From the NCBI GenBank assembly GCA_964583975.1, contig CAZOXU010000002.1, positions 155,709-219,708 on the forward strand: 64,000 nucleotides of DNA. Reading direction: 5' to 3'. A program made the position numbers and the translations under genes. This document shows, piece after piece, positions 1 to 64,000 of the stretch (positions within the stretch are counted from its first letter, which is position 1; every line of letters starts with the position of its first letter). Source of the DNA: an uncultured Planctomycetales bacterium. GTDB taxonomy: Bacteria; Omnitrophota; Gorgyraeia; Zapsychrales; Fredricksoniimonadaceae. The notes under the pieces were generated by a model. It searched no databases, had not been told where the DNA came from, and was given only the letters and a program-made list of their open reading frames with translations.

Positions 1-723
1 ACCCCCACCACTGCCTCCGCCTCCAAAGCCGCCAAAACCTCCTCCACCACTTGAACCACCACCAAAACCATCTCTTCCACCGCCCGAATAACCATACCAG
101 CCTACACCAGGACGAACAAATGAGGAAGAATAAAATACAAAAATAATAATAAAAATGAAGATTATGACCCAAATTGCTGATGAATCCTGATGCAATTGAT
201 TATAAACAGCCTGTTCTTTACCTGTAATCTCAATTCCAGAATCTTTAGCAATAAGAGCTATAATCGCTTTTGAACCTTCTAAAACACCTTTTGATATCTG
301 TCCTTGTTTAAAAAGAGGGACTACGATTTGATTGATAATTCCTGAACAAGTGGCATCGGTCAACACTCCTTCTAAACCATATCCCACCTCAATACGTACG
401 GTACGATCATTCTTTGCAATCAAAAACAGTACGCCATTATCCTTCCCCTTTTGTCCAATTCCCCATTGCTTAAAAAGCCTAACCGCATATTGTTCGATCG
501 TTTCTGGCTGGGTTGTATTTATTGTAACGACAGAAATCTGAGCTGTGGTTTTTGTTTCTAGTTCTCTAGCAAAATTATTAATAGCATTTTGATCTTGGAC
601 ATCTACCATCCCTACCGTATCATTAAGATACCCTGAGGCCACCGGCAAGGCTTGATCTTTAGCTAAAGCAAAAACACTGCTTAATAGCAGTGTTAAGAAT
701 ACAAAAAAAGAGAACCTTTTCAT
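1..723 (-). CDS. TPM-domain (YgcG/TLP18.3-like) membrane protein, C-terminus outside window
   Basis: Manual reverse-complement translation from the ATG at 721-723 gives MKRFSFFVFLTLLLSSVFALA (signal), then GYLNDTVGMVD..ELE..AQISVVTI..IEQYAVRLFKQWGIGQKGKDNGVLFLIAKNDRTVRIEVGYGLEG. This is the classic TPM/YgcG fold. It is followed by a TM helix and a Gly-rich tail (GGGSGGGGFGGFGGGG) that runs off the left edge. Not in the ORF track because it is edge-truncated. Confidence 0.8.
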   Translation of the reverse strand, partial: MKRFSFFVFLTLLLSSVFALAKDQALPVASGYLNDTVGMVDVQDQNAINNFARELETKTTAQISVVTINTTQPETIEQYAVRLFKQWGIGQKGKDNGVLFLIAKNDRTVRIEVGYGLEGVLTDATCSGIINQIVVPLFKQGQISKGVLEGSKAIIALIAKDSGIEITGKEQAVYNQLHQDSSAIWVIIFIFIIIFVFYSSSFVRPGVGWYGYSGGGRDGFGGGSSGGGGFGGFGGGGSGGG

Positions 724-725
724 TT

Positions 726-995
726 TTAAGACCGTTTTTTCTTTTTAACAGCAGAAACCTTCTTTGGAGCAGTTGTCTTCTGTGAAGATATTTTAAAATG
801 ATACTTAATCCAAGCTGTGGAATGTTTTCTAAGCCAATCCTCAGCCGCAGCTTCAAAACCAATATCATAACCCGCAATTTCACTCTCCAACCATTTGTGG
901 CGATTAATTTCGGCAATGACCTTACGGTTACGTAATAATTTTCTAGCATCCATATTCATAAAAGATATCTTACTTTGCCCGATGAGTTTTCGCAA
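726..995 (-). CDS. conserved hypothetical protein (89 aa)
   Basis: Clean ORF with protein-like composition (KVIAEINRHKWLESEIAGYDIGFEAAAEDWLRKHSTAW). It abuts the TPM gene. Preferred over the overlapping low-complexity ORF 659..949. Family not recognised. Confidence 0.4.
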   Translation of the reverse strand: MRKLIGQSKISFMNMDARKLLRNRKVIAEINRHKWLESEIAGYDIGFEAAAEDWLRKHSTAWIKYHFKISSQKTTAPKKVSAVKKKKRS

Positions 996-1524
996 GAGTT
1001 TCCATGGACTTTAGACGGGAACGTATCTGGTAGGCCATCACACCAAAAGCAACAGCTACATTCAAAGAGTTTTTAATACCTGCCATATCTATTTCCACGG
1101 CAGCATCGCAATATTTAAGCAGATCTTCCGAAACACCTGAAATTTCATTACCAATAACCAAACATATAGGCGCTTGAGGAATAAACTGATCATAGGAACT
1201 TGCTCCTTGGGCCTGCTCAAGTAATACAATCTGATACCCTCTGGATTTTAGTTCCTTCAAAAGGCTTAGGCCATCTTCCCGATATTCCCAAGGAACATGA
1301 TCCTCTGCTCCCAAAGATGTTTTAGCAATTCCTCCCTGCGGTGGGTAGCCTGTGATACCACACAACCAGATCTTTTCTACCCCCGCTCCATCTGCCGTTC
1401 GAAAGATAGAACCTACATTGTGTAAACTGCGAATATTGTTGAGGACTACACAAAACGGTAAGCGCGGATTTGTTAATTGAGAAGACTGGCGAGCGACGAT
1501 CTCGTCATGGGTTAATTTACGCAT
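970..1524 (-). CDS. SpoU/TrmH-family RNA 2'-O-methyltransferase
   Basis: C-terminal SpoU motifs (GNEISGVSEDLL, LNVAVAFGVMAYQIRSRL). Start placed at internal MRKLTHDEI (1524), because a diverged copy of exactly this N-terminus (MRKLTHEEI) is duplicated at 2116-2160. Confidence 0.75.
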   Translation of the reverse strand: MRKLTHDEIVARQSSQLTNPRLPFCVVLNNIRSLHNVGSIFRTADGAGVEKIWLCGITGYPPQGGIAKTSLGAEDHVPWEYREDGLSLLKELKSRGYQIVLLEQAQGASSYDQFIPQAPICLVIGNEISGVSEDLLKYCDAAVEIDMAGIKNSLNVAVAFGVMAYQIRSRLKSMETLAKTHRAK

Positions 1525-1534
1525 AAAAATCAAT

Positions 1535-1975
1535 TTAACCAGGACACAACCCCACAAAAACTCCTTGAGGGTTACATTGGATTATACTGCCATTATGAGA
1601 ATCATATAGAATAATAATTGAATCCGAACTAGTTAGACCATTGGCATCATTACCCGTAGCTCCAACTGCGACAACATTAATTGAAAGAAAATTAACTGCG
1701 AGACTAACATAATTAACACTTTGGCTTGAACCAGGTATCGCACAAAGGTTATTAATTTCAGGCCAAAATACATCTGGATGTGCTAAGACACATAATAACG
1801 ATTTGTCTTTCATGTCCTTTAAAGTCATCAAAACCTCTGCCGCCTTGCTTTTATTAACCATTAAAAAATAATTAGGTACAGCAATAGCCATTAAAACTCC
1901 AAGAATCACCAGAGTGACAATAATTTCAATTAACGTAAAACCTTTTTTTCTGGAAGTTGTTTTCATAAGAAACAT
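1535..1975 (-). CDS. type IV pilin-like protein (prepilin N-terminal methylation domain)
   Basis: N-terminus ..KKG|FTLIEIIVTLVILGVLMAIAVP has a class III signal and Glu+5. The true start may be MKTTSRKKG at 1966. The C-terminus has a Cys pair (QCNPQGVFVGLCPG). It is a paralog of the pilin at 2169..2630. Confidence 0.75.
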   Translation of the reverse strand: MFLMKTTSRKKGFTLIEIIVTLVILGVLMAIAVPNYFLMVNKSKAAEVLMTLKDMKDKSLLCVLAHPDVFWPEINNLCAIPGSSQSVNYVSLAVNFLSINVVAVGATGNDANGLTSSDSIIILYDSHNGSIIQCNPQGVFVGLCPG

Positions 1976-1984
1976 TACTCAACA

Positions 1985-2160
1985 AAAACCCTTAAATACA
2001 TCGTTCGAGTCACAGAAAACTTGAGCACCATTGTAATCAAAGTCCATCCGTATCCCATCATTCGCGGCAAGCCCATTAGTACCTTTACCAGTAGCTAAAA
2101 TTGTATAACATCAAGATGACTGGCAAGCAACTATTTCTTCGTGAGTTAATTTGCGCATTA
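1985..2160 (-). pseudogene. duplication remnants: diverged 5' fragment of the SpoU gene (MRKLTHEEIVACQSS*) followed in-frame by a promoterless pilin C-terminal fragment (ATGKGTNGLAANDGIRMDFDYNGAQVFCDSNDVFKGFC*)
   Basis: Manual translation of the minus strand of 1985-2160. The pilin-like fragment ends one codon before the ATG of pilin 1. About 75% nucleotide identity to 1480-1524 (by eye). Confidence 0.55.
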
Positions 2161-2168
2161 TAATTAAT

Positions 2169-2630
2169 TTAATTCGGACATAGCCCTACAAAAACTCCTT
2201 GGGATAAACATTGATTAACACTACCATCAAAATTATAAAGTATAATAATATTATCCCCACTGGTTAGTCCATTAGAACCATTTCCTGTCGCATCAATTTT
2301 CACAATATTAATCAGCCACCCAAAATCAACAGCCATAGTCGCATAAGTAGCTGAAGCACTCGTACCTACATATCCACATTTAGCCGTCAAGTCCATCCAA
2401 GTACCTTCATGAGCATGAGCTTGAACACAAGGCAATGTTTGATCTTTTATATTTTTTATAGTCAACATTACTTCTGCCGCCTTACTTTTATTAATCATTG
2501 AGAAATAAGCAGGCACAGCAATGGCAGCTAACACACCAAGAATGATCAAGACAACGATCAATTCAATTAAAGTAAAAGCTTTTCGTTGTTTAAAGATTCT
2601 CATCCTGTTCCTTAATTCATCAATTTCCAC
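2169..2630 (-). CDS. type IV pilin-like protein, paralog 2
   Basis: ..RKA|FTLIELIVVLIILGVLAAIAVP prepilin motif (Ala at -1). C-terminus GLTSGDNIIILYNFDGSVNQCLSQGVFVGLCPN is nearly identical in pattern to pilin 1. A possible internal start MRIFKQRKA (2603) would remove the overlap with pepF. Confidence 0.75.
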   Translation of the reverse strand: MEIDELRNRMRIFKQRKAFTLIELIVVLIILGVLAAIAVPAYFSMINKSKAAEVMLTIKNIKDQTLPCVQAHAHEGTWMDLTAKCGYVGTSASATYATMAVDFGWLINIVKIDATGNGSNGLTSGDNIIILYNFDGSVNQCLSQGVFVGLCPN

Positions 2631-4330
2631 TCTTTATACACAGCTTTAATCAAAGGCTCAATGATTTCCTGTGAAAAATCAAATTTAATCCCTGCCTGCT
2701 GGTAAAGCTCTGGTAACGGACGTGATCCACCTAAACTAAGCCCATTTAAATAACCAGACAGAGCCTCTTTAGGATCTTTTTTAGCTTTGAGCCATAATTG
2801 TAGCGCACCTAATTGGGCAATGCCATACTCAATATAATAAAAAGGTACTTCAAAAATATGTAATTGACGATGCCATAAATAGGCGATTTCCTGATCCAGA
2901 TTCTGCCAATTTAGGAACTTGCCACCGTATTTTAAATACAATTCCACCCATTTTTGCTTCCGTTCCTGGGCTGTATGGTTAGGGTGTTCATACATCCAAT
3001 GTTGAAAAGAATCGATATTAGCCACCCAAGCCAAAATATGTACAATGCCTTCTAAATGTTCGCGATTAGAACGCCTTGCATCTTCAGGAGAATAAAATTG
3101 ATCCAAATGTTCACCTGCCAAAAGCTCCATCGCCATCGAGGCAACCTCACAAAATTCCATCGGTGCATGACGATAATCAACCAGCGGATCATTGACAGAA
3201 GCTAACGCATGAAACGCATGCCCAGATTCATGCAACAGGGTCCTGACATCATCATCTACACCTACTGCATTCATAAATATAAATGGTTTACGGGCTTCAT
3301 TAAGAGTATTTTGATACCCCCCCGGAGCCTTGCCCTTTCGGCTTTCTAAGTCCAGTAAGCCAAGATTTTGCATTTCTTGAAATTGAGAACCTAAATTCTT
3401 ATCCAATTTATTGAAAATGGCCTGTGTTTTTTCAATTAGCTGTGGTGCGCGCTCAAAAGGCTTTAAGGAGCTTCGACCTAGAGGATCCACCGCAACATCC
3501 CAAGGACGTAAGCTATCTAATTTCATTTCCTGCTGACGTCGTTGAAGAATTTCTCCATATAAAGGCACTACCAAACGTTCAACAGTTTCATGATACTTCT
3601 TACAATCAGCCGGGGTATAGTCAAAACGATGATAATTACGAAACTGATATTCGATAAAATTATTTAACTTTGCATTAGCTGCAATCTGACAACGTAAAGA
3701 AAAAAGCTGATCAAATATACTGTCTAGCTTATCCTTATCAGCCAGACGCCTTTGGGCTGTGGCACGCCAGGCTTCTTCGCGTTTTTTACGATCTGTTTCT
3801 AATAAGTACTTGCCCATCTGAGGCAAGGTCTGCTCTTTGCCTTCAAAGTTGACCATCATAGCTCCACAAACCGTCTGATATTCCTGGGAAAGCATATCAA
3901 CCTTGGTTTGTAAAGGCACATTAGCCTCCACAAACAGGTCTATGTCCACCTGGGTTGTGCGATTATAAACTTCATAACGCTTCTTATCTAAAGGAAAGGT
4001 TTGCAATAATTTTAAATATTTGTGATTTAATTCATCATTTATTGGCTTAATCGTGGGCGGGATATTCTGGATAAACTGGGTATAGGCTGATGCTTTTTGA
4101 GGATCATCCGTATGGCAAGTCATGGTGATATAAAGGATTGATCCTACCTGATTAAGGGCCGCATCGAGCTCGGAACGGTCCAAAAGCCAAGATTCTAATT
4201 CTTTAGCTGAATTGATGGGCCTATCTAACAGCTTCACATACAGTTCTTTAACAAGCTTAGCATTAGTTAAGTCGATTTGCTGAGGAACGAACATCCTCTT
4301 TGCGTAAGGTGTAATTTGAGTTAAATCCAT
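2612..4330 (-). CDS. pepF: oligoendopeptidase F (M3 family metallopeptidase)
   Basis: 572 aa with the HESGHAFH zinc motif and M3B architecture. Confidence 0.85.
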   Translation of the reverse strand: MDLTQITPYAKRMFVPQQIDLTNAKLVKELYVKLLDRPINSAKELESWLLDRSELDAALNQVGSILYITMTCHTDDPQKASAYTQFIQNIPPTIKPINDELNHKYLKLLQTFPLDKKRYEVYNRTTQVDIDLFVEANVPLQTKVDMLSQEYQTVCGAMMVNFEGKEQTLPQMGKYLLETDRKKREEAWRATAQRRLADKDKLDSIFDQLFSLRCQIAANAKLNNFIEYQFRNYHRFDYTPADCKKYHETVERLVVPLYGEILQRRQQEMKLDSLRPWDVAVDPLGRSSLKPFERAPQLIEKTQAIFNKLDKNLGSQFQEMQNLGLLDLESRKGKAPGGYQNTLNEARKPFIFMNAVGVDDDVRTLLHESGHAFHALASVNDPLVDYRHAPMEFCEVASMAMELLAGEHLDQFYSPEDARRSNREHLEGIVHILAWVANIDSFQHWMYEHPNHTAQERKQKWVELYLKYGGKFLNWQNLDQEIAYLWHRQLHIFEVPFYYIEYGIAQLGALQLWLKAKKDPKEALSGYLNGLSLGGSRPLPELYQQAGIKFDFSQEIIEPLIKAVYKEWKLMN

Positions 4331-4362
4331 AATCTCTCCATAGAGTTAATATAAAATTTGAA

Positions 4363-4390
4363 TTGACATTCCTCATGTTTACAGTATATT
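4363..4390 (+). promoter_or_regulatory. sigma70-like promoter for rpmB (TTGACA - 16 nt - TATATT)
   Basis: TTGACA at 4363-4368, a 16-nt spacer, TATATT at 4385-4390. AGAGG RBS at 4424-4428 and ATG at 4438. Confidence 0.5.
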
Positions 4391-4437
4391 TATGTCTTCA
4401 GTTTTGATGTTAACCATTTAAATTAGAGGTCTTAGAC

Positions 4438-4665
4438 ATGAGAGCTTGTATTATTTGCGACAAAAGCGCAACATCTGGTAGAAAATATAAAAGACGCGGT
4501 ATGGAAAAGAAAAAAGGTGGTGCCGGTTCCAAAGTTGTTGGTAAGTCTTTCCGCGCCGTCATGCCAAATCTTCAACGCATCAAAGTCCTTTTAAACGGAA
4601 CTGTTCAAAGAGCATTAGTCTGCACTAGCTGTATTCAAGCTAACAAAGTTACTCGCGCAGTTTAA
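4438..4665 (+). CDS. rpmB: 50S ribosomal protein L28 (bL28), Zn-ribbon type
   Basis: C-terminal PNLQRIKVLLNGTVQRALVCTSC matches the L28 core (ANLQKVRILVNGK..V.VSARAL). Has a CxxC...CxxC pair. 75 aa. Confidence 0.75.
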   Translation: MRACIICDKSATSGRKYKRRGMEKKKGGAGSKVVGKSFRAVMPNLQRIKVLLNGTVQRALVCTSCIQANKVTRAV

Positions 4666-6331
4666 TATCCTTAATCAATAACTGAACGGTTGGCGCTTTA
4701 TTCCAATCATCGATTCCCAAAGTAAAAGCTAGGTCAATTTGACAACCTAGCTTTACTTGTTTATGCATACTTGCCTGCCCAAAAGCAACCGCTGAAAAAG
4801 ACTTAACACCATCACTGACCCAAAATTTCAAAGTGTCACGCCCCAAAACAGCTGGATTACTTTTAACCGTAAGTTTTCGGGAACAAAACACAGGTGTAGG
4901 ATTACCTTCCCCATGAGGCTCCATAGAATCTATTAATTCCACCAAAGGCAAATCCAAATTCGAAAAAGGTATTTCACAATCGATATCTAAGGTTGGATCT
5001 AAGGGCTGATCTTTAAGTACTTCCTTAGCAAATTCATTAATATCCTGGGTAAATTTCTCGATGTTCTCATGACGTAAACGTAACCCTGCAGCCCTCTTAT
5101 GTCCTCCAAAATTCTCTAAAGAAGCGGCGCAATTGGCAAAAGCTTCATGAAGCGCAAAACCTTCAATAGACCGCGCCGAACCTGTACCCATACCATTTTC
5201 AACCGAAATAACAACTGTAGGCCGATAATATTTTTCAACAATACGCGAGGCTACAATTCCCAACACCCCTTTATGCCAACCTTCCTTGCATACCACAATA
5301 ATCTGCTGATTTTTATAATCACCTTCTTCGATAATACTTAAAGCTTCTTGAATAACTTCATTTTGCATTTTCTGGCGAGTCAGATTATGGTCTTCCAGAC
5401 TCTGAGCCAAGGCTTGAGCCTGCACAAAATCTTCTGATAAAAGAAGGTCTAAGGCCACCGTAGCTGAATCCATACGGCCAGCAGCATTAAGTCTGGGGCC
5501 TAAAATAAAACCAATATAGTAGGGTTTAATTTTCTTACCTGCAATTTTAGCTATCTGCAAAAGAGCTTGTAAGCCAAACTTCTTGGTCTTCTCGATCAAA
5601 GGTAAACCTCTTTTGACAAAAATCCGATTCTCGCTTTGAAGAGCGACCACATCGGCTACCGTACCAATGGCAATCAAATCCAAATCTTCCTCAGGAACTG
5701 ATCCCAAAATGGCCTGAGCTAATTTAGCAACCAATCCTACGGCTGATAAATGTTTAAATGGATAAAGACAATCTGACCTTTTTGGATCAATCACAGCCAA
5801 AGCTTCTGGGATCCTGTCACCTTCAGGCTCATGATGGTCAATCACAATAACATCCATTCCTTCTTGGTTAATAGCCTTGATGGGTTCAAAAGCGGTGATG
5901 CCACAATCCACCGTAATAATCAGATGAATACCTAAACTTTTAGCAAACTCAACGATCCCATGATTCAAACCATATCCTTCATCCATACGGTGAGGAATAT
6001 AATTCACCGCTTCTATATCCAGACGCCTTAATAATCGCCTTAAAAGAGCACTCGATGTAACTCCATCAACGTCATAGTCTCCAAAAATAAGAACCTTCTC
6101 TTTATTATTTTGGGCCACCTTAATACGCTCAACCGCTCGATCCATATCCGTTAAAAGAAATGGATTGTAAAGCATAGCCATATCGGTTGTTAAAAAACGC
6201 CGGGCTTGGTCTACAGTTGTAATTTGACGATTAATAAGAAGTTGAGCAACGATAGGATGAATGTTTAAAGCATCGCTAAGCTCTTGTTGCAGCTTAGGAT
6301 CATAGGATTTGACTATCCAACGTTTGGCCAT
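4649..6331 (-). CDS. recJ: single-stranded-DNA-specific exonuclease RecJ
   Basis: DHH motifs (GDYDVDGVTS, IVIDHHEP), DHHA1 (GGHKRAAG); 560 aa. Confidence 0.9.
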   Translation of the reverse strand: MAKRWIVKSYDPKLQQELSDALNIHPIVAQLLINRQITTVDQARRFLTTDMAMLYNPFLLTDMDRAVERIKVAQNNKEKVLIFGDYDVDGVTSSALLRRLLRRLDIEAVNYIPHRMDEGYGLNHGIVEFAKSLGIHLIITVDCGITAFEPIKAINQEGMDVIVIDHHEPEGDRIPEALAVIDPKRSDCLYPFKHLSAVGLVAKLAQAILGSVPEEDLDLIAIGTVADVVALQSENRIFVKRGLPLIEKTKKFGLQALLQIAKIAGKKIKPYYIGFILGPRLNAAGRMDSATVALDLLLSEDFVQAQALAQSLEDHNLTRQKMQNEVIQEALSIIEEGDYKNQQIIVVCKEGWHKGVLGIVASRIVEKYYRPTVVISVENGMGTGSARSIEGFALHEAFANCAASLENFGGHKRAAGLRLRHENIEKFTQDINEFAKEVLKDQPLDPTLDIDCEIPFSNLDLPLVELIDSMEPHGEGNPTPVFCSRKLTVKSNPAVLGRDTLKFWVSDGVKSFSAVAFGQASMHKQVKLGCQIDLAFTLGIDDWNKAPTVQLLIKDIKLRE

Positions 6332-6332
6332 T

Positions 6333-7997
6333 TTACATTTTCTCAGGCGTGCTTACACCTAAAAGCTTCAATCCACTACCTAAAATGATACGTACAGATT
6401 CAATAAGACTGAGTCTCTCTATAGAAAGCTCTTTATTATCATCCAAAACACGATGAGCATCATAAAACTTATGAAAACATCCTGCTAATTCTTGAAGATA
6501 ACGCACTAAGGCAAACGGATCCAATTGTTTGGCACAGACTACAAGCACTTCAGGATATAAAGCAATCTTACGCATAATATCCATTTCTTCAACTTCTTTA
6601 AGCTGTTTAAAGTCTTTTAATTTAATATTTAACTTAGCCTCTTCTTGGCCTTTACGAATAATACTATGGATCCGTGCATGGGCATATTGAATGTAGTAGA
6701 CAGGATTTTCTGAGCTATTTTTCTTGGCCAATTCCAAATCGAATTCCAGATGAGCATTGGTCTGACGCATTAAAAAGAAAAATCGTCCAGCATCCTTACC
6801 TACCTCATCAATCACCTCACGCAAGGTAATAAACTCTCCGCGGCGTGTAGACATAGATACAGGTTTACCATCTCGATAAATGGTAGCTAATTGAACAATC
6901 ACTACATCTAAATCATCCACCGAATGCCCTAAGGCCGCGGCAGCTGCTTTAATACGTGGAATATAGCCATGATGATCAGGCCCTAAAATATTCACAATAC
7001 GCTTAAAACCACGTTCAAATTTATTTTTATGATAAACAATGTCGGGAGTCAAATAGGTGTACTCGCCACTGCTTTTCTTAACCACCCTGTCTTTATCATC
7101 GCCCCACTGGGTCGATTTAAACCACAATGCCCCTTCAGCTGCATATACATAACCCTTAGCTTGGAAATCTTTCAATAAATCCTCAATCGCTTCATTGGTA
7201 GCAATCCGGCTTTGATAAGACCAGGTATCAAAATGGACGCTAAAATCTTCTAAATCTTTATTAATCACCTTCATTAAATAATCCACCCCAAATTGTCTAA
7301 ATAGGGCTGGATCAAGCTTATTTAAGTCCCCCAAAGATTTAACTGCATTCTTTTGGATAAATTCCTGGGCCATGGTGCGAATATACTCTCCCTGATAATG
7401 ATCTTCAGGAAATTCCACCTTTTCACCCAAACTCTCTTGGGCACGATAATGAATGCTTCGACCTAAAATATTAATCTGATTCCCCTCATCATTAACGTAA
7501 TACTCTTTTTGAGCTTTAAAACCTACTGCATTAAGAATATTGACCAGGGTATCTCCCACAGCTGCTTGGCGGCCATGAGCGACAGTTAAAGGCCCGGTTG
7601 GATTAGCTGAAACAAATTCCAGACAAAAAGGTGTTTTTTGTCCATAATCAGAACAACCATAACTTCCTTGGGTACTCAAGACTGCTTCCAATATGCCATA
7701 AAAACCTTGAGGGGATAAATAAAAATTAATAAATCCAGGCTGTTTGACTTCAATATTGGCAAAAGAATCTTTCAAAGGATGGTGATCTAAATTGCTTTTA
7801 AGCTTTAGAAGGATATCTGCTGCAATAAGCATAGGGTTTTTCTTTAAAACACGGCTTAATTGCAAAGCTACATTACAGGTAAGCTCCCCATGAGCCTTAT
7901 CTGAGGGAATATCAACAATAATGGCAGGCACAGTCTCTAGATTGGGTAGGGACTGTCGGACTAATTCCTGTACTTGATTTCGAATAATTGAAAACAT
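6333..7997 (-). CDS. argS: arginine--tRNA ligase
   Basis: 554 aa. ANPTGPLTVAHGR (HIGH region) and a KMSK-like motif (MSTRRG). Class I ArgRS architecture. Confidence 0.9.
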   Translation of the reverse strand: MFSIIRNQVQELVRQSLPNLETVPAIIVDIPSDKAHGELTCNVALQLSRVLKKNPMLIAADILLKLKSNLDHHPLKDSFANIEVKQPGFINFYLSPQGFYGILEAVLSTQGSYGCSDYGQKTPFCLEFVSANPTGPLTVAHGRQAAVGDTLVNILNAVGFKAQKEYYVNDEGNQINILGRSIHYRAQESLGEKVEFPEDHYQGEYIRTMAQEFIQKNAVKSLGDLNKLDPALFRQFGVDYLMKVINKDLEDFSVHFDTWSYQSRIATNEAIEDLLKDFQAKGYVYAAEGALWFKSTQWGDDKDRVVKKSSGEYTYLTPDIVYHKNKFERGFKRIVNILGPDHHGYIPRIKAAAAALGHSVDDLDVVIVQLATIYRDGKPVSMSTRRGEFITLREVIDEVGKDAGRFFFLMRQTNAHLEFDLELAKKNSSENPVYYIQYAHARIHSIIRKGQEEAKLNIKLKDFKQLKEVEEMDIMRKIALYPEVLVVCAKQLDPFALVRYLQELAGCFHKFYDAHRVLDDNKELSIERLSLIESVRIILGSGLKLLGVSTPEKM

Positions 7998-8056
7998 AAG
8001 AAAAAACCCCTGCCATCATCTTTCAGACAAACAGCAGGGGTTTCATAATCCTTGAA

Positions 8057-8470
8057 TTAACTCGATTTTTTTCTTTGTTTATACTTAACCGTAGGTGCAT
8101 CCTGCCATAAGTGTTCTAAACCATAAAACTCTCTGGCATTGGGTTCAAAAACATGGGCTACCACATCTCCCATATCCAAAAGAATCCAAGCACCCATACC
8201 TTCAGCTGGACTACCTGAATCTAACCCCTTAATGCTACGATTAGAATGAGCTTTTATTCCAAAATCGGTCAATCCTTCAGTTACACCTTCTGCAATAGCC
8301 TTGACCTGCCTATCAGAAGTTCCTGTGGAAAGAACAAAATAATCACAAAAATTGACCAAACCCTTCATATCAAGAATAACAATATCCTGGGCCTTTTTAT
8401 CATTGGCCAATTGAGCAATCTTATTAGCTAATTGTTTGGAAGTTAATGCTTTACTTCGGATAGAAACCAC
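8057..8470 (-). CDS. rsfS: ribosomal silencing factor RsfS (Iojap)
   Basis: 137 aa. Iojap-like core (DIVILDMKGLVNFCDYFVLSTGTSDRQVKAIAEGV). Confidence 0.8.
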   Translation of the reverse strand: MVSIRSKALTSKQLANKIAQLANDKKAQDIVILDMKGLVNFCDYFVLSTGTSDRQVKAIAEGVTEGLTDFGIKAHSNRSIKGLDSGSPAEGMGAWILLDMGDVVAHVFEPNAREFYGLEHLWQDAPTVKYKQRKKSS

Positions 8471-8476
8471 TCCCGC

Positions 8477-8650
8477 TTATTTCTTTTTTAGTTTAGCAGC
8501 TTGATCTTTGCTTAATACGCGCCAGCATTCGTGTGTGCCTTTAGGGGATTTGGCAACAGCAAAAAAACGTCCACTCTTTTCTTTCACTGAATAATCTGCT
8601 GTTTCAAACTTACCTTTAGTTTTAACATCATAAAAAGATAATTTCTCCAT
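8477..8650 (-). CDS. small basic hypothetical protein (57 aa), not in ORF track
   Basis: Strong RBS-ATG context AAGGAGGATTTGATG on the minus strand. Translation is MEKLSFYDVKTKGKFETADYSVKEKSGRFFAVAKSPKGTHECWRVLSKDQAAKLKKK*. It fills the rsfS-yraN gap. Confidence 0.45.
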   Translation of the reverse strand: MEKLSFYDVKTKGKFETADYSVKEKSGRFFAVAKSPKGTHECWRVLSKDQAAKLKKK

Positions 8651-8716
8651 CAAATCCTCCTTAAAAAAGATTGGTTATTAAATTTGAGTTGAGTGTAAAG
8701 GATAAAAAATACTTTG

Positions 8717-9094
8717 TCAATGACTTAAATAGGTTAAATCAAAGGCGCTGATAATATGTTTAAGCTGGGGCTGGTCAACAGAATCAAAATTGATGGAAAC
8801 AACATCAAAACGGGACATAACCTCAATTGTCTTAAATTTATATTTCAAATAACATAAAGCTAGTCTAACCATCCTAAGCTGTTTAGTCGAACCAACAGCT
8901 TCAAAAGGAGCCCCAAACTGGCTAGATTTCCTGGTTTTGACCTCAATAAAGCAAATAACCTTACCTTCCTGAGCTATCAAATCGATTTCGCCTAATTTGT
9001 TGCGAAAATTTCTTTCAAGAATTCTATATCCCTTGCTCTGTAAGTATTTACAGGTAAGCTCTTCTCCTAATCTGCCTAAAGATTGATTATTCAT
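8717..9094 (-). CDS. yraN: YraN/UPF0102 family predicted endonuclease
   Basis: 125 aa. N-terminus GRLGEELTCKYLQSKGYRILERNFRNKLGEIDLIA is the UPF0102 signature. Overlaps the upstream gene by 4 nt. Confidence 0.8.
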   Translation of the reverse strand: MNNQSLGRLGEELTCKYLQSKGYRILERNFRNKLGEIDLIAQEGKVICFIEVKTRKSSQFGAPFEAVGSTKQLRMVRLALCYLKYKFKTIEVMSRFDVVSINFDSVDQPQLKHIISAFDLTYLSH

Positions 9095-10341
9095 GGATTT
9101 AACTTGAAAATCCCTTTCTCTTGTTGGGTTTTGGATTCTTCCACAATCTCAGCTAGCATTTTGAGCCTGCGACTGTCAGCTTCATTAAGAATAGAATGCA
9201 TACTTTGAGCATATTGACTCAAGCGCTCCCTTTCTTCTTTGAGTACTCGTATCTCATTAAAAACATAGTCTTGGGAACCTTTGAGCAAGGTCTTATACCC
9301 AGGCTCAATCGCTGGATGAAGCATCACCTTATCTAACATCTGAGAAGCTTTTAAATACTGATCAATAGTCTTTAAATAAGCTAAACTCGAGGCTATCTTT
9401 TGAACTGCTAAATACCCCGTTGTCTGATCAAACATGGCGATATTCTTCACTTGAGCTTCAGTCAGAGGCACACCAAATACCGAAAACATTGATAGCTGTT
9501 GCGCATTGACTTCTCTATTAATCTTGTAATCATCCACTATTTGAGTCAAAGTTGATCCAAAATCCTGCCGATACTGGGCAATAAGCTCCCTACTTTCTAA
9601 TCGAGGCCCATAGATATTCACTGAATCGTTACTAACTGTCACCTTAGGTATAATTTGATTAATGATGGTTAAATCTTCGGAATTTTGGTTAACACGATTC
9701 AAAACCTTGCCCGTCACATTGACATTGCCAGAAATATTAAAATTACCGTTCTCAGGATCTTCCAAAGAGGCATAAGGAGTGGAAAAACTACCTTCATGTA
9801 GATAGTCCAAACAATATTCAAAAGCTTGATCTATATCCTCTCTGCCAGAAGTCATGGAGTTCTTTAAACAGTCTAAAATAGCTTGTTTACGAAGTTTAAC
9901 TAAAGGGTCATCCACATTTTTTTCTAAATCTTCGCATTGCTGATAGCGCCTGTTTAATTTTAAGTTTCCTACTGTGTTAAGGTGTTTATAAAGATCGGCT
10001 AAGGTTGGAGAACTGTATTGCCAAACTAAAAGTCTGGATGTGGAAAGCTGTGTCATCAAGGTTTCTAATTCCAGATTGTTAAACTCAGGGCGTACCATTA
10101 GATTCTTTAAACTTTCATGAAAATCATACCTATTACAACCCAAAGAAATCCCACTCCTTCTTAATTCATAATTATTCACCGGGGCAGCAAATGCATTGTA
10201 ATCATAACCGTCACGGTAGTAATAACCCCTTTCATCAGCTGATAGAGCTTGATCCATCTGAGTCTGATTCGGAGATTTAGAAAATACATCAGCAAAAGAA
10301 CACGATGGAATAAATAAAATTAGAATTAATAAGAAAATCAC
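9091..10341 (-). CDS. exported TraH-like protein (F-type T4SS pilus-assembly protein family), tentative
   Basis: 416 aa with a signal peptide. The segment RGYYYRDGYDYNAFAAPVNNYELRRSGISLGCNRYD aligns from memory with F TraH AGYATGGSLYARTQVKNVQLISMTLPDINAGCGGID: same 31-aa spacing to GC, then a GC-x3-D motif. C-terminal coiled-coil as in TraH. From recall only; not confirmed by search. Confidence 0.45.
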   Translation of the reverse strand: MIFLLILILFIPSCSFADVFSKSPNQTQMDQALSADERGYYYRDGYDYNAFAAPVNNYELRRSGISLGCNRYDFHESLKNLMVRPEFNNLELETLMTQLSTSRLLVWQYSSPTLADLYKHLNTVGNLKLNRRYQQCEDLEKNVDDPLVKLRKQAILDCLKNSMTSGREDIDQAFEYCLDYLHEGSFSTPYASLEDPENGNFNISGNVNVTGKVLNRVNQNSEDLTIINQIIPKVTVSNDSVNIYGPRLESRELIAQYRQDFGSTLTQIVDDYKINREVNAQQLSMFSVFGVPLTEAQVKNIAMFDQTTGYLAVQKIASSLAYLKTIDQYLKASQMLDKVMLHPAIEPGYKTLLKGSQDYVFNEIRVLKEERERLSQYAQSMHSILNEADSRRLKMLAEIVEESKTQQEKGIFKLNP

Positions 10342-10667
10342 CTAGGCTCCTGTTCCTTCATAACCCGATCAACAGCTTGTTGGGCTTTAATAATCCTGGC
10401 CACCTTTTGTCGTTGCCATAATAAATAAGCCCTAGCATTTTCTGGAGTGGGAGCCTCAAGTAAGGTCAGCATGGCGGAAGGCGGCATATAGTAGGCAACC
10501 TTACCATCGGCTCCTATGGTAGGATCTCTAAAATCAAATTCTTGCTTGGTTTCTGCCTTGGAAGCACCAATCTTACGATCAAAATAATCCAATGAACCCA
10601 TCTTATAGGGGTTGGCAGCATAGCTATTACTGGACATGATCCAAATTAAAATGAAGCAAATCCACAT
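10338..10667 (-). CDS. small exported protein (109 aa), possibly the N-terminal part of a TraF/TrbB-like protein
   Basis: Signal peptide MWICFILIWIMSSNSYA. Overlaps both flanking genes (4 nt and 41 nt). Combined with the next ORF the length is ~260 aa, which is TraF-like. Confidence 0.45.
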   Translation of the reverse strand: MWICFILIWIMSSNSYAANPYKMGSLDYFDRKIGASKAETKQEFDFRDPTIGADGKVAYYMPPSAMLTLLEAPTPENARAYLLWQRQKVARIIKAQQAVDRVMKEQEPR

Positions 10668-11163
10668 AACCCTTTATCCTTTGAGTTTTTCCATGATCCA
10701 TAATGATATAGGTTGGCGTTTGGCCAATTTCATATTTATTGGCCAATGCATTCTTGAAATCTAATGTGTACTCCAGATCTTTAGGAAAACCTCTTCCTTG
10801 GGAGCGGAAATATTCTATAAACTCTTTAACTGTAGACATGACATATACCTGGATAGCCCAATCAGCATGCTTTCTTTTAAGACTTCCTAGATCATGGATG
10901 GCTTTCTTACACCAAGAACATTGCGGATCAATAAACAACAAGATTTTTTTCGTATCAGATTTATTCTGTACGGCACTTACGATAGATTTTTTAGAATTAT
11001 TAGTACAATGTTCGCAGGTCGTCTTTAGAAAAATATCTCTAGAGTTAAAGATGGTTTCTTGGGCCCAGGACAACTCATTTGAGTTCCAATAAACCAAAAT
11101 CCCAAAAATTACCCTAAATACAACAGCTGCGTTGATGCCAGTAAATCCAAACATAATGACCAT
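10627..11163 (-). CDS. thioredoxin-fold thiol:disulfide oxidoreductase (TraF/TrbB/DsbA-like), CxxC active site
   Basis: LLFIDPQCSWCKK is the classic thioredoxin motif. A second CEHC pair lies upstream. N-terminal hydrophobic segment. Confidence 0.6.
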   Translation of the reverse strand: MVIMFGFTGINAAVVFRVIFGILVYWNSNELSWAQETIFNSRDIFLKTTCEHCTNNSKKSIVSAVQNKSDTKKILLFIDPQCSWCKKAIHDLGSLKRKHADWAIQVYVMSTVKEFIEYFRSQGRGFPKDLEYTLDFKNALANKYEIGQTPTYIIMDHGKTQRIKGYVDLLHFNLDHVQ

Positions 11164-12019
11164 CCTTAGATTGCTTACCCTGTTCCAAAAGTGCTGGATT
11201 CTCTCCTATAGGAAAACAAGCAGTCTTTTGGGGAAAAACCATCTGTACCTTATCAATGCGAAGATTGGGCTTGAAATCTAACCTTGATTCAATAACATTA
11301 GCTGAGAAAGTTTCCCCTGCCAGACTTATAGAACGAAGAGCATCTACAATTGAGGCCACAGGCGCACTAGGAGTTATGACAAATCCCTGCCTCGGGTAAA
11401 GCGGCCCCCAATCTTTCATACATTGATCTTCGGCTCCTATAGGTAGATTATGACATTGCCCTCCTATCCGTGCTGCAACTAGACTCTGAGGATGCTTCTT
11501 CTCTATATCTGCTCTTCTCCAGGAAATACTATCTGCTTCGGAAAGATACCGAATCCCCAAGGTCCGATTAGGAATATCTGAGCAAACAGCATCTTCAAAG
11601 ATTTCACCTAATGGATAATCATAAAGGTGGACTTCATTAAATTGCAAATTGCTAGAACTTAAACTTTGAGAAGAACTGCCACTGGTAACCTTTAAATCTT
11701 TAAGACCATTTATCAATTCAAGTTCTTTCTGAGCCACCCGTTTAGTCAGCCCTTCCAAAGGAATCCCATATTCAGCAATGGTGTAATCTCCTGGCATTTT
11801 GACAGTTTCCATAAATAATTCTGGCTGCCAATAACGGATTTTGATCCCAATGGGAAATTCTAGACGTTCTGGTTTGGGACACACCCCTTCAAACCTAATC
11901 TGTAAACATTGAAAGTCTGCTTGGAGGGATAATTCCGTAATACTTTTCTTAAGTGAACTTGTTTCTTCTTGAGCAGCAGCGGGCAATACCAATATAAACA
12001 AAAGAACGAATATTCTCAT
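11114..12019 (-). CDS. exported TraU-like protein (F-type T4SS periplasmic protein family), tentative
   Basis: 301 aa with signal peptide MRIFVLLFILVLPAAAQ and ~9 Cys. From memory, YWQPELFMETVKMPGDY / HLYDYPLGEIF...IRYLSEADSISW / WIYWHQRSCCI align with F TraU GYWEPMALTDVTRSPGCM / HWYKYPLTYWL...IAYLSEIDPTWT / YLMWRKRNCVFL. Not confirmed by search. Confidence 0.5.
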   Translation of the reverse strand: MRIFVLLFILVLPAAAQEETSSLKKSITELSLQADFQCLQIRFEGVCPKPERLEFPIGIKIRYWQPELFMETVKMPGDYTIAEYGIPLEGLTKRVAQKELELINGLKDLKVTSGSSSQSLSSSNLQFNEVHLYDYPLGEIFEDAVCSDIPNRTLGIRYLSEADSISWRRADIEKKHPQSLVAARIGGQCHNLPIGAEDQCMKDWGPLYPRQGFVITPSAPVASIVDALRSISLAGETFSANVIESRLDFKPNLRIDKVQMVFPQKTACFPIGENPALLEQGKQSKDGHYVWIYWHQRSCCI

Positions 12020-12873
12020 AATTTTATAATAAAGGCCAACGCATAAAATGGTGGCACATGGAAATCATTAGATATGGGATGCGAGTGTGGCTGGTCATTG
12101 CCTAAGGTGTTTGTATTCATTGTTCCTGTTAAAGCAGCTTGAGGATCAATTTTGATATAGGTTGGACCACCTGGTTGAAAGGTTGAATCATTAGTATTAA
12201 CTGTAAAATGGTGACTCGGCATTTCAGCAATCGTCAGAATATGGGGACCTGTCTGTCCTCCATGATGATGTGTTACCGAGCCACCTACAGATAGCGGGTT
12301 TCCCATAATATTGCTTTGAGCAATGCCAGCAATATCCTGTCTCGCTCCCACAATAAATTTATCACGAAGATCAGGCGTACCATTACTTCCATCACACAAA
12401 GCCCATCCAGTGGGAATATTAGCAATGGCCCCAGACCAGGCCACAATAACCCCCGAGGCAAGACTTGCTGATCCTAAAGATGAAATTGTACTAGAGACAT
12501 TGCTTCCATTAACTACCGCGGCAGGTAAATGACTAGCTACCAAATTTGCCCATTGTGAAGGAACATCGCTACTTACCGTCATCTGCAGACTGCTACTCGA
12601 AATTAAATACGCATTATGCCAAGGATTAAGCGCGTTCCATTGGGAATTTAAATATCCTTGAGACTGCATAGTTGGAATATCTACAGGCCAAACATGGTGA
12701 TCCACATAATAATTTCTGCCTGCTTCTTGAAGCATGGCCATTTCCAAAGCTGTTTTCTCACCAGCACGAATTTGAACTGAACGAATAGCTACAGGTATTA
12801 TAGAAGATGCTAATACAGCCATAACGCCCATAACAATAGACAGCTCTATAAGAGAAAAAGCACGCTTGTTCAT
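12016..12873 (-). CDS. type IV pilin N-terminal domain fused to a phage tail-collar (MdpB-like) domain
   Basis: N-terminus MNKRA|FSLIELSIVMGVMAVLA (prepilin cleavage/methylation motif, Glu+5). C-terminal half VAWSGAIANIPTGWALCDGSNGTPDLRDKFIVGA ... HHHGG ... PPFYALAFIIKL matches the tail-collar domain signature (G.W..CDG ... PPY.ALAFIMK). Confidence 0.7.
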   Translation of the reverse strand: MNKRAFSLIELSIVMGVMAVLASSIIPVAIRSVQIRAGEKTALEMAMLQEAGRNYYVDHHVWPVDIPTMQSQGYLNSQWNALNPWHNAYLISSSSLQMTVSSDVPSQWANLVASHLPAAVVNGSNVSSTISSLGSASLASGVIVAWSGAIANIPTGWALCDGSNGTPDLRDKFIVGARQDIAGIAQSNIMGNPLSVGGSVTHHHGGQTGPHILTIAEMPSHHFTVNTNDSTFQPGGPTYIKIDPQAALTGTMNTNTLGNDQPHSHPISNDFHVPPFYALAFIIKL

Positions 12874-13012
12874 GGAATTTCTTTCTTAAGGGGGAGATTT
12901 TAAGACTTTATTCGATGGGGAATCGAATGTTTGATGAATAATCAAACTTAATCACATATTACAAATAAAAATAAATTTGTCAACAGCAATTAATTCACAC
13001 ATTGATTTTTAA

Positions 13013-13873
13013 TCAAGCATGTGGATGAGCTTGATCGTAAACCTTCTTGAGCTTATCAGTGGTCAGGTGAGTATAAATCTGTGTTGTAGATAAATTAACA
13101 TGCCCCAAAAGCTCTTGAACTGAGCGCAAATCAGCACCATGATTCAATAAATGAGTAGCAAATGAATGACGAAACATGTGCGGAGTCACATGCTGAACCA
13201 TAGCCTCTTTAAGAACATATTTATTAATAATATTACATACACTTCGTGCTGTTAAACGCGTACCGCTTTTATTGAGAAAAAGTGTCTCTTTTTGATGTGA
13301 TCGCTTTTCTGTATATTCTTTAATGGCTTCAAGAGCTTTATCACCAATGGGAACTAATCTCTCTTTTCTTCCCTTTCCCATGACCCTAATAATATTGCCA
13401 ATAAAATCTACATCTTCAAGATCAAGTCCTACAAGTTCACTAACCCGGATGCCTGTAGAATAAAGCGTTTCAAAAATAGCCTTATCTCTTAGATTACTAA
13501 TTTTATCTGTTGAAGGAGATTCAATAATTTGTGTCGCCTCCTGTTCACTTAAAAAATGTGGCAGGGGTTTGTCTAGCTTGGGTGTTACCAAAAGACTGGC
13601 TGGATTGGTTGAAACAATCTTCTCACGTTGTAAATATCTAAAGAAACTCCTTAAAGAAGAAAGTTTGCGCGCCACCGAACGAGGCTTCAAATTCTTAGTC
13701 CTCATCTGGGCCAAAAATCTTCTTAATGTCGTATAATTTACTTTTTCTAAAGGTACTTCAGTTAAAAAAACTAGGAATTCTTCTAGATCTATTTTGTAAT
13801 TAAGCAAGGTATGCTGGGAATAATTCTTTTCAACTTCTAGATAGGAAAGGAATTTCTCTAGATATTTTTTCAT
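13013..13873 (-). CDS. tyrosine site-specific recombinase XerC/XerD family
   Basis: 286 aa. RHSFATHLLNHGADLRSVQELLGH...TQIYTH catalytic motifs. Confidence 0.85.
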   Translation of the reverse strand: MKKYLEKFLSYLEVEKNYSQHTLLNYKIDLEEFLVFLTEVPLEKVNYTTLRRFLAQMRTKNLKPRSVARKLSSLRSFFRYLQREKIVSTNPASLLVTPKLDKPLPHFLSEQEATQIIESPSTDKISNLRDKAIFETLYSTGIRVSELVGLDLEDVDFIGNIIRVMGKGRKERLVPIGDKALEAIKEYTEKRSHQKETLFLNKSGTRLTARSVCNIINKYVLKEAMVQHVTPHMFRHSFATHLLNHGADLRSVQELLGHVNLSTTQIYTHLTTDKLKKVYDQAHPHA

Positions 13874-15837
13874 TGATTAACAACAGGAAGTTTATTAGCT
13901 ATAAATTTACATTCTGGAAAACGGCTACAACCATAAAAGGTATTACCTCTCATCGCACGACGCTCAACCAATTTTCCCGTACAACCAGGTTGTTGGCAAG
14001 GAACATCTGTGGTAAATGGTTCAGCATGTTTGCAATCCGGAAATCCAGTACAGCTAATAAATCTTCCGCGACGTCCCCATTTAATAGCTAAGGGTTTGCC
14101 GCATAATGGACAATTACGATCAATGGTAGCATGGGTCTTTTGGATATTAGCATCTGCATGTTCTAATTCCTCCTTAAACGGCCCATAAAATTCTTTAAGA
14201 ACAATCTCATATTTTGTACTACCTTCTTCAATTAAATCCAGCTCTTCTTCCATATGGGAAGTAAAACTAATATCCATAATCTTTTTAAAATATTCCATCA
14301 AAAGAGTACAAATCTTAATCCCCAAATCAGTAGCATCAAAATACCCACGATCACGCAACACATAGTTACGAGCCACCAAGGTCCCGATAATAGAAGCATA
14401 GGTACTTGGACGGCCAATCCCATTTTCTTCTAACGCCTTAACTAAACTAGCTTCGGAATACCTGGCAGGTGGTTTAGTAAAATGCTGAGTTGCCTTAACT
14501 TCTTTTAAATCTAAATTATCCCCTTTAGTATATAAAGAAGGATCGAGCTTGCCTTCTTCTTGTTCGTCAGCATCTTTATACACAGACAAATACCCTGCAA
14601 AACTTAAGATTGACCCCGAAGCTCCAAAGGTAAATCGACCAGCCCCCACTTCAATCTTAGTCTGGTCAAAAATGGCTTGGGTCATCTGACAGGCAATGAA
14701 TCGCTTATGGATCAAATCATAAAGACGGAATTGATCTTCGGTTAAATACTTTTTAACATCCTCAGGCTTTCGATGGACATCGGTTGGGCGAATAGCTTCG
14801 TGAGCTTCCTGAGCATTCTTTTTGGATTTAAATTTATTAGGCTCTTCTGGTAGAAATTTAGCTCCATACTCTTTTTTAATATAAGACCGCACTTTTTCTA
14901 AAGCTTCATTGGCGATATTAACTGAATCCGTACGCATATAGGTAATAAGACCAACCGCCTCCTCATCACCTATTTCCACACCTTCATAAAGAGTTTGAGC
15001 AACCGACATTGTGCGGTTCGTGTTGAAGCCTAATTTACCAAAAGCTTCCTGCTGCAAAGTACTAGTAATAAATGGTGGCGGAGCATTACGTTTAACTTGC
15101 TTCTTATTAATAGCATCAACTTTAAATGACTGCGCTTTAATTTCTTTGACAGTATCTTGAGTCTGACTCTCTGTATTTAAATCAATTTTCTTGCCATCAA
15201 TTTTCTCTAGAGCGGCTGTAAGAATATCCTTAATCCCCTTTTTCTGAAGATCGACAGCGATCTGCCAATATTCTTGAGGGACAAAGTTCTTGATCTGCGC
15301 ATCACGCTCAACGATCAAACGTAATGCCACAGACTGCACTCTACCTGCACTCAAACGTGAACCAACCTTTTTCCATAAAACAGGAGAGATCTGATAACCT
15401 ACGATACGATCTAAAACACGACGAGCATTTTGGGCATCAACTTTCTTACGATCAAATTCTCTAGGATGTTCAAAAGCTTTTTTAACGGCTTCCTTAGTAA
15501 TTTCATTAAAAACAACACGTAAGACCTTTTTACCCTTCCCGATATGTTCAATCAAATTCCAGCCGATAGCCTCACCTTCACGGTCAGGATCAGTTGCTAT
15601 ATAAATCTCTTCAACCCCTTTGGCCTCTTCTTTGAGTTTCTTTAAAGTCTTCATCTTATCGCGGACGACAATAAATTGAGGATTAAAATCAGCTTCCAAA
15701 TCGACACCTAATTTAGACTTAGGCAAATCAATTAAATGCCCCATAGAAGCAGTGACTTTAAATTTCGTACCCAGAAATTTATTAATCGTCTTAACTTTGG
15801 CGGGAGACTCTACGATAACTAATGCTTTTGCAGCCAT
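13870..15837 (-). CDS. topA: DNA topoisomerase I with C-terminal Zn-ribbon repeats
   Basis: 655 aa. TOPRIM N-terminus (LVIVESPAKVKTI), type IA core. C-terminal CPLCGK / CTGFPDC / CSRFPEC zinc ribbons. Confidence 0.9.
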   Translation of the reverse strand: MAAKALVIVESPAKVKTINKFLGTKFKVTASMGHLIDLPKSKLGVDLEADFNPQFIVVRDKMKTLKKLKEEAKGVEEIYIATDPDREGEAIGWNLIEHIGKGKKVLRVVFNEITKEAVKKAFEHPREFDRKKVDAQNARRVLDRIVGYQISPVLWKKVGSRLSAGRVQSVALRLIVERDAQIKNFVPQEYWQIAVDLQKKGIKDILTAALEKIDGKKIDLNTESQTQDTVKEIKAQSFKVDAINKKQVKRNAPPPFITSTLQQEAFGKLGFNTNRTMSVAQTLYEGVEIGDEEAVGLITYMRTDSVNIANEALEKVRSYIKKEYGAKFLPEEPNKFKSKKNAQEAHEAIRPTDVHRKPEDVKKYLTEDQFRLYDLIHKRFIACQMTQAIFDQTKIEVGAGRFTFGASGSILSFAGYLSVYKDADEQEEGKLDPSLYTKGDNLDLKEVKATQHFTKPPARYSEASLVKALEENGIGRPSTYASIIGTLVARNYVLRDRGYFDATDLGIKICTLLMEYFKKIMDISFTSHMEEELDLIEEGSTKYEIVLKEFYGPFKEELEHADANIQKTHATIDRNCPLCGKPLAIKWGRRGRFISCTGFPDCKHAEPFTTDVPCQQPGCTGKLVERRAMRGNTFYGCSRFPECKFIANKLPVVNQ

Positions 15838-15843
15838 ATAAAA

Positions 15844-16935
15844 TTATATCCGTATGTAATATTGTCCTGGTAATTGCTTAATTACCCCTTTAAGTTCCAA
15901 GTTTAACATCTGCCCCATCAAACTACCAATATCTTGATCACTGCGAGCAGAAATCAAATCAATATGACTTGGAACACTTTCTATCAGCTCATAAATTTTA
16001 TATTCTTCCACAGATAAAGAAACATGTATTTTCTCTTTTTTTGCCTCAACTTCTAATTCTGACTGGATTATAACGCCAATTTCTTCCAGCACATCTTGTG
16101 CCGATAAGGCAATTTTAGCCCCTTCTTTGATAAGTAAATTGGTTCCTCCAGAAGAAACGCTGTCTATATTGCCTGGTACGACAAAAACATCTTTGTTTTG
16201 TCCTAGCGCATAATCTACCGTAATTAAAGCCCCACTTCTTAATGCTGCTTCGATCACTACGGTGGCCATACTCAGTCCACTGATAATACGATTTCTGCGT
16301 GGAAAATTATAAGTTAAAGGAGCTGTATCCATAGGAAACTCTGAAACAAGTAGCCCCTCTTGTCCGATAGACTCAAATAATTTAGTGTTTTCTTTTGGAT
16401 AGATATGATTTAAACCACATCCCAACACAGCTACCGTTTTCCCCTTACCCTGCAGTGCACCTTGATGACTTGCAGCATCCACACCCAGGGCCAACCCAGA
16501 GACTACTGCAATACCCGCCTTGGCAAATGTGCTAGCAAATTCATGTGACACTTTTAATCCATAGTAACTAGCTTTGCGCGAACCAACCAAAGCAATGGAT
16601 GGAGCAGTTAGAAGACTCGTATCTCCTTTTACGTAAAGAACAATAGGAGCTCCAGAAATTGTTCTTAAAGATTCAGGATATGCTTCATCTAAAATAGTTA
16701 TAAACTTAACCCCTACTTGTTGCATCCGCCTATATTCTTCTTCCAAGAATTTATGTTTTGGAAAATAAACAATATTCATTACTAAATTCTGATTTAGACC
16801 TAATTCCAATAAGGCAGGCTGTTGCTGTAATAATATTTGTTCGGCAGAACCAAAAGTAGAAATAAGTTTCTTTATGCCAGGCCCTGTTAAACCAGGGATG
16901 GCATTTAAAACTAACAACGCTTCTTGTTGTGTCAT
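15844..16935 (-). CDS. dprA: DNA processing protein DprA (Smf)
   Basis: 363 aa. Rossmann-like DprA core (ALVGSRKAS.YG...GLALGVDAASH..AL). Conserved dprA-topA adjacency. Confidence 0.85.
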   Translation of the reverse strand: MTQQEALLVLNAIPGLTGPGIKKLISTFGSAEQILLQQQPALLELGLNQNLVMNIVYFPKHKFLEEEYRRMQQVGVKFITILDEAYPESLRTISGAPIVLYVKGDTSLLTAPSIALVGSRKASYYGLKVSHEFASTFAKAGIAVVSGLALGVDAASHQGALQGKGKTVAVLGCGLNHIYPKENTKLFESIGQEGLLVSEFPMDTAPLTYNFPRRNRIISGLSMATVVIEAALRSGALITVDYALGQNKDVFVVPGNIDSVSSGGTNLLIKEGAKIALSAQDVLEEIGVIIQSELEVEAKKEKIHVSLSVEEYKIYELIESVPSHIDLISARSDQDIGSLMGQMLNLELKGVIKQLPGQYYIRI

Positions 16936-17450
16936 AGAAAAAGTTTCTTGAGTATTTGTGCAACCACGATATCCATTGAAGGATTAGAGGCATTGATCGT
17001 AAAATCAGCCTGGTTGTAGAGGGGAATTCTTTTCTTTAGAATCTCTTTGATCTTATCCTGGGGATTAGGACCGCTGATCAAAGGACGAGTTTTATCACCT
17101 TTAAGACGATTATAAATGATGCGAGGCGTGGTTTTCAAATAAAAAATAATTCCATTAATCTTCAGAAGCTTTATGTTCTTGGGATTAACGACTACTCCTC
17201 CGCCACAATCAATAATCACACCCTTCTTGGTAGCTAGCTTCTTAATTTGAGCATGCTCTAACTGTCGAAAGAAAGACCAACCTTTGGCTTCAACTATTTT
17301 AGCAATCGTCCGTTTTTGTCCAGCTTCAATGAGCTTGTCTGTTGAGTATGACTTAACCTTAAGCTCTTTAGAGAGAGCTTTAGCCACCATTGATTTGCCT
17401 GACCCCATAAAACCAATTAAAACAATATTCTTTATTAACTTTTTCTTCAT
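16932..17450 (-). CDS. aroK: shikimate kinase
   Basis: P-loop GFMGSGKS. Start placed at MKKKLIKNIVLIGFMGSGKS (17450). The N-terminal extension in the ORF track is unlikely. Confidence 0.8.
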   Translation of the reverse strand: MKKKLIKNIVLIGFMGSGKSMVAKALSKELKVKSYSTDKLIEAGQKRTIAKIVEAKGWSFFRQLEHAQIKKLATKKGVIIDCGGGVVVNPKNIKLLKINGIIFYLKTTPRIIYNRLKGDKTRPLISGPNPQDKIKEILKKRIPLYNQADFTINASNPSMDIVVAQILKKLFL

Positions 17451-17641
17451 AAGACTCGAGATCGGGTAGGAATAATAAACCACATAAGGAGATATAATAA
17501 TAAACCAAAGCCACAAAATATAATCCCCAAAGCAAAAGCTATACGAACAAAGGAGGAGTCTATTTTAAAATATTCTGCAACACCACCACATACACCTGCT
17601 ATTTTACGGTCGTTTTCTGATCGATAGAGTTTCTTGTTCAT
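17447..17641 (-). CDS. PspC-domain small membrane protein
   Basis: 64 aa. KIAGVCGGVAEYFKIDSSFVRIAFAL is the PspC signature, followed by a TM helix. Confidence 0.7.
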   Translation of the reverse strand: MNKKLYRSENDRKIAGVCGGVAEYFKIDSSFVRIAFALGIIFCGFGLLLYLLMWFIIPTRSRVL

Positions 17642-18005
17642 TGTTTATCCCCTTTTCTTGGGACGGATTAGGAACATCTAAGCTCGCTATTGCCAACCCA
17701 CCTTCACTTGAAAAAATTTGAATATCCAGATGATCGCCTGGATTTGCAGCATAAGGAATGTTTCCTATAAACTTGCTTGGAGAATACTGGCGCGGAAAAG
17801 TAAAATTCTGAGATTCTTTTTGATTATTTGCTATGATCGTAACCAAACGAACATAATACCGATCCATTCGATCTGTTGGATGATCAGCTTCGATATGAAG
17901 TATTTGCGTATCAGGATTATAATCGACTTGAACATTTGTGGCAGGCGATGCCCAGGAGTTTGTATGAATAAAGATTCCCCATATAAGGATTAGCAAAAAT
18001 CTCAT
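17604..18005 (-). CDS. exported hypothetical protein (133 aa)
   Basis: Signal peptide. Overlaps pilD by 4 nt, so co-transcribed. No recognised family. Confidence 0.45.
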   Translation of the reverse strand: MRFLLILIWGIFIHTNSWASPATNVQVDYNPDTQILHIEADHPTDRMDRYYVRLVTIIANNQKESQNFTFPRQYSPSKFIGNIPYAANPGDHLDIQIFSSEGGLAIASLDVPNPSQEKGINNEQETLSIRKRP

Positions 18006-18994
18006 AAACGGTATATACCACCTTCAAGAATCCACTGTATTATAGCATCTCCCCAAAATAAACTTACTAAGGCACCTAAAACTATAAAAGGTCCGTAGGC
18101 AATGGTACTTTCTTTAGTGCGTATTTTTTCAACAATTCCTACTACCCCTCCAAAGAAAGGCGCTATAAAAAACGATAATAAAGCTACTTTCCAGCCCAAA
18201 AAAGCACCTATCATCGCCATAAGCTTAACATCTCCTCCGCCCATACTTTCTTTACGGAAAATAATGTCCCCGATCAAGCCCATCGCATATATTGTACCAC
18301 CTCCAATAATAAACCCAGCCATGGCAGAAGCTAAACCATGAAGATGAATATTCAATAATTGAGGACCTTTGATCCAATGAGCATTAACGACATAGATAAT
18401 TAACAATGAAGTAAGAATTAATATTTTAAGAGGCTTATCATCATACCCCTGCTCTTCCGCCATTAAATGTTTACAGAAGAAAGGATAAATCCATTCTAAA
18501 AATAAACACAAAAGAACTATGAACCCTGCAATAAATCCACCTACCAACAAATTCTCTGAAGAAGAATGAAGACTAGGGATTAAAGTACTTAAAATAAGCC
18601 CTGCCCACATGCCTCCTATGGAAATTTCATCTGGAATAATACGATGTTCAATATCTACAAAGGTAGCAACGATAAAACAAGAAACCATCACCAAATAGGC
18701 TGGTAATATAGAAATGGCGCCATAATAATTATAAAAAACCATAAAAACAATTCCTGTTAAAAGCTCAACCATCCAGTAGCGAAAAGCAATCTTCCCCTTA
18801 CAATGACGGCAACGCCCCCCAAGAAGCAACCAACTAATTAAAGGAATATTATCGTACCAAGCAATCGGTTTTTGACATTTAGGACAATGAGAAGAAGGAA
18901 AAACAACTGACTTTTCTTTAGGAAGTCTTACTATACATACATTCAAAAAACTGCCAATGATAGAACCTAGAATAAAAAAGAATACTGATCCCAT
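18002..18994 (-). CDS. pilD: prepilin peptidase (A24 family, PilD-like)
   Basis: N-terminal CPKCQKP...CRHCKGKI Zn-binding tetracysteine. Polytopic membrane protein. 330 aa. Confidence 0.8.
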   Translation of the reverse strand: MGSVFFFILGSIIGSFLNVCIVRLPKEKSVVFPSSHCPKCQKPIAWYDNIPLISWLLLGGRCRHCKGKIAFRYWMVELLTGIVFMVFYNYYGAISILPAYLVMVSCFIVATFVDIEHRIIPDEISIGGMWAGLILSTLIPSLHSSSENLLVGGFIAGFIVLLCLFLEWIYPFFCKHLMAEEQGYDDKPLKILILTSLLIIYVVNAHWIKGPQLLNIHLHGLASAMAGFIIGGGTIYAMGLIGDIIFRKESMGGGDVKLMAMIGAFLGWKVALLSFFIAPFFGGVVGIVEKIRTKESTIAYGPFIVLGALVSLFWGDAIIQWILEGGIYRL

Positions 18995-19857
18995 TATTTT
19001 GTCCCCTCTTCCAGAGTCTTACGCATGATTTTCTTATACTTCTCGCCTATTTCCATACCAGCCCAACAATTAAAAGCCAAAACCCCTTGATAATAAAGCA
19101 TAGCTAAACCATTAGCTGTTTTAGCACCCTTAAGCTTAGCTGCTTTAAGCAAAGCCGTTTGTGCTGGATTATAAATGACATCATAAACCAACATGTCCGG
19201 ATGAAAATTTGCAGGATCTACCATAATCGTTTCTTCACCATTTAACCCTACCGAAGTCGTATTAACCAAACAATCAGCTAATTCTATATTTAAATCATCA
19301 ATGCTATCAACAACTTCTATAATGCTTGTGTCCATTCTTTGGCCTAAATCATTGACTAAGGCCATCGCATTACTTAAAGTTCTATTATAAAGCTTAACAC
19401 TTGCCGGTCTGGGATTGATCATACATAGTATGCTCAAGATTGAACGCGTTGTTCCACCAGCCCCCATAATAGCAATACGTTTATCCTTCAAATCAAATTT
19501 TAACTCTACTAGATGACTTAAAAAACCAGCCCCATCAGTATTTAACCCATGAATCTTTCGTTGGTGCGTGATTAGCAGTGTGTTAACAGCTCCTACTTTT
19601 TGGGCAAAGGGATCTAAGGTATCCACATACTTCAACACTTTTTCTTTATATGGAACCGTAATGTTTAGACCAAAGATAGGATTGTTTTCTTCTTTTAAAT
19701 CTTCAAAGAAAAGCTTTAGCTCTTCATCATCTTTAAGTTCAAAAGTTTTATAGACTGCATTAACTTTAAGAGCCTTAAATGCAGCATTATGCATCAGTGG
19801 CGACAATGTGTGTTTTAAAGGAAAACCAACAATACCATAAATAGCTGGAGCAGACAT
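18994..19857 (-). CDS. aroE: shikimate dehydrogenase
   Basis: 287 aa. YGIVGFPLKHTLSPLMHNAAF N-terminus and GAGG.TRS Rossmann motif. Confidence 0.85.
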   Translation of the reverse strand: MSAPAIYGIVGFPLKHTLSPLMHNAAFKALKVNAVYKTFELKDDEELKLFFEDLKEENNPIFGLNITVPYKEKVLKYVDTLDPFAQKVGAVNTLLITHQRKIHGLNTDGAGFLSHLVELKFDLKDKRIAIMGAGGTTRSILSILCMINPRPASVKLYNRTLSNAMALVNDLGQRMDTSIIEVVDSIDDLNIELADCLVNTTSVGLNGEETIMVDPANFHPDMLVYDVIYNPAQTALLKAAKLKGAKTANGLAMLYYQGVLAFNCWAGMEIGEKYKKIMRKTLEEGTK

Positions 19858-19858
19858 A

Positions 19859-21385
19859 TTAAACCTTTGTTTTCTCCAAGGTTAATGCTTTATTAATAGC
19901 ATTGATGTACGCTTTAACCGAAGCTTCGATAATATCTGTACTGGCCCCATGACCAATCACGCTATTATCTCCTATTAAAACCTTTACCATAACCTGCCCC
20001 ATGGCATCTTTACCTGAAGTGACGGATTGAATAGTGTAATCCAATAATTGAGCCTTGATTTTAGTAATTGATTCGACGGCCTTATAACTAGCATCCACCG
20101 GGCCATCACCTGTAGATTCTTGGGTATAATTCTTACCCTTAAACTTTAAAGTAATGGTGACCTGTGGTTTAACATGACTTCCGCTAGTGTAAACTAAATT
20201 ATCTAATAAACAAAAATCCTTAGTCGTGTTATTAGTATCACCTACCAAAGCAATTAAATCTTCATCAAAAACTTCTTTTTTCTTATCAGCCAAATCTTTA
20301 AATTGTTCAAAAGCCTGGTCGATTTGAGACTCAGTCAAAGTGATTCCCAATGCTTTCAAACGATCTTTAAATGCATGGCGGCCTGAATGCTTACCCAAAA
20401 CTAAACCTTCATGTGAAGGCACCCCTACTTCTTCAGGGCTCATGATTTCATAGGTACGCTTTTCTTTTAATACACCATCTTGATGAATACCTGATTCATG
20501 ACGAAAAGCATTAGCTCCAACAATGGCCTTATTGGGTGGGACCAAAAATCCTGTTGCTTTGGAGACCATCCGCGAAGTTTTATAAAACTCTTTCGTATTA
20601 ATATTTGTCTGTAATTTAAAGAAATCAGCACGTGTCTTGATGGCCATGACAAGCTCTTCCATTGAAGCATTACCAGCCCTCTCACCAATACCGTTAATAG
20701 TACACTCGACCTGCCTAGCCCCATTAATGACACCGGCCAAAGAATTAGCAACACCTAAACCCAAATCATCATGGCAATGAGTAGAAATGATAGCTTTATT
20801 GATATTAGGCACATTATTACAAATCCCAGCAATGACAGCTCCATATTCAATAGGTGTCGAATACCCAACCGTATCAGGAATATTAACAGTCTTTGCCCCA
20901 GCTTTGATCACAGCTTCCAAGACCCTATACAAAAACTCTTTTTCGGTTCTAGAAGCATCTTCTGGTGAAAACTCAATATCACCGATCTTCTTGCGGGCAT
21001 ATTTAACCGCCTCGACCGCCATTTTTAATATTTCATCCTGGCTTTTCTTGAATTTATGCTCCAAATGAATCTTGGAAGTAGCCAAAAAAACGTGAATACG
21101 CGGATGCTTAGCCCCTTTAACAGCTTCTGCAGCTGCATCGATGTCCTTAGTCAAACTACGAGCTAATCCACAGACTGTTGAGCGCTTAATGTGCCGAGCC
21201 ACCTCTTTAACAGACTCAAAATCACCCTTAGAAGCGATTGGAAAGCCTGCCTCGATAATATCAACCCCTAAACGTTCCAAAGCATAGGCAATTTCCAATT
21301 TTTCTTGCCTGTTCATGCTGGCCCCTGGGGCTTGCTCACCATCACGCAAGGTTGTATCAAATATGTAAACTCGATCATTTTTCAT
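19859..21385 (-). CDS. leuA: 2-isopropylmalate synthase / citramalate synthase family
   Basis: 508 aa. IFDTTLRDGEQAPG, the HCHDDLGLGVANSLAG motif, and a C-terminal LeuA regulatory domain. Confidence 0.85.
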   Translation of the reverse strand: MKNDRVYIFDTTLRDGEQAPGASMNRQEKLEIAYALERLGVDIIEAGFPIASKGDFESVKEVARHIKRSTVCGLARSLTKDIDAAAEAVKGAKHPRIHVFLATSKIHLEHKFKKSQDEILKMAVEAVKYARKKIGDIEFSPEDASRTEKEFLYRVLEAVIKAGAKTVNIPDTVGYSTPIEYGAVIAGICNNVPNINKAIISTHCHDDLGLGVANSLAGVINGARQVECTINGIGERAGNASMEELVMAIKTRADFFKLQTNINTKEFYKTSRMVSKATGFLVPPNKAIVGANAFRHESGIHQDGVLKEKRTYEIMSPEEVGVPSHEGLVLGKHSGRHAFKDRLKALGITLTESQIDQAFEQFKDLADKKKEVFDEDLIALVGDTNNTTKDFCLLDNLVYTSGSHVKPQVTITLKFKGKNYTQESTGDGPVDASYKAVESITKIKAQLLDYTIQSVTSGKDAMGQVMVKVLIGDNSVIGHGASTDIIEASVKAYINAINKALTLEKTKV

Positions 21386-21394
21386 AGTTTTATC

Positions 21395-21430
21395 CTTATA
21401 AAGAAAAAGGGCGAGATAAACTCGCCCTTT
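21395..21430 (-). terminator. intrinsic terminator (or attenuator) between ilvC and leuA
   Basis: On the minus strand: AAAGGGCGAG-UUUAU-CUCGCCCUUU followed by UUCUUUAU. Confidence 0.5.
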
Positions 21431-21468
21431 AATATTAACATGCTTTTAGAATTTATCCTGTACTTACA

Positions 21469-22461
21469 TTATTTTTTCATCCAACTCATCATAGCACGTA
21501 GTCGAGTTCCAACTTTCTCGATTAGGTGACTATCACCAGCTTTACGCATCTTTAGGAAATTCTTACGACCATTTTTATTTTCAGCCATCCATTCTTTAGC
21601 AAATTTACCAGTTTGGATTTCTTTTAAAATCTTTTGCATTTCAGCACGTGTACGGGCATTCACAATACGTGGACCACGGGTCATATCACCGTATTCTGCC
21701 GTATCAGAAACCTTTTTGCGCATACCCTGAATACCTTCTTCATACATAATATCCACAATCAATTTTAATTCATGCAAACATTCAAAATAGGCAATCTCGG
21801 GCTGGTAACCTGCTTTAACCAAGGTTTCAAATCCAGCTTTAACCAATTCACTAGCGCCACCACACAAAACAGCTTGTTCACCAAATAAATCGGTTTCAGT
21901 CTCTTCTTTAAAGGTGGTTTGGATAATGCCTGCTCTAGAACCGCCAACACCCTTGGCATAGGCTAAGGCAACCTTCAAAGCCTTACCCGTGGCGTTTTGA
22001 TAGATAGCCACTAAACATGGAACGCCTTTACCTTCTTCATATTGACGGCGCACCAAAGAACCCGGTCCTTTAGGAGCAATCATGAATACATCCACATCTT
22101 TAGGTGGAACGATAAACTTAAAATGGATATTAAATCCGTGCGAAAAAGCCAAAGCTTTACCTTTGGTCAAATAAGGCTCAATAGATTCTTTATACAAATC
22201 AGCTTGCAAATGATCTTGGGTTAAAACAATAATAACATCAGCTTTTTGAGTAGCTTCTGCAACCGACATGGGTTTAAAGCCATCTTTAATAGCCTTTTCG
22301 TAATTAGGCCCCCCAGGACGCTGGGCAATAATGACATTCAAACCACTGTCACGTAAGTTCAAAGCCTGACCTCGCCCTTGGATACCATAACCTACCACAG
22401 CGATCGTCTTATTTTTTATATCGTTGATGTTACAATCTTTATCGTAGAAATTTTTAGCCAT
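21469..22461 (-). CDS. ilvC: ketol-acid reductoisomerase (class I)
   Basis: 330 aa. [22 protein letters not shown] motif and KARI core. Confidence 0.9.
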
Positions 22462-22537
22462 TATATTTTCCTTTATCTTTATGGAAATCCCTCATAACGT
22501 TCGGGATAAATTCGTCTTTTTATTTTTAAGGACGAAT

Positions 22538-23860
22538 TTAATCGTCACCTTCCCCATCTAAATGGGCCTGTGTCTCGCGTAAACCAATCTTAACATCAAC
22601 TGGTTTAATGATGCCTGTGACAAAATCCTTAGTATCATTGACATTCAGCTGTTTAAATAGGAATTCAAAATTCTTTTCAATCTCAGCCGCGATACCTTCT
22701 TTGACATTTAACGGCAGGTTCATAATATCTTTCTTAAATTGGCCTAAAGCACGTTTACGGGCTTTATAAACATATTGTTCATCAGTATCGGTAGACTTAC
22801 GTTCACTCTGACAGTTAGCCTTAGTCCATTCAACCATTTTAGAATAAAGATCCTTAGGGAATAATTTACTATCCAAGGTCTTATTCTGAAAATTGGTTGC
22901 CAGGTGAATTTCAATAGTATTGACTTCAGGAAATTTATTAAATGCATCATCAGGCAAGGTTGAAGCACCATGCTGAACCGCACCACCCATCCCATATTGT
23001 TTCTGGGCTGCTAAGGATAAGGCCTTGAGTGTGTCAAAATCAACACTGACCTTAGCCATCGTTCCATCAGGAAGAACAACACCACCATGGGAAGTTCCAG
23101 TTTGAACAGAAATTTTGCTTAAACCAACCAAACCTTTTGGTAAAGATTTGTTATAGCCATCGGTAAAAGCTACCAATTCTTCAACGGTAGAATTCTTATG
23201 ACCAACTTCTCCGATTTCTCCACCAATAGAAACTTCAATACCCTTAGGTTGAATTTTTCGAATAAAGGCTGACATTTCAGCACAAACTTCAAAATTATCG
23301 CGTTGTTGTTCAGTTAAGGTTGGACGATCTAATTTGACTGTAGTCGATGAGTCCACATCAATATTATAGAATCCAGCAGCTACGCAATCAGCCACCATAT
23401 CTTTTAAGGCAGCAACTTCTTTCTTTTGATCTTTAAAATATTCGCCGGCCTTGATTTGGCAATGATCGCCTTGGATGAATACAGGACCACTGTAATTTTC
23501 TTTCAAAGCAGCTCCTAAAATGACTCCGACATATTCGATTGGAGGTTGCCCTGTATAACCCATTTCAGATTTAGCAATTTCAAAAATAAACGCGCCAGCA
23601 TTCAAGCGTTTGGCGGTACGAAAGATGGCACGAGCTAAGTAATAGGTTAATGAACGTAAATTCATAGCAGGAACAGTGAAGTTCTTTCCTTGCCCTTTAC
23701 CACGAGCCATATAGACATCATGAATAGAAGCTAAAAAAGCACCTTTGGCCTTGGCCTGGGCTTGAATTTCTTTGGTAATAGCTTCTTTTTCTTTAATATT
23801 ATCAGTTAGAACTAATTTTTGTACTGCAGCATCAACATCGAATACGGTATTGACTGACAT
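22538..23860 (-). CDS. class II fructose-bisphosphate aldolase family, long form (440 aa)
   Basis: Motifs IQGDHCQ, IGGEIGEVG and AVQHGAST align with E. coli FbaA HTDHCAK / ELGCTGGEEDG / VFHGGSGS. Carries large insertions relative to FbaA. Adjacent to pfkA. Confidence 0.65.
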   Translation of the reverse strand: MSVNTVFDVDAAVQKLVLTDNIKEKEAITKEIQAQAKAKGAFLASIHDVYMARGKGQGKNFTVPAMNLRSLTYYLARAIFRTAKRLNAGAFIFEIAKSEMGYTGQPPIEYVGVILGAALKENYSGPVFIQGDHCQIKAGEYFKDQKKEVAALKDMVADCVAAGFYNIDVDSSTTVKLDRPTLTEQQRDNFEVCAEMSAFIRKIQPKGIEVSIGGEIGEVGHKNSTVEELVAFTDGYNKSLPKGLVGLSKISVQTGTSHGGVVLPDGTMAKVSVDFDTLKALSLAAQKQYGMGGAVQHGASTLPDDAFNKFPEVNTIEIHLATNFQNKTLDSKLFPKDLYSKMVEWTKANCQSERKSTDTDEQYVYKARKRALGQFKKDIMNLPLNVKEGIAAEIEKNFEFLFKQLNVNDTKDFVTGIIKPVDVKIGLRETQAHLDGEGDD

Positions 23861-23976
23861 TTCTGACTCCTTTTTAAATTAAGGTAAAAACCATCCAAAA
23901 TGAAGCGTTAATATAGCAAATTAAGACTTACCTGTAAAGGGCCTCTATTATTCATTTGAAACACGTTCCGGAAGGC

Positions 23977-24945
23977 TTAAGTAAGGACTTTTAGAAGCTC
24001 ATAACGTTGATCCATGTCAGCATGAACACGTCGGGTAGCATCCTTTAAATCAATAACATTGATTCTATCTTGTAAAACACCCACTGCTTTACCAAAGGTT
24101 CCTTTTAAAATTAAATCTACCGCAGCAGCCCCTAATCTCGTTGATAAAATTCGATCTACCCCACTGGGAGTACCGCCCCGTTGTATGTGACCCAAAACAG
24201 CATACCGAGTTTCTAAGTTCGTATAACGGGTAATATTTTCAGAAACAATCTCTGCCATAGCAGCACCCTCAGCAACTACGATGATATAGCTAATTTTACC
24301 TTTCTTATTACCTGCCACGATCTCTTGATGCATATGTTGATAGTCAAATTTTCTTTCTGGAATAATCACATCTTCCGCACCCGCCCCTAAAGCCACTTCC
24401 ATAGCAATATAACCGCTTTTATTACCCATGACCTCAACAACAAAAATACGTTCCATACTCTGGACAGTATCCCGGATCTTATCAATTGCATCCAATGCCG
24501 TGTTGATAGCCGTTGAGCAACCAATGGTTTGATCTGTACCATTTAAATCATTATCAATCGTTCCTGGTAAACCAATGGTTGGAATCCCATGTTGTTCATA
24601 TAATTGTGAAGCCCCACGATAAGAACCATCACCACCAATAACAATCAAAGCATCAATATTATGTTTACGAATAATGGCAGCTGCTTTGGCTTTACCTTCT
24701 TCGGTACCGAATTCTTTAGAACGGGCAGTTTTTAGAATAGTACCCCCACGGTTAATAATATTTGATACTGATCGATGCCCCAAAGGACTGATTTCTTCAT
24801 CCAATAGACCTTGATAGCCCCGCATAATCCCAGCTACTTCAACACCATGATGAAGCGAACAACGTACAGCTGAACGAATAGCAGCATTCATCCCTGGACC
24901 ATCGCCACCTGAAGTTAAAATACCTATTTTCTTAATTTTATTCAT
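23977..24945 (-). CDS. pfkA: ATP-dependent 6-phosphofructokinase
   Basis: 322 aa. GILTSGGDGPGMNAAIR, GGDGS and MGR motifs. Confidence 0.9.
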   Translation of the reverse strand: MNKIKKIGILTSGGDGPGMNAAIRSAVRCSLHHGVEVAGIMRGYQGLLDEEISPLGHRSVSNIINRGGTILKTARSKEFGTEEGKAKAAAIIRKHNIDALIVIGGDGSYRGASQLYEQHGIPTIGLPGTIDNDLNGTDQTIGCSTAINTALDAIDKIRDTVQSMERIFVVEVMGNKSGYIAMEVALGAGAEDVIIPERKFDYQHMHQEIVAGNKKGKISYIIVVAEGAAMAEIVSENITRYTNLETRYAVLGHIQRGGTPSGVDRILSTRLGAAAVDLILKGTFGKAVGVLQDRINVIDLKDATRRVHADMDQRYELLKVLT

Positions 24946-24961
24946 ACATTTTCCCTAATAA

Positions 24962-26398
24962 TTAATATCCATACTTGACTTGAATCTGATAAGTCAAGGT
25001 CACTTCCCCATCCTTAGGAACAGCCACATTAAATTTAATAGTTGAAACATCTTGTTTTTCAAAAGGAATTGATGAAGAAAGCACCCGCCACTGGCCATAA
25101 GAAGCCAAAGATTCTATGACAGCCACAGTAACATCTTCCTTTTTATGATTGCGCAAGGTAACCTCCCATGAAGATTCATAAACATTACGAGAAACTACAC
25201 GAAAATCAGTTTGTTTGCGTTCAGCAACGATATCAAAGGCTTCGCCTATTTTAAGATGAATATTTTCATCCTTAGGGGTATGTTCAATATTATCTTCCCC
25301 TATAAACTGCAAACTTTCGCTATTATCTGCCTTATAAAGACGCATAATACCTGAAGGTAAAGGCATCCCTAAATTATTTTCTTTAGAGTTCTTGAATGAA
25401 ACTGAAACATTAACAGGCACCTTGTTATCACCTGATCGGTAATCTTGAAAGAAATAACTCGAATTTCCAGCAACCGTAAATTCTTTAACAGTCTTTATAT
25501 CCTTACCCTCTAAGAGAAGCACTTGTTTAACTTGATTATCTTTAATGGTGGTCGGGCGTTGAAGATCATAAATATGATATTCAAAAAAAGACTGTTCCAC
25601 AAAAGCTGGTGCAGCAGATCCACCCAAAGTGGCCTTCTCTGCATACATCATATCAGTTTGCCTTGATTGGGCTTGGACACGATTAACCTTACCAGCAATC
25701 AACTTCAATTTGGCATTCTTATAAGTTGTGCCGCTTTGATTATTAAGCGTAACCCATCCGGAAAGGCCAGCTTTCCTATCTTCACTATCTAAAACAAGCA
25801 CATAATCAGACTTCCAATTAATATTGTTAGTTAAATAAGAAACTTCAACAGCCTGCTTTCCATCTGTAGGGGTTTCGTAATTCCATGTTAATGTAGGTTG
25901 AGCAATTAAATTTTCTGGGATCTCAGGCAGTATTTTCTGTCCTGGAAATCCAAGATAGATCTCTTTGCCGACTTGGTAGACTTGACCATTATTATTGCTT
26001 ATAAGAGTAGCTTCAACGGTTTCTTTTTGACTATTGTAAGGATTTTCTTTGAGTAGTTTAATTTTCTTACCAACATATTTATCTAACAGCTTGGTCTCGT
26101 TGATAAGATCATATTCAAAATTTTGTTCTAAGACGGAAAGTCCCTCTGTTTTATTTAAGGATTTAATATGAACCGTTTCCGGCATGATGGCAGAGGCCAC
26201 ATCCATAAAATGCAACTGTCCAGCGCCTTTGGTAAGAGTAATGTTGCGGGTATCTTTGACTAAACCTAAATTACTATTATAAACCGTCACTTCAATCGAA
26301 CTTTGATCATCTAAGGTGCTTTTCATTACGTTTTGGGCTAAAGCAACACTTGAAACCAAACCGAACAATACAGGCGTAATAAAAAGCAATCTTTTCAT
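24962..26398 (-). CDS. DUF4140/DUF4139 (TIGR02231-like) exported protein
   Basis: 478 aa with a signal peptide. N-terminus VTVYNSNLGLVKDTRNITLTKGAGQLHFMDVASAIMPETVHIKS is typical of the DUF4140 N-terminal domain. Overall length and β-rich C-terminus fit DUF4139. Confidence 0.6.
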   Translation of the reverse strand: MKRLLFITPVLFGLVSSVALAQNVMKSTLDDQSSIEVTVYNSNLGLVKDTRNITLTKGAGQLHFMDVASAIMPETVHIKSLNKTEGLSVLEQNFEYDLINETKLLDKYVGKKIKLLKENPYNSQKETVEATLISNNNGQVYQVGKEIYLGFPGQKILPEIPENLIAQPTLTWNYETPTDGKQAVEVSYLTNNINWKSDYVLVLDSEDRKAGLSGWVTLNNQSGTTYKNAKLKLIAGKVNRVQAQSRQTDMMYAEKATLGGSAAPAFVEQSFFEYHIYDLQRPTTIKDNQVKQVLLLEGKDIKTVKEFTVAGNSSYFFQDYRSGDNKVPVNVSVSFKNSKENNLGMPLPSGIMRLYKADNSESLQFIGEDNIEHTPKDENIHLKIGEAFDIVAERKQTDFRVVSRNVYESSWEVTLRNHKKEDVTVAVIESLASYGQWRVLSSSIPFEKQDVSTIKFNVAVPKDGEVTLTYQIQVKYGY

Positions 26399-26414
26399 AA
26401 TGGCCTTTCAGTGT

Positions 26415-27770
26415 TTAATAACGGTAATGATCTGGTTTAAATGGACCTTCGACCTTCACACCTAAATATTTAGCTTGAGCGGAAGATAAAGTATCTAATT
26501 TTGCGCCAACTTTTTCTAAATGAAGACGAGCTACTTTTTCATCGAGTTGTTTAGGTAGCGTATAAACCTTATTCTCATAGTTCTGGCCATTTTGCCATAA
26601 CTCGATTTGTGCTAAAACCTGATTGGTAAACGAATTACTCATAACAAAAGAAGGATGGCCCATGGCACATCCTAAATTAACCAATCTTCCCTCAGCCAAA
26701 ACAATGATCTTTTTGCCATTAGGATAGGTGTATTCATCAACTTGGGGTTTAATTTGTACCTTTTTAACATCTTTACGATTATTAAGGTATGCAATATTGA
26801 TCTCAGCATCAAAGTGTCCGATATTACAGACAATCGCTCCACTTTTCATAAGATCCAAGTGTTTACCAGTAATAACATCCACACATCCTGTTGCTGTAAC
26901 AAAAATGTCACCTATTTTAGCTGCTTCATCCATGGGCATAACTTGATAACCTTCCATAGAGGCTTGTAAGGCACAAATAGGATCAATTTCAGTCACAACA
27001 ACTCTACCACCTAAACCTTTAAATGACTGAACACTACCCTTACCCACATCACCGTAACCAGCAACTACACAAACCTTACCAGCAATCATGCGATCAGTGG
27101 CACGCTTAATACCATCAACTAAAGATTCACGACATCCATAAAGATTGTCAAATTTGGATTTGGTCACTGAATCATTGATGTTAATAGCAGGAACTTTTAA
27201 TGTCCCTTTTTTAACCATGTCATATAAACGATGTACGCCTGTGGTCGTTTCTTCAGACAAACCTTTAATACCTTTTAAGAAATGCGGAAATTTCTCATGA
27301 ACCATGGTGGTCAAATCTCCACCATCATCCAAGAGCATATTAGGACCTTGTCCATTACCCCAATCAATGGTTTGCTCGATACACCAATCAGCTTCAGCTA
27401 AGGTTTCACCTTTCCAGGCAAACACAGGAATTCCAGCGGCAGCAATGGCAGCTGCAGCATGATCTTGGGTCGAAAAAATATTACAAGAGGACCAGCGAAC
27501 CTGAGCTCCTAAATGAACCAAGGTTTCAATTAAAACAGCTGTTTCGATTGTCATGTGGATACATCCAGCAATCCTTGCACCCTTAAGTGGTTTCTGAGCA
27601 CCAAATTCCTGACGAATAGCCATTAAACCTGGCATTTCAGTCTCAGCAATTGTAATTTCCTTACGCCCCCACGAGGCCAAAGAGATATCTTTGACCTTAT
27701 AATCTGATGATTTAGCTGTAGTTTTATTCATAACTTTTTTTGAACCTTTAAGCATAGTTGCAGTTGGCAT
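26415..27770 (-). CDS. ahcY: adenosylhomocysteinase
   Basis: 451 aa. [29 protein letters not shown]-terminus and NAD-binding GYGDVGKG. Confidence 0.9.
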
Positions 27771-27771
27771 A

Positions 27772-28938
27772 TTAAGCTTCCTTTTTCAAAATATTAGCTT
27801 TATCTGTTTTTTCCCAAGTGAATCCCGGACGACCAAAGTGACCATAACTGGCTGTTTTAAGATAGACAGGTTTACGAAGATCTAACGTCTTGATAATCCC
27901 TCGTGGAGATAAATCAAAATGTTTACGGACAAGCTCAACTAAACGTTGTTCACTTACTTTTCCTGTTCCATAAGTATCCACCATCACTGAAACTGGTTGA
28001 GGATAACCGATAGCATAACCTACCTGCAATAAACATCTATCAGCTAAACCAGCAGCCACAATATTCTTTGCAATGTAACGGCACATATAAGCAGCTGATC
28101 GATCCACCTTGGTTGGATCTTTTCCTGAAAAAGCACCACCCCCATGAGGAACAGCACCACCATAGGTGTCTACAATGATTTTACGACCTGTAACACCGGT
28201 ATCAGATTGAGGACCACCAACCACAAATTTCCCAGTTTCATTAACTAAAAACTTGGTATTTTTGTCAATTAATTTACCAACGACAGGTATGGCAATTTCT
28301 TTGATCATTTGTTGTTTAGATTTTTCTGTAATGCGCTTACCTGTTTTATCCAAGATTTCTTCTGTATGTTGGCAAGCTAAAACAACCGCATCCACACGCA
28401 AGGGTGTATTGCCATCGTATTCAACCGTAACTTGTGATTTACAATCTGGGCCTAGATATTTTCCAATACCTAATTTCTTTTTACGAATTTCTTCTACACG
28501 CTCGACCAACCGATGAGATAACATAATAGGAAGCGGCATTAGTTCTGGTGTTTCATTACAAGCATACCCGAACATGATGCCTTGATCACCAGCTCCTCCA
28601 GTATCAACCCCCTGAGCAATATCGGGAGATTGTTTATTAATCGCATTTAAAATAGCGCAAACGTTGGCATCAAAACCATATTTAGGATGATCATATCCGA
28701 TATCTAATAGCACTTTACGTACTAATTTATGAACGTCGACATAGGTCGTTGTTGTAATTTCACCACCAACAATAACCTGCCCCATCGAACAAAATGTTTC
28801 ACAGGCCACGCGACCCATGGGATCGTCTTTTAAGACCGCATCTAAAACAGCATCAGAGATTTGATCGCAAACCTTGTCTGGATGGCCATTACCTACTGAT
28901 TCTGAAGTAAATAAATAACGTCCTTTCACACATACCAC
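27772..28938 (-). CDS. metK: S-adenosylmethionine synthase
   Basis: 388 aa. [28 protein letters not shown] and [16 protein letters not shown] motifs. Confidence 0.9.
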
Positions 28939-28962
28939 CTTTCTTAATGTTTGAATTATTAT

Positions 28963-29694
28963 CTATTTAAAATGTTTTTGGGCTTCATTAAGAGATTCAA
29001 TGCTGCCGATATCATACCATTTACCATTAAATTGAAAACCATAAACATTTTTCTTTTCAGAAAGCCATTGGATATAACTGCCCGCTGCATCCAAAGCTTT
29101 CGATTGGCTTGCATATTCTGGCAAATAGCCCAAAGTTTCCTTTGGAAAATAATAAAGACACATAGTAATTAAACTATATTTGGGAGCAGGAGGTTTTTCC
29201 TCAAACGATACCACGCGATTATTTTGATCTAACCCTATAACGCCAAACTTAGTGGCTGCTGATTTATCATGGATATCGTAAACACCAATTGTTACAGCTG
29301 GTGATTTTGAGAAAGCAAAATTCATATAATCCTTCAAACTTTGATCAAATAAATTATCTCCCCCAATAATCAACCAATCACTTTCTTGCTTCTCTTTATT
29401 CCATACAAAGTCAATATCTCCAACTGACCCTAAGCGCTCTTCGGGGGTATTAGTACCATCATTAATCACTCTGATTTTACGATCTGTGTGTGTTAAAGCC
29501 CATCGTTCGAAATGAGTATGAAATTTATTGTTGGTTACAACTACGATTTCTTCCAGGGAAGGAATTTCCTTCAAACTCGAAACAATATAATCAATCAAAG
29601 GACGATTATTTACTGGAATTAAAGGTTTTGGGGTGTCTTTAATAACTGAAGCTAATCGTGTACCATAACCACCTGCTAAAATTAAAACTTTCAT
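28963..29694 (-). CDS. sugar-phosphate nucleotidyltransferase (G1P thymidylyl/uridylyl-transferase-like)
   Basis: MKVLILAGGYGTRL..PKPLIPV signature. Start moved to the internal Met at 29694, giving a 4-nt ATGA overlap with the ptsI stop. The upstream extension in the track overlaps ptsI. Confidence 0.75.
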   Translation of the reverse strand: MKVLILAGGYGTRLASVIKDTPKPLIPVNNRPLIDYIVSSLKEIPSLEEIVVVTNNKFHTHFERWALTHTDRKIRVINDGTNTPEERLGSVGDIDFVWNKEKQESDWLIIGGDNLFDQSLKDYMNFAFSKSPAVTIGVYDIHDKSAATKFGVIGLDQNNRVVSFEEKPPAPKYSLITMCLYYFPKETLGYLPEYASQSKALDAAGSYIQWLSEKKNVYGFQFNGKWYDIGSIESLNEAQKHFK

Positions 29695-31433
29695 AAAACT
29701 CCTGACTTTTGCATTTGCAAAGCGACAAACTCTTCTATTTCCTGGCCCGTGCCTAATTGCATAGCCTGTGCACAAATTCTTTGAATATCGCTAAGGCGTA
29801 ACGAACGCACCATTTTCTTTATTGTTAAAATACTTGATGAAGACATGCTTAACTCATCGATCCCCATTCCAACTAAAAGCAAAGCCATTAATGGATCTGA
29901 AGCTATTTCGCCGCAAACGCCCACATGAATACCTTCATTATGAGCCGCATCTATCGTTCTTTGAATCATTTTTAAAATACCTGGATGAGATGGTTCATAC
30001 AAATGAGCTGTTTTTTCATTAACCCGATCTACAGCTAAAGCATATTGAATTAAATCATTGGTTCCTATACTAAAAAAATCAGATTCTTTAGCCAAACTAT
30101 CGGCGATCATGACGGCAGACGGAACTTCAATCATAACCCCTACTTTAAGCTTAGAATCAAAAGCAATTTTATCATTGATTAAGCCTTGCTTAACTTCCTC
30201 TAAAATAGCATTAGCCTGACGTAATTCTCCAAGTCCAGAAATCATAGGATACATTAATTGAATCTTACCATGGACCGATGCTCTCAAAATAGCCCTTAAT
30301 TGTGTCTTAAAAATATCCGGCCGTTCTAAACAAAAACGAATCGCCCGTGAACCTAAAAAAGGCGTCATGTCATTAGGAATTTGTACGCTAGAGATGAATT
30401 TATCACCTCCAATATCTAAAGTGCGGATCGTTACAACATTGGGATTTATAGCTTCGGCCACTTGTTTATAAGCTTGGTATTGTTCTTCCTCGGAAGGCAA
30501 ATCGACACGATTCATATATAAAAACTCTGTACGATACAGACCTATGCCCTGCGCTCCGTGTTTTTTAGCATTAGGGATTTCATTAATCAACTCGAGATTA
30601 GCATGCAAAGCAATCTTTTTACCGTCAATAGTTTGAGCTGGAAGATCTTTTAAATCATCTAATTTATCCATTTTGGCATGGATCTGACTTTGCTCTTTCG
30701 CATACATCTCACGCGTCGACTGATCAGGGTTAATAATTAAAAGCCCTTTTTGCCCATCGACAATCAAAAAATCCCGGTTGTTAATCTTTAATGTAGCATT
30801 TTTCAAACCTACAACCGCAGGAACCCCCAAAGATTTGGCAATGATTGCCGTATGAGAAGTCTTTCCTCCAATATCAGTCGCAAATGCCAATATCTTTTTA
30901 TTGTAAAGACTTACCGCATCAGAGGGAGAAAGATCATGGACAACAATGATCAAATCATTTTTGATATTATCTAAACTATGGAGCTTATCTTCATCCATCA
31001 GATAGTTCAGAACTCTTCTAGAAATACCATTAATATCCGATGCGCGTTCTTTGAAATATTCATCGGGAATTTTTAAAAAGCTTTGGATATACTTCTTGAT
31101 CACCTTGGAAAACACATACTCAGCAGATTCTTTGTCTTGGCGAATGCCTTTACTAACTTGTTCAAGGAGAATAGGGTCTTGTAAGACTAAAAGATGTGCA
31201 TCGAAAATTTCAGCCTTATTTGATTCTAAATCCCGGCTGACCTTTTCCTTCAACATATAAATCTCTCGTCGGGAGAAATCTAAGGCTTCTTGAAAACGGG
31301 CAATCTCTGAATCTATCTCATGGGCTAAAATGCTGCGGGCAGGAACAACAAATTCCCCTTTGTCTAAAATAAATGCTGGCCCATAAGCAATGCCACTGGC
31401 AGCTGGGATACCTTTTAAAACTGTTTCTTTCAT
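29691..31433 (-). CDS. ptsI: phosphoenolpyruvate-protein phosphotransferase (PTS enzyme I)
   Basis: 580 aa. GGKTSHTAIIAKSLGVPAVVG (phospho-His) and a PEP-utilising C-terminal domain. Confidence 0.9.
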   Translation of the reverse strand: MKETVLKGIPAASGIAYGPAFILDKGEFVVPARSILAHEIDSEIARFQEALDFSRREIYMLKEKVSRDLESNKAEIFDAHLLVLQDPILLEQVSKGIRQDKESAEYVFSKVIKKYIQSFLKIPDEYFKERASDINGISRRVLNYLMDEDKLHSLDNIKNDLIIVVHDLSPSDAVSLYNKKILAFATDIGGKTSHTAIIAKSLGVPAVVGLKNATLKINNRDFLIVDGQKGLLIINPDQSTREMYAKEQSQIHAKMDKLDDLKDLPAQTIDGKKIALHANLELINEIPNAKKHGAQGIGLYRTEFLYMNRVDLPSEEEQYQAYKQVAEAINPNVVTIRTLDIGGDKFISSVQIPNDMTPFLGSRAIRFCLERPDIFKTQLRAILRASVHGKIQLMYPMISGLGELRQANAILEEVKQGLINDKIAFDSKLKVGVMIEVPSAVMIADSLAKESDFFSIGTNDLIQYALAVDRVNEKTAHLYEPSHPGILKMIQRTIDAAHNEGIHVGVCGEIASDPLMALLLVGMGIDELSMSSSSILTIKKMVRSLRLSDIQRICAQAMQLGTGQEIEEFVALQMQKSGVL

Positions 31434-31708
31434 GAGTTTAGCTCTTCTTCTTGTTGCCCTAAAAATATTTCAATCTTTCGCATGGCTTCTTGCGCCCCTA
31501 CTCCCTCAACGGTCAACTTTAAGACTGTTCCGCACTGAGCACCTAAGGTTAGAATTCCCATAATAGATTTTCCATTGACCTTTTCTTGGTCTTTTTGAAC
31601 AAGAACAGTGACACCAAGCTTATCGATTAACTGAACAAAGGCTGCAGCAGGCCTAGCATGAATACCTTTTTTATTAGCTACAACAATATCTTTAACAATA
31701 CGTTCCAT
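31430..31708 (-). CDS. ptsH: phosphocarrier protein HPr
   Basis: GIHARPAA active-site His. Start placed at MERIVKDI (31708), abutting the upstream stop. Confidence 0.8.
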   Translation of the reverse strand: MERIVKDIVVANKKGIHARPAAAFVQLIDKLGVTVLVQKDQEKVNGKSIMGILTLGAQCGTVLKLTVEGVGAQEAMRKIEIFLGQQEEELNS

Positions 31709-31709
31709 A

Positions 31710-32951
31710 TTAACGCTTGATAACCCTCTTGGATTCAATTAATTTGATAAGTGCCTCAGTTAATTTTTTCGAATCATGTCGGACATAATTATTAATTCCT
31801 AAAAGATCCGTAGCCACTACCTTATAACCCATTTCTTTAATCTTTTCCGTGTCGGGGGCAACTGGGTAAGATTTCTCTAGCCTATACTTTTGTAAAGCAT
31901 GTTCTGGAACATTCGCGTTATTGATCACACAGGCATTAATAATTTGTGGCAAAGAATGTTCAACCAATGCACGTGCATGATCACTAGCAGAAAATCCATC
32001 TGTCTCACCAGGTTGGGTCATAACATTACAAACATAAATTTTATAAGCCGAAGATTTGGCAATAGCTTCGGGTATTCCTTTAATGATCAAATTTGGAATA
32101 ATACTCGTATAAACACTCCCAGGCCCTAATACAATAATATCGGCTTCTTCAATAGCTGTTAAAGCTTCCTGGGTGGGTTTTGCATCTACGTCTGTCAAAG
32201 ACAGGCGCTTAATAGGGACATTAGTCTTAGGAATTTTAGCTTCCCCTTCCGTACGAGTACCATCAATATATTCAGCAACCAAATGAATATTGTGAATGGT
32301 TGATGGAATAACCTTACCCCTGATAGCTAGAACCTTACTGCTTTCTTCAACAGCTTTTTGAAAATCACCTTTGGTGATTTGCACCATGGCGGTCAAAAAT
32401 AAATTTCCAAAATTATGTCCTTGGAGTTGTGAGGTTTCAGCAAAACGATATTGAAATAATTCTCCCATCAACGCAGGAGCATCGGCCAAAGCCACTAAAC
32501 AATTTCTAATATCCCCAGGGGCCACTATATTAAATTCTTCGCGTAAACGACCTGATGAACCTCCACTATCAGCTACTGTTACAATAGCAGTCAAATTAGC
32601 CGTATACTCTTTTAACCCTAAAAGCAAATGTGATAAACCATGCCCCCCACCTATCGTCACAATCTTGGGTCCACGTTCTAAATATCGACGTTGGTATAAA
32701 ATATTAACAATATCTCGTTCTCTTTGGGGCAAAAATAAAGTCAGTAAGGAAACAATAATCTTTCCCATTCCATAAATAATAAATATGATGCCGCAAAGAA
32801 TAATAATCGTAGAGAAGATACGAACGAAGGTATAGGAAGAGACAAAAAAGACGGCTCCAACGCCGACGACAAGAACACCAAATAAAGACGTCAGCATCCA
32901 GCGTTTTACTTTAATTCCTGGATAAAGCCACTTTAAAAGATTATTGGACAT
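31710..32951 (-). CDS. YvcK/UPF0052 (CofD-like) gluconeogenesis-factor family protein with N-terminal TM anchor
   Basis: IVTIGGGHGLSHLLLGLK and the VADSGGSSGRLR motif. Two N-terminal TM helices precede the conserved domain. Confidence 0.75.
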   Translation of the reverse strand: MSNNLLKWLYPGIKVKRWMLTSLFGVLVVGVGAVFFVSSYTFVRIFSTIIILCGIIFIIYGMGKIIVSLLTLFLPQRERDIVNILYQRRYLERGPKIVTIGGGHGLSHLLLGLKEYTANLTAIVTVADSGGSSGRLREEFNIVAPGDIRNCLVALADAPALMGELFQYRFAETSQLQGHNFGNLFLTAMVQITKGDFQKAVEESSKVLAIRGKVIPSTIHNIHLVAEYIDGTRTEGEAKIPKTNVPIKRLSLTDVDAKPTQEALTAIEEADIIVLGPGSVYTSIIPNLIIKGIPEAIAKSSAYKIYVCNVMTQPGETDGFSASDHARALVEHSLPQIINACVINNANVPEHALQKYRLEKSYPVAPDTEKIKEMGYKVVATDLLGINNYVRHDSKKLTEALIKLIESKRVIKR

Positions 32952-32980
32952 AATCTTTCATCGATCATTTGGATAGCTTT

Positions 32981-33451
32981 TTAATTAACTCGCACATCTT
33001 CATGCGCAAGCAATTCAAGCATTTCCTTGGTTGATTTTGAATTCTTGAGACTATCTCGAAAGAATTTATCTTTTAATAGACGGGAAACTCTCGCAAGAGC
33101 TTTTAAATGAGGACCAGCAGAATCAACAGGAGCCACGAGCAAAAAGAAAATATAAGCAAGTTCCCCATCAAGAGAATCAAAATTAATTCCCTTTTTACTG
33201 ATCGCCAAAGCTGCCACTAGTTTATCAGTACTGTCAGACTTGCCATGGGGAATAGCTATTCCTTGCCCTATAGCAGTGGAACCTAACGCCTCTCGAGCTA
33301 AAAGAATATCTACAATTTTATTCTTATGCTTCTTTTCAAGCGCTCCTGCTTCAATCAAAGATTGAACCATTTCAGTAATAACTTCAGTTTTAGTTGTTGC
33401 TTGCAAATCACTAATCAAAGCTTCTTTACATAAAAATTCAGCAATCTTCAT
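32981..33451 (-). CDS. ptsN: PTS IIA-Ntr-like regulatory protein
   Basis: 156 aa. GQGIAIPHGKS active-site His. Fructose/Ntr-type IIA fold. Confidence 0.8.
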   Translation of the reverse strand: MKIAEFLCKEALISDLQATTKTEVITEMVQSLIEAGALEKKHKNKIVDILLAREALGSTAIGQGIAIPHGKSDSTDKLVAALAISKKGINFDSLDGELAYIFFLLVAPVDSAGPHLKALARVSRLLKDKFFRDSLKNSKSTKEMLELLAHEDVRVN

Positions 33452-33492
33452 AAAACCTCCAAAAAGCTTTTAATTTAAATTAGTAAAATTAA

Positions 33493-33565
33493 AGCGGCGA
33501 ATGGGATTCGAACCCATGGCATCCACCTTGGCAAGGTGGCATTCTACCAACTGAATTATCGCCGC
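33493..33565 (-). tRNA. tRNA-Gly (anticodon GCC)
   Basis: Manual fold: GCGGCGA acceptor, anticodon arm CCACC-TTGCCAA-GGTGG, T-arm GGGTTCGAATCCC. Confidence 0.8.
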
Positions 33566-33580
33566 ATATCAAACTAAAAC

Positions 33581-33666
33581 TGGTGGGCGGAAGAGGACTT
33601 GAACCTCCACGAGTCTCCCCACATGCTCCTAAGGCATGCGCGTCTACCAATTCCGCCATCCGCCCG
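33581..33666 (-). tRNA. tRNA-Leu (anticodon TAG), long variable arm, CCA encoded
   Basis: Anticodon arm CATGC-CTTAGGA-GCATG. 86 nt with a long extra arm. T-arm GGTTCAAGTCC. Confidence 0.8.
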
Positions 33667-33705
33667 TGTCACTCTGATACCGATCACAAGGCTTTTAAAA
33701 AACTA

Positions 33706-33783
33706 TGGTGACCCACCCGCGACTCGAACGCGGCACAACTACATTAAAAGTGTAGTGCTCTACCTGATGAGCTAGTGGGTCAC
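33706..33783 (-). tRNA. tRNA-Lys (anticodon TTT), CCA encoded
   Basis: Anticodon arm CTACA-CTTTTAA-TGTAG. T-arm GCGTTCGAGTCGC. Confidence 0.8.
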
Positions 33784-33805
33784 AATCCTTTGATCACACT
33801 AAGGA

Positions 33806-34366
33806 CTAAACTTCACGAAGATCCTTGCTCTTTTTCTCAAGCAAGCTATCAATTTCTTTAATAAAACGATCCGTCATTTTTTGAACTTCATCTTCAGACT
33901 TAAACTTATCGTCTTCGCTCATGTGACCATCACTTTGAATCTTTTTGATCTTTTCATTAGCATCTCGACGTATAGATCGCAAAGTTACTCGACCACGTTC
34001 AGCCATATCTTTAATAACCTTAATAAACTCTTCTCTTCGTTCAGCAGATAACGGAGGAAAACTCAAACGCATTGTTTTACCATCATTCGATGGCGTGATT
34101 CCTAATTTTGAATTTAATATAGTTTTCTCAATCTCTATAATGGCTGTCGCATCCCATGGTTGAATTAAAATCATACGCGGATCAGGTGATGAAACCGCAG
34201 CGATCTGTTTAATCGGAGTCGATGTTCCGTAATAATCAATATGCATATCTTCAATTAATGCTGGCTGGGCGCGTCCTGTACGGACTTCCCCAAATTCACG
34301 CAAAAGAGTTTCCATACATTTTTTCATCTTACCATCAGTATCTTTAAGGATCTCTTTAGCAGTCAT
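33806..34366 (-). CDS. frr: ribosome recycling factor
   Basis: 186 aa in the conserved frr-pyrH-tsf-rpsB cluster. The VRTGRA motif. Confidence 0.9.
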   Translation of the reverse strand: MTAKEILKDTDGKMKKCMETLLREFGEVRTGRAQPALIEDMHIDYYGTSTPIKQIAAVSSPDPRMILIQPWDATAIIEIEKTILNSKLGITPSNDGKTMRLSFPPLSAERREEFIKVIKDMAERGRVTLRSIRRDANEKIKKIQSDGHMSEDDKFKSEDEVQKMTDRFIKEIDSLLEKKSKDLREV

Positions 34367-34381
34367 ATTGCCTCCCTGAAA

Positions 34382-35101
34382 TTAATGCACCAAGGTTCCA
34401 ATTTTTTCACCGTAAACAGCTTTTTTGATATTACCTTTTTTCAATAAGTTGAAGACGATGATTGGTAAATTATTTTCCATGCACATGCTAATAGCTGTTG
34501 CATCCATCACTTTCAAATTCTTCTTAAGAACATCAATAAACCTAACTTCATCATACTTCTTGGCTGATTTGTCTTTGACAGGATCTGCGGTGTAGACACC
34601 ATCGACCTTGGTTGCCTTCATAATAACATCACAATTAATTTCAGTCGCACGTAATGTGGCGGCTGTGTCAGTTGTGAAATAAGGATTTCCTGTTCCAGCC
34701 ACAAAGATAACGACACGGCGTTTTTCTAAGTGACGTATCGCACGGCGTAAAATATAAGGTTCTGCTACCGCTTGTATTTGAATGGCAGTCATTACACGTG
34801 TTGCGATCCCTACTTGTTCGAGGGCATTTTGTAAGGCCATACCATTCATGACCGTAGCTAACATACCCATGTAATCAGCAACTGCGCGATCTAAACCAAA
34901 GCGCTTACTTTCAACCTGTCCACGAAATATGTTTCCACCACCAACAACTAAAGCCATCTGTACACCTGCATCATGGATTTGTTTGATTTCATCTGCTAAA
35001 GATGCACACATTTCCGCATCAATACCATGCGACAAACGACCTAAAAGAGCTTCTCCACTAATTTTTAAAAGAACTCTTTTATAGGCTGGCTTTTTATTCA
35101 T
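34382..35101 (-). CDS. pyrH: UMP kinase
   Basis: 239 aa. LLKISGEAL and GGGNIFRG motifs. Confidence 0.9.
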
Positions 35102-35625
35102 TATTCACCCACTTTATATCGCACAAATCGACCTATTTGGATGTTTTCTCCAATTTTGGCAACCAACTCATTTAAATAATCAGCAATAGTTTTGCTGGGA
35201 TCTTTAACATAATTTTGACTTAAAAGACAATTAGCTTTGGCATAAGCTTCTTTGTCTAATTCTTTAATCAAAACATCAGCAGGGATATCTTCCTTTTTAA
35301 CATATAAAGGAGATAACGCGGCAATATGCATTGCTAAATTACGACTAAAAGTTATAAAATCCTCATTACGGGCAACGAAATCAGTTTCACAATTAACTTC
35401 CACAACCACACCAATTTTATTCCCATTATGAATATAAGCTTCTACGCGTCCTTCTTTAGCTACGCGATCTGCCTTTTTAGCAGCCATTTCCAGACCACGT
35501 TTTCTTAAGATTTCTTTGGCTTTTTGAAAATCACCTTTAGATTCTTCTAAAGCTTTTTTACATTCAATAACACCACAAGAGGTTTCCTCTCTCAATTGCT
35601 TAATACTATCCACTGTACTTGCCAT
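35101..35625 (-). CDS. tsf: elongation factor Ts (short form)
   Basis: 174 aa. [32 protein letters not shown]-like N-terminus. Confidence 0.85.
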
Positions 35626-35643
35626 ATAAGTTCCTTTTTATAT

Positions 35644-36384
35644 TTAAGCAGCGACAACTTCTTTAACTGCAGATTGTTCATGAGCTTTTTTACCAGCCAA
35701 ATATTCTTTACGGCCTTCAATAATGCTATCGGTAATCAAACTTGCAACAAATTTGATAGATTTAACAGCATCATCATTACCAGGGATAGGATATTGGATA
35801 AGATCTGGATCAGAATTGGTATCAATTAAACCAACAACTGGAATACCTAAACGATTAGCTTCTGCGACACCTATTTCTTCTTTTTTGGTATCCACCATGA
35901 AAATAACCTGTGGAAGAGTGGCCATATTACGAATACCACCTAAATCTCGTAAAAGACGATCCTTCTCTTTCATCAAAAGAGAATTTTCTTTCTTAGTCAA
36001 ACGGCCAGTGATACCACTGGATTCCATTTTCTCAATATCTTCTAGTTTTCGAATTGATTTTTTGACCGTTTCCAGGTTGGTCATGAGTCCACCCATCCAA
36101 CGATAACGGACATAAGGCATTTCTGCGCGGGTTGCTTCTTCTTGAATTACATCTTGGGCTTGTTTCTTGGTTCCTACGAAAAGAACCTTGCCACCTTTTG
36201 CTGCGGCATCACGCATAAAATCACGAGCTGCATTTAATTTTTCAACGGTTTTCTCTAAATCAATAATATAGATACCGCCTCTTTCACCAAAAATAAACTT
36301 CTTCATTTTAGGATTCCATCTACGGCTTTGGTGTCCGAAATGAACCCCTGCTTCTAATAACTGCTTAATTAATTCTGTTGCCAT
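35644..36384 (-). CDS. rpsB: 30S ribosomal protein S2
   Basis: 246 aa. LLEAGVHFGHQSRRWNPKM N-terminus. Confidence 0.9.
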   Translation of the reverse strand: MATELIKQLLEAGVHFGHQSRRWNPKMKKFIFGERGGIYIIDLEKTVEKLNAARDFMRDAAAKGGKVLFVGTKKQAQDVIQEEATRAEMPYVRYRWMGGLMTNLETVKKSIRKLEDIEKMESSGITGRLTKKENSLLMKEKDRLLRDLGGIRNMATLPQVIFMVDTKKEEIGVAEANRLGIPVVGLIDTNSDPDLIQYPIPGNDDAVKSIKFVASLITDSIIEGRKEYLAGKKAHEQSAVKEVVAA

Positions 36385-36579
36385 ACTTTACTTTCTCCTT
36401 TGTCTTGTTTCGTCGGTGGACACTACCACAGTTAGGTTGGGACAAAACGTTATTGTTTAAGGCCTTGCCTATCCAATCCTCATACCCTAGGCACAGACCT
36501 TTTAATGACGGAAACGTTTCCGCCATTAAATGAAGCGCTAGTATATCCAAAGACCTCTTGTTTTGCAATAAAATTTTAT

Positions 36580-39500
36580 TTAAATCGTCACCCGAAAATA
36601 CTCGGAACCAACCAAAGATTTGACCTCTTCCATGAGGACTTCTGAAGGCGTGACAAACAAGTCTTCTCCCACTAAAATTTGCACACTTTTATAATTTTTA
36701 GTATCAAGTTCTAAAAAAACTGGCACCTTACCAGGGAATCGTTTTAGCCTCTCTTTGAGCTTCTCAAACCCAAGTTTGCCAGCCTTAGACACATTAATAT
36801 GAATGTTCTTAATTAGCCCATAGACCTCCTCAATACCAGCCATTTCCTGGGCCACCATTTTAGGCAAACCATCGCGAAAATTCACCTTTCCTTTAACCAC
36901 TACAACTGTTCCCTCTTTCAGATAACTAGCCATACTCTGGTAACTCGAAGGAAAAATAACCAATTCCATAGCCCCATCCATATCTTCTAAGCCTACAATT
37001 GCCATCCGTTCATTGGTCTTCTTAGTTGTCGTTAACTTAACCATTTGGATTAACCCTATCATGCGGGCATCTTGCCCATCGCGGGCATTGCGAAGCGAAG
37101 CAGTGGTAAAATCCGAGAATTCCTTGATCTCAGCTTGGTATCTTTGTAAGGGGTGTCCGCTTAAATAAAACCCTAACAACGCCTTTTCATTAGCCAATAG
37201 CTGGGCCGTGGGCCACTCTGGAATATCAGGCAAATGTTCATCACCAGCCCCAAAACTACCCTCCTCATCTTGGGTATTGAAAAAAGAAAACTGGCCTGTC
37301 TGTATTTCCCTTTGGGCCTTGGTTCCTGCATCCAACGCTTTATCTAAAACAGCCATCAATTGGGCTCTACGAACACGAAAGCTATCCATCGAGCCAGACT
37401 TAATAAGACTTTCTAACACCTTGCGATTATTCAAACGCAAATCTACACGATGACAAAAATCAAAAATGGATTTAAAAACGCCATCTTTCTGCCTGCGAGT
37501 GACCATCGACTCAATAGCTGATGATCCAATATTCTTAACTGCCAGAAGACCGTAACAAATAGTCTTATCATCTACCACCGAAAATTGTGCTAAGGAAGTA
37601 TTAATATCTGGTGGCAGCACTTTCAAACCCATAGCCTCAGCCTCTTTAACGTAATCAACCACCTTATCAGTATTATCACGTTCCGAGGTAAGCAAGGCAC
37701 ACATAAATTCAACCGGATAGTTAGCTTTCAAATAAGCAGTTCTGTAGGTAATCAAGGCATAGGCTGCCGAATGACTACGGTTAAAGCCGTAGCCTGCAAA
37801 ATAATCGATTAAATCAAATAAACGGTTCGCCTCAGTCTCACTAATGCCGCTTTCCTTTGCACAACCATCAATAAAGAATTGACGCATTTTCTGCATTTCG
37901 GCTGGGATCTTTTTTCCCATAGCTTTACGTAAATCATCGGCCTGCGTCATATTAAAACCTGCCAATACTGAAGAAATCTGCATAACCTGCTCTTGATAAA
38001 CAATAATCCCATAGGTCGGCTTTAAGACTTCCTCAAGCTTAGGATGAGGGTAACTCACGGGATTTTCTTTACGTTTACGTTTGATAAAGTCCTCGAGCAT
38101 GCCACTTCCCATAGGTCCCGGGCGATAAAGTGCTAGAATTGCAATCAAATCCTCAAACTCTGATGGCTTAGACTTCTTTAACAAATCCCGCATACCCGCA
38201 CTTTCCAGCTGAAACACCCCTGAAGCATTGGCTGCAGAAAGCATGGCATATGTTTTAGCATCATCCAGCTTCAAATTATCAATATCAATCTTGATACCCT
38301 TATGCTTTTTAATTAATTTCAAAGCATCTTCAATAACCGTTAAGGTGCGAAGCCCAAGAAAGTCCATCTTAAGCAGACCCATCTTGGAAATTCCATCCAT
38401 ATCAAAGCCTGTAGTGACCTGCCCGTCGGTACTTTTAAACAACGGCACATGATCGGTTAAAGGCTTATCTGAAATAACAACTCCGGCGGCATGAATAGAA
38501 GCATGCCGGTTTAAACCTTCTAAAACCTTAGCGGTATTAAGTAAATCGCGAGCCGATTTATCTGACTCCATTAATTCTTTTAATTGCGGTTCGACATGGA
38601 TAGCATCATCGAGGGTAATTCCAATCTCATTGGGAATAAGCTTGGCAATACGATCCACATCAGCATAACTTAAGGCCATAGCTCGACCCACATCGCGCAC
38701 AGCCGCCTTAGCTTGCATACTACCAAAAGTAATAATCTGGGCTACTTTATCTCGACCATACTTTTGCGTCACATAATCAATAATTTCCCCTCGGCGTTCA
38801 TAACAAAAGTCGATATCAATATCAGGCATGCTACGGCGTCCTGGATTCAAGAATCTCTCGAACAGCAAACCATATTTTATGGGATCTAAATCAGTGATGC
38901 CTAATAGATAGCTAACCAAACTTCCTGCTGCAGAACCTCGGCCGGGTCCAACAGGAACACCACGTTTTTTAGCATGTTCAATAAAATCCCAAACAATCAA
39001 AAAGTAACTAACAAACCCCATGTTTTCAATAGTCAGCAATTCATGTTCCAAGCGATGACGCAATTGCTCGTTGACAACACTACCATAACGACGCTTTAGT
39101 CCTTCATCACAAAGTTGGCGTAAGTAAACTTGAGCATCTAAATTATTAGGGGTTTCATAACGAGGCAAATGATAGTGATCAAAATCAAGCTTTACATTGA
39201 TTTTCTCAGCAATTTCAACGGTATTGGTCAGAAGCCTAGGATCCCAAGAAAAAACTTGTTCCATTTCCTGAGCTGTTTTTAAATAAAACTGTGGGGTGGC
39301 AAAACACATGTGATTTGGATCATTTAAGGTGGTCTGTGTTTGTATACACAACAAGGTTTCATGTGCGTGAGCCTGGTCGTGATTAAGATAATGCACGTCA
39401 TTACTTGCAATCATCTTAAGGTTTAATTCCTGGGCGATTTTAATTAATCCCTCATTAACCTTGACCTGTTCCTTTAAACCATGATCCATCAATTCAATAT

Positions 39501-40014
39501 AAAAATTATCCTTACCAAAAATGGCTGCCATAGCATCAGCACATTTAAGGGCCGAATTGTAATCTCCTTTTAATAAATAGTTGGAAACCTCTCCCTTCAA
39601 ACATCCTGAGGTACAAATAAGTCCTTTGGCGTGCTGGGCCAGCAGTTCTTTATCTATACGAGGTTTATAATAAAAACCTTCCATATAGCCTGCTGAGACG
39701 AGTTTTATAAGATTGGCATAACCTTCGTTATCTTGGGCTAGCAATCCTAGGTGGGCAATATTTCTTTGGTCAGAATTCTTTTCAAACCGACCATTAGGAG
39801 CAATGTAGGCTTCGCAACCAATAAGAGGCTTGATCCCTGCTTTTTTAGCTGCTTGATAAAAATGAACAGCCCCAAACATGTTGCCATGGTCTGTCATTCC
39901 CAAAGCCTTCATCCCTAAATCAGCAGCTTTGTTAACTAAACTTTGAACATGGCAAGCACCATCTAAAAGACTGTACTGAGTGTGGACGTGTAAGTGGACG
40001 AATTCGCTGGACAT
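36580..40014 (-). CDS. dnaE: DNA polymerase III alpha subunit
   Basis: 1144 aa. PHP N-terminus (FVHLHVHTQYSLLDGA), polymerase core, OB domain. Confidence 0.9.
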   Translation of the reverse strand: MSSEFVHLHVHTQYSLLDGACHVQSLVNKAADLGMKALGMTDHGNMFGAVHFYQAAKKAGIKPLIGCEAYIAPNGRFEKNSDQRNIAHLGLLAQDNEGYANLIKLVSAGYMEGFYYKPRIDKELLAQHAKGLICTSGCLKGEVSNYLLKGDYNSALKCADAMAAIFGKDNFYIELMDHGLKEQVKVNEGLIKIAQELNLKMIASNDVHYLNHDQAHAHETLLCIQTQTTLNDPNHMCFATPQFYLKTAQEMEQVFSWDPRLLTNTVEIAEKINVKLDFDHYHLPRYETPNNLDAQVYLRQLCDEGLKRRYGSVVNEQLRHRLEHELLTIENMGFVSYFLIVWDFIEHAKKRGVPVGPGRGSAAGSLVSYLLGITDLDPIKYGLLFERFLNPGRRSMPDIDIDFCYERRGEIIDYVTQKYGRDKVAQIITFGSMQAKAAVRDVGRAMALSYADVDRIAKLIPNEIGITLDDAIHVEPQLKELMESDKSARDLLNTAKVLEGLNRHASIHAAGVVISDKPLTDHVPLFKSTDGQVTTGFDMDGISKMGLLKMDFLGLRTLTVIEDALKLIKKHKGIKIDIDNLKLDDAKTYAMLSAANASGVFQLESAGMRDLLKKSKPSEFEDLIAILALYRPGPMGSGMLEDFIKRKRKENPVSYPHPKLEEVLKPTYGIIVYQEQVMQISSVLAGFNMTQADDLRKAMGKKIPAEMQKMRQFFIDGCAKESGISETEANRLFDLIDYFAGYGFNRSHSAAYALITYRTAYLKANYPVEFMCALLTSERDNTDKVVDYVKEAEAMGLKVLPPDINTSLAQFSVVDDKTICYGLLAVKNIGSSAIESMVTRRQKDGVFKSIFDFCHRVDLRLNNRKVLESLIKSGSMDSFRVRRAQLMAVLDKALDAGTKAQREIQTGQFSFFNTQDEEGSFGAGDEHLPDIPEWPTAQLLANEKALLGFYLSGHPLQRYQAEIKEFSDFTTASLRNARDGQDARMIGLIQMVKLTTTKKTNERMAIVGLEDMDGAMELVIFPSSYQSMASYLKEGTVVVVKGKVNFRDGLPKMVAQEMAGIEEVYGLIKNIHINVSKAGKLGFEKLKERLKRFPGKVPVFLELDTKNYKSVQILVGEDLFVTPSEVLMEEVKSLVGSEYFRVTI

Positions 40015-40074
40015 AACCTAATAAAAAAACAATAACCTTTTTGGAAGGTATTATACAACAACAAAGGTTATTGT

Positions 40075-41790
40075 CTATTCCCACTCAATGGTAGCTGGCG
40101 GCTTGGAAGAAATATCGTAAACAACGCGGTTAACACCTTTAACCTCATTGATAATACGATTCGAAATTTTTCCTAATAGATCATGTGGAAGATGAGCCCA
40201 ATCTGCTGTCATCCCATCAATGCTATTGACACAACGAACGGCGATAACATTTTCATAGGTACGATTATCACCCATGACACCGACCGTTTTAATGGGAAGC
40301 AATACAGCAAAAGATTGCCAAAGCTCATGATAAAGACCTGCTTTTTTAATTTCATCAAGGACACGCTCATCAGCTTCGCGTAATAATTCAACTCTTTCCT
40401 TAGTAACTTCTCCGATGACACGAATGGCTAAGCCCGGCCCAGGAAATGGCTGTCTTTTTAAAATGGATTCTGGCATTAACAGGGCCTTACCAATTAAACG
40501 GACCTCATCCTTAAACAATTCACGTAAAGGTTCAACCAACTTAAACTTCATGTCCTTAGGTAAACCACCAACATTATGATGACTCTTAATAACAGCGGTT
40601 GGGCCACCATGAGCGGCTACTGATTCGATGACATCAGGATATAAAGTCCCTTGACCCAAAAATTCTACATTTTTAATTCTCTTAGCTGAATCTTGAAAGA
40701 CCCTCACAAATTCATCACCAATAATCTTACGTTTTTGTTCTGGATCTTCAACACCCTTTAAACGATCTAAAAATCGTTTTTGAGCATCAACGACAGCTAA
40801 ATTCATTTTAAAGTTACCTTTAAAAGTTCTTTGTACGGAAGAAGCTTCGTTATGACGTAAAAGCCCATTATCAACAAAGATACAATACAATTTATTACCA
40901 ATAGCTTTATGAAGTAAAAGAGCTGCCACGGAAGAATCAACCCCACCGCTTAAGCCTAATACAACCTTTTTACCACCAACTAATTCTTTAATTTGTTTAA
41001 CCGATGCATCAATAAAACGATCCATGGTCCATCGAGGCAAACAACCGCAGATGGTATAAGCAAAGTTCTGTAAAATCTGTAACCCTCTTTGGGTATGAAC
41101 AACTTCAGGATGAAATTGCACGCCCCAGATTCTTTTAGCGCGATTACCAATTGCAGCGTTAGCCGCATTTAATGTATGTGCATTACGAGTAAATCCTGGT
41201 GGTGGAGTTGTAATTTCATCTCCATGACTCATCCAGCATGTCAAATTGGTCGAAAGATTAGCAAAAAGATCTCTATTGTTATCAATAAAGAGTTCTGCCT
41301 TACCATATTCACGGTCCTTAGCCTTACCCACCTTACCACCCAACATATGGGTTAAAACCTGCATTCCATAACAAACACCTAAAATAGGAATACCTAACTT
41401 AAAGATTTCTGCTGATGGTAATGGAGCATTTTTATCATAAACACTTAACGGTCCACCCGAAAGAATTATTCCTTTAGGTTGGATGGCTTGAATTTCTTGA
41501 GCTGAAATATTATAAGGAACGATTTGGCTAAAAACCTTGCTTTCTCGTATACGGCGAGCTATCAACTGAGTATATTGAGAACCAAAATCAAAAATTAAAA
41601 TAATATCTCTACTTTTTTGTTTTTTGATTTCAATAGGGATAATTTTGGAAGACGAACGAAGCTTAATAGGCTTCATAAGACCATGAACAGATTTCTTCTT
41701 TATGGTCTTTTTATTGTTTCTATTCTTGAAAACCTTTTTAACAGCTTTATTTGCTGGTTTCTGTTTAAGAACCTTCTTAGCCATGAACAA
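40075..41790 (-). CDS. guaA: GMP synthase (glutamine-hydrolysing) with ~55-aa lysine-rich N-terminal extension
   Basis: Class I glutamine amidotransferase (GAT) domain and ATP-PPase domain (SGGVDSSV, C-terminal dimerisation). The canonical N-terminus [20 protein letters not shown] begins ~55 aa into the ORF. An alternative start MKPIKL lies at 41676. Confidence 0.85.
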
Positions 41791-41812
41791 TCGTCTCCTT
41801 TTACCCTACCTG

Positions 41813-42982
41813 TTATTTACCCATTCCAACTCGTTGACCAATTTGAAAGACTTTTCCTTCAGTTTGGATGGAAGGGGCTAAAATCATTTCTACATCATGC
41901 ATTTCACTGATGTTTCTGGCTCCCAAAGAACCCATAGACGTTTTTAAAGCGCCAACCAAATTTTGAGATCCATCATCAACCTTTGCAGGACCCAACAAAA
42001 TTTCCTTAAGTGTACCACTTACACCAACACGAATTCTTGTTCCTCGAGGTAAATTAGAATGTGAAGTTGCCATTCCCCAGTGATAACCATGACCAGGAGC
42101 TTCTTGGGCTTTAGCAAAGGCAGAACCGACCATGACCGCATCAGAACCCGCTGCAAAAGCTTTACAAATCTCTCCTCCAATGCGCATCCCACCATCTGTA
42201 ATAATAGAAACATACTTACCACGACGTTTGAAATAGTAATCACGAGCAGCAGCACAATCCACTGTTGCTGTTATTTGAGGAACACCTATTCCTAAAACCC
42301 CGCGTGAAGTACAGGCTGCTCCGGGGCCAATTCCAACTAAGATGGCTGAAGCTCCAACTTCCATAATTTCAAGGGCCATGTCATAGGTAACTACATTACC
42401 CACAATAATAGGGATCTTGGCTTTACTACAGAATTTCTCTACATCTAAAATTTTATATTCTTTGGCAATGTGACGGACCGTAGCAACGGTTGATTGAACG
42501 ATAAAGAAATCCACCCCCGCTTCTTTAGCTACATTATAGAAATGTTCAGCATTTTGAGGGATGCAGCTGACAATAGCAGGAACCTTGCCCTTTTTAATCT
42601 CTTCAATACGTCGGGCAATTAATTTATCTTTAACTGGAAACTTCTTTCCATCGTATAGACTTTGAACGAGTTTTGTAGCCTCCTCAGGTGAGGCGCTAGC
42701 GATTTGATTGAGGATTTCTTTAGGATTATCGTAGCGTGTTTGAATACCATCTAAATTAAGGACAGCTAAACCACCTAATTTTCCCATGGCAATAGCAAAA
42801 TCGACATCCACAACACCATCCATCGAAGCTGCCACAATGGGTACATCAAATGTATGTTTACCTAGGGTAAAACTAGTATCTACTTCATTGGGATTAACAG
42901 TTACCGTGCCTGGAACCAGTGCTACTTCATCAAAACCGTAACATCTGCGAGCTCTGCGGCCAATTCCAATCCAGTCAGCCAT
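41813..42982 (-). CDS. guaB: IMP dehydrogenase family protein lacking CBS subdomain
   Basis: 389 aa. Catalytic-loop GIGPGAACTSR (compare GIGPGSICTTR) and GG.RIGGEI phosphate-binding motif. Adjacent to guaA. Confidence 0.7.
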   Translation of the reverse strand: MADWIGIGRRARRCYGFDEVALVPGTVTVNPNEVDTSFTLGKHTFDVPIVAASMDGVVDVDFAIAMGKLGGLAVLNLDGIQTRYDNPKEILNQIASASPEEATKLVQSLYDGKKFPVKDKLIARRIEEIKKGKVPAIVSCIPQNAEHFYNVAKEAGVDFFIVQSTVATVRHIAKEYKILDVEKFCSKAKIPIIVGNVVTYDMALEIMEVGASAILVGIGPGAACTSRGVLGIGVPQITATVDCAAARDYYFKRRGKYVSIITDGGMRIGGEICKAFAAGSDAVMVGSAFAKAQEAPGHGYHWGMATSHSNLPRGTRIRVGVSGTLKEILLGPAKVDDGSQNLVGALKTSMGSLGARNISEMHDVEMILAPSIQTEGKVFQIGQRVGMGK

Positions 42983-43105
42983 GTTCGCAACCTCCGTTTT
43001 TTCAATAGTTTATGACTTAAATACGAGTAGTTACAACTAAATTTGAAGCGCGATTATACCAAATCCTGAGCTTCATTGTCAATACAAATATTAGTTGCGA
43101 GAGAT

Positions 43106-43519
43106 TTACTTCTGAGGACAAGAAAGAATATTGTTACAACGATTCTTCATAGAGTCGGATGGTTTATTTAAAATATTTTCAATCTTTTTCAAAAACTCTT
43201 CTCTTTGGATCGGCTTAAGAATAACTCCGTCTACAGGAAGATTTGCAAATGTTAATTCCAAGTCCATACGGCCAGTAACCACCAATACCGGATACCTAGG
43301 TTTTCCTCGAAGAGTACAAATTTCTTCATAGAACCCAACTCCACTCATGCGAGGCATACTGACATCCATTATAATTAAATCTGGCTCCATATCCTTTAAT
43401 TTCTCTAACCCTTCTATACCATCACGAGCAAGTATGACATCATAACCTTTTGATATGAGAAATCGTGTATATAAGATTCCTACTTCGTCATCTTCTAGAA
43501 TTAGTATTTTCTTCTTCAT
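43106..43519 (-). CDS. single-domain response regulator (CheY-like receiver)
   Basis: 137 aa. D-D-x(n)-D-x(n)-K pattern (ILILEDDE ... IIMDVSMPRMSG ... ILKP). Confidence 0.75.
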   Translation of the reverse strand: MKKKILILEDDEVGILYTRFLISKGYDVILARDGIEGLEKLKDMEPDLIIMDVSMPRMSGVGFYEEICTLRGKPRYPVLVVTGRMDLELTFANLPVDGVILKPIQREEFLKKIENILNKPSDSMKNRCNNILSCPQK

Positions 43520-43720
43520 ATCTTCTTTCTCCTATACTCCCAGGAGCTTCCTGCCCCTATGTTTCAAGTATGTCATGTGTCAAAGAAAATATCAGCCTAT
43601 TTTGACCAAAATGAGAAAACGCTATTCTACTAAAGAACGTATTTTACATAAGTTATTTGATATCAATATCTTATATAAATAGAAGAAAGGATGGAAAATT
43701 TTTATTTAGGAAAATAATGC

Positions 43721-43760
43721 AAAAAAAATTACCCCCACGACTTGACAGTCGTGAGGGTAA
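43721..43760 (-). terminator. intrinsic terminator downstream of groEL
   Basis: Minus-strand hairpin UUACCCUCACGAC-UGUCAA-GUCGUGGGGGUAA followed by U8. Confidence 0.75.
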
Positions 43761-43790
43761 TTTCTTAAATCGCCTACTTTGCGAAACGGA

Positions 43791-45449
<1,659 letters not shown>

Positions 45450-45463
45450 TTAAATTTCAAATG

Positions 45464-45754
45464 TTATTTAACGATAGCTAGAATATCTTCTTCTTTCATA
45501 ATCAAAAGCTCTTCACCATCTTTTGTTGTGATCTCGGTACCAGAATACTTACCATATAATACGCGATCACCAACCTTAACTTCCGGAGCTTGAACGCTAC
45601 CGCCATCTAAAACTTTTCCTTTACCAACAGCTACAACCTTGCCTTCTTGGGGCTTTTCTTTGGCTGTATCAGGCAGAACGATTCCACCCTTGGTTACTTC
45701 TTGCGCTTCAAGCGCCTTGACCACAATGCGGTCACCTAATGGTTGTATTGCCAT
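45464..45754 (-). CDS. groES: co-chaperonin GroES
   Basis: 96 aa. [11 protein letters not shown] ... [13 protein letters not shown]. Confidence 0.95.
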
Positions 45755-45793
45755 AACTTCCCTCCTTGTTTATATAAGTTTGTTAAGTTAAAA

Positions 45794-45820
45794 TTAGCAG
45801 TTATAAATCTAGAGTGCTAA
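45794..45820 (-). promoter_or_regulatory. CIRCE element 1 (HrcA operator) in groES leader
   Basis: TTAGCAGTT-N9-GAGTGCTAA. Right half is a perfect CIRCE consensus, left half has 2 mismatches. Sits between the putative TTGACA promoter and the AAGGAGG RBS. Confidence 0.75.
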
Positions 45821-45854
45821 CTTTACACAAAGAAAAAAAATTGTCAAGAAAAAA

Positions 45855-45881
45855 TTAGCGGTCTTAAACTTAGAGTGCTAA
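45855..45881 (-). promoter_or_regulatory. CIRCE element 2 (HrcA operator), overlapping the coaX stop
   Basis: TTAGCGGTC-N9-GAGTGCTAA. Perfect right half. Lies upstream of the -35-like TTGACA (minus strand, 45842-45847). Confidence 0.7.
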
Positions 45882-46619
45882 TAGATATAGTCCTTTAAAG
45901 ATCAAATCTTCGTCGATAATGCGGATTTTAGGAGAGACAAATTTTTTCATCAACTGAGTATGCCCACCAGTCATAACCACCTTAGGAGCAGCCTTGATTT
46001 GATGAGCTAAAAGATCGATAAACCCCTGACACAAGACTCCGTAGCCATAAAAAATGCCGCTTAAAATACTTTCTTGGGTTGTCTTGCCTATAGGATTTTT
46101 AGGAGCTTTAATATTAATCTCTGGCAGCAAAGCTGTTTTCAAGAACAACGATTCTGCTGACAGCCGGATTCCTGGAACGATAGCCCCTCCTAAATATTCT
46201 CCTTTTTTGGAGACCACATCAAAAGTAATGGCTGTTCCCAAATCCACCACAATCAAAGGCTTACCATAAAGTTTTAAAGCAGCGTAAGCGCCGACCAATC
46301 TGTCCTGCCCTACCTGTGAAGGCTTGGTGTAACAATTCTTCATGGGGACAATAATGTCACGACCGATCACCAGACACTCAATCTTAAGAATCTTCTCGAT
46401 TAGATGTTCAATTAATTTTGTAGTTTGAGGAACAACCGAACAGATCACCACCTTTTTACAGTCATACTCCTTCTTTAATAGCCGATTCAAATTCTTAATG
46501 AAGAAAGGTTTCAACAAACTCAAGCTATCAGTTGTATCCATCCTAAGAGACTCAATAACCTTCCCCTTTTTAACAATACCCATCGCAATGGTTGTATTTC
46601 CTATATCAATGGTTAACAT
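45870..46619 (-). CDS. coaX: type III pantothenate kinase
   Basis: 249 aa. MLTIDIGNTTIAMGIV N-terminus and the ASKHA fold. Confidence 0.85.
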   Translation of the reverse strand: MLTIDIGNTTIAMGIVKKGKVIESLRMDTTDSLSLLKPFFIKNLNRLLKKEYDCKKVVICSVVPQTTKLIEHLIEKILKIECLVIGRDIIVPMKNCYTKPSQVGQDRLVGAYAALKLYGKPLIVVDLGTAITFDVVSKKGEYLGGAIVPGIRLSAESLFLKTALLPEINIKAPKNPIGKTTQESILSGIFYGYGVLCQGFIDLLAHQIKAAPKVVMTGGHTQLMKKFVSPKIRIIDEDLIFKGLYLLAL

Positions 46620-48616
46620 GACCCATCTCCTTCCGCCAAAGGCGGATCAGCCTTTGGCTGACGAAGTTCCTGAATTTTATCCCTGATCTTAGCTGCTTTT
46701 TCAAATTCTAAGTTTCTGGCTGCTAAATCCATTTGTCGCTCTAACTCATCAACATAATTAGTCAATTCGTATTCTTCTTCAGACTGACCTGTGACTGCTC
46801 GTGCAAGGTCTTGGGCTTCTGCAAACTCTTCAATTCCAGTCTTAATTGCTCTTTCAATCGTCTTAGGCGTTATCCCATGCTTGGTGTTATATTCAATCTG
46901 AATCTTACGGCGACGATCGGATTCTGACATCATGGCCTTCATGGCTGGTGAAATCGTATCGGCATACATAATAACACGACCATTCACATTACGAGCCGCC
47001 CGCCCAGATGTTTGGATCAAAGAAGATTGGGAACGTAAAAATCCCTGCTTATCCGCGTCGAATATAGCAACTAAACTCACCTCAGGCAAGTCCAAACCTT
47101 CGCGTAACAGATTGACCCCTACTAGACAATCAAATTTCTTCAGACGTAAATCTTGTAAAATCTTTGTCCGATCAAAAGTTTCAATGTCCGAATGTAAATA
47201 TTTCACAGCGAGTCCAGCTGCCTGCAAATAATCAGTCAAATCTTCTGACATACGTTTGGTTAAGGTTGTGACCAATACACGTTCTTGAATGGCTGCTCTT
47301 TTCTGAGCTTCTTTAATAAGATCGTCAACTTGCCCTTTAGTCGCTCTTACTTCAATAGGCGGATCAATAATTCCTGTTGGACGGATGATTTGCTCAACAA
47401 TATGGCCTTGGGCTTCTTTTCGCTCATAAGGACTCGGTGTTGCGGAGACATAAATCTTTTGTCCTACAAGGCTTTTAAACTCATGAAACTTTAAAGGCCT
47501 ATTATCTAAACAAGACGGCAAACGAAAACCATGACGAACCAACATATCCTTACGAGAACGATCCCCCTCATACATTCCATTAAGTTGCGGAACCGTAACA
47601 TGACTTTCATCAATAATAGTCACAAAATCCTTTGGAAAGTAATCAATCAAACACGATGGTTTGGATCCTGGTGCGCGGCCAGAAAGAATTCGTGAATAAT
47701 TCTCAACTCCTTTGCATATACCAATTTCTTTAAGCATTTCCATATCGTAACGTGTACGTGATTTCAAACGTTGAGCTTCAACCAACTTACCCTCAGATTC
47801 TAATTGAGCCAATCTTTCATTTAATTCCCTATCAATCTCCACCAATGCTTGAGCTAAAAGTGGCGGAGAAACCAAAAAATGTTTAGCAGGATAAATAAAG
47901 GTTTTTTCAAGCTCAGCAATGACTTCTCCAGAAACTGGGTTAATCTGACGGATTCTTTCAACATCTTGATCAAAAAACTCAATACGAAGCGCATCTTGTC
48001 GATAGGCAGGATAAACCTCAAGAACATCCCCCCGCACCCGCATCTTTCCTCTACTAAATTCATAATCATTACGTTCATATTGAATACCAATTAGTTGCTG
48101 TAAAACTTCATCACGTTCAATACGTTGACCTTTTTTTAACTGGACCATGTAATTTTGATAATCTTCTGGAGAACCCAGATTGTAAATACAAGAAACACTG
48201 GCCACAATGATGACATCACGCCTTGACATTAACGAAGTTGTTGCAGCTAAACGTAAACGATCGAGACGATCGTTAATCGAAGAATCTTTTTCAATATAAA
48301 CATCAGTCGATGGAATATACGCTTCTGGCTGGTAGTAATCATAGTAACTAACGAAATACTCAACAGCATTTTGAGGAAAGAACTCTTTTAATTCGCTATA
48401 GAGTTGGGCCGCTAAAGTTTTGTTATGAGAAATCACTAATGTAGGACGATTGACAGCTGCAATCACATTGGCAACAGTAAAGGTTTTTCCACTTCCCGTA
48501 ACACCTAATAGCACTTGCGCATCAACACCATCATTGAGCCCTTTGGTTAGAACTGCGATGGCATTTTGCTGGTCTGAAACAGGCTTAAATGAACTTTTAA
48601 GATTAAAATTTTCCAC
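46613..48616 (-). CDS. uvrB: excinuclease ABC subunit B
   Basis: 667 aa. GVTGSGKTFT Walker A, helicase motifs, C-terminal UVR domain. Confidence 0.95.
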   Translation of the reverse strand: MENFNLKSSFKPVSDQQNAIAVLTKGLNDGVDAQVLLGVTGSGKTFTVANVIAAVNRPTLVISHNKTLAAQLYSELKEFFPQNAVEYFVSYYDYYQPEAYIPSTDVYIEKDSSINDRLDRLRLAATTSLMSRRDVIIVASVSCIYNLGSPEDYQNYMVQLKKGQRIERDEVLQQLIGIQYERNDYEFSRGKMRVRGDVLEVYPAYRQDALRIEFFDQDVERIRQINPVSGEVIAELEKTFIYPAKHFLVSPPLLAQALVEIDRELNERLAQLESEGKLVEAQRLKSRTRYDMEMLKEIGICKGVENYSRILSGRAPGSKPSCLIDYFPKDFVTIIDESHVTVPQLNGMYEGDRSRKDMLVRHGFRLPSCLDNRPLKFHEFKSLVGQKIYVSATPSPYERKEAQGHIVEQIIRPTGIIDPPIEVRATKGQVDDLIKEAQKRAAIQERVLVTTLTKRMSEDLTDYLQAAGLAVKYLHSDIETFDRTKILQDLRLKKFDCLVGVNLLREGLDLPEVSLVAIFDADKQGFLRSQSSLIQTSGRAARNVNGRVIMYADTISPAMKAMMSESDRRRKIQIEYNTKHGITPKTIERAIKTGIEEFAEAQDLARAVTGQSEEEYELTNYVDELERQMDLAARNLEFEKAAKIRDKIQELRQPKADPPLAEGDGSC

Positions 48617-48620
48617 AAAA

Positions 48621-49070
48621 TTATTTGTTTTCTAACTCTTTTTGAATTTTGTCTAAAACTCGATTGGCAAGTTTGTCATTACGCAGACCTGTTGTTGCTG
48701 GCGAAACAGCCTCATAGCGGATTTCAATTTCTGCCCCATCAGCCAGCGGATGAATAAATACATTTAGATGGGTATAGGTAGAGTAAATAATCTTTGAATC
48801 ACGTTTAGGCTTGATCACAAAAAGAATATCATTGCTTTGATCTTCGCCCCCTGAGCGACGTTCATAAACAGAAGGGTTAACCTGGGATTGAACTTCCCAA
48901 CCTTCTTCTGATAAAACCAACTTAGTAGCTTCAATAATCCTGCCGTATTCTCCAGGAATTTTCCTAGTATAAGGATGACTTGCTTTAATGTAGTCTGGAA
49001 GATGTCCTGATGCACATCCACCAAGCAAACATAAAATAATTCCCAAGCATAATATTTGAATTTTTAGCAT
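48621..49070 (-). CDS. lipoprotein, hypothetical
   Basis: Lipobox LLGGC after the signal peptide. 149 aa, no family recognised. Confidence 0.55.
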   Translation of the reverse strand: MLKIQILCLGIILCLLGGCASGHLPDYIKASHPYTRKIPGEYGRIIEATKLVLSEEGWEVQSQVNPSVYERRSGGEDQSNDILFVIKPKRDSKIIYSTYTHLNVFIHPLADGAEIEIRYEAVSPATTGLRNDKLANRVLDKIQKELENK

Positions 49071-49366
49071 ATTTTGCCGTGCATATATGGACGACTCTTG
49101 TTTTTTTCTGCTTTTTTAGCAATTTCTGCTTCGATATCAATTCCCAATCCACCGCAAAGATCAAATAAACGAATAAATGTATCAGCTAATTCTTCCCTGA
49201 AATTAGCATCATCTTTATGACGATATCCTTCCATAGCTTCTGCAAGCTCAGTCACGATCAACATCAAAGCTTCTCCAACATTACGTTCCTTGTTCCAAAA
49301 ACCTTTTTCCTTAGCAATACTATGACAAAGTTCACACCACTGTTGAATTGTTAAATCCTTACTCAT
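49064..49366 (-). CDS. MazG-like nucleotide pyrophosphohydrolase domain protein
   Basis: 100 aa. EALMLIVTELAEAMEGYR ... ELADTFIRLFDL is the all-alpha MazG/HisE EExxE pattern. Confidence 0.6.
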   Translation of the reverse strand: MSKDLTIQQWCELCHSIAKEKGFWNKERNVGEALMLIVTELAEAMEGYRHKDDANFREELADTFIRLFDLCGGLGIDIEAEIAKKAEKNKSRPYMHGKIC

Positions 49367-49393
49367 TGTTCTCTCCTAAATGAGTCCCGTTAC

Positions 49394-50320
49394 TTAACGG
49401 GACGAATTTACTCCGAGGCCTTTTGCCGAGGAGCTTCCATTAATAATTGCATCTGAAATGTTGATTACATCCTTCATAGCTGCCACATCGTGAACTCTAA
49501 CTATATCTGCCCCGGCCGCAATAGCCAAGCTCACTGCTGCTGCAGTTCCCATCAACCTTTCTTCAACAGGTTTATCCGTAATTTTACCAATGAAAGATTT
49601 ACGAGAAGGTCCTATCAGAATAGGACAAGCCAAACTATTTAACTGATTTAAATTCTTTAGGATTACTAAATTCTGATCAGCTGTCTTGGCAAAACCAAGC
49701 CCTGGATCGATGATGATTCTATTCTTTTTTATGCCCATTTCCAAACATTTTTCTATGGAAGGCTTCAACTCCTGCATAATCTCTTTTAAAATATTCTTAT
49801 AATGAATTTTCTTTTGCATGGTTTTTGAATCACCGCGCATATGCATCAAGACAATGGCAGCATCGCAGTCTCGCACCATTTTCAATAAAGATTTATCTAG
49901 CTGAGCGCCATGAATATTATTAATAATAGATGCTCCTGCATCCAAAGCAGCTTGAGCGACTTGTGGCTTATAAGTATCTACCGAAATAGGAACTTTCACT
50001 TTTTCAACCAACCTTTTTAAGGTTGGTATCAAACGATTAAGCTCTTCTTTTACAGAAATAGAGACAGCACCAGGCCGTGAAGATTCAGCTCCTAGATCAA
50101 GAATATCAGCTCCTTGAGCAATTAACTGTTGGGCAAAACGAATATGATGAATAATTTTATTACTGGAAGACAAACGTCCGTCTCGACTGAACGAATCAGG
50201 GGTTAAATTAACAATTCCCATTAAAAGCGTCGTCGCCCCCAACTTCAGAGTGTGTTGACGAGCTTTAAGAATCCTTCTAGGACGTTGGATTGACAGTGCC
50301 GTTAGTGGCCGGCTTATCAT
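49394..50320 (-). CDS. folP: dihydropteroate synthase
   Basis: MGIVNLTPDSFSRDG pterin-binding signature. The start is uncertain and may be a non-ATG codon downstream. The annotated ATG overlaps ftsH by 44 nt. Confidence 0.8.
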   Translation of the reverse strand: MISRPLTALSIQRPRRILKARQHTLKLGATTLLMGIVNLTPDSFSRDGRLSSSNKIIHHIRFAQQLIAQGADILDLGAESSRPGAVSISVKEELNRLIPTLKRLVEKVKVPISVDTYKPQVAQAALDAGASIINNIHGAQLDKSLLKMVRDCDAAIVLMHMRGDSKTMQKKIHYKNILKEIMQELKPSIEKCLEMGIKKNRIIIDPGLGFAKTADQNLVILKNLNQLNSLACPILIGPSRKSFIGKITDKPVEERLMGTAAAVSLAIAAGADIVRVHDVAAMKDVINISDAIINGSSSAKGLGVNSSR

Positions 50321-52241
50321 GATGCAAGTCGATTTTATGTTCTGGGATATTTAAAAACTGACGCACTTCATCAATATCCAGAGTTTCTTTTTCAATTAAT
50401 CGTTTAGCTAAAAAATCTAATTTGTCTTTATTATCTAACAAAAGCTTCTTGGCCCGAGCATAACATCCATGCACAATATTATGGACTTCTTCATCTATTT
50501 TACGAGCTGTTTCCTCACTATAGTTCTTTTCTTCAAACAAATCACGCCCCAAAAACATTTGCTGACCTTGCTTACCAAAAGCTAATTTATCAAGCTTATC
50601 ACTCATCCCGTAGGCACAGACCATATTTCGGGCAATTTGAGAAACCTTCTGCAAATCATTAGAAACACCGGTGGTGGTGTCATCCATATAAATTTCTTCT
50701 CCCACCATACCGCCTAAAAGGACAACCATAATTCCTTTGAGTTCTTTTTTAGACATATAGTGCTTGTCTTCTTTGGGAGGAGTTAAAGTGTACCCACCAG
50801 CCATACCTCGAGGAATAATCGAAACCTTGGTAAAAGTATCAACCTCTTCAATCAGCATTGATAACAAAGCATGGCCTGCTTCATGATAAGCTGTCATTTC
50901 TTTTTCTTTTTTGGAGGTGACATGACTTTTCTTTTCAGGCCCCATCGTCACCCGTTCAACAGCAGCTAGCATTTCTTCCATACCAACAGTTTCTTTATTG
51001 CGTCGTGCAGCTAAAAGAGCTGCTTCGTTACACACATTAGCCAAATCTGCACCTGAAAAATACACTGTCTGCTGAGCTACCTTACGAAGATTAACATCAG
51101 GACCGATCTTAATTTTTCTAGTATGAACTTTAAGAATCCCTTCACGCCCATTAAGATCAGGTAATCCCACAATGACCTGACGATCAAAACGACCGGGCCG
51201 TAAAAGAGCTGGATCAAGCGTATCTGGACGATTGGTTGCAGCAATCAGAATTAAACCACTAACAGTATTAAAACCATCCATCTCAACTAAAAGCGCATTG
51301 AGAGTCTGTTCACGTTCGTCATTTCCGCCACCAATGCCAGCAAAACGCTGACGACCAACTGCATCAATTTCATCAATAAAAATAATACAGCCTTTACCTG
51401 AAGTTTTAGCGGCTTTACGTCCCTGCTCAAATAAATCACGCACACGTGAAGCCCCAACCCCTACAAACATTTCCACGAAATCTGAACCACTCAAAGAGAA
51501 AAATGGAACTCCCGCCTCACCAGCCACAGCCTTAGCTAAAAGAGTCTTTCCTGTTCCCGGAGGCCCCACCAATAAAACACCTTTAGGGATTTTTCCCCCT
51601 AAACGTTCAAATTTCTTAGGGTCTTTAAGGAATTCAATAACTTCCTGCAATTCTTCTTTGGCTTCATCCACACCAGCCACATCTGTAAACATGACCTGAC
51701 CACCGCCACCCAATTGAGCGCGAGACTTTCCGAAAGAAAAAAGCTTATTTCCCATCTGGCTTCCACGATTCGAAACAAACCAAATCAAAGCAAAAATAGC
51801 CAAAAATGGAATCAAAGAAGAAAGCAACTGCCCCCAGAAAAGCTCTGGAGGTACAACTTTAAAATCTACAACATTTTCTCGTATAGTTTTGACTAATTCT
51901 TCATCATGTTGAGGAATATTGAGATGAAATTCAGTTTGATCAGCATTGACACCCCTAATTGAATTTTCTGGCCCTTCAGTTAGCTCAATCTTTTTGATTC
52001 GATGGGTTGTGGCATTATCTTTAATAATATTGAAGAATTCACTGTAAGTGATTTCTTTTTGATTTTTAAGCGTATATTTACTGTCTTGGATAGCCAGAAA
52101 AACAAAAACCAAAACTAAAATAATCCAAAACCAAAAATTTCCAGCGGGTTTATTACCTCGGGGTGCTTTTTTACCTGTTAAATTTTGCTGCGGCATCAGT
52201 CGCTCCTGCTTTTTATGGATTGAATTTAAAATTATAACCAA
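50277..52241 (-). CDS. ftsH: ATP-dependent zinc metalloprotease FtsH
   Basis: TM N-terminus, AAA module (GPPGTGKT), HEAGHA zinc site. Alternative start MPQQNL at 52196. Confidence 0.95.
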
Positions 52242-52254
52242 AGTAAAAATTAAA

Positions 52255-53244
52255 TCAAGGTAACATTTGCTTTATACCTAGATCATCTTTGGTTTTTCGC
52301 ACAATGATCGCCTTTGGCCAAGCCACCTCTGCGCCTATAGGCCGACTTGAGATTAAATTCTCAACCTCTTGAATATGCTTAAAACTCAGTTGATTTAAAT
52401 CACCAACCAAATATTCAAAAGATAGTCTTAAAAACATTCTTCTCATACTCAGAGGCCACTTAGAAAAAACTTCCAATGACACTCTCACATTCGCCTTGCT
52501 TATTTTAGCATGAGATTGAAACAATTGTTTAGCTTCGCAATAAATATAATCATAATCAGCCTGCGAATTATGTGCGAGATCAATCAGAATCTCCGGAAGA
52601 TTCGAATTATATTCTTTGATCAGAGACGGCAACAACTTAAGTCGAATTTTATTACGCAAATAATGTGTTTGCAAATTAGTTTCATCGACACAAAATTCTA
52701 ACTTTTGCAGCTTTAAATACTGCTCAATCTCTCTACGAGAAATCGATAAAAACGGACGAAGAAATTTGATCCCTTTCATCTCATTTTCTAAGACTATTCC
52801 TCTTAATCCCGAAAGTCCTGTTCCTCTTAAAAGTCTCATAAGCACGGTCTCCGCCAAATCGTTTTGTGTATGAGCCAACACAATAGCAGCGGCCTTCACT
52901 TTTTTGGCAACCTTCAAAAAACACTCAAATCTCCATTGACGAGCTGCATCTTCTGAAACAGATTCAGATGTGGAAAAAAACTTTCGGTGATAAACATACA
53001 GTGGCAAGTTAAGCTTTTTAACAAATTTCCTTACCAACAATTCATCTTTATCAGAATTAGTACGCAAATGATGGTTGCAGTGTACCACACAGATCTTAAT
53101 TCCTAACGCATGCCTGAGTTCATGAAGAACATCTAGTAAGGTTATTGAATCTGCACCTCCAGAGACGCCCACCACCAGAACATCGCCTGTTTTAATTAAA
53201 TGTACTTTATGAATGCTTTGAAGAATTTTCTTGGTTAAATCCAT
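52255..53244 (-). CDS. tilS: tRNA(Ile)-lysidine synthetase
   Basis: PP-loop VGVSGGADS. 329 aa. Confidence 0.85.
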   Translation of the reverse strand: MDLTKKILQSIHKVHLIKTGDVLVVGVSGGADSITLLDVLHELRHALGIKICVVHCNHHLRTNSDKDELLVRKFVKKLNLPLYVYHRKFFSTSESVSEDAARQWRFECFLKVAKKVKAAAIVLAHTQNDLAETVLMRLLRGTGLSGLRGIVLENEMKGIKFLRPFLSISRREIEQYLKLQKLEFCVDETNLQTHYLRNKIRLKLLPSLIKEYNSNLPEILIDLAHNSQADYDYIYCEAKQLFQSHAKISKANVRVSLEVFSKWPLSMRRMFLRLSFEYLVGDLNQLSFKHIQEVENLISSRPIGAEVAWPKAIIVRKTKDDLGIKQMLP

Positions 53245-53252
53245 AGGAAGAA

Positions 53253-53834
53253 TTAATCACTTAAAAAACCACGCTGCTCTTTGCGGGCTTCTTGATATGC
53301 TTTTCTTAACAAATCTTCATACTTAACATTCGGAGGACGGATTCTTAAACGAACAAATCCTTGACGCAGCAGTTCAACATTAGCCATAAGACCATCAGGC
53401 AAGTATACATAAGCTACTTTTTTGCCATTTTCATCCCTAGAATCTAAATCAAACTCAAGCCGAATCTTCTTACCCTCCATCAAATTCTGAGCATAAGCAA
53501 TTGCTTGTTCTTGCAAAGAAATCGTTGGTTCGACTTTTTCTTCTATAGGGCGCCCCTTACTATCGAATTTGACAATACGTCGAGGTGGCGGACCAAAAGA
53601 GTCAATACCAAGCAATTTAATTCTTTGCCCATTTTCCAAAACAATGGTATCGCTCGCTATAACCTTCAAAACCAGAGCTTCTTCTTGTTTAGTATGCGAA
53701 CCAAATAATTCCGCATCTTCATGGGCAGCAAAAACCAACTCAGTATGCCAAGCACAAAAGACAAAACAAATACAAACCAACCAATCTTTGATTATTTTAT
53801 AATGAGGTGATCTTAAGAACATAGTTCGGTCCAA
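53253..53834 (-). CDS. exported staphylococcal-nuclease (SNase/thermonuclease)-like OB-fold protein
   Basis: Signal peptide. VIASDTIVLENGQRIKLLGID ... KKVAYVYLPDGLMANVELLRQG resembles the SNase fold. Confidence 0.6.
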   Translation of the reverse strand: MDRTMFLRSPHYKIIKDWLVCICFVFCAWHTELVFAAHEDAELFGSHTKQEEALVLKVIASDTIVLENGQRIKLLGIDSFGPPPRRIVKFDSKGRPIEEKVEPTISLQEQAIAYAQNLMEGKKIRLEFDLDSRDENGKKVAYVYLPDGLMANVELLRQGFVRLRIRPPNVKYEDLLRKAYQEARKEQRGFLSD

Positions 53835-55434
53835 CTATTTTTACGATATCTATCTGAATTTTCTCGAAATTCTTACTCTTCAGACTTTCATAATGTTTCT
53901 TTCTTAATACAGCAAATGTGGTGGATTGATTCTTTAAAAACTCCAAAAGCTTTTCTGGCGTATTTAAAATAGGTATGGGGTGCGGGCTGAAATAATTCTC
54001 ACCACCTAGATTTAAAACAGCCACCTCTTGCCCTGTGTAATAACTAATGCCTCTGGCATAGGGTTTACTGACTAAAATAGTAGTCTTTTGTAAACTTGTA
54101 GGCAAATAAGCCGAAACTTCCATCATAGAAACATGAGGTTCTATATCAGCCGTAATCATAAATGCCGTTAAAAATATTGGCATTAAACAAAATCCCATCA
54201 AGATGATCCCCTCTCTGACTCTTTCTTTAAACATCAAGGTTAAACTAATACCACCTATGGTCAACAATCCAGCAGACAAAAAATAAGCTGGTAATTTAGA
54301 TGGAACATAAGTTTGGTAGTAAGGATAGGCTAACAAAGAGACAACCCCAAGAATCGTTATAAAACCTATGACAACATAACTCAATCTCTTAAGGATTCGG
54401 TGCCGAAACTCCTCTAGCCTCTCATCAACATAATTAGCTACGATAAGAGCCAGGGCTGGGAACATCGGCAAAATATAGCTAGCCAACTTAGAATGGGCAA
54501 CTTGAAAAACGATAAAAACAACCAAAACCCAACTCAACAAGAAATATTCAAAAGGCTTAAGGGAAAACTTTAATCGCTTGTAAAAATCACTAAAAGCAGC
54601 CAGCACAAATAAACTCCAAGGAAAAAGCCCTGCCACCATAGTTAAAGGATAGAAAAACCAATGATCATTGCCTTTATGTTCGGCTTCCATGAGTCGACGC
54701 CAATGGTCGTTATAAAAAAATTCTTTTATAAAATCTTGTCCATATTTTAATATTTCATACCAATACCAAGGAAGCGCAATCAGCCCCCAAATGACAAAAC
54801 CTATCAATACCCAAATATTATTAAGAAACGATATTTGACGTCGATAGGCCAAGAAAAGAAGCACCGTCAACATTGGGATCGCAAGCCCTAAAGGCCCTTT
54901 AGTCAAGGTTGCAAAGGCAGCAAAAACGTAAAAAAATAAAATTCCAAACCGTTTTGAATTCGAATGCACATATCCCGAATAAAAAGATAAAAGTGAAAAA
55001 AGGATAAAGACACTAAAAATCATGTCCGTAAATACGGTCTTGGCCATTCCTAAATAAAATGCTGACGTACAAAGTACTAGGGCTGCTAAAAAGGCTCGTT
55101 TCTCATTAATAAACCCTAGTAGCCCCAGAGAATAAACCCCTAATACACCAAAGGTCGCAAATAAAGCAGGAAAAAACCGGGCTGCAAAAGCATTTTGACC
55201 AAAAATAATAAAGCCAATTTCTATAAACCAGTATGTTGCAATAGGCTTCTCAAACTGCGGCTGATCAAAAATGTATGGAGTTAACCATTCATTTCGATTA
55301 AGCATTTCTTTAGCTGTCAGGGAATAAAAAACTTCATCCGGATCTGTTAAACTCAATAGATTATTCCCAAAAAAGAAAAGGACAATGGAAAGTAACAATA
55401 AGGTGGCAAAACGTCTGAGGATATATTGATTCAT
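53797..55434 (-). CDS. GT39/ArnT-like polyprenol-phosphate-dependent glycosyltransferase (PMT_2 family)
   Basis: 545 aa polytopic membrane protein. N-terminal DPDEVFYSLTAKEM loop motif (the DE motif of GT-C enzymes). Followed by a large periplasmic C-terminal domain. Confidence 0.7.
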   Translation of the reverse strand: MNQYILRRFATLLLLSIVLFFFGNNLLSLTDPDEVFYSLTAKEMLNRNEWLTPYIFDQPQFEKPIATYWFIEIGFIIFGQNAFAARFFPALFATFGVLGVYSLGLLGFINEKRAFLAALVLCTSAFYLGMAKTVFTDMIFSVFILFSLLSFYSGYVHSNSKRFGILFFYVFAAFATLTKGPLGLAIPMLTVLLFLAYRRQISFLNNIWVLIGFVIWGLIALPWYWYEILKYGQDFIKEFFYNDHWRRLMEAEHKGNDHWFFYPLTMVAGLFPWSLFVLAAFSDFYKRLKFSLKPFEYFLLSWVLVVFIVFQVAHSKLASYILPMFPALALIVANYVDERLEEFRHRILKRLSYVVIGFITILGVVSLLAYPYYQTYVPSKLPAYFLSAGLLTIGGISLTLMFKERVREGIILMGFCLMPIFLTAFMITADIEPHVSMMEVSAYLPTSLQKTTILVSKPYARGISYYTGQEVAVLNLGGENYFSPHPIPILNTPEKLLEFLKNQSTTFAVLRKKHYESLKSKNFEKIQIDIVKIVGPNYVLKITSL

Positions 55435-55494
55435 AAAGAGGATATTCTACAAGAAAGCCACTAGAGTGCAAAGTAAAATCAAGCTAAGAATATT

Positions 55495-56181
55495 TCAAAT
55501 TTGAAAATAGAGTTTAAGCATAAAAATCAAATGACGAAAGCCATCGCGCCAGGTTCTGATATGTGCCTTTCTTTCTTGGGGAGGAACATATAAGGTACAA
55601 GGAATTTCAACGATTTTAAGCTTCAAAATTCCTGCTTTTGCGATCAATTCTGAGGCAAACTCCATTCCTGTAGCCGTACATTGCATTTGATCGTAAGCTT
55701 TTTTAGTAAAACAACGCATGCCACAGTTCACATCGCCAACTTTAACCCTAAACAATTGGCTACAGATCCAAGATAAGACAGGAGTTCCTAGATAACGATG
55801 AAGAAATGGCATATTATGAGCGATTCGCTCACCTTGAAAACGATTACCTACGACAAAGTCGTACCCTTCTTGCAATTTTGCAATAAAGGGTCCCATTTGA
55901 CCTAAATCATAGCTTGTATCTGCATCGGCAAAAATAATCCAATCTCCCTGAGCGGATGCTATTCCCCCTCGAATAGCACTGCCATAGCCTTTAGGCTCTA
56001 TGTGTACCACCCTTACCCCTGCTTGCTTAGCAATTTTAACAGTTTCATCGTGTGATCCATTGTCAGCCACAATAATCTCGCCTTGAATCTTTAGGTTTCG
56101 CAAACCTTCTTGCGCCCTTGATATAACAGTAGCTATGGTTAGTTTTTCATTTAAAGCAGGAATAATAACAGAAAGGAACAT
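55495..56181 (-). CDS. GT2 polyprenol-phosphate glycosyltransferase (ArnC/GtrB/DPM1-like)
   Basis: SVIIPALNE ... ADNGSHDET ... FADADTSY motifs (DXD). 228 aa. Confidence 0.8.
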   Translation of the reverse strand: MFLSVIIPALNEKLTIATVISRAQEGLRNLKIQGEIIVADNGSHDETVKIAKQAGVRVVHIEPKGYGSAIRGGIASAQGDWIIFADADTSYDLGQMGPFIAKLQEGYDFVVGNRFQGERIAHNMPFLHRYLGTPVLSWICSQLFRVKVGDVNCGMRCFTKKAYDQMQCTATGMEFASELIAKAGILKLKIVEIPCTLYVPPQERKAHIRTWRDGFRHLIFMLKLYFQI

Positions 56182-56211
56182 TACCTCAGCAGCTCCACCA
56201 AACGAAGAAAT

Positions 56212-56287
56212 TGGTGGCGGGGAGAGGATTTAAACCTCCGACCTGTCGGGTATGAACCGAATGCTCTATCAGCTGAGCTACCCCGCC
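56212..56287 (-). tRNA. tRNA with CAT anticodon (elongator Met or lysidine-modified Ile2), CCA encoded
   Basis: GGCGGGG acceptor, anticodon arm TTCGG-TTCATAC-CCGAC. G1-C72 pair, so not an initiator. Unusual T-loop TTTAAAT. Confidence 0.7.
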
Positions 56288-56370
56288 ATAAATCACGAAG
56301 AAGTTAGAAATTATATTCGAGAAGAATGCAATATTCAAGCGATTTTCTAAAAGCCCTTTTTAGCTTAAAA

Positions 56371-57753
56371 TTATTTTGAACCGTTAGATTCTTTCAACAT
56401 CTTTTGTCGATCCAAACCTATTTTAAGCATGGCTGCGGCAGGATTTTCCGTGTAGTAACGACAAAACGTAGAGACTTCTTTGATCGTATGGATTTTTCGC
56501 TCATGCAAATTCTTAAGCACATTAGCGCGCATCCATGTTTCCATCATGATATCTCTGGGTGTTTGGCCAATTTCAGCTGCTAAACGATCGCGATAAATGG
56601 TACTTGGCGAATTCGCTATCACTCTTTTTTGCTCATAATTATATTTAAAAATTGGAGACAATAAAACCTTAGCATTCTCCATACCGCTTGTCTCTGAGAC
56701 TTCATCAACCACTCTGAAGATCTTTCCATCAATATGGTAGCGTTTTAAAATAACAAACACATCAATCAGATTAATTAGCATATCAGGCACATTCATGGGT
56801 TCATTGCCTAAACGGATGATCGCTTCCCTAGCGCTTAAAGCATGTATGGTCCCCATACAATATTTACCAATATTCACCGCTGTCATCATATCGCGCGCTT
56901 CTTCCCCACGAACTTCCCCTACAATCACTCTTTCAGGACGCATACGCAAACTATTTTTAACCAAATCAGACAGGCTCAAACTTTCATCAGTTTCAAGGCG
57001 TGAAGTGCTATCATCAAGAAAAGTATTTAATTCAAGGGTATCTTCAATAACAACCAAACGGTCCTTGGCGGGAATAAATCCTAACAAAGCATTCAGCAGG
57101 GTTGTCTTACCTGTTCCTGGACCGCCAGCAATGATTAGGTTTGCCGGCCGGATAGATAAACCTTCCATATATAACCACAGCTGGGCTGCCACCTCATAGC
57201 TCATACTGCCGCCTTGAATTAAATCTATAATACTTAACGGATCAACCTTGGCCTTGGTAATGGTCAATTGAGGACCTAAAGGAGTATCTATGATATTGAC
57301 TCGACCAGTCAAATTGGGAAGCTCAATATTGATGATTTTGTCATAACTACGACGGCCTGAGAATACAATTAATTTGTGAATAAAATTATCTAGCTCTTGT
57401 CGCGAGGTGAATTGTTTATTCGTACAAATAAATCCTTTTTGGGAATGATGAACATAAATGGGCTTGAGCGAATTAATAATAATGTCTTCGATTTCATAAT
57501 CGCACAGCAGCTCTTCAACCACTCCGTAGGAAAGGAAATTTTCAACAAAACGTGATTTATCTAATTCAGCCGAAGAATGTTCCTTTAAAACTTCTTCCAA
57601 AGCACCCATAACCAGAGCTCGCCTGTCAGGATCAGGCAAAAGCAAGGTCATACAACCTCTTAATTTATCTAATACCAATCTTTCTAATTCTAAGTTTTTT
57701 GTCCGCTGCATGATCTTATTATAGCTAATTATTCTTAGGCCGCCATTGATCAA
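56371..57753 (-). CDS. TadA/CpaF/VirB11-superfamily secretion ATPase
   Basis: Walker A IIAGGPGTGKTTLLNALLGFIP, Asp box RLVVIEDTLEL, Walker B/His box RMRPERVIVGEVRGEEA. ~180-aa N-terminal domain. Alternative start MQRTKNLE at 57711. Confidence 0.75.
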   Translation of the reverse strand: MINGGLRIISYNKIMQRTKNLELERLVLDKLRGCMTLLLPDPDRRALVMGALEEVLKEHSSAELDKSRFVENFLSYGVVEELLCDYEIEDIIINSLKPIYVHHSQKGFICTNKQFTSRQELDNFIHKLIVFSGRRSYDKIINIELPNLTGRVNIIDTPLGPQLTITKAKVDPLSIIDLIQGGSMSYEVAAQLWLYMEGLSIRPANLIIAGGPGTGKTTLLNALLGFIPAKDRLVVIEDTLELNTFLDDSTSRLETDESLSLSDLVKNSLRMRPERVIVGEVRGEEARDMMTAVNIGKYCMGTIHALSAREAIIRLGNEPMNVPDMLINLIDVFVILKRYHIDGKIFRVVDEVSETSGMENAKVLLSPIFKYNYEQKRVIANSPSTIYRDRLAAEIGQTPRDIMMETWMRANVLKNLHERKIHTIKEVSTFCRYYTENPAAAMLKIGLDRQKMLKESNGSK

Positions 57754-58264
57754 CGATTTTCTTTATATCTGTGGAAGAATTCCTGGCAATCTGCCCACAG
57801 ATAAAAATTAGTAAAGAAAATGGCCAAACATCCTCTGGAGCAACCAACAAACCTGCTGAAGTGTTTTCCTGTTCTTGTAAATGGCTACCATAGTACTTGA
57901 TGGCTTCATCTAATTTACCTTCAAACACATCCAAAGATGATGTTTTATTATTATATTTCAAAGAAGGCAAACCTACCCCTCTAACTAATAAGAAATTAAT
58001 CATGGAGTCACTGTCTAAATCTAGATGACCATCTGTTTGAAAACCTTTAAATTGAGGAATATTGGGAGGCAAAATCAATGAGGGTTTCTGAACCAACACC
58101 TCACCTTTTCTAACTACGGTATCACCCTCATTAATAGATGAGACTGACAAAAGAATATAAGGAACATGCGTATCAGCAAAAGTCTGTAAAGACATGATGC
58201 GGCTACGAATAATTTGGGTTTCTTTCAAAGCTTTATCAAAAGCTTCTTGAATATCCATAGGCAT
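57725..58264 (-). CDS. hypothetical protein (179 aa) immediately upstream of the secretion ATPase
   Basis: Clean ORF, no recognised motifs. Probably co-transcribed with the ATPase. Confidence 0.4.
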   Translation of the reverse strand: MPMDIQEAFDKALKETQIIRSRIMSLQTFADTHVPYILLSVSSINEGDTVVRKGEVLVQKPSLILPPNIPQFKGFQTDGHLDLDSDSMINFLLVRGVGLPSLKYNNKTSSLDVFEGKLDEAIKYYGSHLQEQENTSAGLLVAPEDVWPFSLLIFICGQIARNSSTDIKKIVDQWRPKNN

Positions 58265-58271
58265 AAAAAAA

Positions 58272-58358
58272 CGGAGAGGCAGAGATTCGAACTCTGGAAG
58301 GGCCTAAACCCTCAACGGTTTTCAAGACCGCCGCTTTCAACCACTCAGCCACCTCTCC
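58272..58358 (-). tRNA. tRNA-Ser (anticodon TGA), long variable arm
   Basis: GGAGAGGTGGCTGAGTGGTTGAAAGC 5' half (Ser-type D-arm). Anticodon arm GCGGT-CTTGAAA-ACCGT. 87 nt, no encoded CCA. Confidence 0.8.
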
Positions 58359-58377
58359 AAAATTGCTTTGTAAGGCG

Positions 58378-59022
58378 TTAATTATACACATCTTCCCTTT
58401 TTAAGGGAATGAAATTTGACCAAAACATTATTTGAGCCACATCTTTAAGTTGAAGGATTTTACATATCTTTTCAAGCCTCACACCCTGACTAAATAAATC
58501 TTTAGCCCTCTCTAAACGTCGCCCTCCTCTGATTACACGTGGCGGCAACATTAACAAAACAATATGCAAAGTCGGATTATCATTTATAAAGCCTATTTTA
58601 ATGCCATATTCTAGTACTTCTCTAAGCAATACAATACTCAAATTAACAACTTTTGGCTTAACGTCTTTAACCAATTCAGCTTTATATCCTTCAATAACAG
58701 CTGGTGTCACTTCAGATAATTTCTTAACCTGAGGATATACTCTAAGCAAGAAATTAGAAAAATGTTGGCAAGTTAATGCGAAGCGCTTGAGACTTTTAGG
58801 TGAAAACTCTCCCTTTGCGTACTCTAGAAATTGCTGAAAAAAGACTCTTACTTCTATTTCACGAACAACTGTTAAAGCTTCTCCCTTAGAAATCTTGGCT
58901 TCAATCTCTTGGAGCATTTTATGCGCTTGTTGTTCATCGCTACCTGCCAACTGAGAATACATTAGGCCACGTGCAAAGAATTCAATGTAATAAACATCAT
59001 CTATTTTACGTATTTGTCCCAT
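58378..59022 (-). pseudogene. truncated tyrosine integrase (arm-binding and SAM-like core-binding domains only; catalytic domain missing)
   Basis: 214 aa. N-terminus IRKIDDVYYIEFFARG (arm-type DNA-binding), then a SAM-like core-binding region (FFQQFLEYAKGEFSPKSLKRFALTCQHFSNFL...VTPAVIEGYKAEL). No RHRY catalytic domain. Sits 20 nt from tRNA-Ser. Confidence 0.55.
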
Positions 59023-59107
59023 AACTTTTACCTTTAAAAGTTGGTTATTATATCAAAATAGAAATAAAATAGTCTAGAAAACTGCTCGCCATGGGATATT
59101 ATTAATC

Positions 59108-60538
59108 ATGCTTTTTAACTCATTTGAATTCCTGGTATTTTTTGTCCTGGTTTACGGACTTTATCTGTGCCTTAAACACCGAGCTCAAAATTGGCTTTTA
59201 ATCATTGCTAGTTGCCTCTTTTATGCCGCCTGGAGCTGGAAATTCCTTTTTTTGATGTTCGCTTCTATAAGCACGGATTTTTGGTGTAGTCATTGGATTG
59301 CCCGCACCCAGGATGTTCGAAGAAGACGCCTCTACTTAGGCATAAGTATCGGTGTTAATTTAGGCATCCTCGGATTCTTTAAATACTTTAATTTCTTTAT
59401 TAGCAATTTCCAAGACCTTCTTTTGGGGATGGGATTCCTATCTTCTTCAACCCGCTGGATGATTGATATTATTCTTCCTTTAGGCATTTCATTTTATACG
59501 TTTGAAGCAATTTCCTATGTGGTGGATGTGTACAAAAGAAAAGTTAAGCCTGCCGATAATTATTGGGATTATGTGCTTTTTGTGATCTATTTCCCCCATT
59601 TAATTGCTGGACCCATTATGCGGGCTAAGAATTTTATTCCTCAGGTGGCCCTTCCTAGAAAAATTACTCTAACTGGATTCTATGAAGGATGTTTTCTCTT
59701 TTTCTGGGGACTGTTTGAGAAAATATTTATTGCAGATAATTTAGCCAAATTTGTAGATCCTATTTTTGCTGCTAACGCTCCTTACAATGGAGAAAAAGTC
59801 CTTTTGGCCCTTTATGCATTTGCTTTTCAAATCCTTTGTGATTTTGATGGGTATTCCAACATGGCCCGTGGTATGGGCAAATGCATGGGCTTTGATATAG
59901 CTGTTAACTTTAGGCAACCTTATTTTTCGACAAATCCACGGGAATTTTGGCAAAGATGGCATATCACTCTTTCTTCATGGCTAAGAGATTATGTGTACAT
60001 CCCTTTAGGAGGAAATCGTCAAAATACAATCCGAACCTATCTCAATCTCTTTTTGACCATGCTCATAGGAGGCTTGTGGCATGGAGCTTCTTGGACATTT
60101 GTTCTTTGGGGCGCCTACCAAGGAACCCTATTGGTAATACATAGACTTTTAGAACCCTTTCTACAACGATCCCGACCAACCCTTCCCTTACTGGTTGAAA
60201 AGGCTTGGAAAGCAGTCAAAATCCTTTTCTTTTTTCAATTCATTTGTTTAGGTTGGCTACTGTTTCGTTGCACTTCTCTACGACAAGCCAGCGAAATGTT
60301 GGCAGCCATTGGTCATTTTTTAAGTTTTCCTACATGGACACCCGTAGACTTCTGGCTTCCTGCTCTGGGAATTTTCCTCGCTATGTTTGTGGGATTCTTT
60401 CAATACAAAACCGACAATCCAACAGCTCTTTTGCAATGGCCATGGTGGCTAAGAACAATATTCTATATTACATGCTATTTTCTAATTATTTTCTTGGGGT
60501 GCGAAGGTGGAAAAGAATTCATTTATTTCCAATTTTAA
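59108..60538 (+). CDS. MBOAT-family membrane O-acyltransferase (AlgI/DltB/PatA-like)
   Basis: 476 aa. [12 protein letters not shown] N-terminus and the conserved His region ([22 protein letters not shown]) typical of AlgI/DltB. Confidence 0.85.
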   Translation: [476 protein letters not shown]

Positions 60539-61520
60539 AAAGATACCTTTAGCAGCGACAGCTGCACTATTGTTCGTATTGCTGTTTGAAGCTTTTAATG
60601 TGGCTTTTGACCGCCGCATGGATGAATTTCCTTATGATGGCCTCTTTATTACAATCAAAAATAAAATCTCCCAGACAAAAGATACAAATTTTGATGTGTT
60701 GATCATGGGAGACTGCTTTAATCTAGAAGGTGTTAATGCCCGACTCATTGAAAATGCTACTGGTCTTAAAACATTTAATTATGCTACCTTCTCCAATCAT
60801 ACCGTTGTCTCATCCTATCTTCTTCTCAAGAACCATTTACAGCACAATAGTAAAAAACCTCGCTACATTGTCATGAATTTTATCCCTGAACCAACAGCCA
60901 TATCAGAGAAGAATTTCTATCAAAAACATTTGCCATTTATGTTTCATATGAAAGATGGAAACTTTATTTCTTTTACCAATGAGCTAGGGTTTAATAAAGC
61001 CGTTCAATTACAAATTCCTTCCTTAAAGAATAGGGATTTCTTTCTTAAAGGAAGATTTACAAAGGGTTTGGCTACGAGTCAAGAAATTAAAGATTTTGAA
61101 AATAATCTAATAGTGAACCGAGGACAATATACTCGCCATCAAACAGAAAGCTATCTTAACTGCCTGCCTCCTACCAGCCTTGTTTTTAATTATCAACCAA
61201 GCCTGTTTTTTTTAAAGTACTTACATAAAATCTTGGATTTAGCCAAGGCCAACAATATCATTGTCTTGTTTCCAATGTTTAGCGCACCTGAGGATATGTA
61301 TAACAATCTCTATGCCACCTCCCATATCCCAGAAATATACTTTAATCTCTTGGTTGAACTTAAGAAACAATACCCCAATCTTGTGTTCTGGGGATGGCAG
61401 GACGACTTTTCAGATCGTGGATTATATCGGGATTGTATTCATTTGAATCAGAAAGGGTCTACGATGATGAGTCAAAAACTTGCTGATATTATTCTAACTA
61501 TTAATAACAAAACGCATTAA
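60507..61520 (+). CDS. membrane-anchored partner of MBOAT (AlgJ/DltD/PatB-like SGNH-type), with GDC in place of GDS
   Basis: 337 aa with an N-terminal TM anchor. Block I VLIMGDCFN (Cys where SGNH enzymes have the Ser nucleophile). C-terminal DCIHLN (DxxH block V). Overlaps the MBOAT gene by 32 nt. Confidence 0.55.
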   Translation: MEKNSFISNFKKIPLAATAALLFVLLFEAFNVAFDRRMDEFPYDGLFITIKNKISQTKDTNFDVLIMGDCFNLEGVNARLIENATGLKTFNYATFSNHTVVSSYLLLKNHLQHNSKKPRYIVMNFIPEPTAISEKNFYQKHLPFMFHMKDGNFISFTNELGFNKAVQLQIPSLKNRDFFLKGRFTKGLATSQEIKDFENNLIVNRGQYTRHQTESYLNCLPPTSLVFNYQPSLFFLKYLHKILDLAKANNIIVLFPMFSAPEDMYNNLYATSHIPEIYFNLLVELKKQYPNLVFWGWQDDFSDRGLYRDCIHLNQKGSTMMSQKLADIILTINNKTH

Positions 61521-61599
61521 TGGCGCTCTGCTTCGCTAAAGCTTCGCAGAACCTGTTCCTACGAAGCTCAAATGTAAAAAACATTTGAGCGAAGTAGAA

Positions 61600-61688
61600 C
61601 GGAGAGGGTGAGATTTGAACTCACGGTCCGACTTACGCCGGACAACGGTTTTCGAGACCGCCCTATTCAACCACTCTAGCACCTCTCC
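61600..61688 (-). tRNA. tRNA-Ser (anticodon CGA), long variable arm
   Basis: GGAGAGGTGCTAGAGTGGTTGAATAGGGC 5' half. Anticodon arm GCGGT-CTCGAAA-ACCGT. 89 nt, no encoded CCA. Confidence 0.8.
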
Positions 61689-61722
61689 AAAAAACGAATG
61701 TTTTTTGGATTCCGAGCCTAAC

Positions 61723-61998
61723 TTAAGGCGAGGAATCAAATCTATTAATTTGCACTAAGCTTAAGGATAACTTTTTCTCTCTAGAAAATCTCTTTACTTC
61801 CTTCTCCCGTTTACGTGCTTCATTATAACTACCACAAATCTCTTGATACATCAGCTGCACTGGTCCTCTAAACTTTGTATATCTGCACGCACGTCCTTTA
61901 TTATGCAAACCTACTCGTTTATCTACATCTACAGCTATACCCACATATAAATCACCTGTTCGGCATTCAATGATATAAAGTGACCATTGTTCTTCCAT
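61723..61998 (-). CDS. small GIY-YIG nuclease family protein (YhbQ/UPF0213-like)
   Basis: WSLYIIECRTGDLYVGIAVDVDKRVGLHNKG ... YNEARKREKEVKRFSREKK fits the GIY-YIG core. Start placed at MEEQW (61998). The ORF-track extension to 62070 runs into a GC-rich repeat. Confidence 0.65.
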   Translation of the reverse strand: MEEQWSLYIIECRTGDLYVGIAVDVDKRVGLHNKGRACRYTKFRGPVQLMYQEICGSYNEARKREKEVKRFSREKKLSLSLVQINRFDSSP

Positions 61999-62127
61999 AA
62001 CAGATTTCTCACCAGTTAGATCTCTCGCTTCGCTCGAGACCTTCGCGCCTTCGGCGCTCGGCTCTGCCACCTCTCCAATCCGCCTAAGGCGGATTGGATC
62101 CCGAGCTCAACCTAAAGCGAGGGATCC

Positions 62128-63405
62128 TTAAGTATTTTTCTTAATAATATCCACCCCACCCATATATGGGCGAAGGACCTCAGGGACAATAACATTCCCT
62201 TCCTTGGTCTGATAGTTTTCTAGGATGGCAATCATGGTACGAGGCAGGGCAACGCCAGAACCGTTGAGGGTATGGACAAAACCTTTTTTCTTACCGTCTT
62301 TACCTTTATAAGAAATATTGGCCCGACGGGCTTGAAAATCTTCAAAATTAGAACAGCTAGAAGCTTCTAACCATTTATCAAGGCCTGCTGCATAAACTTC
62401 AATGTCATAACATTTAGCAGCTGCAAAGCTTAAATCACCACTCGCCAATAAAAGAACACGATACGGGATATTAAGCAACTCAAAAACCTTGGTGGCATTA
62501 GCAAGCAAGGCCTCTAATTCATTATAGGAATTCTCGGGACGGACAAATTTGACTAATTCGACCTTATCAAACTGATGGACTCTTACTAGCCCCCTTGTAT
62601 CCTTACCATAAGACCCTGCTTCACGACGAAAACACGTTGTGTATGCTGTGTAATAGATAGGCAATTCTTCTTCGGTTAGAGTTTCATCACGATGAATATT
62701 AGTCACAGGAACTTCTGCAGTTGGAATTAAGTATAAATCATCATCTTGCAGATGATACATATCTTCCTTCATCTTGGGCAACTGACCAGTGCCGGTCATA
62801 GAAGCTGTATTAACCAAGACTGGCGGAGCCATTTCCTTATAACCATGCTTCGAAGTATGCAGATCCAACATAAAGTTATATAAAGCACGCTCCAGGCGAG
62901 CACCTAGCCCCTTATATAAAATAAAGTTAGAACCACTCAATTTCGTACCTCGTTTAAAATCAATAATATCTAGTTCTTCAGCAATTTCGATATGGGTTTT
63001 AGGCTTAAAGTCTAAACTGGGTTTCTTTCCCCAAATGTTCACTTCTTTATTAAGTTCAGGACTTCCTACCGGGACTGACGAATGAGGCAGATTTGGAATC
63101 ATTAAAAGAACATGACTCATCTCTTCTTCGATCTTCTTTATAACAGGATCTATAGCATCAATTTGCGAGGCTATAGCCTTCATGGAAGCAATTTTCATCT
63201 TAGGATCAAGCTTATCTTTAACCATGCGGCCAATCTCTTCATTCGCAGCATTTTTCTGGGCTTTTAATTCATCAAGCTCCATAATCAGGCTACGGCGATC
63301 GCCATCCAATTTTAAAAGACGCCCTAAATCAAGCTGGACCCTTTTTGCTTCTAGGCCGGCTTTAACTTTATCTGTATTTTCGCGGATATATTTGAGATCT
63401 AACAT
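62128..63405 (-). CDS. serS: serine--tRNA ligase
   Basis: 425 aa. N-terminal coiled-coil arm and class II motifs (FRREAGS, GSGVALPRTMIAILENYQ). Confidence 0.9.
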   Translation of the reverse strand: MLDLKYIRENTDKVKAGLEAKRVQLDLGRLLKLDGDRRSLIMELDELKAQKNAANEEIGRMVKDKLDPKMKIASMKAIASQIDAIDPVIKKIEEEMSHVLLMIPNLPHSSVPVGSPELNKEVNIWGKKPSLDFKPKTHIEIAEELDIIDFKRGTKLSGSNFILYKGLGARLERALYNFMLDLHTSKHGYKEMAPPVLVNTASMTGTGQLPKMKEDMYHLQDDDLYLIPTAEVPVTNIHRDETLTEEELPIYYTAYTTCFRREAGSYGKDTRGLVRVHQFDKVELVKFVRPENSYNELEALLANATKVFELLNIPYRVLLLASGDLSFAAAKCYDIEVYAAGLDKWLEASSCSNFEDFQARRANISYKGKDGKKKGFVHTLNGSGVALPRTMIAILENYQTKEGNVIVPEVLRPYMGGVDIIKKNT

Positions 63406-63438
63406 AAGCGGATATAGTATCTTAACCGACGAGGGCTG

Positions 63439-64000
63439 TCAATTTATTCTGTGTCCTGGAAGAGATGTGCTTCCTGTCTTTGTAGCATAAGGATTTGAGG
63501 AGCGAGTACTTAAAGAACCACAATTTACATCTGATGGATTCAAACAAGTTTCAAGAGTAACTTTAAATAAGGCCTCTTGCTGACCAGATTGCTGTGCATT
63601 AATTCTTAATTCTGTTACTGGTTTCACTTTTAGAGCGCCCACCAACCTATAATTAGTATCTGTTGAACTACAAGCTCCAGGCTGACTACTCGTTTGATAA
63701 CATGAACTATTAGGAAGACATGTGGCATCAAAGCTTTTTACACAAGAATAAAGATTGCTACTTATGAATGTATAGCAAACCCAACGATGATTTGAATCTG
63801 GAAAAGCTTCATCAAAAGTACCATCAGTTTTCAAATTCTGATGAATACAGAAAGTGTTAGGATCACCCGATGGCAAATCAGCAATGGATATATTCCCAGA
63901 ATTCCAGCTTGCTATGGAGGCCCCTGTTGAATCTATATTTGTTATACTACTAATACCTACAAAACCAGGATTATCTGGTGTCCCATAAGCTTGAAAAGCA
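63439..64000 (-). CDS. Cys-rich exported/surface protein, C-terminal part (N-terminus beyond window)
   Basis: The frame stays open upstream of the track's TTG start all the way to the window edge (manual translation ...AFQAYGTPDNPGFVGISSITNIDSTGASIASWNSGNISIADLPSGDPNTF...). About 12 Cys, Ser/Thr/Asn-rich. Confidence 0.45.
   Translation of the reverse strand, partial: AFQAYGTPDNPGFVGISSITNIDSTGASIASWNSGNISIADLPSGDPNTFCIHQNLKTDGTFDEAFPDSNHRWVCYTFISSNLYSCVKSFDATCLPNSSCYQTSSQPGACSSTDTNYRLVGALKVKPVTELRINAQQSGQQEALFKVTLETCLNPSDVNCGSLSTRSSNPYATKTGSTSLPGHRIN

Follow-up and report, generated by a model that had tools for sequence, protein, structure and literature searches.

The locus analyzed here raises the question whether a 5'-truncated pilin copy, located between two intact pilin genes, is a silent store of sequence for pilin variation or the trace of a past recombination. 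It lies in a stretch of 64,000 nucleotides, referred to as the window, from an uncultured member of the Omnitrophota. The first-pass annotation of this DNA had described two paralogous type IV pilin genes, a pilin 3' fragment and a duplicated 5' piece of the neighbouring gene, and had likened the fragment to a donor cassette of the pilS type.

Organization of the pilin locus

On the minus strand, pepF is followed by pilin 2, a spacer of 10 nt, the initial 45 nt of a spoU gene with a TGA behind them (spoU'), the 3' end of a third pilin (pilin 3), pilin 1, a 10-nt spacer and the intact spoU (Table 1). Pilin 2 begins 8 nt after the pepF stop codon. Its start was assigned to the ATG at 2603 and not to the GTG at 2630 given in the ORF listing, because the resulting leader of nine residues is typical of the family and the sequence AAGGA is found upstream. 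For pilin 1, a second ATG at 1966 results in a form of 143 aa (leader MKTTSRKKG/FTLIE), which is the one deposited in the public protein collection.

The coding part of spoU' spans 2114-2158, and its stop codon TGA shares the frame of the pilin 3 fragment. The join between the two does not exceed 6 nt in width and is in frame, with the TGA at the junction. The coding part of the fragment (1982-2110) ends, as described in the first-pass annotation, one codon before pilin 1, since only the codon GTA separates its stop from the ATG at 1975. The spacer between the pilin stop and the ATG of spoU or spoU' was found to be 10 nt in both copies.

Table 1. Features of the pilin locus and of the prepilin peptidase gene in the window.
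Feature	Position	Strand	Evidence
pepF, M3-family oligoendopeptidase; conserved upstream flank of the variable site	2612..4330	-	PF01432, E = 8.6e-47
Pilin 2, intact, PilA-like type IV pilin, 144 aa, leader MRIFKQRKA/FTLIE	2169..2603	-	PF07963 (N_methyl), E = 3.7e-8; family HMM, E = 1e-42
Spacer, 10 nt, AT-rich, ATTAATTATA; copy of the spacer preceding the real spoU	2159..2168	-	Direct reading; within the 45/57 alignment
spoU' remnant, first 45 nt (15 codons) of a spoU, MRKLTHEEIVACQSS; TGA at 2111-2113	2111..2158	-	Alignment to spoU
Pilin 3 3' remnant, 43 codons, CYTILATGKGTNGLAANDGIRMDFDYNGAQVFCDSNDVFKGFC; TGA at 1979-1981	1979..2110	-	tblastn and independent family HMM
Pilin 1, intact, PilA-like type IV pilin	1535..1975	-	PF07963, E = 1.9e-9
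Spacer, 10 nt, ATTGATTTTT, from pilin 1 stop to spoU start	1525..1534	-	Direct reading
spoU, intact, SpoU/TrmH-family RNA 2'-O-methyltransferase; conserved downstream flank	970..1524	-	PF00588, E = 2.6e-33
Prepilin peptidase, PilD-like, peptidase A24	18002..18994	-	PF06750, E = 2.9e-36; PF01478, E = 4.2e-18

A self-alignment of the unit consisting of pilin, spacer and 45 nt of spoU, with an offset of 634 nt, has 322 identities in 474 positions (E = 4e-63). For the spacer and spoU' alone, 45 of 57 positions are identical (E = 1e-10). In a six-frame tblastn search of the whole window, the pilin 3 fragment matched pilin 2 with E = 4e-7 and pilin 1 with E = 2e-6. A family HMM for which only pilins from other genomes were used also detected it, with E = 2e-6 and at profile positions 97-137 of 137. 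Every similarity in the locus is well above chance. Tblastn and the family HMM identified no further pilin fragments in the 64-kb window, and no other spoU' copy was found there.

The comparison bears out what had been described from reading alone, namely the fragment of a third pilin without start codon between the two intact genes, the spoU 5' piece placed there as well and the duplicated flanks, which include the same 10-nt spacer; only small corrections to the coordinates were needed. The view that the arrangement records recombination at the pilin locus also holds.

Three further readings of the fragment were rejected. A frameshift of 1 nt at its start, hinted at by gapped blastn, is not required, since the in-frame sequence CYTILATGKG already fits the strand pattern of the family. 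Read-through or recoding of TGA was dismissed, as TGA ends 6 of 22 well-supported genes and is a genuine stop here. An inversion switch of the Moraxella type does not fit a fragment in direct orientation.

Characterization of the pilins

The domain PF07963 was identified in both intact pilins, which share 56% identity and are the two paralogs of the first-pass annotation. Pilins 1 and 2 carry a class III signal with a short basic leader ending in Gly or Ala, Phe at +1, Glu at +5 and a hydrophobic N-terminal helix. The positions F10, E14 and P31 are invariant in 40 members of the pilin family, and the same applies to C59, C75 and C141, while C131, present in at least 90% of them, is nearly so. 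The last two cysteines have the spacing C-x9-C, which suggests a C-terminal loop (D-region) closed by a predicted disulfide bond. The pilin 3 fragment retains this last Cys pair; the N-terminal helix, the peptidase site and the start codon are missing, and the ORF listing gives no ORF in its frame.

The AlphaFold2 model of pilin 1 (pLDDT 91.5) contains a long alpha-1 helix (residues 12-62) and strands at 84-93, 96-105, 116-122 and 128-134. The predicted structure corresponds to the pilin fold, in which a long alpha-1 helix is packed on a four-stranded antiparallel sheet. With Foldseek, the best PDB match was the full-length PAK pilin (1oqw_A) with a probability of 1.00 and a TM score of 0.54, but an E-value of 0.014.

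The prepilin peptidase gene is located 16 kb from the pilin locus, and its PilD-like product is expected to process pilins 1 and 2. Genes for PilB, PilC and PilM-Q were not found among the scanned ORFs of the window, all located before 43106. The scan for promoters and terminators returned fewer sites than expected by chance, and none at the pilin locus. Pilins 1 and 2 are intact and probably functional.

A word-indexed search with pilin 1 resulted only in the two pilins of the window and in matches restricted to the N-terminus, whereas an exhaustive profile search recovered the family. The exact sequences of pilin 1 (with both start choices), SpoU and P0001 had no match in the contig index.

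The pepF/spoU site in related genomes

The genes pepF and spoU lie next to each other, only 2-58 nt apart, in about 40 related loci. The pepF orthologues in Omnitrophota MAGs are 57-78% identical. For SpoU, more than 7,000 homologues were found, the closest being 86% identical (L022). The adjacency of pepF and spoU is the ancestral state, and pilins at this position are restricted to one small clade of Candidatus Omnitrophota. In the lineages of P0012 and P0016, a PilZ-like gene, not pepF, precedes spoU.

Apart from the window, only L022, L023, L024, L101 and L106/L107 were found to have pilins of this family at the pepF/spoU site. The number of copies is two plus the fragment in the window, one in L022, three in L023, two in L024, one in L101 and at least one in L106/L107. 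The contigs of L106/L107 begin inside the pilin, so that only the adjacency to spoU is visible, and L024 ends before any spoU. L022 and L023 are shorter copies which stand in for the 12-kb contig of the best relative and for a 3.7-kb contig with three pilins, respectively.

A simple layout with a single pilin (pepF-pilin-spoU) is present in L101 and in L022, which are the closest relatives. In L023, the three pilins form a tightly packed array without a spoU' remnant. A truncated pilin fragment like that of the window was absent from the five related loci. L024, an independent assembly of a second species from another sample, contains a spoU' remnant as well, which continues in frame into a pilin whose N-terminal part is intact. 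This remnant ends at the same spoU position as that of the window (nt 44-45), and its partner there is the pilin leader. In both remnants codon 12 starts with T (TGC in the window, TAT in L024) and the invariant Arg12 is lost. Among about 240 family proteins, no further fusion of a spoU leader to a pilin was found. Taken together, the locus is best explained as a hypervariable site for PilA-like major-type pilin genes between the housekeeping genes pepF and spoU.

Divergence of the spoU' remnant

Between spoU' and the resident spoU there are nine differences, eight of them at codon position 3, and no indels. This bias is significant against uniform decay (p = 0.001) and against a mixed model (p = 0.02), with a statistic that rests on just nine differences; after polarisation with outgroups, the support for coding constraint on the branch of the remnant itself was estimated at only about p = 0.02-0.05. 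The ninth change replaces Arg12, which is invariant in 102 of 102 functional SpoU homologues, by Cys. Since eight of nine changes are at third positions and Arg12 is lost, spoU' appears to have diverged mostly while it was coding and to have been stranded recently. The remnant differs at 7-8 positions from the functional spoU 5' ends of L022 and L023. In addition, spoU' and the resident spoU have a signature A..SS at variable codons in common.

Probable origin of the scar

The features of a recombination scar were found at this locus, with a truncated old gene beside intact genes and a short conserved flank duplicated at the junction. The parental layouts occur in relatives, as pepF and spoU next to each other, as single-pilin loci and as the array of L023. 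We lean towards an origin in one additive, one-sided recombination of the homology-facilitated illegitimate type, by which the pilin loci of two diverged lineages were joined. Parent A would have had the layout pepF-pilin2-spoU, which is that of the closest relatives today, and parent B, from a related but diverged lineage, the layout ...pilin3-pilin1-spoU. One side would have paired by homology, while on the other side nt 45 of spoU would have been joined illegitimately to about codon 97 of pilin 3, leaving pilin 3 without its 5' part and the 5' end of a spoU gene stranded. We infer in which direction and by which mechanism the parts were joined, that the two parents belonged to different lineages and that the scar has no function at present. 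For the orphan modules of T6SS, Rhs and CDI loci, a comparable model is in the literature (PMC5361080). The genes for DprA and the prepilin peptidase are close by, which makes DNA uptake and one-sided recombination plausible in this organism. The segment between pilins 1 and 2 is best read as non-functional; the frame of the pilin 3 fragment, open over 43 codons, and the C-terminal residues that it has kept of those conserved in the family (D, F, G and the Cys pair) would fit a recent truncation.

Some observations speak against this origin. Pilins 1 and 2 are mutually the closest known relatives, with an ending (QGVFVGLCP[G/N]) found in those two alone, which counts against two lineages. An intact close allele of pilin 3 or a donor-like genome was not found in the sequence searches; the best match of the fragment, P0128, is 40% identical over the fragment-aligned columns of alignment A5 and about 43% in local BLASTP. 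Furthermore, homologous pairing of parents that are about 20% diverged would be inefficient, and the end point shared with L024 (nt 44-45, with another partner) is not predicted by a purely random illegitimate join.

The close kinship of pilins 1 and 2 and the A..SS signature would also fit a duplication in place, in which an array pepF-pil3-pilX-spoU was copied in tandem from the middle of pil3 to nt 45 of spoU, diverged, and later lost the full-length pil3 upstream of pilin 2. Under this reading the constant offset of 634 nt for the whole unit and its fairly even identity of 68-79% are readily accommodated. However, at least two or three events are required, including a clean deletion which places pilin 2 so close behind the pepF stop. 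A non-coding stretch of 45 nt as old as the pilin pair with its 56% identity should also show changes at all codon positions as well as indels, and the remnant is not nearer to the resident spoU than to the spoU of other species. The third-position bias and the number of events needed in place thus appear to favor the joining of loci from two diverged lineages, and we regard duplication in place as rather unlikely. A site-directed gain of cassettes, with the first 45 nt or so of spoU serving as preferred recombination or attachment point and every pilin addition stranding a spoU start, would account for the common end of the window and L024 remnants with different partners (about pilin codon 97 and pilin leader, respectively), for two in-frame junctions, for the Arg12 loss with T at codon 12 in both and for the direct repeats of 55 nt (10-nt spacer and 45 nt of spoU) that flank the insert. 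Against this, only two cases are at hand, L023 has three pilins and no remnant, and the T at codon 12 in both remnants could mean a single ancestral one. No recombinase is encoded between TPM (1-723) and argS; the nearest, an XerC-like tyrosine recombinase (13013-13873), is 10 kb off and belongs to a dprA-topA-xerC cluster of housekeeping genes. The inverted repeats that were detected are weak, and none of them is convincing or attC-like. This explanation is very unlikely for the present scar. The broader proposal that the start of spoU is a recurrent, position-specific join point for pilin gain, giving arrays punctuated by stranded spoU starts, we consider unlikely. In L024, the stranded spoU start would provide the pilin that follows with its start codon and with an extended leader, and such a gain, if true, may be distinct from pilS gene conversion and from inversion switches.

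An artefact of assembly, by which the loci pepF-pilin2-spoU and ...pilin3-pilin1-spoU of co-occurring strains were merged into a chimera, was considered since the source is a metagenome-assembled contig (222,597 bp) and the two halves resemble alleles of two related lineages. It is highly improbable. A graph assembler needs a common k-mer at the point of the switch, but the junction joins unrelated sequences (nt 45 of spoU and the middle of a pilin), and the same kind of junction is present in the independently assembled L024. The repeats cannot collapse or cross-link in the assembly because they are 70-79% identical with exact runs of no more than 14 nt. The idea of a silent donor cassette, a promoterless fragment kept for C-terminal gene conversion like that from pilS to pilE in Neisseria, was not upheld either. 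It draws on a 5'-truncated pilin copy without start codon beside pilins of the expressed type, on the frame that is still open and on the retained Cys-Cys loop. However, there is a single copy within 64 kb, with a protein identity of about 38% to each of the intact pilins. Exact nucleotide matches reach at most 9 nt to pilin 1 and 10 nt to pilin 2, the longest being at non-homologous positions, and shuffled sequences give a mean of 8.1, with 28% of them reaching the observed value. Homologous recombination needs identical tracts far longer than 9-10 nt. Since the exact matches do not exceed the shuffled expectation, there is no substrate for homologous gene conversion. A G-quadruplex motif (G3+N1-7 x4) was not found on either strand of the whole window. 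In addition, the related loci are without such a fragment, and the spoU' remnant of L024 is fused to a pilin whose N-terminal part is intact. A role as donor cassette is therefore extremely improbable, and recombination between two diverged lineages is retained as the preferred origin.

Comparison with known systems

The locus resembles pilE/pilS of Neisseria in that a promoterless, 5'-truncated pilin copy, covering the variable C-terminal part and the disulfide loop, is found beside full-length genes. Neisseria has many silent copies, and these have conserved tracts in common with pilE that surround the variable segments. In contrast, the window has one fragment, which lacks tracts common to the intact pilins and a G4 element. 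Because a piece of the nearby housekeeping gene spoU borders it, the fragment resembles a junction scar and not a pilS copy.

For Rhs, CDI and T6SS effector-immunity orphan modules, displacement of C-termini has been proposed to occur via homology-facilitated illegitimate recombination (PMC5361080). Common to these systems and the window are the gain of a new module at a variable locus through recombination that uses a conserved flank as anchor, the old gene left as a 3' fragment, the duplication of a short conserved piece at the junction and the simpler layouts, representing the state before the event, in related strains. The differences are that toxin and immunity genes are concerned there and pilins in the window, that the window duplicates the 5' end of the neighbouring spoU instead of the variable gene's own conserved core, and that its displaced fragment has no closely matching intact allele in the searches.

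The pilA alleles of Pseudomonas aeruginosa are located at a fixed site between pilB and tRNA-Thr. As in the window, a single site between conserved genes harbors major-pilin alleles that are strongly diverged and vary in gene number, which suggests horizontal exchange. The flanks in the window are the unrelated genes pepF and spoU without adjacent pilus machinery; furthermore, the site is empty in most relatives and the scar is preserved. Integrative elements that duplicate the end of their target gene, of which they bring a replacement copy, are similar insofar as direct repeats of a gene end (55 nt) flank the insert and the target spoU is intact. However, the 634-bp insert and its surroundings are without an integrase or other mobility gene, the identity of the repeats is just 79%, and the cargo consists of one pilin and one broken pilin.

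Significance of the locus

At present the feature is an ordinary recombination scar, and it serves as a warning that a truncated pilin need not be a silent cassette. If the break point at nt 44-45 were a true hot spot, it would suggest a targeted means of adding genes for surface proteins. The locus preserves a datable junction from one event of pilin exchange and shows that, in an uncultured phylum of which little is known, the major-pilin gene is located at a fixed chromosomal site where pilins are gained, lost and exchanged. It thereby helps to read the pilin diversity in the Omnitrophota, in which pili are assumed to play a part in attachment to hosts.

Architecture of the pilin locus

The pepF and spoU genes border two intact pilin genes, between which lies an element made of a 45-nt copy of the spoU 5′ end (spoU′) and the end of a third pilin gene. 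This element is very probably a non-functional scar. At its junction, nucleotide 45 of spoU meets a pilin gene near codon 97, and no more than 6 nt separate the two. Since these two regions are unrelated, the join was illegitimate. The first-pass annotation, read from the sequence, had described the locus correctly, with coordinates off by only a few bases.

Features of the pilin locus and of pilus- or DNA-related genes in the window
Feature	Position (nt)	Strand	Remarks
pepF, M3 oligoendopeptidase	2612-4330	minus	
Pilin 2	2169-2603	minus	start 8 nt past pepF stop
AT-rich spacer, 10 nt	between pilin 2 and spoU′	minus	
spoU′, 45 nt	2114-2158	minus	copy of first 15 spoU codons; MRKLTHEEIVACQSS
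TGA ending spoU′	2111-2113	minus	
Pilin 3 C-terminus, 43 codons	1982-2110	minus	same frame as spoU′; CYTILATGKGTNGLAANDGIRMDFDYNGAQVFCDSNDVFKGFC
TGA stop of pilin 3 fragment	1979-1981	minus	
Single codon GTA	between fragment stop and pilin 1 ATG	minus	
Pilin 1	1535-1975	minus	ATG 1975, or 1966 for 143-aa form
Second spacer, 10 nt	between pilin 1 and spoU	minus	same kind as first
spoU, intact	970-1524	minus	begins MRKLTHDEIVARQSS
Small conserved ORF, 89 aa	726-995	minus	weak DUF4032 match; overlaps spoU 3′ end by 26 nt
Thioredoxin-like protein	10627-11163	minus	
TraU-like protein	11114-12019	minus	PF06834, E = 2.5e-28
285-aa protein	12016-12873	minus	prepilin N-terminal methylation motif; weak phage-tail-collar match
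XerC/D-like tyrosine recombinase	13013-13873	minus	
Topoisomerase I	13870-15837	minus	
DprA	15844-16935	minus	
PilD-type prepilin peptidase	18002-18994	minus	

The G+C content of the pilin segment (1500-2700) is 34-36%, compared to 39-47% in the bordering spoU and pepF. This fits foreign or fast-evolving DNA and is also expected of small hydrophobic proteins. The 89-aa ORF is followed by a TPM-domain gene, and the order spoU-small ORF-TPM is kept in relatives.

Pilin family and genomic context

A domain search identified the prepilin N-terminal methylation motif in pilins 1 and 2, which belong to a family of ~130-150-aa pilins in which four cysteines are conserved. Most members end in ...NGN..C...G.F.G.C, and some are named PilA by some sources. 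The AlphaFold2 model of pilin 1 (40-sequence alignment, pLDDT 91.5) combines an N-terminal helix of 50 residues with a sheet of four strands. Its best PDB match was the full-length PAK pilin of Pseudomonas aeruginosa (1oqw; probability 1.00, TM 0.54, E only 0.014). In the family alignment A5, the pilin 3 fragment pairs approximately with pilin 1 residues 97-141; in the predicted structure, this stretch contains the C-terminal Cys-Cys loop and strands 3 and 4, together with the larger part of strand 2.

Together with the pilins, the DprA and PilD-type peptidase genes suggest a capacity for DNA uptake. Their cluster (13013-18994) also contains a shikimate kinase gene. The three adjacent ORFs at 10627-12873, odd for a core chromosome, may form a separate pilus-related or conjugation-derived module. 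Up to 42982, the extent of the scan, the window is ordinary core chromosome, including dnaE, rpsB-tsf-pyrH-frr, ilvC, leuA, metK and guaAB. Essentially all real genes in 1-59000 are on the minus strand, and the plus strand has a strong negative GC skew that is uniform throughout (about -0.16 per 8-kb block), which fits one long co-oriented leading-strand stretch.

Significance of the repeats and the fragment

A repeat search revealed three collinear direct-repeat families with offsets of 631, 634 and 637 nt. Using blastn, the unit of pilin, spacer and 45 nt of spoU aligned to its copy over 474 columns with 68% identity (E = 4e-63), and the spacer and spoU′ alone with 45 of 57 identities (E = 1e-10). 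Six-frame searches of the whole window matched the fragment to pilin 2 (E = 4e-7) and pilin 1 (E = 2e-6) and the 15-residue SpoU N-terminus to its copy (E = 2e-4). The self-similarities on which the first-pass annotation was built are significant at these values.

A profile made from twelve pilins, all of other genomes, was searched against 1,725 six-frame segments. It matched the fragment (E = 2e-6) at profile positions 97-137 of 137, the C-terminal 30%; the sole other match in the window was to the ORF at 12016-12873, through its N-terminal methylation motif, and is unrelated. Six-frame and profile searches detected no further pilin fragment or spoU′ copy in the 64 kb.

The fragment as a donor cassette

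The locus had been read as a record of recombination, which is upheld, and the fragment as a donor cassette resembling pilS, which we reject as extremely improbable. The likeness is superficial, namely a 5′-truncated copy without a start codon. Unlike a pilS-like donor, the fragment is present in one copy in the 64 kb. It and the intact pilins are about 38% identical in protein sequence, and the longest exact nucleotide matches are 9 nt (pilin 1) and 10 nt (pilin 2), both at non-homologous positions. Shuffled sequences gave a mean longest match of 8.1 and attained 9 in 28% of cases, so the observed matches are at chance level. Identical tracts for homologous gene conversion must be several times longer than this. 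Even between pilins 1 and 2 no identical run exceeds 14 bases, and none between the two spoU starts exceeds about 8, so that the locus is at present inert for recombination. A motif search found no G-quadruplex motif in the window.

TGA ends 6 of the 22 genes checked. As it is a real stop here, the fragment is not translatable from the spoU′ start. If translated, its product would be without the helix and the peptidase site required for pilus assembly.

The pepF-spoU site in related loci

The matches of pepF were Candidatus Omnitrophota MAGs with 57-78% identity. The site was compared in 19 genome loci and 80 metagenome loci anchored on spoU, with additional look-ups. Since the gap between pepF and spoU is just 2-58 nt in about 40 loci, their adjacency is ancestral. 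Pilins of the pilin 1/2 family occur at this site in a small clade only. The window carries pilin 2, the scar and pilin 1. Its closest relative, L022 (SpoU 86% identical), has one pilin (P0129), and the order argS-recJ-pepF-pilin-spoU-TPM on its 12-kb contig is that of the window. One pilin (P0130) is found in L101 and at least one in L106/L107, where the pilin stop overlaps the spoU start. L023 has three tightly packed pilins (P0128, P0131, P0132) and no spoU′ remnant; L024 has one pilin (P0135) followed by a second. The between-species identity of the site pilins is only 30-49%, compared to 77-91% for the last 70 pepF residues among pilin-bearing loci and about 86% for the closest SpoU proteins. 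Here, conserved genes enclose a hypervariable pilin site.

Other loci carry unrelated insertions between pepF and spoU: three unannotated ORFs of 138, 126 and 380 aa (L001:11757-13706), a 194-aa, putatively Nudix-like ORF (L005:11685-12269), and gaps of 2.2 kb (L025) or about 550-600 nt (L065, L089, L090, L096). In Omnitrophota generally, the junction seems to be a hot spot for insertions. At L101:1070-1413, the spoU frame breaks past residue 132 and the remaining 340 nt code for something unrelated; L101 is possibly a chimeric metagenome contig.

Origin of the scar

The scar probably originated, at modest confidence, as a mosaic of two related lineages. A single-pilin locus pepF-pilin2-spoU, of the type of L022 and L101, would have recombined with a multi-pilin locus ending in pilin3-pilin1-spoU, packed as tightly as in L023, in one event with a homologous join at one end and an illegitimate join at the other. 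The same model was put forward for displaced effector/immunity modules and Rhs or CDI orphans (PMC5361080). Several observations favour the mosaic: 8 of the 9 differences between spoU′ and spoU are at third codon positions (p = 0.001 versus even decay; p = 0.02 if the functional copy took half the changes), there are no indels, and spoU′ is as close to the 5′ ends of functional spoU genes in L022 and L023 (7-8 differences) as to that of the resident gene (9 differences). The remaining change, Arg12 to Cys, affects a residue invariant in 102 of 102 homologues, and the fragment has kept its frame and conserved residues. Duplication in place with later divergence and deletion, which we regard as rather unlikely, agrees with pilins 1 and 2 being mutual closest relatives that alone share the ending QGVFVGLCP[G/N], and with the A..SS residues at variable codons of both spoU′ and resident spoU; under the mosaic these would mean merely that the parents were closely related. 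Duplication requires at least two or three events, among them the clean loss of an entire pilin 3 that lay upstream of pilin 2, compared to one for the mosaic. An assembly chimera is very unlikely, as the sequences meeting at the junction are unrelated and share no k-mer, identity between the repeats is just 70-79% and a similar structure occurs in an independent assembly.

That structure is found in L024 (positions 727-1170 of a 1171-bp Logan SRR32573209 contig), where 15 spoU codons, MRKITNEEIVSYQAY, are fused in frame to the pilin leader DRKAKKA|FTLIE in a gene that runs off the contig end. The stranded spoU start appears to give this pilin its start codon and an unusually long 22-residue leader. 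This pilin and the third one of L023 are orthologues; their identity is 74% overall and 83% in the C-terminal columns to which the fragment aligns. The L024 remnant looks older than that of the window because it has more changes at invariant SpoU positions (L4I, H6N, R12Y). It also stops at spoU nt 44-45. For these two cases, one ancient remnant may have been inherited and several times lost, or the shared break point may be coincidence; a preferred joining point at about nt 45 is improbable. The first base of codon 12 is T in both remnants, and the window is nearer to the remnant-free L022 and L023 than to L024.

Recombination scars at variable loci for surface proteins are known already, and the feature is a new example of one, from a phylum about which little is known. 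The shared break point, if a true hot spot, would raise its significance; nothing else would.

Follow-up and report, generated by a model that had tools for sequence, protein, structure and literature searches.

A gene block with TraU- and TraH-family proteins in an Omnitrophota chromosome, probably the detached distal part of a type IV secretion and type IVb pilus machine

The window, meaning the whole 64-kb stretch of DNA that was analysed, contains a minus-strand block of coupled genes running from 12873 to 8717. The rest of the window consists of housekeeping genes, and the chromosomal context originally claimed for the block holds. The features needed for its interpretation are:

12016..12873, minus strand: fusion of a minor pilin with a phage tail-fibre tip (tail-collar) domain, 285 aa, here called pilin-collar (N_methyl, TIGR02532, family profile)
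11114..12019, minus strand: TraU-family periplasmic protein, 301 aa, 8 Cys (PF06834, 99.8 bits, cut-off 26.5)
10627..11163, minus strand: exported thioredoxin-fold protein with C-S-W-C, 178 aa (Thioredoxin_2, 34.8 bits)
10338..10667, minus strand: p109, 109 aa, short TraF-like form with the N-terminal domain alone (alignment to longer orthologues)
9091..10341, minus strand: TraH-family protein, 416 aa, 5 Cys, G-C-x3-D motif (full-length orthology)
8717..9094, minus strand: YraN/UPF0102, predicted endonuclease-fold protein (PF02021, 105 bits; NF009154, 128.6 bits)
12956..12983, minus strand: promoter-like site TTGACA-16-TAATAT, 10/12 match, in the 139 nt that separate xerC from the pilin-collar gene
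13013-13873: xerC-like tyrosine recombinase gene, directly upstream of the block
18002..18994, minus strand: PilD-type prepilin peptidase, outside the operon (PF06750, 123.8 bits; PF01478, 66.1 bits)
1535-2630: two prepilins
56371-57753: T2SSE-family ATPase

Successive genes in the block overlap by 4 nt (pilin-collar/TraU), 50 nt (TraU/thioredoxin), 41 nt (thioredoxin/p109), 4 nt (p109/TraH) and 4 nt (TraH/YraN). The five overlapping reading frames of the original prediction are borne out with exact coordinates, and since the TraH-family gene and yraN (8717-9094) also share 4 nt, the coupled unit has six genes and not five. The TraH-YraN junction is also seen in the L003/L031 lineage and in L012, and is absent from loci of the type found in Ca. 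Velamenicoccus archaeovorus. Judged only by the overlaps, the six genes would be co-transcribed. The site at 12956..12983 is the top-scoring match within 8000-13200 and may be the operon promoter; it is a weak candidate because the number of promoter-like sites in the region is not above shuffled expectation. Export had been proposed for the first five products, and in keeping with this, N-terminal hydrophobic signal-like segments can be read in TraU, the thioredoxin, p109 and the TraH-family protein, and a prepilin motif in pilin-collar.

The proposed fusion of a pilin and a tail-collar domain is real. Pilin-collar scores above cut-off with N_methyl (21.8 bits, cut-off 21.2) and TIGR02532 (22.2 bits, cut-off 16.3), and under the cut-off of 24 with the Collar model (20.1 bits). 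The family profile matches type IV pilin alpha-1 over residues ~1-70, and over residues ~127-285 it matches phage tail-fibre tips (9qgo, E 4e-22; 9nxk, E 5e-19; 6ov6, E 2e-14), the structures of which were deposited as three chains. In an AF2 model the pilin domain (1-130) has pLDDT >90, the best Foldseek matches are 6ov6, 9nxk and C. difficile PilA1, and tblastn gives direct matches to phage tail-fibre genes. Over its C-terminal ~160 residues the family aligns along the full length with the phage tips (PF07484; 9qgo, 9nxk Pseudomonas phage Pa223, 6ov6 Bizionia C24) and shares with them the motifs W-x-L-C-D-G...P-D-L-R, H-x-H and a C-terminal P-P-Y-Y-A-L-x-F-I-M-K; the difference is that the collar domain is carried here on a type IV pilin N-terminal domain, not on a phage fibre shaft. 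The prepilin motif is KRA/FSLIE (the slash marking the predicted cleavage position), with Ala rather than Gly at -1. Pilin-collar is predicted to be the tip adhesin of a type IVb pilus, and it may form trimers and bind a receptor. Its likely processing enzyme is the PilD at 18002-18994.

The TraU assignment was right, with PF06834 well above cut-off. In profile comparisons the TraU family matches F-like TraU (hhalign 98.8%, E 1.3e-16) and GI-type TIGR03756 (99.7%, E 1.2e-25), and a tblastn search with TraU matches annotated traU on at least 5000 plasmids. The TraH-family protein of the window on its own has no match in Pfam and reaches only 29 bits with TIGR03755. Its orthologues, found by full-length blastp (E 1e-41 to 1e-56), confirm the TraH-like call at the level of the family: 10 of the 17 match PF06122 (best E 1.5e-14; 50.2 bits for the V. 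archaeovorus copy). The family aligns with the GI-type TIGR03755-class protein over 265 columns (hhalign E 9.8e-5) and with F-like TraH (E 1.6e-3).

In the case of the thioredoxin, described at first as TraF/TrbB-like, membership of the TraF/TrbB thioredoxin superfamily stands, and the specific models stay below cut-off (TraF 16.4 bits, cut-off 23; TrbB 15 bits, cut-off 132). It is paralogous to the thioredoxin domain carried by the TraF-like protein (hhalign 86%, E 5e-6), and its CxxC is retained only in lineages in which that domain has disappeared from the TraF-like protein. By role it is predicted to be TrbB-like, a dedicated thiol-disulfide oxidoreductase. The neighbouring p109 matches no family model; it aligns with the N-terminal ~110 residues of orthologues of 238-256 aa, the thioredoxin-like domain being missing, and the V. 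archaeovorus orthologue is recognised by PF13728 TraF (31.6 bits, cut-off 23). The block of L009 is without a thioredoxin gene.

As originally stated, a search of the 64-kb window finds no TraC/VirB4, coupling protein, relaxase or TraB/K/V; it finds no secretin either. In a synteny comparison of 22 genome loci, nearly all of them from the uncultured phylum Omnitrophota, the operon recurs, and in most of the Omnitrophota loci examined it is contiguous with VirB4/TraC, the block forming the 3' end of a single chromosomal locus of roughly 26 kb. The unsplit order is TraC - small ORF - secretin - ~400 aa - ... - T2SSE - T2SSF - PilS/bundlin pilin - minor pilin (156 aa) - pilin-collar - TraU - thioredoxin - TraF-like - TraH, the pilin-collar gene following directly after the PilS-type pilin and the minor pilin, and the TraC-to-TraH order is seen in L010, L015-L018, L020-L022, L024 and L027. 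In the complete genome of Ca. Velamenicoccus archaeovorus LiM the composite locus lies at CP019384.1, about 603-628.6 kb, and TraC is preceded by TraG_N, a Replic_Relax-like ORF, a coupling protein (T4CP), a VirB2-like pilin, TraL, TraE, TrbI/TraB and TraV. Another locus, L014, reads T4CP-pilin-TraL-TraE-x-TraB-TraV-TraC-x-x-TraU-Trx-TraF-TraH and has no pilus insert. Most of the relatives' loci examined join the block to TraC/VirB4, TraL/E/B/V, TraG_N, sometimes a coupling protein, and a full set of secretin, ATPase, platform and pilin genes. TraW, TrbC and TraN were not detected and the protein at the TraK position has no family match, so this T4SS differs from canonical F. No published description of the composite locus was found.

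In the window's own lineage the locus is split. The block stands alone, adjoining YraN-RsfS-ArgS-RecJ, in the window, L006-L009, L011, L025 and the P0002 contig. In GCA_016201795.1, a MAG of this lineage, the block is on JACQCF010000027.1 and TraC-secretin-T2SSE-T2SSF on JACQCF010000001.1, although contigs of one MAG may be mis-binned. The complementary first half is found in L032, which stops after the minor pilin and continues with kdtA-lpxK. A further TraC contig, L033, comes from SRR12487046, a run that also holds the exact TraU of the window; in tetranucleotide composition it correlates with the window at 0.962, compared with 0.932-0.973 among chunks of the window itself, and the TraC of L033 shares 67-70% identity with the L032 and L035 proteins. 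From the shared run, the matching composition and the sister MAG, we infer that the window's organism has a TraC/secretin partner, with the partner genes probably elsewhere in the chromosome and not adjoining the block.

Most probably, therefore, the block represents the distal module, now detached, of a chromosomally encoded multi-locus machine present in many Omnitrophota genomes, a TraU/TraH-containing (F/G-like) T4SS with type IVb pilus genes embedded between traC and traU. The original prediction was correct in spirit in seeing a chimera of type IV pilus and F-like T4SS parts. Its further reading, a repurposed surface-filament and adhesin maturation module standing alone without a VirB4-type T4SS and relying on the cell's generic type IV pilus apparatus, we consider unlikely. 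It would fit the lack of T4SS core genes within 64 kb, the conservation of the block as a unit in housekeeping synteny on at least seven contigs, and the PilD, the two other prepilins and the T2SSE-family (TadA-like) ATPase, all of which are present in the window as reported; the shortened TraF-like protein and the thioredoxin loss in L009 could also reflect a changed role. However, most of the loci examined have the orthologous block in one run with TraC and the T4SS core, and TraC-secretin-T2SSE-T2SSF is retained in the same-lineage MAG, so a stand-alone VirB4-less module is improbable. The window's ATPase and the operon ATPase are not orthologues (27-33% identical over about 120-146 residues), and TraU and TraH are not known in any capacity other than as T4SS components (PMC7555446).

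A decaying, non-functional remnant, left once the other T4SS genes had been lost or relocated, is more improbable still. The locus is fragmented in this clade, the TraF-like protein is shortened, L009 lacks the thioredoxin, and the block evolves about twice as fast as neighbour genes. Against decay, the genes are intact with start/stop overlaps preserved in at least seven independent contigs, invariant Cys and motif residues are kept, and pN (0.20-0.35 across all block genes) is far below a saturated pS (0.61-0.85); the detached genes are under purifying selection. The short TraF form is also present in the unsplit loci L003 and L010, so the truncation is no sign of decay.

Least credible is the recent arrival of an integrated conjugative or mobile element whose integrase would be the xerC-like recombinase: the gene does lie directly upstream of the block, the nearest characterised TraU and TraH relatives are ICE and plasmid proteins, and a coupling protein occurs in V. 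archaeovorus and L014 and a Replic_Relax-like ORF in V. archaeovorus, but GC is uniform over the window (0.36-0.41), no relaxase, repeats or att-like structure was seen, and in three relatives the recombinase is conserved at 79-80% alongside the neighbouring dprA-topA, a pattern expected of a chromosomal XerC. Further, the order dprA-topA-xerC / block / yraN-rsfS-argS-recJ is kept in genomes with 76-84% identical housekeeping proteins, and the block proteins diverge in parallel (41-66% identical). The possibility raised at the outset, that the rest of such an element lies just outside the window, does not agree with synteny conserved at ~20% housekeeping divergence.

If the block is the distal part of such a machine, the prepilin peptidase would cleave pilin-collar, and the separately encoded secretin/T2SSE/T2SSF machinery would build it into a PilS-type pilus, where the trimeric tail-fibre tip domain may bind a surface receptor on a target cell. 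Cys-rich TraU and TraH would join the periplasmic, outer-membrane-associated assembly and mating-pair-stabilisation group of the T4SS, their disulfides kept correct by the CxxC thioredoxin as by TrbB in plasmid F. The p109 protein would correspond to the N-terminal domain of TraF only, which in plasmid F is the TraH-binding part (PMC7555446, from which the F roles of TraU, TraH, TraF and TrbB are taken). The core T4SS (TraC, TraB, TraV, TraL, TraE, TraG_N) would be supplied in trans from other loci. We infer the physical interactions, tip location, target binding and cargo in this scheme. The machine as a whole may serve conjugation or the contact of the cell with prey or a host.

The T4SS is about equally distant from F-type and GI-type systems. 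With GI-type (MPF_G) ICEs of the ICEHin1056/ICEclc/PAPI-1/SPI-7 class (TIGR03744-03759) the Omnitrophota locus shares the core order coupling protein - pilin-like - TraL-like - TraE-like - TraK-like - TraB-like - lipoprotein - TraC - small ORF - TraU-like - TraH-like, and both have a TraG_N protein, at the start of the Omnitrophota locus and at the end in GI-type. The best family scores of the Omnitrophota TraU and TraH are also with this type (TIGR03756, 62 bits; TIGR03755, 29 bits), far under the NCBIfam cut-offs of 188 and 270. A type IVb PilS/PilV pilus cluster is likewise carried by these ICEs. In Omnitrophota, in contrast, the pilus genes lie within the T4SS operon and not in a separate cluster, two thioredoxin-fold genes stand between TraU and TraH, TraB and TraG_N are nearer to F, and the locus is chromosomal and syntenic, with no integrase, relaxase or att hallmarks seen.

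The likeness to F (MPF_F) lies in TraU/TraF/TrbB/TraH, with PF06834, PF06122 and PF13728 matched by the window protein or its orthologues, in the Cys-rich exported products with a dedicated CxxC thioredoxin, in having two thioredoxin-fold paralogues per system, one of them redox-active and the other redox-inactive (compare TrbB and TraF), and in the TraL, TraE, TraV, TraB/TrbI and TraC_F_IV of the relatives. Apart from the undetected TraW, TrbC and TraN, the Omnitrophota system differs from F in a TraU only about 25% identical to F-like TraU and in nearly adjacent TraU and TraH, which in F are separated by trbC, traN, traF, trbB and others; in the window, the TraF-like protein is without a thioredoxin domain and the genes are apart from the rest of the system.

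A third comparison is the IncI thin pilus (R64, TP114), in which a type IVb pilus (PilS-type major pilin, secretin, one ATPase, platform protein) is encoded with a conjugation-type T4SS, as in Omnitrophota. In R64, which has such a pilus together with its T4SS, the variable C-terminal part of a minor pilin is thought to select the target cell. The same is proposed for TP114 (PMC9045228). The IncI partner is an I-type T4SS, whereas that of Omnitrophota is F/G-like, and the IncI pil genes make up a separate, plasmid-borne operon. In Omnitrophota the ATPase bears no particular resemblance to plasmid PilQ; the plasmid proteins that it matches best are generic GspE/PulE. A shufflon switches the specificity of PilV, which is no tail-collar protein.

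All five open reading frames of the original prediction are found on the minus strand at exactly the coordinates it gave, and they are followed by a sixth gene, yraN. In order of transcription, this block consists of:

12016-12873, minus strand: prepilin/tail-collar fusion (pilin-collar), 285 aa
11114-12019, minus strand: TraU, 301 aa, 8 Cys
10627-11163, minus strand: thioredoxin with C-S-W-C, 178 aa
10338-10667, minus strand: exported protein p109, 109 aa
9091-10341, minus strand: TraH-family protein, 416 aa, 5 Cys
8717-9094, minus strand: yraN (UPF0102, nuclease fold), sixth gene, 4-nt overlap with the traH stop codon

The first five genes overlap successively by 4, 50, 41 and 4 nt. The block is separated from xerC upstream by 139 nt and from rsfS downstream by 246 nt. 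Inside the latter gap lies a conserved, lysine-rich ORF of 58 aa (8477-8653, minus strand; MMEKLSFYDVKTKGKFETADYSVKEKSGRFFAVAKSPKGTHECWRVLSKDQAAKLKKK), which is ~86% identical, as estimated by eye, to 13344-13517 of the homologous locus L006; a 57-aa gene is called at this position in the homologous locus L007 and on the P0002 contig, from a relative with a 78% identical TraU. Promoter and terminator scans of the block region gave no signal above chance. Two plus-strand ORFs (10739-11092 and 12323-12532) were discarded as non-genes, the apparent conservation of the second being a shadow of the conserved collar domain on the opposite strand. The 4-nt overlap of yraN with traH is shared by the window lineage and the L003/L031 lineage (L003 12098-12463), and yraN likewise overlaps traH in L012 (12262-12648). 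In loci of the type found in Candidatus Velamenicoccus archaeovorus, traH is followed by hsdM (a type I methylase) in place of yraN.

The identification of TraU is borne out by PF06834, which scores 99.8 bits against a cut-off of 26.5, with residues 45-300 aligned to profile positions 39-304 of 306. The TraU family also matches F-like TraU (hhalign 98.8%), the F-like comparison proteins being taken from an F-like E. coli plasmid. Both NCBIfam equivalogs stay below cut-off, with 34.3 vs 298 bits for PRK13737 (F TraU) and 62.1 vs 188 bits for TIGR03756 (ICE type). Going by sequence, the protein is a member of the superfamily that belongs to neither of these curated subfamilies. Its relatives form a small set in a collection of 5.8 billion proteins, and PF06834 is found in all of them. 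Neither the TraU nor the TraH profile found a match in sequence searches of the PDB. The TraH-like call needs its orthologues: the window protein itself has no Pfam match, PF06122 included (E up to 1), and reaches 29 bits with TIGR03755 (ICE family), but homology is established through relatives. PF06122 is matched by 10 of the 17 full-length orthologues of the 416-aa protein (best E 1.5e-14), the copy in V. archaeovorus reaches 50.2 vs 25 bits, and the window protein aligns with the matching orthologues over its full length. The TraH family profile matches a GI-type ICE TraH-like protein (E 9.8e-5 across 265 columns) and, more weakly, F-like TraH (E 1.6e-3); the G-C-x3-D motif pointed out in the original prediction does fall within the latter alignment.

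The thioredoxin had been described as TraF/TrbB-like. The CxxC and the N-terminal hydrophobic segment are present (C-S-W-C at residues 81-84, with C-[SP]-W-C conserved across the window lineage), but the family models missed their cut-offs (PF13728 TraF 16.4 vs 23 bits; TIGR02738 TrbB 15 vs 132 bits), and the sole above-threshold match is to the generic Thioredoxin_2 (34.8 bits). Against TrbB of the F-like plasmid, hhalign gives E 0.028, and the TraF-like family reaches E 1.7e-3 with F-like TraF in a single-sequence comparison. Because these single-sequence F-like matches are weak, the window proteins are not called strict TraF or TrbB orthologues. The short protein p109 has no Pfam or NCBIfam match. 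It aligns to the N-terminal ~110 residues of TraF-family orthologues of 238-256 aa and does not have the C-terminal thioredoxin-like domain that these long orthologues carry; the long orthologue of V. archaeovorus matches PF13728 with 31.6 vs 23 bits. In plasmid F, the TraH-binding part of TraF is its N-terminal domain (PMC7555446), and p109, which aligns to this domain, therefore keeps that part. The traH gene is overlapped by that of p109. By hhalign, the two families of thioredoxin-fold proteins are paralogous, and their motifs are complementary. In the window and in lineages of the p109 type, a truncated TraF-like protein goes with a first thioredoxin that has C-[SP]-W-C; in five loci (L014, L016-L018, L024) a full-length TraF-like protein with C-P-x-C goes with a first thioredoxin whose motif is degenerate; and in L009 the first thioredoxin is lost entirely. 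These complementary patterns mirror the F pair, in which TrbB has CxxC and TraF does not.

The pilin part of the fusion protein is confirmed by two models, PF07963 N_methyl (21.8 vs 21.2 bits) and TIGR02532 (22.2 vs 16.3 bits), both above cut-off. The cleavage site is followed by F-S-L-I-E; most orthologues have Gly at position -1, where the window protein has Ala. In the family profile, the first ~70 residues correspond to the alpha-1 helices of type IV pilins. An AF2 model, for which the alignment was assembled from search hits, shows a confident pilin domain with a helix at 8-59 (pLDDT above 90). For the tail-collar part, the window protein alone does not reach the PF07484 cut-off (20.1 vs 24 bits), but the family profile matches solved fibres: its last ~160 residues match three-chain phage tail-fibre tip entries (9qgo E 4.4e-22, 9nxk E 4.5e-19, 6ov6 E 2.4e-14). 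The window protein, which belongs to a large family, also matches phage tail-fibre genes directly (tblastn, down to E 9e-14). In the AF2 monomer the collar domain is poorly folded, which explains the low Foldseek TM-scores; the fold matches agree with the profile matches. Among phages, one collar match is a tail protein of Caudoviricetes sp. vir515 (BK063672.1; 29% identity, E 2e-9), aligned to residues 144-285 (window 12016-12444). The recorded host of vir515 is Methanosarcinales, and V. archaeovorus attacks methanogenic archaea.

It had been claimed that the core of a type IV secretion system (T4SS) is absent, and the 64-kb window indeed contains no VirB4, coupling protein, relaxase or TraB/K/V; neither does it contain a secretin, T2SSF or PilS-type pilin. 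The proposal that the block is a stand-alone, VirB4-less module did not survive comparison with relatives. A scan of one genome per species gave 22 TraU loci, nearly all labelled Candidatus Omnitrophota and one of them from Ca. Velamenicoccus archaeovorus LiM, whose genome is complete. A synteny map made by blastp and the gene tables of the contigs place the five genes, in most of these genomes, at the 3' end of a long cluster of co-directional genes. The V. archaeovorus cluster (CP019384.1, about 603-628.6 kb) runs as follows:

First part: TraG_N, Replic_Relax-like ORF, TraD/TraG-type coupling protein, VirB2/TrbC-like pilin, TraL, TraE
Next: 248-aa ORF (TraK position), TrbI/TraB, TraV, TraC, 150-aa ORF, secretin
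After the secretin: four small or unassigned ORFs, T2SSE, T2SSF, PilS-type (type IVb) major pilin
Then: 156-aa minor pilin, pilin-collar, inserted toxin-antitoxin pair (other strand)
3' end: TraU, thioredoxin, 243-aa TraF-family protein, TraH

The relatives thus encode TraL, E, B, V, C, U, F, H and TraG_N; TraW, TrbC and TraN were not detected in them, and the protein at the TraK position has no family match. They also have a type IVb pilus set in one cluster, with secretin (128 bits), a single T2SSE, T2SSF, PilS-type pilin (PF08805 26.3 vs 22 bits) and minor pilins. Locus L014 has the T4SS genes in V. archaeovorus order and no pilus insert. TraC homologues of this type number 232 matches at E up to 1e-20, and those with a named source all come from Omnitrophota/Omnitrophica. 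In L030, the V. archaeovorus locus, a 254-aa ORF between TraG_N and the coupling protein (2113-2877) scores 24.2 vs 25.3 bits with Replic_Relax (PF13814) and 26.7 bits with MobC_subf, both just under threshold; the protein may be a partner of the T4SS in DNA processing. The toxin-antitoxin pair (GNAT toxin and TacA1 antitoxin, L030 21646-22516, opposite strand) splits the junction between the pilin-collar gene and traU, which in the window is uninterrupted. In L033 and L031, TraC likewise has toxin-antitoxin genes as flanking neighbours.

The window is not alone in having the block without the rest of the cluster: the same is seen in L006/L007, L008, L009, L011, L025 and the P0002 contig. The genes yraN-rsfS-argS-recJ come after the split-off block in every case and dprA-topA-xerC before it in most, and the block occupies the same site in all close relatives examined. 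As an example, in GCA_016201795.1 the block is found on JACQCF010000027.1 (L009) and the half from TraC to T2SSF on JACQCF010000001.1 (L035), in the order TraC, 146 aa, secretin, 404 aa, 166 aa, 182 aa, T2SSE, T2SSF. Here TraC has no preceding TraV or TraB, and this genome must therefore have at least three loci. In another case, L032, the first half (TraG_N-like to minor pilin) runs into kdtA-lpxK, without the TraU block. A further break is found in L034, where the SerRS is about 80% identical to that of the window. The break points are:

L034 12498-16043: after the secretin and two ORFs
L035 2250-6763: before TraC
L032 19843-22532: after the minor pilin

This suggests that the composite locus has been repeatedly fragmented in this clade. 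A TraC contig, L033, comes from sequencing run SRR12487046, as does a contig identical to the window TraU. Its tetranucleotide composition fits the window as well as the window fits itself, and its TraC falls together with the TraC proteins of L032 and L035, at 67-72% identity; this is indirect evidence of a TraC partner in the window's own organism. In L034 the T4SS half lies directly upstream of a response regulator and SerRS, and the window too has SerRS, near its right edge, so the possibility was examined that the missing half begins just past coordinate 64000. This seems not to be the case, as the ORF at the edge is an unrelated Cys-rich exported protein and a 145-aa ORF does not match either. 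Taken together, the block is probably a module split off from a T4SS/pilus system with dispersed genes. It is one piece of a larger variant of known systems, apparently not described before, and not a new VirB4-less system. The alternative of an integrated conjugative element finds no relaxase, coupling protein or integrase in the window except the conserved xerC, and no att hallmarks were seen for the block in its conserved chromosomal synteny.

The detached module is very unlikely to be in decay. In split-locus genomes, housekeeping proteins are 76-84% identical to those of the window and block proteins 41-66%, the block genes evolving about twice as fast as their neighbours. For all block genes pN is 0.20-0.35 and pS, which is saturated, 0.61-0.85, so that the dN/dS estimates rest on saturated pairs; pN lies far below pS, and the block genes are therefore constrained.

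Among known systems, the F-type T4SS (MPF_F) differs in that, of its set, the window lacks all but the U, F-like and H components. In the GI-type ICE class (MPF_G) the gene order is similar, but the TIGR03756 and TIGR03755 scores are far under the cut-offs and there are no ICE hallmarks. TraU and TraH are nearer to GI-type families, TraB and TraG_N nearer to F, and TraC is a tie; the Omnitrophota T4SS is about equally distant from both types. No protein reached the curated equivalog cut-offs of either class. Because of this equidistance, the missed cut-offs and the failure to find TraW, TrbC and TraN, the system was filed as a separate branch of TraU/TraH-containing T4SSs and not under MPF_F or MPF_G. 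IncI plasmids likewise couple a conjugation-type T4SS to a type IVb pilus with a specificity-determining minor pilin, and islands of the PAPI-1 and SPI-7 type have the same T4SS and type IVb pilus coupling. Against a plasmid collection, the operon ATPase gave generic GspE/PulE matches only. What is new is that the pilus genes are inserted within the T4SS operon, that the adhesin is a phage tail-fibre tip domain, that the locus recurs chromosomally and in synteny across many genomes of an uncultured phylum, and that the window's lineage has it scattered, with yraN coupled to the final module.

In plasmid F, pilus dynamics and mating-pair stabilisation depend on a periplasmic group, associated with the outer membrane, that is formed by TraU, TraH and TraF (PMC7555446). 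By analogy, TraU, TraH and the TraF-like protein would have the same group role here, the thioredoxin would be their dedicated disulfide isomerase, and p109 would dock on TraH. From the example of IncI thin pili and phage fibres, the pilin-collar protein would sit at the tip of the PilS-type pilus and bind a receptor on the target cell, with the core machine presumably supplied in trans. The whole system could serve conjugation among Omnitrophota, DNA release or uptake, or delivery into prey or hosts. DNA transfer fits the coupling protein and Replic_Relax-like ORF in V. archaeovorus and the coupling protein in L014. A non-conjugative use fits the absence of both beside the cluster in L031, L032 and L034; it also fits with the locus being conserved in the chromosome and with V. 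archaeovorus living as a predator (PMC10066038, PMC12583861, PMC13153191). A tentative and rather unlikely reading is that of a vertically inherited, domesticated injection machine rather than conjugation, in which the phage-tipped type IVb pilus picks out and holds the host or prey and the F/G-like T4SS delivers effectors or nucleic acids. If true, a so far unexplained observation reported for Ca. Velamenicoccus archaeovorus, that predator RNA passes into dead Methanothrix cells (PMC13153191), would have a candidate route; the window would be evidence that such a machine can withstand being scattered over several chromosomal loci while its final module is coupled to a nuclease-fold gene, yraN.

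Full-text searches of literature other than Kizina et al. 2022 (AEM), the original paper on V. archaeovorus, returned no description of the TraC/TraU/TraH system. The survey of Seymour et al. 2023 (PMC10066038) covers Tad and type IVa pili, which are at other loci (Tad at CP019384.1 12382-29832), and two Omnitrophota genome preprints from 2026 mention only generic T2SS/T4P flanks and a plasmid-borne T4SS. In the existing NCBI annotation, the proteins appear as 'TraC family protein' and 'tail fiber protein'. Omnitrophota are widespread, uncultured and ultra-small, and are thought to be epibionts, parasites or predators. A conserved chromosomal T4SS of conjugation type with a type IVb pilus in the same operon and a phage-tipped pilin is a testable candidate for their contact and transfer apparatus, and it adds a deep branch to the TraU/TraH-containing T4SS classes. 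It also calls for caution in annotation, as lone TraU/TraH/thioredoxin blocks among housekeeping genes are best read as parts of dispersed systems and not as new stand-alone ones.

The remaining window, uniform in GC content, is housekeeping: recJ, argS, rsfS, xerC, topA, dprA, aroK, pilD, aroE, leuA and ilvC, then pfk, metK, ahcY, PTS genes, frr, pyrH, tsf, rpsB, dnaE, guaA and guaB, and also groEL, coaX, uvrB, folP, ftsH, tilS, serS and six tRNAs. Two prepilin genes (1535-1975 and 2169-2630, minus strand; 146 and 153 aa; N_methyl 37 and 33 bits) have a SpoU methylase gene on one side and an M3 peptidase gene on the other and stand apart from any pilus machinery. An orphan T2SSE-family ATPase (56371-57753, minus strand, 460 aa), with neither T2SSF nor secretin nearby, overlaps a 179-aa ORF (57725-58264, minus strand) that has no family match. 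It was rejected as an orthologue of the composite-operon ATPase, as identity is only 27-33% over about 120-146 residues. The Cys-rich, apparently exported protein at 63439-64000 (minus strand) runs past the window end, has no family match and does not resemble the ORFs located before SerRS in L034. A 214-aa ORF (58378-59022, minus strand) with a weak integrase N-terminal SAM-like domain (E 3e-4) adjoins tRNA-Ser 58271-58359, and a GIY-YIG nuclease gene (61723-62070, minus strand) adjoins tRNA-Ser 61599-61689; both may be mobile-element remnants.

What the first reader, a model, noticed from the sequence alone, without database searches (positions are those of the whole stretch)
12016..12873. 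Type IV pilin N-terminus fused to a phage tail-collar (MdpB-like) domain
The sequence shows a class III prepilin signal (MNKRA|FSLIELSIVMGV, Glu+5) and a hydrophobic alpha-1 helix. After a ~100-aa Ser-rich linker comes a C-terminal domain with tail-collar signatures (TGWALCDGSNGTPDLRDKFIVGA ... PPFYALAFIIKL). Tail-collar domains are carbohydrate and receptor-binding modules of phage fibres and contractile injection systems. Grafted onto a pilin stem, such a domain would be displayed on or at the tip of a T4P/T2SS-like filament. This predicts a modular pilus-tip adhesin. It is the first gene of the Tra-like operon, and PilD (18002..18994) is available for processing.
Basis: partly seen in the sequence, partly recalled or inferred. 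Interest (0 to 1): 0.7.

Follow-up and report, generated by a model that had tools for sequence, protein, structure and literature searches.

The report
Pilin carrying a phage tail-fibre tip
This gene encodes a type IV pilus subunit whose outer end is a phage tail-fibre receptor-binding domain; it belongs to a large undescribed family in the tiny host-dependent Omnitrophota and probably decides which cells their pili attach to.

Summary
The ORF is real: 12016..12873, minus strand, 285 aa. Residues 1-131 form a complete type IV pilin, with signal MNKRA|FSLIE, Glu+5, Pro+22 and curated HMM cutoffs passed. Residues 141-285 are homologous over their full length to the trimeric receptor-binding tips of phage and PVC tail fibres (PDB profile E 2e-22; PHROG 3e-23). 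Pfam Collar is below threshold only because of a ~25-residue deletion: an ortholog at the same chromosomal locus scores 70.6 bits. All full-length members found come from Omnitrophota-type genomes. In most relatives the gene holds the PilV position of a type IVb pilus module nested in an F-type T4SS cluster. In the window's clade only pilin-collar/TraU/thioredoxin/small ORF/TraH remain together, at a fixed chromosomal site. This module evolves much faster than its flanks, and the collar subtype has been swapped in place. Best reading: a PilD-processed minor pilin displayed at a pilus tip, probably as a trimer, acting as an exchangeable target-cell adhesin. This is a new variant of the known "modular pilin" and PilV/CofB tip-adhesin theme. 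Filament display, trimerisation and ligand are inferred, not shown.

The parts
12016..12873 (-). Whole gene: 285-aa bimodular ('modular') type IV pilin with a tail-collar C-terminal domain
   Evidence: ORF. The family has 2124 hits, and the best 120 cover 77-100% of the query (nearly all at least 95%). The window protein is itself in the database as P0001 (100% identity), from an NCBI contig of 222,597 bp.
12481..12873 (-). Pilin module, aa 1-131: leader MNKRA, cleavage before Phe6, Glu+5, Pro+22, alpha1 helix (aa 8-59) and beta-sheet head
   Evidence: PF07963 and TIGR02532 above cutoff. AF2 pLDDT 93-98 for aa 11-130, helix 8-59 plus strands. Profile hits to geopilin, PilE and GspG. Foldseek hits to pilins 1ay2 and 6t8s. 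30% identity (E 1e-14) to the adjacent 156-aa minor pilin of V. archaeovorus.
12454..12480 (-). Short variable Ser/Gly-rich linker, aa 132-140
   Evidence: Lowest conservation in the protein (top-residue frequency 0.41, entropy 2.47). pLDDT drops to 68. One relative (P0141) has an insert of roughly 70 aa between the pilin and collar modules.
12019..12453 (-). Tail-fibre 'collar'-type receptor-binding domain, aa 141-285
12064..12228 (-). Hypervariable, indel-rich segment of the collar domain (aa 216-270): proposed specificity loops
   Evidence: Top-residue frequency 0.45, entropy 2.33 and 27 insert columns, against 0.81 for the collar core. It cannot be aligned by BLAST with the orthologous-locus protein P0131.
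12956..12983 (-). Promoter-like site (TTGACA-16-TAATAT) in the 139-nt gap upstream of the gene
   Evidence: This is a consensus match only, and the number of such sites in the region is not above the shuffled expectation.
11114..12019 (-). TraU-like exported protein with 8 Cys; its start overlaps the pilin stop (ATGA)
   Evidence: PF06834 TraU 2.5e-28, 99.8 bits. TIGR03756 5e-17. Overlap and Cys count.
10627..11163 (-). Thioredoxin-fold protein with two Cys-x-x-Cys pairs (C50/C53, C82/C85), TrbB/TraF-like; absent from several relatives
   Evidence: Thioredoxin_2 2.2e-8, with weak TraF and TrbB hits. Cys positions. Missing in L005, L091, L092 and L093.
10338..10667 (-). 109-aa exported protein, homologous to the N-terminal half of a TraF-like protein in relatives
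   Evidence: tblastn: L3_u242 residues 48-118 match it at 1.8e-10. u242 has weak TraF and thioredoxin hits in its C-terminal half.
9091..10341 (-). TraH-like exported protein, 416 aa
   Evidence: Homolog of a protein with a precomputed Pfam TraH hit, tblastn 2.2e-32. Weak TIGR03755 hit, 3.4e-7.
8717..9094 (-). UPF0102/YraN-family gene, overlapping TraH by 4 nt; follows TraH in both split and complete operons. Its functional link to the module is unknown.
18002..18994 (-). Prepilin peptidase PilD (A24 family with the N-terminal domain): the presumed processing enzyme
   Evidence: A24_N_bact 2.9e-36 and Peptidase_A24 4.2e-18. Same position in L091.

Best explanation
The gene encodes a minor, modular type IV pilin. 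Shown by sequence and modelling: a class III signal peptide, a complete small pilin fold (aa 1-131), a ~9-residue variable linker, and a ~145-residue domain homologous to the distal host-binding domain of phage and contractile-injection-system tail fibres. Inferred mechanism: PilD (18002..18994) removes the five-residue leader and methylates Phe1. The hydrophobic alpha1 helix then docks the protein into a type IV filament. Because the bulky C-terminal domain cannot pack into the filament body, and its solved homologs are obligate intertwined trimers, three copies probably cap the filament as a homotrimeric tip, as the type IVb minor pilins CofB and TcpB do. The hypervariable loops of the collar domain (aa ~216-270) would bind a surface glycan or protein on another cell. 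The module therefore acts as an exchangeable host-range determinant, like PilV of IncI/PAPI-1 conjugative thin pili or a phage receptor-binding protein. In most relatives the filament is a type IVb pilus encoded inside an F-type type IV secretion cluster. The adhesin would then tether a target cell (host, prey or mating partner) so that the secretion system can engage it. In the window's clade only the pilin-collar/TraU/thioredoxin/TraF-N-like/TraH unit remains at this locus. Which assembly machine it uses in this genome is unknown.
For: Pilin identity. Collar identity. The solved homologs were each deposited with three chains, and Pvc13 is described as three intertwined copies whose C-terminal region resembles host-binding domains of phage short tail fibres. 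One to three HxH motifs recur at aligned positions in the family and align to HxH motifs of Pvc13. Minor-pilin role: in 15 of the 20 related loci tabulated, a 142-184-aa PilS/bundlin-like pilin gene (PF05307, PF08805) lies just upstream, often followed by a 156-aa minor pilin, in the order secretin...ATPase-platform-pilin-(minor pilin)-pilin-collar. This is the R64/PAPI-1 pilN..pilS..pilV order. Specificity role: the collar scaffold is conserved but aa 216-270 are hypervariable with indels. At an orthologous locus with identical synteny (L091), flanking proteins are mostly 75-85% identical (DprA 67%, UPF0102 66%), the pilin stem is 61% identical, and the C-terminal domain is a different (canonical) collar subtype alignable for only 26 residues. 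Origin: the pilin module is a paralog of the neighbouring minor pilin, and the collar module is 44% identical to Sec-secreted Omnitrophota collar proteins. Native gene: module GC is 39.5% against 38.6% for the window, the six genes overlap one another, and the rest of the window is chromosomal core. Precedents for the mechanism: modular pilins, the CofB trimeric tip and PilV2 binding LPS.
Confidence: 0.7

Rival explanations
1. The protein is a component or cofactor of the Tra (T4SS-derived) periplasmic complex, not a pilus adhesin. The pilin-like N-terminus would only anchor it in the inner membrane, as with pseudopilins. The collar domain would work with TraU, TraF-N-like and TraH in the envelope, for example as a stalk or adaptor, and no extracellular filament would display it.
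For: When the ancestral operon split, the gene stayed with TraU/TraH with an ATGA overlap, and this 4-5-gene unit is kept at one chromosomal site across a clade. TraU (38% identity) and TraH (47%) evolve as fast as the pilin, which is compatible with co-evolution. No pilus machinery lies in the window. In the F system, TraU, TraH, TraF and TrbB form a periplasmic interaction group.
Against: All characterised homologs of the C-terminal domain are extracellular host-binding tips. Hypervariable loops and subtype swapping fit exposure to a changing external ligand. In most relatives the gene directly follows pilin genes in a pilus operon. The split is probably a single ancestral event, so linkage is weak evidence.
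Confidence: 0.12
2. It is a tip adaptor for secretion rather than a direct adhesin. As with CofB-CofJ and TcpB-TcpF, the trimeric C-terminal domain would bind a secreted partner protein that the pilus exports or presents, and that partner would contact the target.
For: CofB's lectin-like trimer was repurposed to bind the secreted CofJ. Type IVb systems commonly have this secretion function (abstracts listed). Several small exported ORFs of unknown function lie in the operons.
Against: No conserved candidate partner was identified. The domain family is a direct receptor binder in phages and eCIS.
Confidence: 0.1
3. It is a leftover or misannotated prophage or contractile-injection-system tail-fibre gene (NCBI names one homolog 'tail fiber protein'), and the pilin-like N-terminus is fortuitous.
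For: One source names P0005 'tail fiber protein'. The C-terminal half hits only tail proteins in the phage and eCIS collections.
Against: There are no phage or eCIS genes nearby and the neighbourhood is chromosomal core. The pilin module is conserved, confidently folded and passes curated models. Synteny with pilus and Tra genes holds in more than 20 loci. None of the 60 collar-only proteins examined carries a prepilin signal.
Confidence: 0.02
4. It is the major subunit of its own filament, so the collar domain would decorate the whole fibre rather than only the tip.
For: In this window no smaller major pilin is adjacent. Raynaud et al. note that a location in the filament body cannot be excluded for modular pilins if the linker is flexible.
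Against: The linker is only ~9 residues. The domain's homologs are trimers. Relatives encode a separate 142-184-aa PilS/bundlin-like pilin immediately upstream.
Confidence: 0.05

Closest known systems
PilV / PilV2, minor-pilin adhesins of conjugative type IVb thin pili (IncI plasmids R64 and TP114; ICE PAPI-1)
   Same: A prepilin with a conserved N-terminal pilin part and a variable C-terminal part that binds the partner cell's surface (LPS). In relatives it is encoded after the PilS-like major pilin in a secretin-...-ATPase-platform-pilin-adhesin operon that accompanies a conjugation-type T4SS. A PilV-N + tail-collar fusion has been reported once (UCP91044.1).
   Different: No Shufflon_N (PF04917) match. 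There is no shufflon and no Rci-type inversion system: no repeats were found, and the adjacent recombinase is a XerC-type gene in a conserved dprA-topA-xerC context. Variation arises by replacement of the domain between lineages rather than by inversion. The locus is chromosomal and lacks an adjacent relaxase or coupling protein. In the window the pilus genes are not adjacent.
CofB (ETEC CFA/III) and TcpB (V. cholerae TCP), trimeric type IVb minor pilins
   Same: A pilin module followed by a beta-rich C-terminal domain that trimerises, caps and initiates the pilus, and mediates contact. This is the best mechanistic model for how a trimeric fibre tip could sit on three pilin stems.
   Different: No sequence similarity was detected: the PDB profile search returned no chain named CofB or TcpB at E <= 1. 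The C-terminal fold family differs (tail collar rather than beta-repeat plus H-type lectin). The protein is much smaller (285 aa) and its linker much shorter.
Modular pilins (Raynaud et al. 2021, PNAS; e.g. S. sanguinis PilB-vWA and PilC-lectin)
   Same: [quoted passage not shown]
   Different: This architecture is missing from their catalogue of 264 architectures. IPR011083 (which I recall as the tail-collar entry) appears only in two single-protein compound architectures, probably because most family members fall below the Pfam Collar threshold.
Receptor-binding tips of phage tail fibres and eCIS fibres (Pvc13 of Photorhabdus PVC, phage Pa223 fibre, Bizionia C24; Pfam Collar / MdpB, COG4675)
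   Same: Homologous over the whole C-terminal domain, including the GWxxCDG...PDLR core, the HxH motifs and the terminal PPYYALxFIMK strand.
   Different: Here the domain is attached to a pilin stem instead of a trimeric fibre shaft, in a context with no phage or eCIS genes. The window's subtype lacks ~25 residues of the canonical Collar motif.
F-type (MPF_F) and ICE-type (MPF_G; TIGR03755/TIGR03756) T4SS periplasmic proteins TraU, TraH, TraF and TrbB
   Same: The downstream genes are homologs of these proteins: Cys-rich, exported and accompanied by a thioredoxin.
   Different: In the window they occur without TraL/E/K/B/V/C and are translationally coupled to a type IV pilin gene. I found no description of this arrangement in the papers checked.

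Membership tests
Type IV pilin (class III signal peptide; PF07963 / TIGR02532) | Curated HMM for the N-terminal cleavage/methylation motif reaches its cutoff | tested here: met
   PF07963 21.8 bits against 21.2; TIGR02532 22.2 against 16.3. The Pfam margin is narrow.
Type IV pilin (class III signal peptide; PF07963 / TIGR02532) | Short basic leader ending in Gly (or Ala), Phe/Met at +1, Glu at +5, then ~20 hydrophobic residues | tested here: met
   MNKRA|FSLIELSIVMGVMAVLASSIIPV. Glu+5 is invariant; Phe+1 and Pro+22 are at least 90% conserved. Position -1 is Ala here and Gly in the family consensus.
Type IV pilin (class III signal peptide; PF07963 / TIGR02532) | Long alpha1 helix packed on an antiparallel beta-sheet head | tested here: met
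   AF2 model: helix 8-59, strands to residue 131, pLDDT 93-98. Foldseek hits 1ay2 and 6t8s. This is a prediction, not a solved structure.
Type IV pilin (class III signal peptide; PF07963 / TIGR02532) | Cleaved and N-methylated by a prepilin peptidase and polymerised into a filament | not testable with these tools
   PilD is encoded at 18002..18994, but no biochemical data exist.
Phage tail collar domain (Pfam PF07484; MdpB/COG4675) | Pfam Collar model reaches its gathering score | tested here: not met
   20.1 bits against 24, covering only profile positions 1-22 of 57. The cause is a ~25-residue deletion between CDG and PDLR. Relatives on the same pilin stem score 55.6-83.7 bits over positions 1-57 of 57, including the ortholog at the identical locus.
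Phage tail collar domain (Pfam PF07484; MdpB/COG4675) | Homology across the whole domain to characterised tail-fibre tips | tested here: met
   9qgo 2.3e-22, 9nxk 1.2e-17, 6ov6 1.1e-14. phrog_5795 2.7e-23 and phrog_1800 'tail collar fiber protein' 6.2e-16. 44 phage records cover at least 80% of the domain.
Phage tail collar domain (Pfam PF07484; MdpB/COG4675) | Same three-dimensional fold | tested here: inconclusive
Phage tail collar domain (Pfam PF07484; MdpB/COG4675) | Homotrimeric assembly | not testable with these tools
   Homologs were deposited as three chains, and Pvc13 is three intertwined copies. No multimer prediction was available.
PilV shufflon adhesin (PF04917, IncI/PAPI-1 thin pilus) | Shufflon_N domain in the N-terminal part | tested here: not met
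   No PF04917 hit at E <= 1.
PilV shufflon adhesin (PF04917, IncI/PAPI-1 thin pilus) | Invertible C-terminal cassettes with repeats and an Rci-type recombinase | tested here: not met
   Only short, chance-level repeats in 8500-14000. The adjacent tyrosine recombinase lies in the conserved dprA-topA-xerC context, also seen in L091-L093, and is absent upstream in L005.
PilV shufflon adhesin (PF04917, IncI/PAPI-1 thin pilus) | Last pilin gene of a type IVb pilus operon (secretin, ATPase, platform, PilS-like pilin) linked to a conjugation-type T4SS | tested here: inconclusive
   Met in relatives. Not met in the window, where no such genes occur.
CofB/TcpB-type trimeric type IVb minor pilin | Sequence or fold homology to CofB/TcpB | tested here: not met
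   The PDB profile search at E <= 1 returned no chain named CofB or TcpB. The resemblance is architectural only.
Modular pilin (sensu Raynaud et al. 2021) | N-terminal pilin module plus a C-terminal domain not specific to pilus biology, joined by a short linker | tested here: met
   definition.
F-type T4SS gene cluster (for the operon) | TraU and TraH homologs | tested here: met
   TraU 99.8 bits. The TraH-like protein is homologous to one with a precomputed Pfam TraH hit. In the window it has only a weak TIGR03755 hit.
F-type T4SS gene cluster (for the operon) | Core TraL/E/K/B/V/C, a coupling protein and a relaxase | tested here: not met
   Absent from the 64-kb window. TraG_N through TraC are present in relatives. 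No coupling-protein or relaxase homolog was recognised next to the cluster in the flanks inspected; those flanking ORFs were read by eye, not scanned against Pfam.

The most novel reading that the evidence does not exclude
The pilin-collar protein could be the targeting tip of a chromosomally fixed machine, widespread in Omnitrophota, in which a type IVb pilus is built into an F-type type IV secretion system. This would be a conjugation apparatus domesticated by ultrasmall host-dependent or predatory bacteria to recognise, dock onto and perhaps deliver macromolecules into host or prey cells, with a phage-style swappable receptor-binding domain setting host range. In the window's clade, TraU/TraF-N/TraH would have been retained as dedicated partners of the pilin (for folding, trimerisation or envelope passage of the tip), which would be a function for these proteins outside any T4SS.
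Probability: 0.25. Interest if true: 0.8.

Novelty: new variant of a known kind. Interest (0 to 1): 0.58.

Why it matters
Omnitrophota are abundant, uncultured, mostly ultrasmall bacteria thought to live on other cells. How they recognise partners is unknown, and published work mentions their pili only in general terms. This family offers a concrete, testable host-recognition candidate: a small pilin whose tip domain comes from the protein family that sets host range in phages and has been re-engineered to retarget PVC injection systems. That domain is swapped between otherwise syntenic genomes. The family also adds a large, previously uncatalogued architecture to the modular pilins. Finally, it shows two unusual gene arrangements. 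One is a type IVb pilus module nested inside an F-type T4SS cluster with no adjacent relaxase or coupling protein. The other is a stable pilin/TraU/TraH unit separated from the rest. Both raise the question of what TraU and TraH, whose roles remain poorly defined even in the F plasmid, actually do.

Tried and rejected
- **Prophage or eCIS remnant:** rejected. No phage genes lie nearby, and the Serratia plasmid hits to the C-terminal half sit in eCIS-like clusters unrelated to pili.
- **Shufflon-type variation:** rejected. There are no inverted-repeat cassettes, and the neighbouring recombinase is a housekeeping XerC-type gene.
- **Fusion present in other phyla:** not found. None of 60 collar-only loci from many phyla has a prepilin signal, and no plasmid record covers at least 80% of the protein.
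- **Fold-level confirmation of the collar domain:** inconclusive with both the full-length and the domain-only AF2 models.
- **AFDB fold search:** the library was unavailable.
- **Expression evidence in V. archaeovorus:** the Kizina 2022 paper is not held, and the supplements of Lonsing 2025 contain none of the terms searched.
- **Literature on 'Omnitrophota + TraU' and 'pilin + tail collar':** no description of this family. The only relevant item is the single PilV-collar fusion in Milman et al. 2023.
- **Does this genome keep the TraG_N..TraC and pilus-machinery half elsewhere?** Not determined.
- **A further large protein search with TraC:** not run.
Full report
**Observation**

- The N-terminus passes both curated prepilin models: PF07963 scores 21.8 bits against a cutoff of 21.2, and TIGR02532 scores 22.2 against 16.3.
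- In an alignment of 50 homologs, Glu+5 is invariant. Phe+1, the SLIE core and Pro+22 are at least 90% conserved.
- The leader is five residues long and ends in Ala. The family consensus at that position is Gly.
- PilD at 18002..18994 has both A24 domains.

**Anatomy**

- An AlphaFold2 model built from the alignment gives a long helix (residues 8-59) and a beta-sheet head up to residue ~131, with pLDDT 93-98.
- The best structural matches for this part are gonococcal pilin and C. difficile PilA1. The alignment profile also hits geopilin, PilE and GspG.
- The real linker is residues ~132-140. It is the least conserved stretch of the protein.

**C-terminal domain**

- Pfam Collar is below threshold in the window protein: 20.1 bits against 24, covering only profile positions 1-22 of 57.
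- The family profile nevertheless matches, over the whole domain, three solved proteins:
  - the C-terminal region of the Photorhabdus PVC fibre Pvc13 (9qgo, E 2.3e-22);
  - the phage Pa223 fibre (9nxk, 1.2e-17);
  - the Bizionia C24 protein (6ov6, 1.1e-14).
- PHROGs gives tail families at 2.7e-23 and 6.2e-16, the second named 'tail collar fiber protein'.
- 44 phage records cover at least 80% of the domain at 31-37% identity.
- BFVD hits are named 'Microcystin-dependent protein' and 'Phage tail collar domain'.
- The below-threshold Pfam score has a simple cause. Compared with the canonical motif, the window protein lacks about 25 residues between CDG and PDLR.
- Relatives with the same pilin stem (P0131, P0137, P0167, P0242) score 55.6-83.7 bits over the full Collar model.

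**Family**

- The 90%-clustered database holds 2124 hits. The best 120 cover 77-100% of the query, nearly all at least 95%, and are 264-308 aa long.
- At 50% clustering, roughly 35-40 representatives align from the pilin N-terminus into the collar core.
- In species-representative genomes, all full-length matches are in MAGs labelled Omnitrophota/Omnitrophica, including the complete genome of Ca. Velamenicoccus archaeovorus LiM. The exceptions are six TPA MAGs labelled Planctomycetales or Planctomycetia and one labelled 'bacterium'. Some of these carry the same operon at high identity, so I infer they belong to the same phylum.
- Sixty loci from many phyla match only the collar domain. None has a prepilin signal; most have a Sec signal peptide.
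- The pilin module is a paralog of the neighbouring 156-aa minor pilin (30% identity, E 1e-14).
- The collar module is 44% identical to Sec-secreted Omnitrophota collar proteins.
- The fusion therefore looks like a lineage-specific graft of a resident secreted domain onto a duplicated minor pilin.

**Context**

- In the window, six same-strand genes overlap one another by 4, 50, 41, 4 and 4 nt: pilin-collar, TraU-like, a thioredoxin with two Cys-x-x-Cys pairs, a 109-aa protein, TraH-like and UPF0102.
- TraU scores 99.8 bits on PF06834.
- The 109-aa protein matches the N-terminal half of a TraF-like protein in relatives.
- In most relatives the gene sits mid-operon. The order is:
  - TraG_N-like, VirB2-like, TraL, TraE, TraK, TraB, TraV and TraC (TIGR02746, 1.4e-111);
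  - then a small ORF, a secretin, two to four unknown proteins, a T2SSE ATPase and a T2SSF platform protein;
  - then a bundlin/PilS-like pilin, often a 156-aa minor pilin, and the pilin-collar gene;
  - then TraU, thioredoxin/TraF-like proteins and TraH.
- The inner block has the gene order of the R64/PAPI-1 type IVb thin-pilus operon, with the pilin-collar gene in the PilV position.
- The cluster is flanked by housekeeping genes. No coupling-protein or relaxase homolog was recognised in the flanks inspected, which were read by eye rather than scanned against Pfam.
- The window's clade (window, L005, L006, L091, L092, L093) keeps only the second half at this site. In four of these (window, L091, L092, L093) it lies between dprA-topA-xerC and UPF0102-rsfS-argS-recJ.
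- The 64-kb window has no homolog of the operon's ATPases, platform protein, secretin or PilS-like pilin. Otherwise it is chromosomal core.

**Evolutionary signal**

- L091 has exactly the window's synteny.
- TopA, XerC, RecJ, ArgS and PilD are 75-85% identical between the two genomes. DprA is 67% and UPF0102 66%.
- Against that, the pilin stem is 61% identical, the small protein 50%, TraH 47% and TraU 38%.
- The C-terminal domain is a different, canonical collar subtype, alignable by BLAST for only 26 residues.
- Within the window's subtype the scaffold is conserved (top-residue frequency 0.78-0.81), but residues 216-270 are hypervariable with many indels.
- This pattern of a conserved stem, an exchangeable and rapidly diversifying tip, and a recombination-prone junction is what phage receptor-binding proteins and PilV adhesins show.

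**Mechanism (inferred)**

- PilD processes the protein, and the alpha1 helix inserts it into a type IV filament.
The type IVb minor pilins CofB and TcpB do this, and they also prime assembly.
- The variable loops would bind a surface structure on a partner cell.
- Where the pilus is nested in the T4SS cluster, the likely role is to tether the target for the secretion system, as PilV and PilV2 do by binding recipient LPS.
- Omnitrophota are mostly ultrasmall with host-dependent traits, and V. archaeovorus is an epibiotic predator. The 'target' may therefore be a host or prey cell rather than a mating partner.
- Cleavage, incorporation into a filament, tip location, trimerisation and ligand have not been demonstrated.

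**Rivals**

- A periplasmic role with TraU/TraH is suggested by the persistent linkage and the parallel fast evolution of these genes. It fits poorly with an extracellular-type, hypervariable receptor-binding domain.
- A CofB-like adaptor role for a secreted partner cannot be excluded.
- A phage-remnant reading is refuted by synteny.
- A major-pilin role is unlikely, given the short linker and the separate small pilin in relatives.

**Comparison and novelty**

- The design matches the 'modular pilin' concept.
- The plain pilin + collar architecture is absent from that paper's catalogue. There, the tail-collar InterPro entry (IPR011083, identified from memory) appears only in two single-protein compound architectures, one of them with the PilV N-terminal domain.
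- A single PilV + collar fusion was noted in a study of programmed inversions.
- Papers on Omnitrophota discuss type IVa pili, Tad pili and giant proteins, but not this family or any TraU/TraH link.
- Public annotations call members 'tail fiber protein' or 'prepilin-type N-terminal cleavage/methylation domain-containing protein'.
- I rate it a new variant of a known kind: a known strategy (tip adhesin grafted on a pilin), a new and large architecture, and an unusual genomic setting.

Noticed in passing
L013, L014, L023 (V. archaeovorus LiM), L085, L086; compare window 9091-12873: A roughly 20-25-gene chromosomal cluster found in many Omnitrophota-type genomes combines an F-type T4SS (TraG_N, VirB2-like, TraL, TraE, TraK, TraB, TraV, TraC ... 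TraU, TrbB/TraF-like, TraH) with a nested R64/PAPI-1-like type IVb pilus module. It has housekeeping flanks and no coupling protein or relaxase recognised nearby. I found no description of it in the Omnitrophota papers checked.
   Followed up: partly
window 1535-1975 (-) and 2169-2630 (-): Two tandem small type IV pilin genes (146 and 153 aa; N_methyl 1.9e-9 and 4.1e-8) with similar C-terminal halves. They are unrelated to the PilS-like pilin of the relatives' operon and lie next to an M3 oligoendopeptidase gene.
   Followed up: partly
window 9091-12873 compared with L091 8001-11257: TraU (38% identity) and TraH (47%) diverge far faster than most flanking housekeeping proteins (75-85%) between two genomes with identical synteny. 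The cause (co-evolution with the pilin tip, or surface exposure) is unexplained.
   Followed up: partly
window 10627-11163 (-): The thioredoxin gene, with two Cys-x-x-Cys pairs, is present in the window and L006 but absent from the otherwise syntenic L005, L091, L092 and L093. It appears to be a dispensable or recently gained accessory to the Cys-rich TraU and TraH.
   Followed up: no
L023 about 11328-12100 (V. archaeovorus LiM): A GNAT-family ORF, probably the toxin of a toxin-antitoxin pair (judged from the sequence, not scanned), is inserted on the opposite strand between the pilin-collar gene and traU, interrupting the otherwise tight coupling.
   Followed up: no
L025-L084 (collar-only loci): Many Sec-secreted collar-domain proteins from Omnitrophota, Elusimicrobia, Nitrospirae, Margulisiibacteriota and others share a conserved motif just after the signal peptide (about VPxLINYQGRL). 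This suggests a widespread family of non-phage, secreted 'tail-fibre-like' proteins.
   Followed up: no
phage record BK063672.1 (hit H28): A virus assigned to Methanosarcinales hosts has three places matching this collar domain (E 5e-10), so the domain type is also used against archaeal surfaces. That is of interest because V. archaeovorus is reported to prey on methanogenic archaea.
   Followed up: no
P0141: One family member carries an insert of roughly 70 residues between the pilin head and the collar domain. The junction therefore tolerates stalk-like extensions.
   Followed up: no
window 8717-9094 (-): A UPF0102/YraN-family gene overlaps the end of the TraH-like gene by 4 nt and follows TraH in both split and complete operons (window, L004, L005, L006, L008, L009, L013, L091-L093). 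The reason for this persistent linkage is unknown.
   Followed up: no
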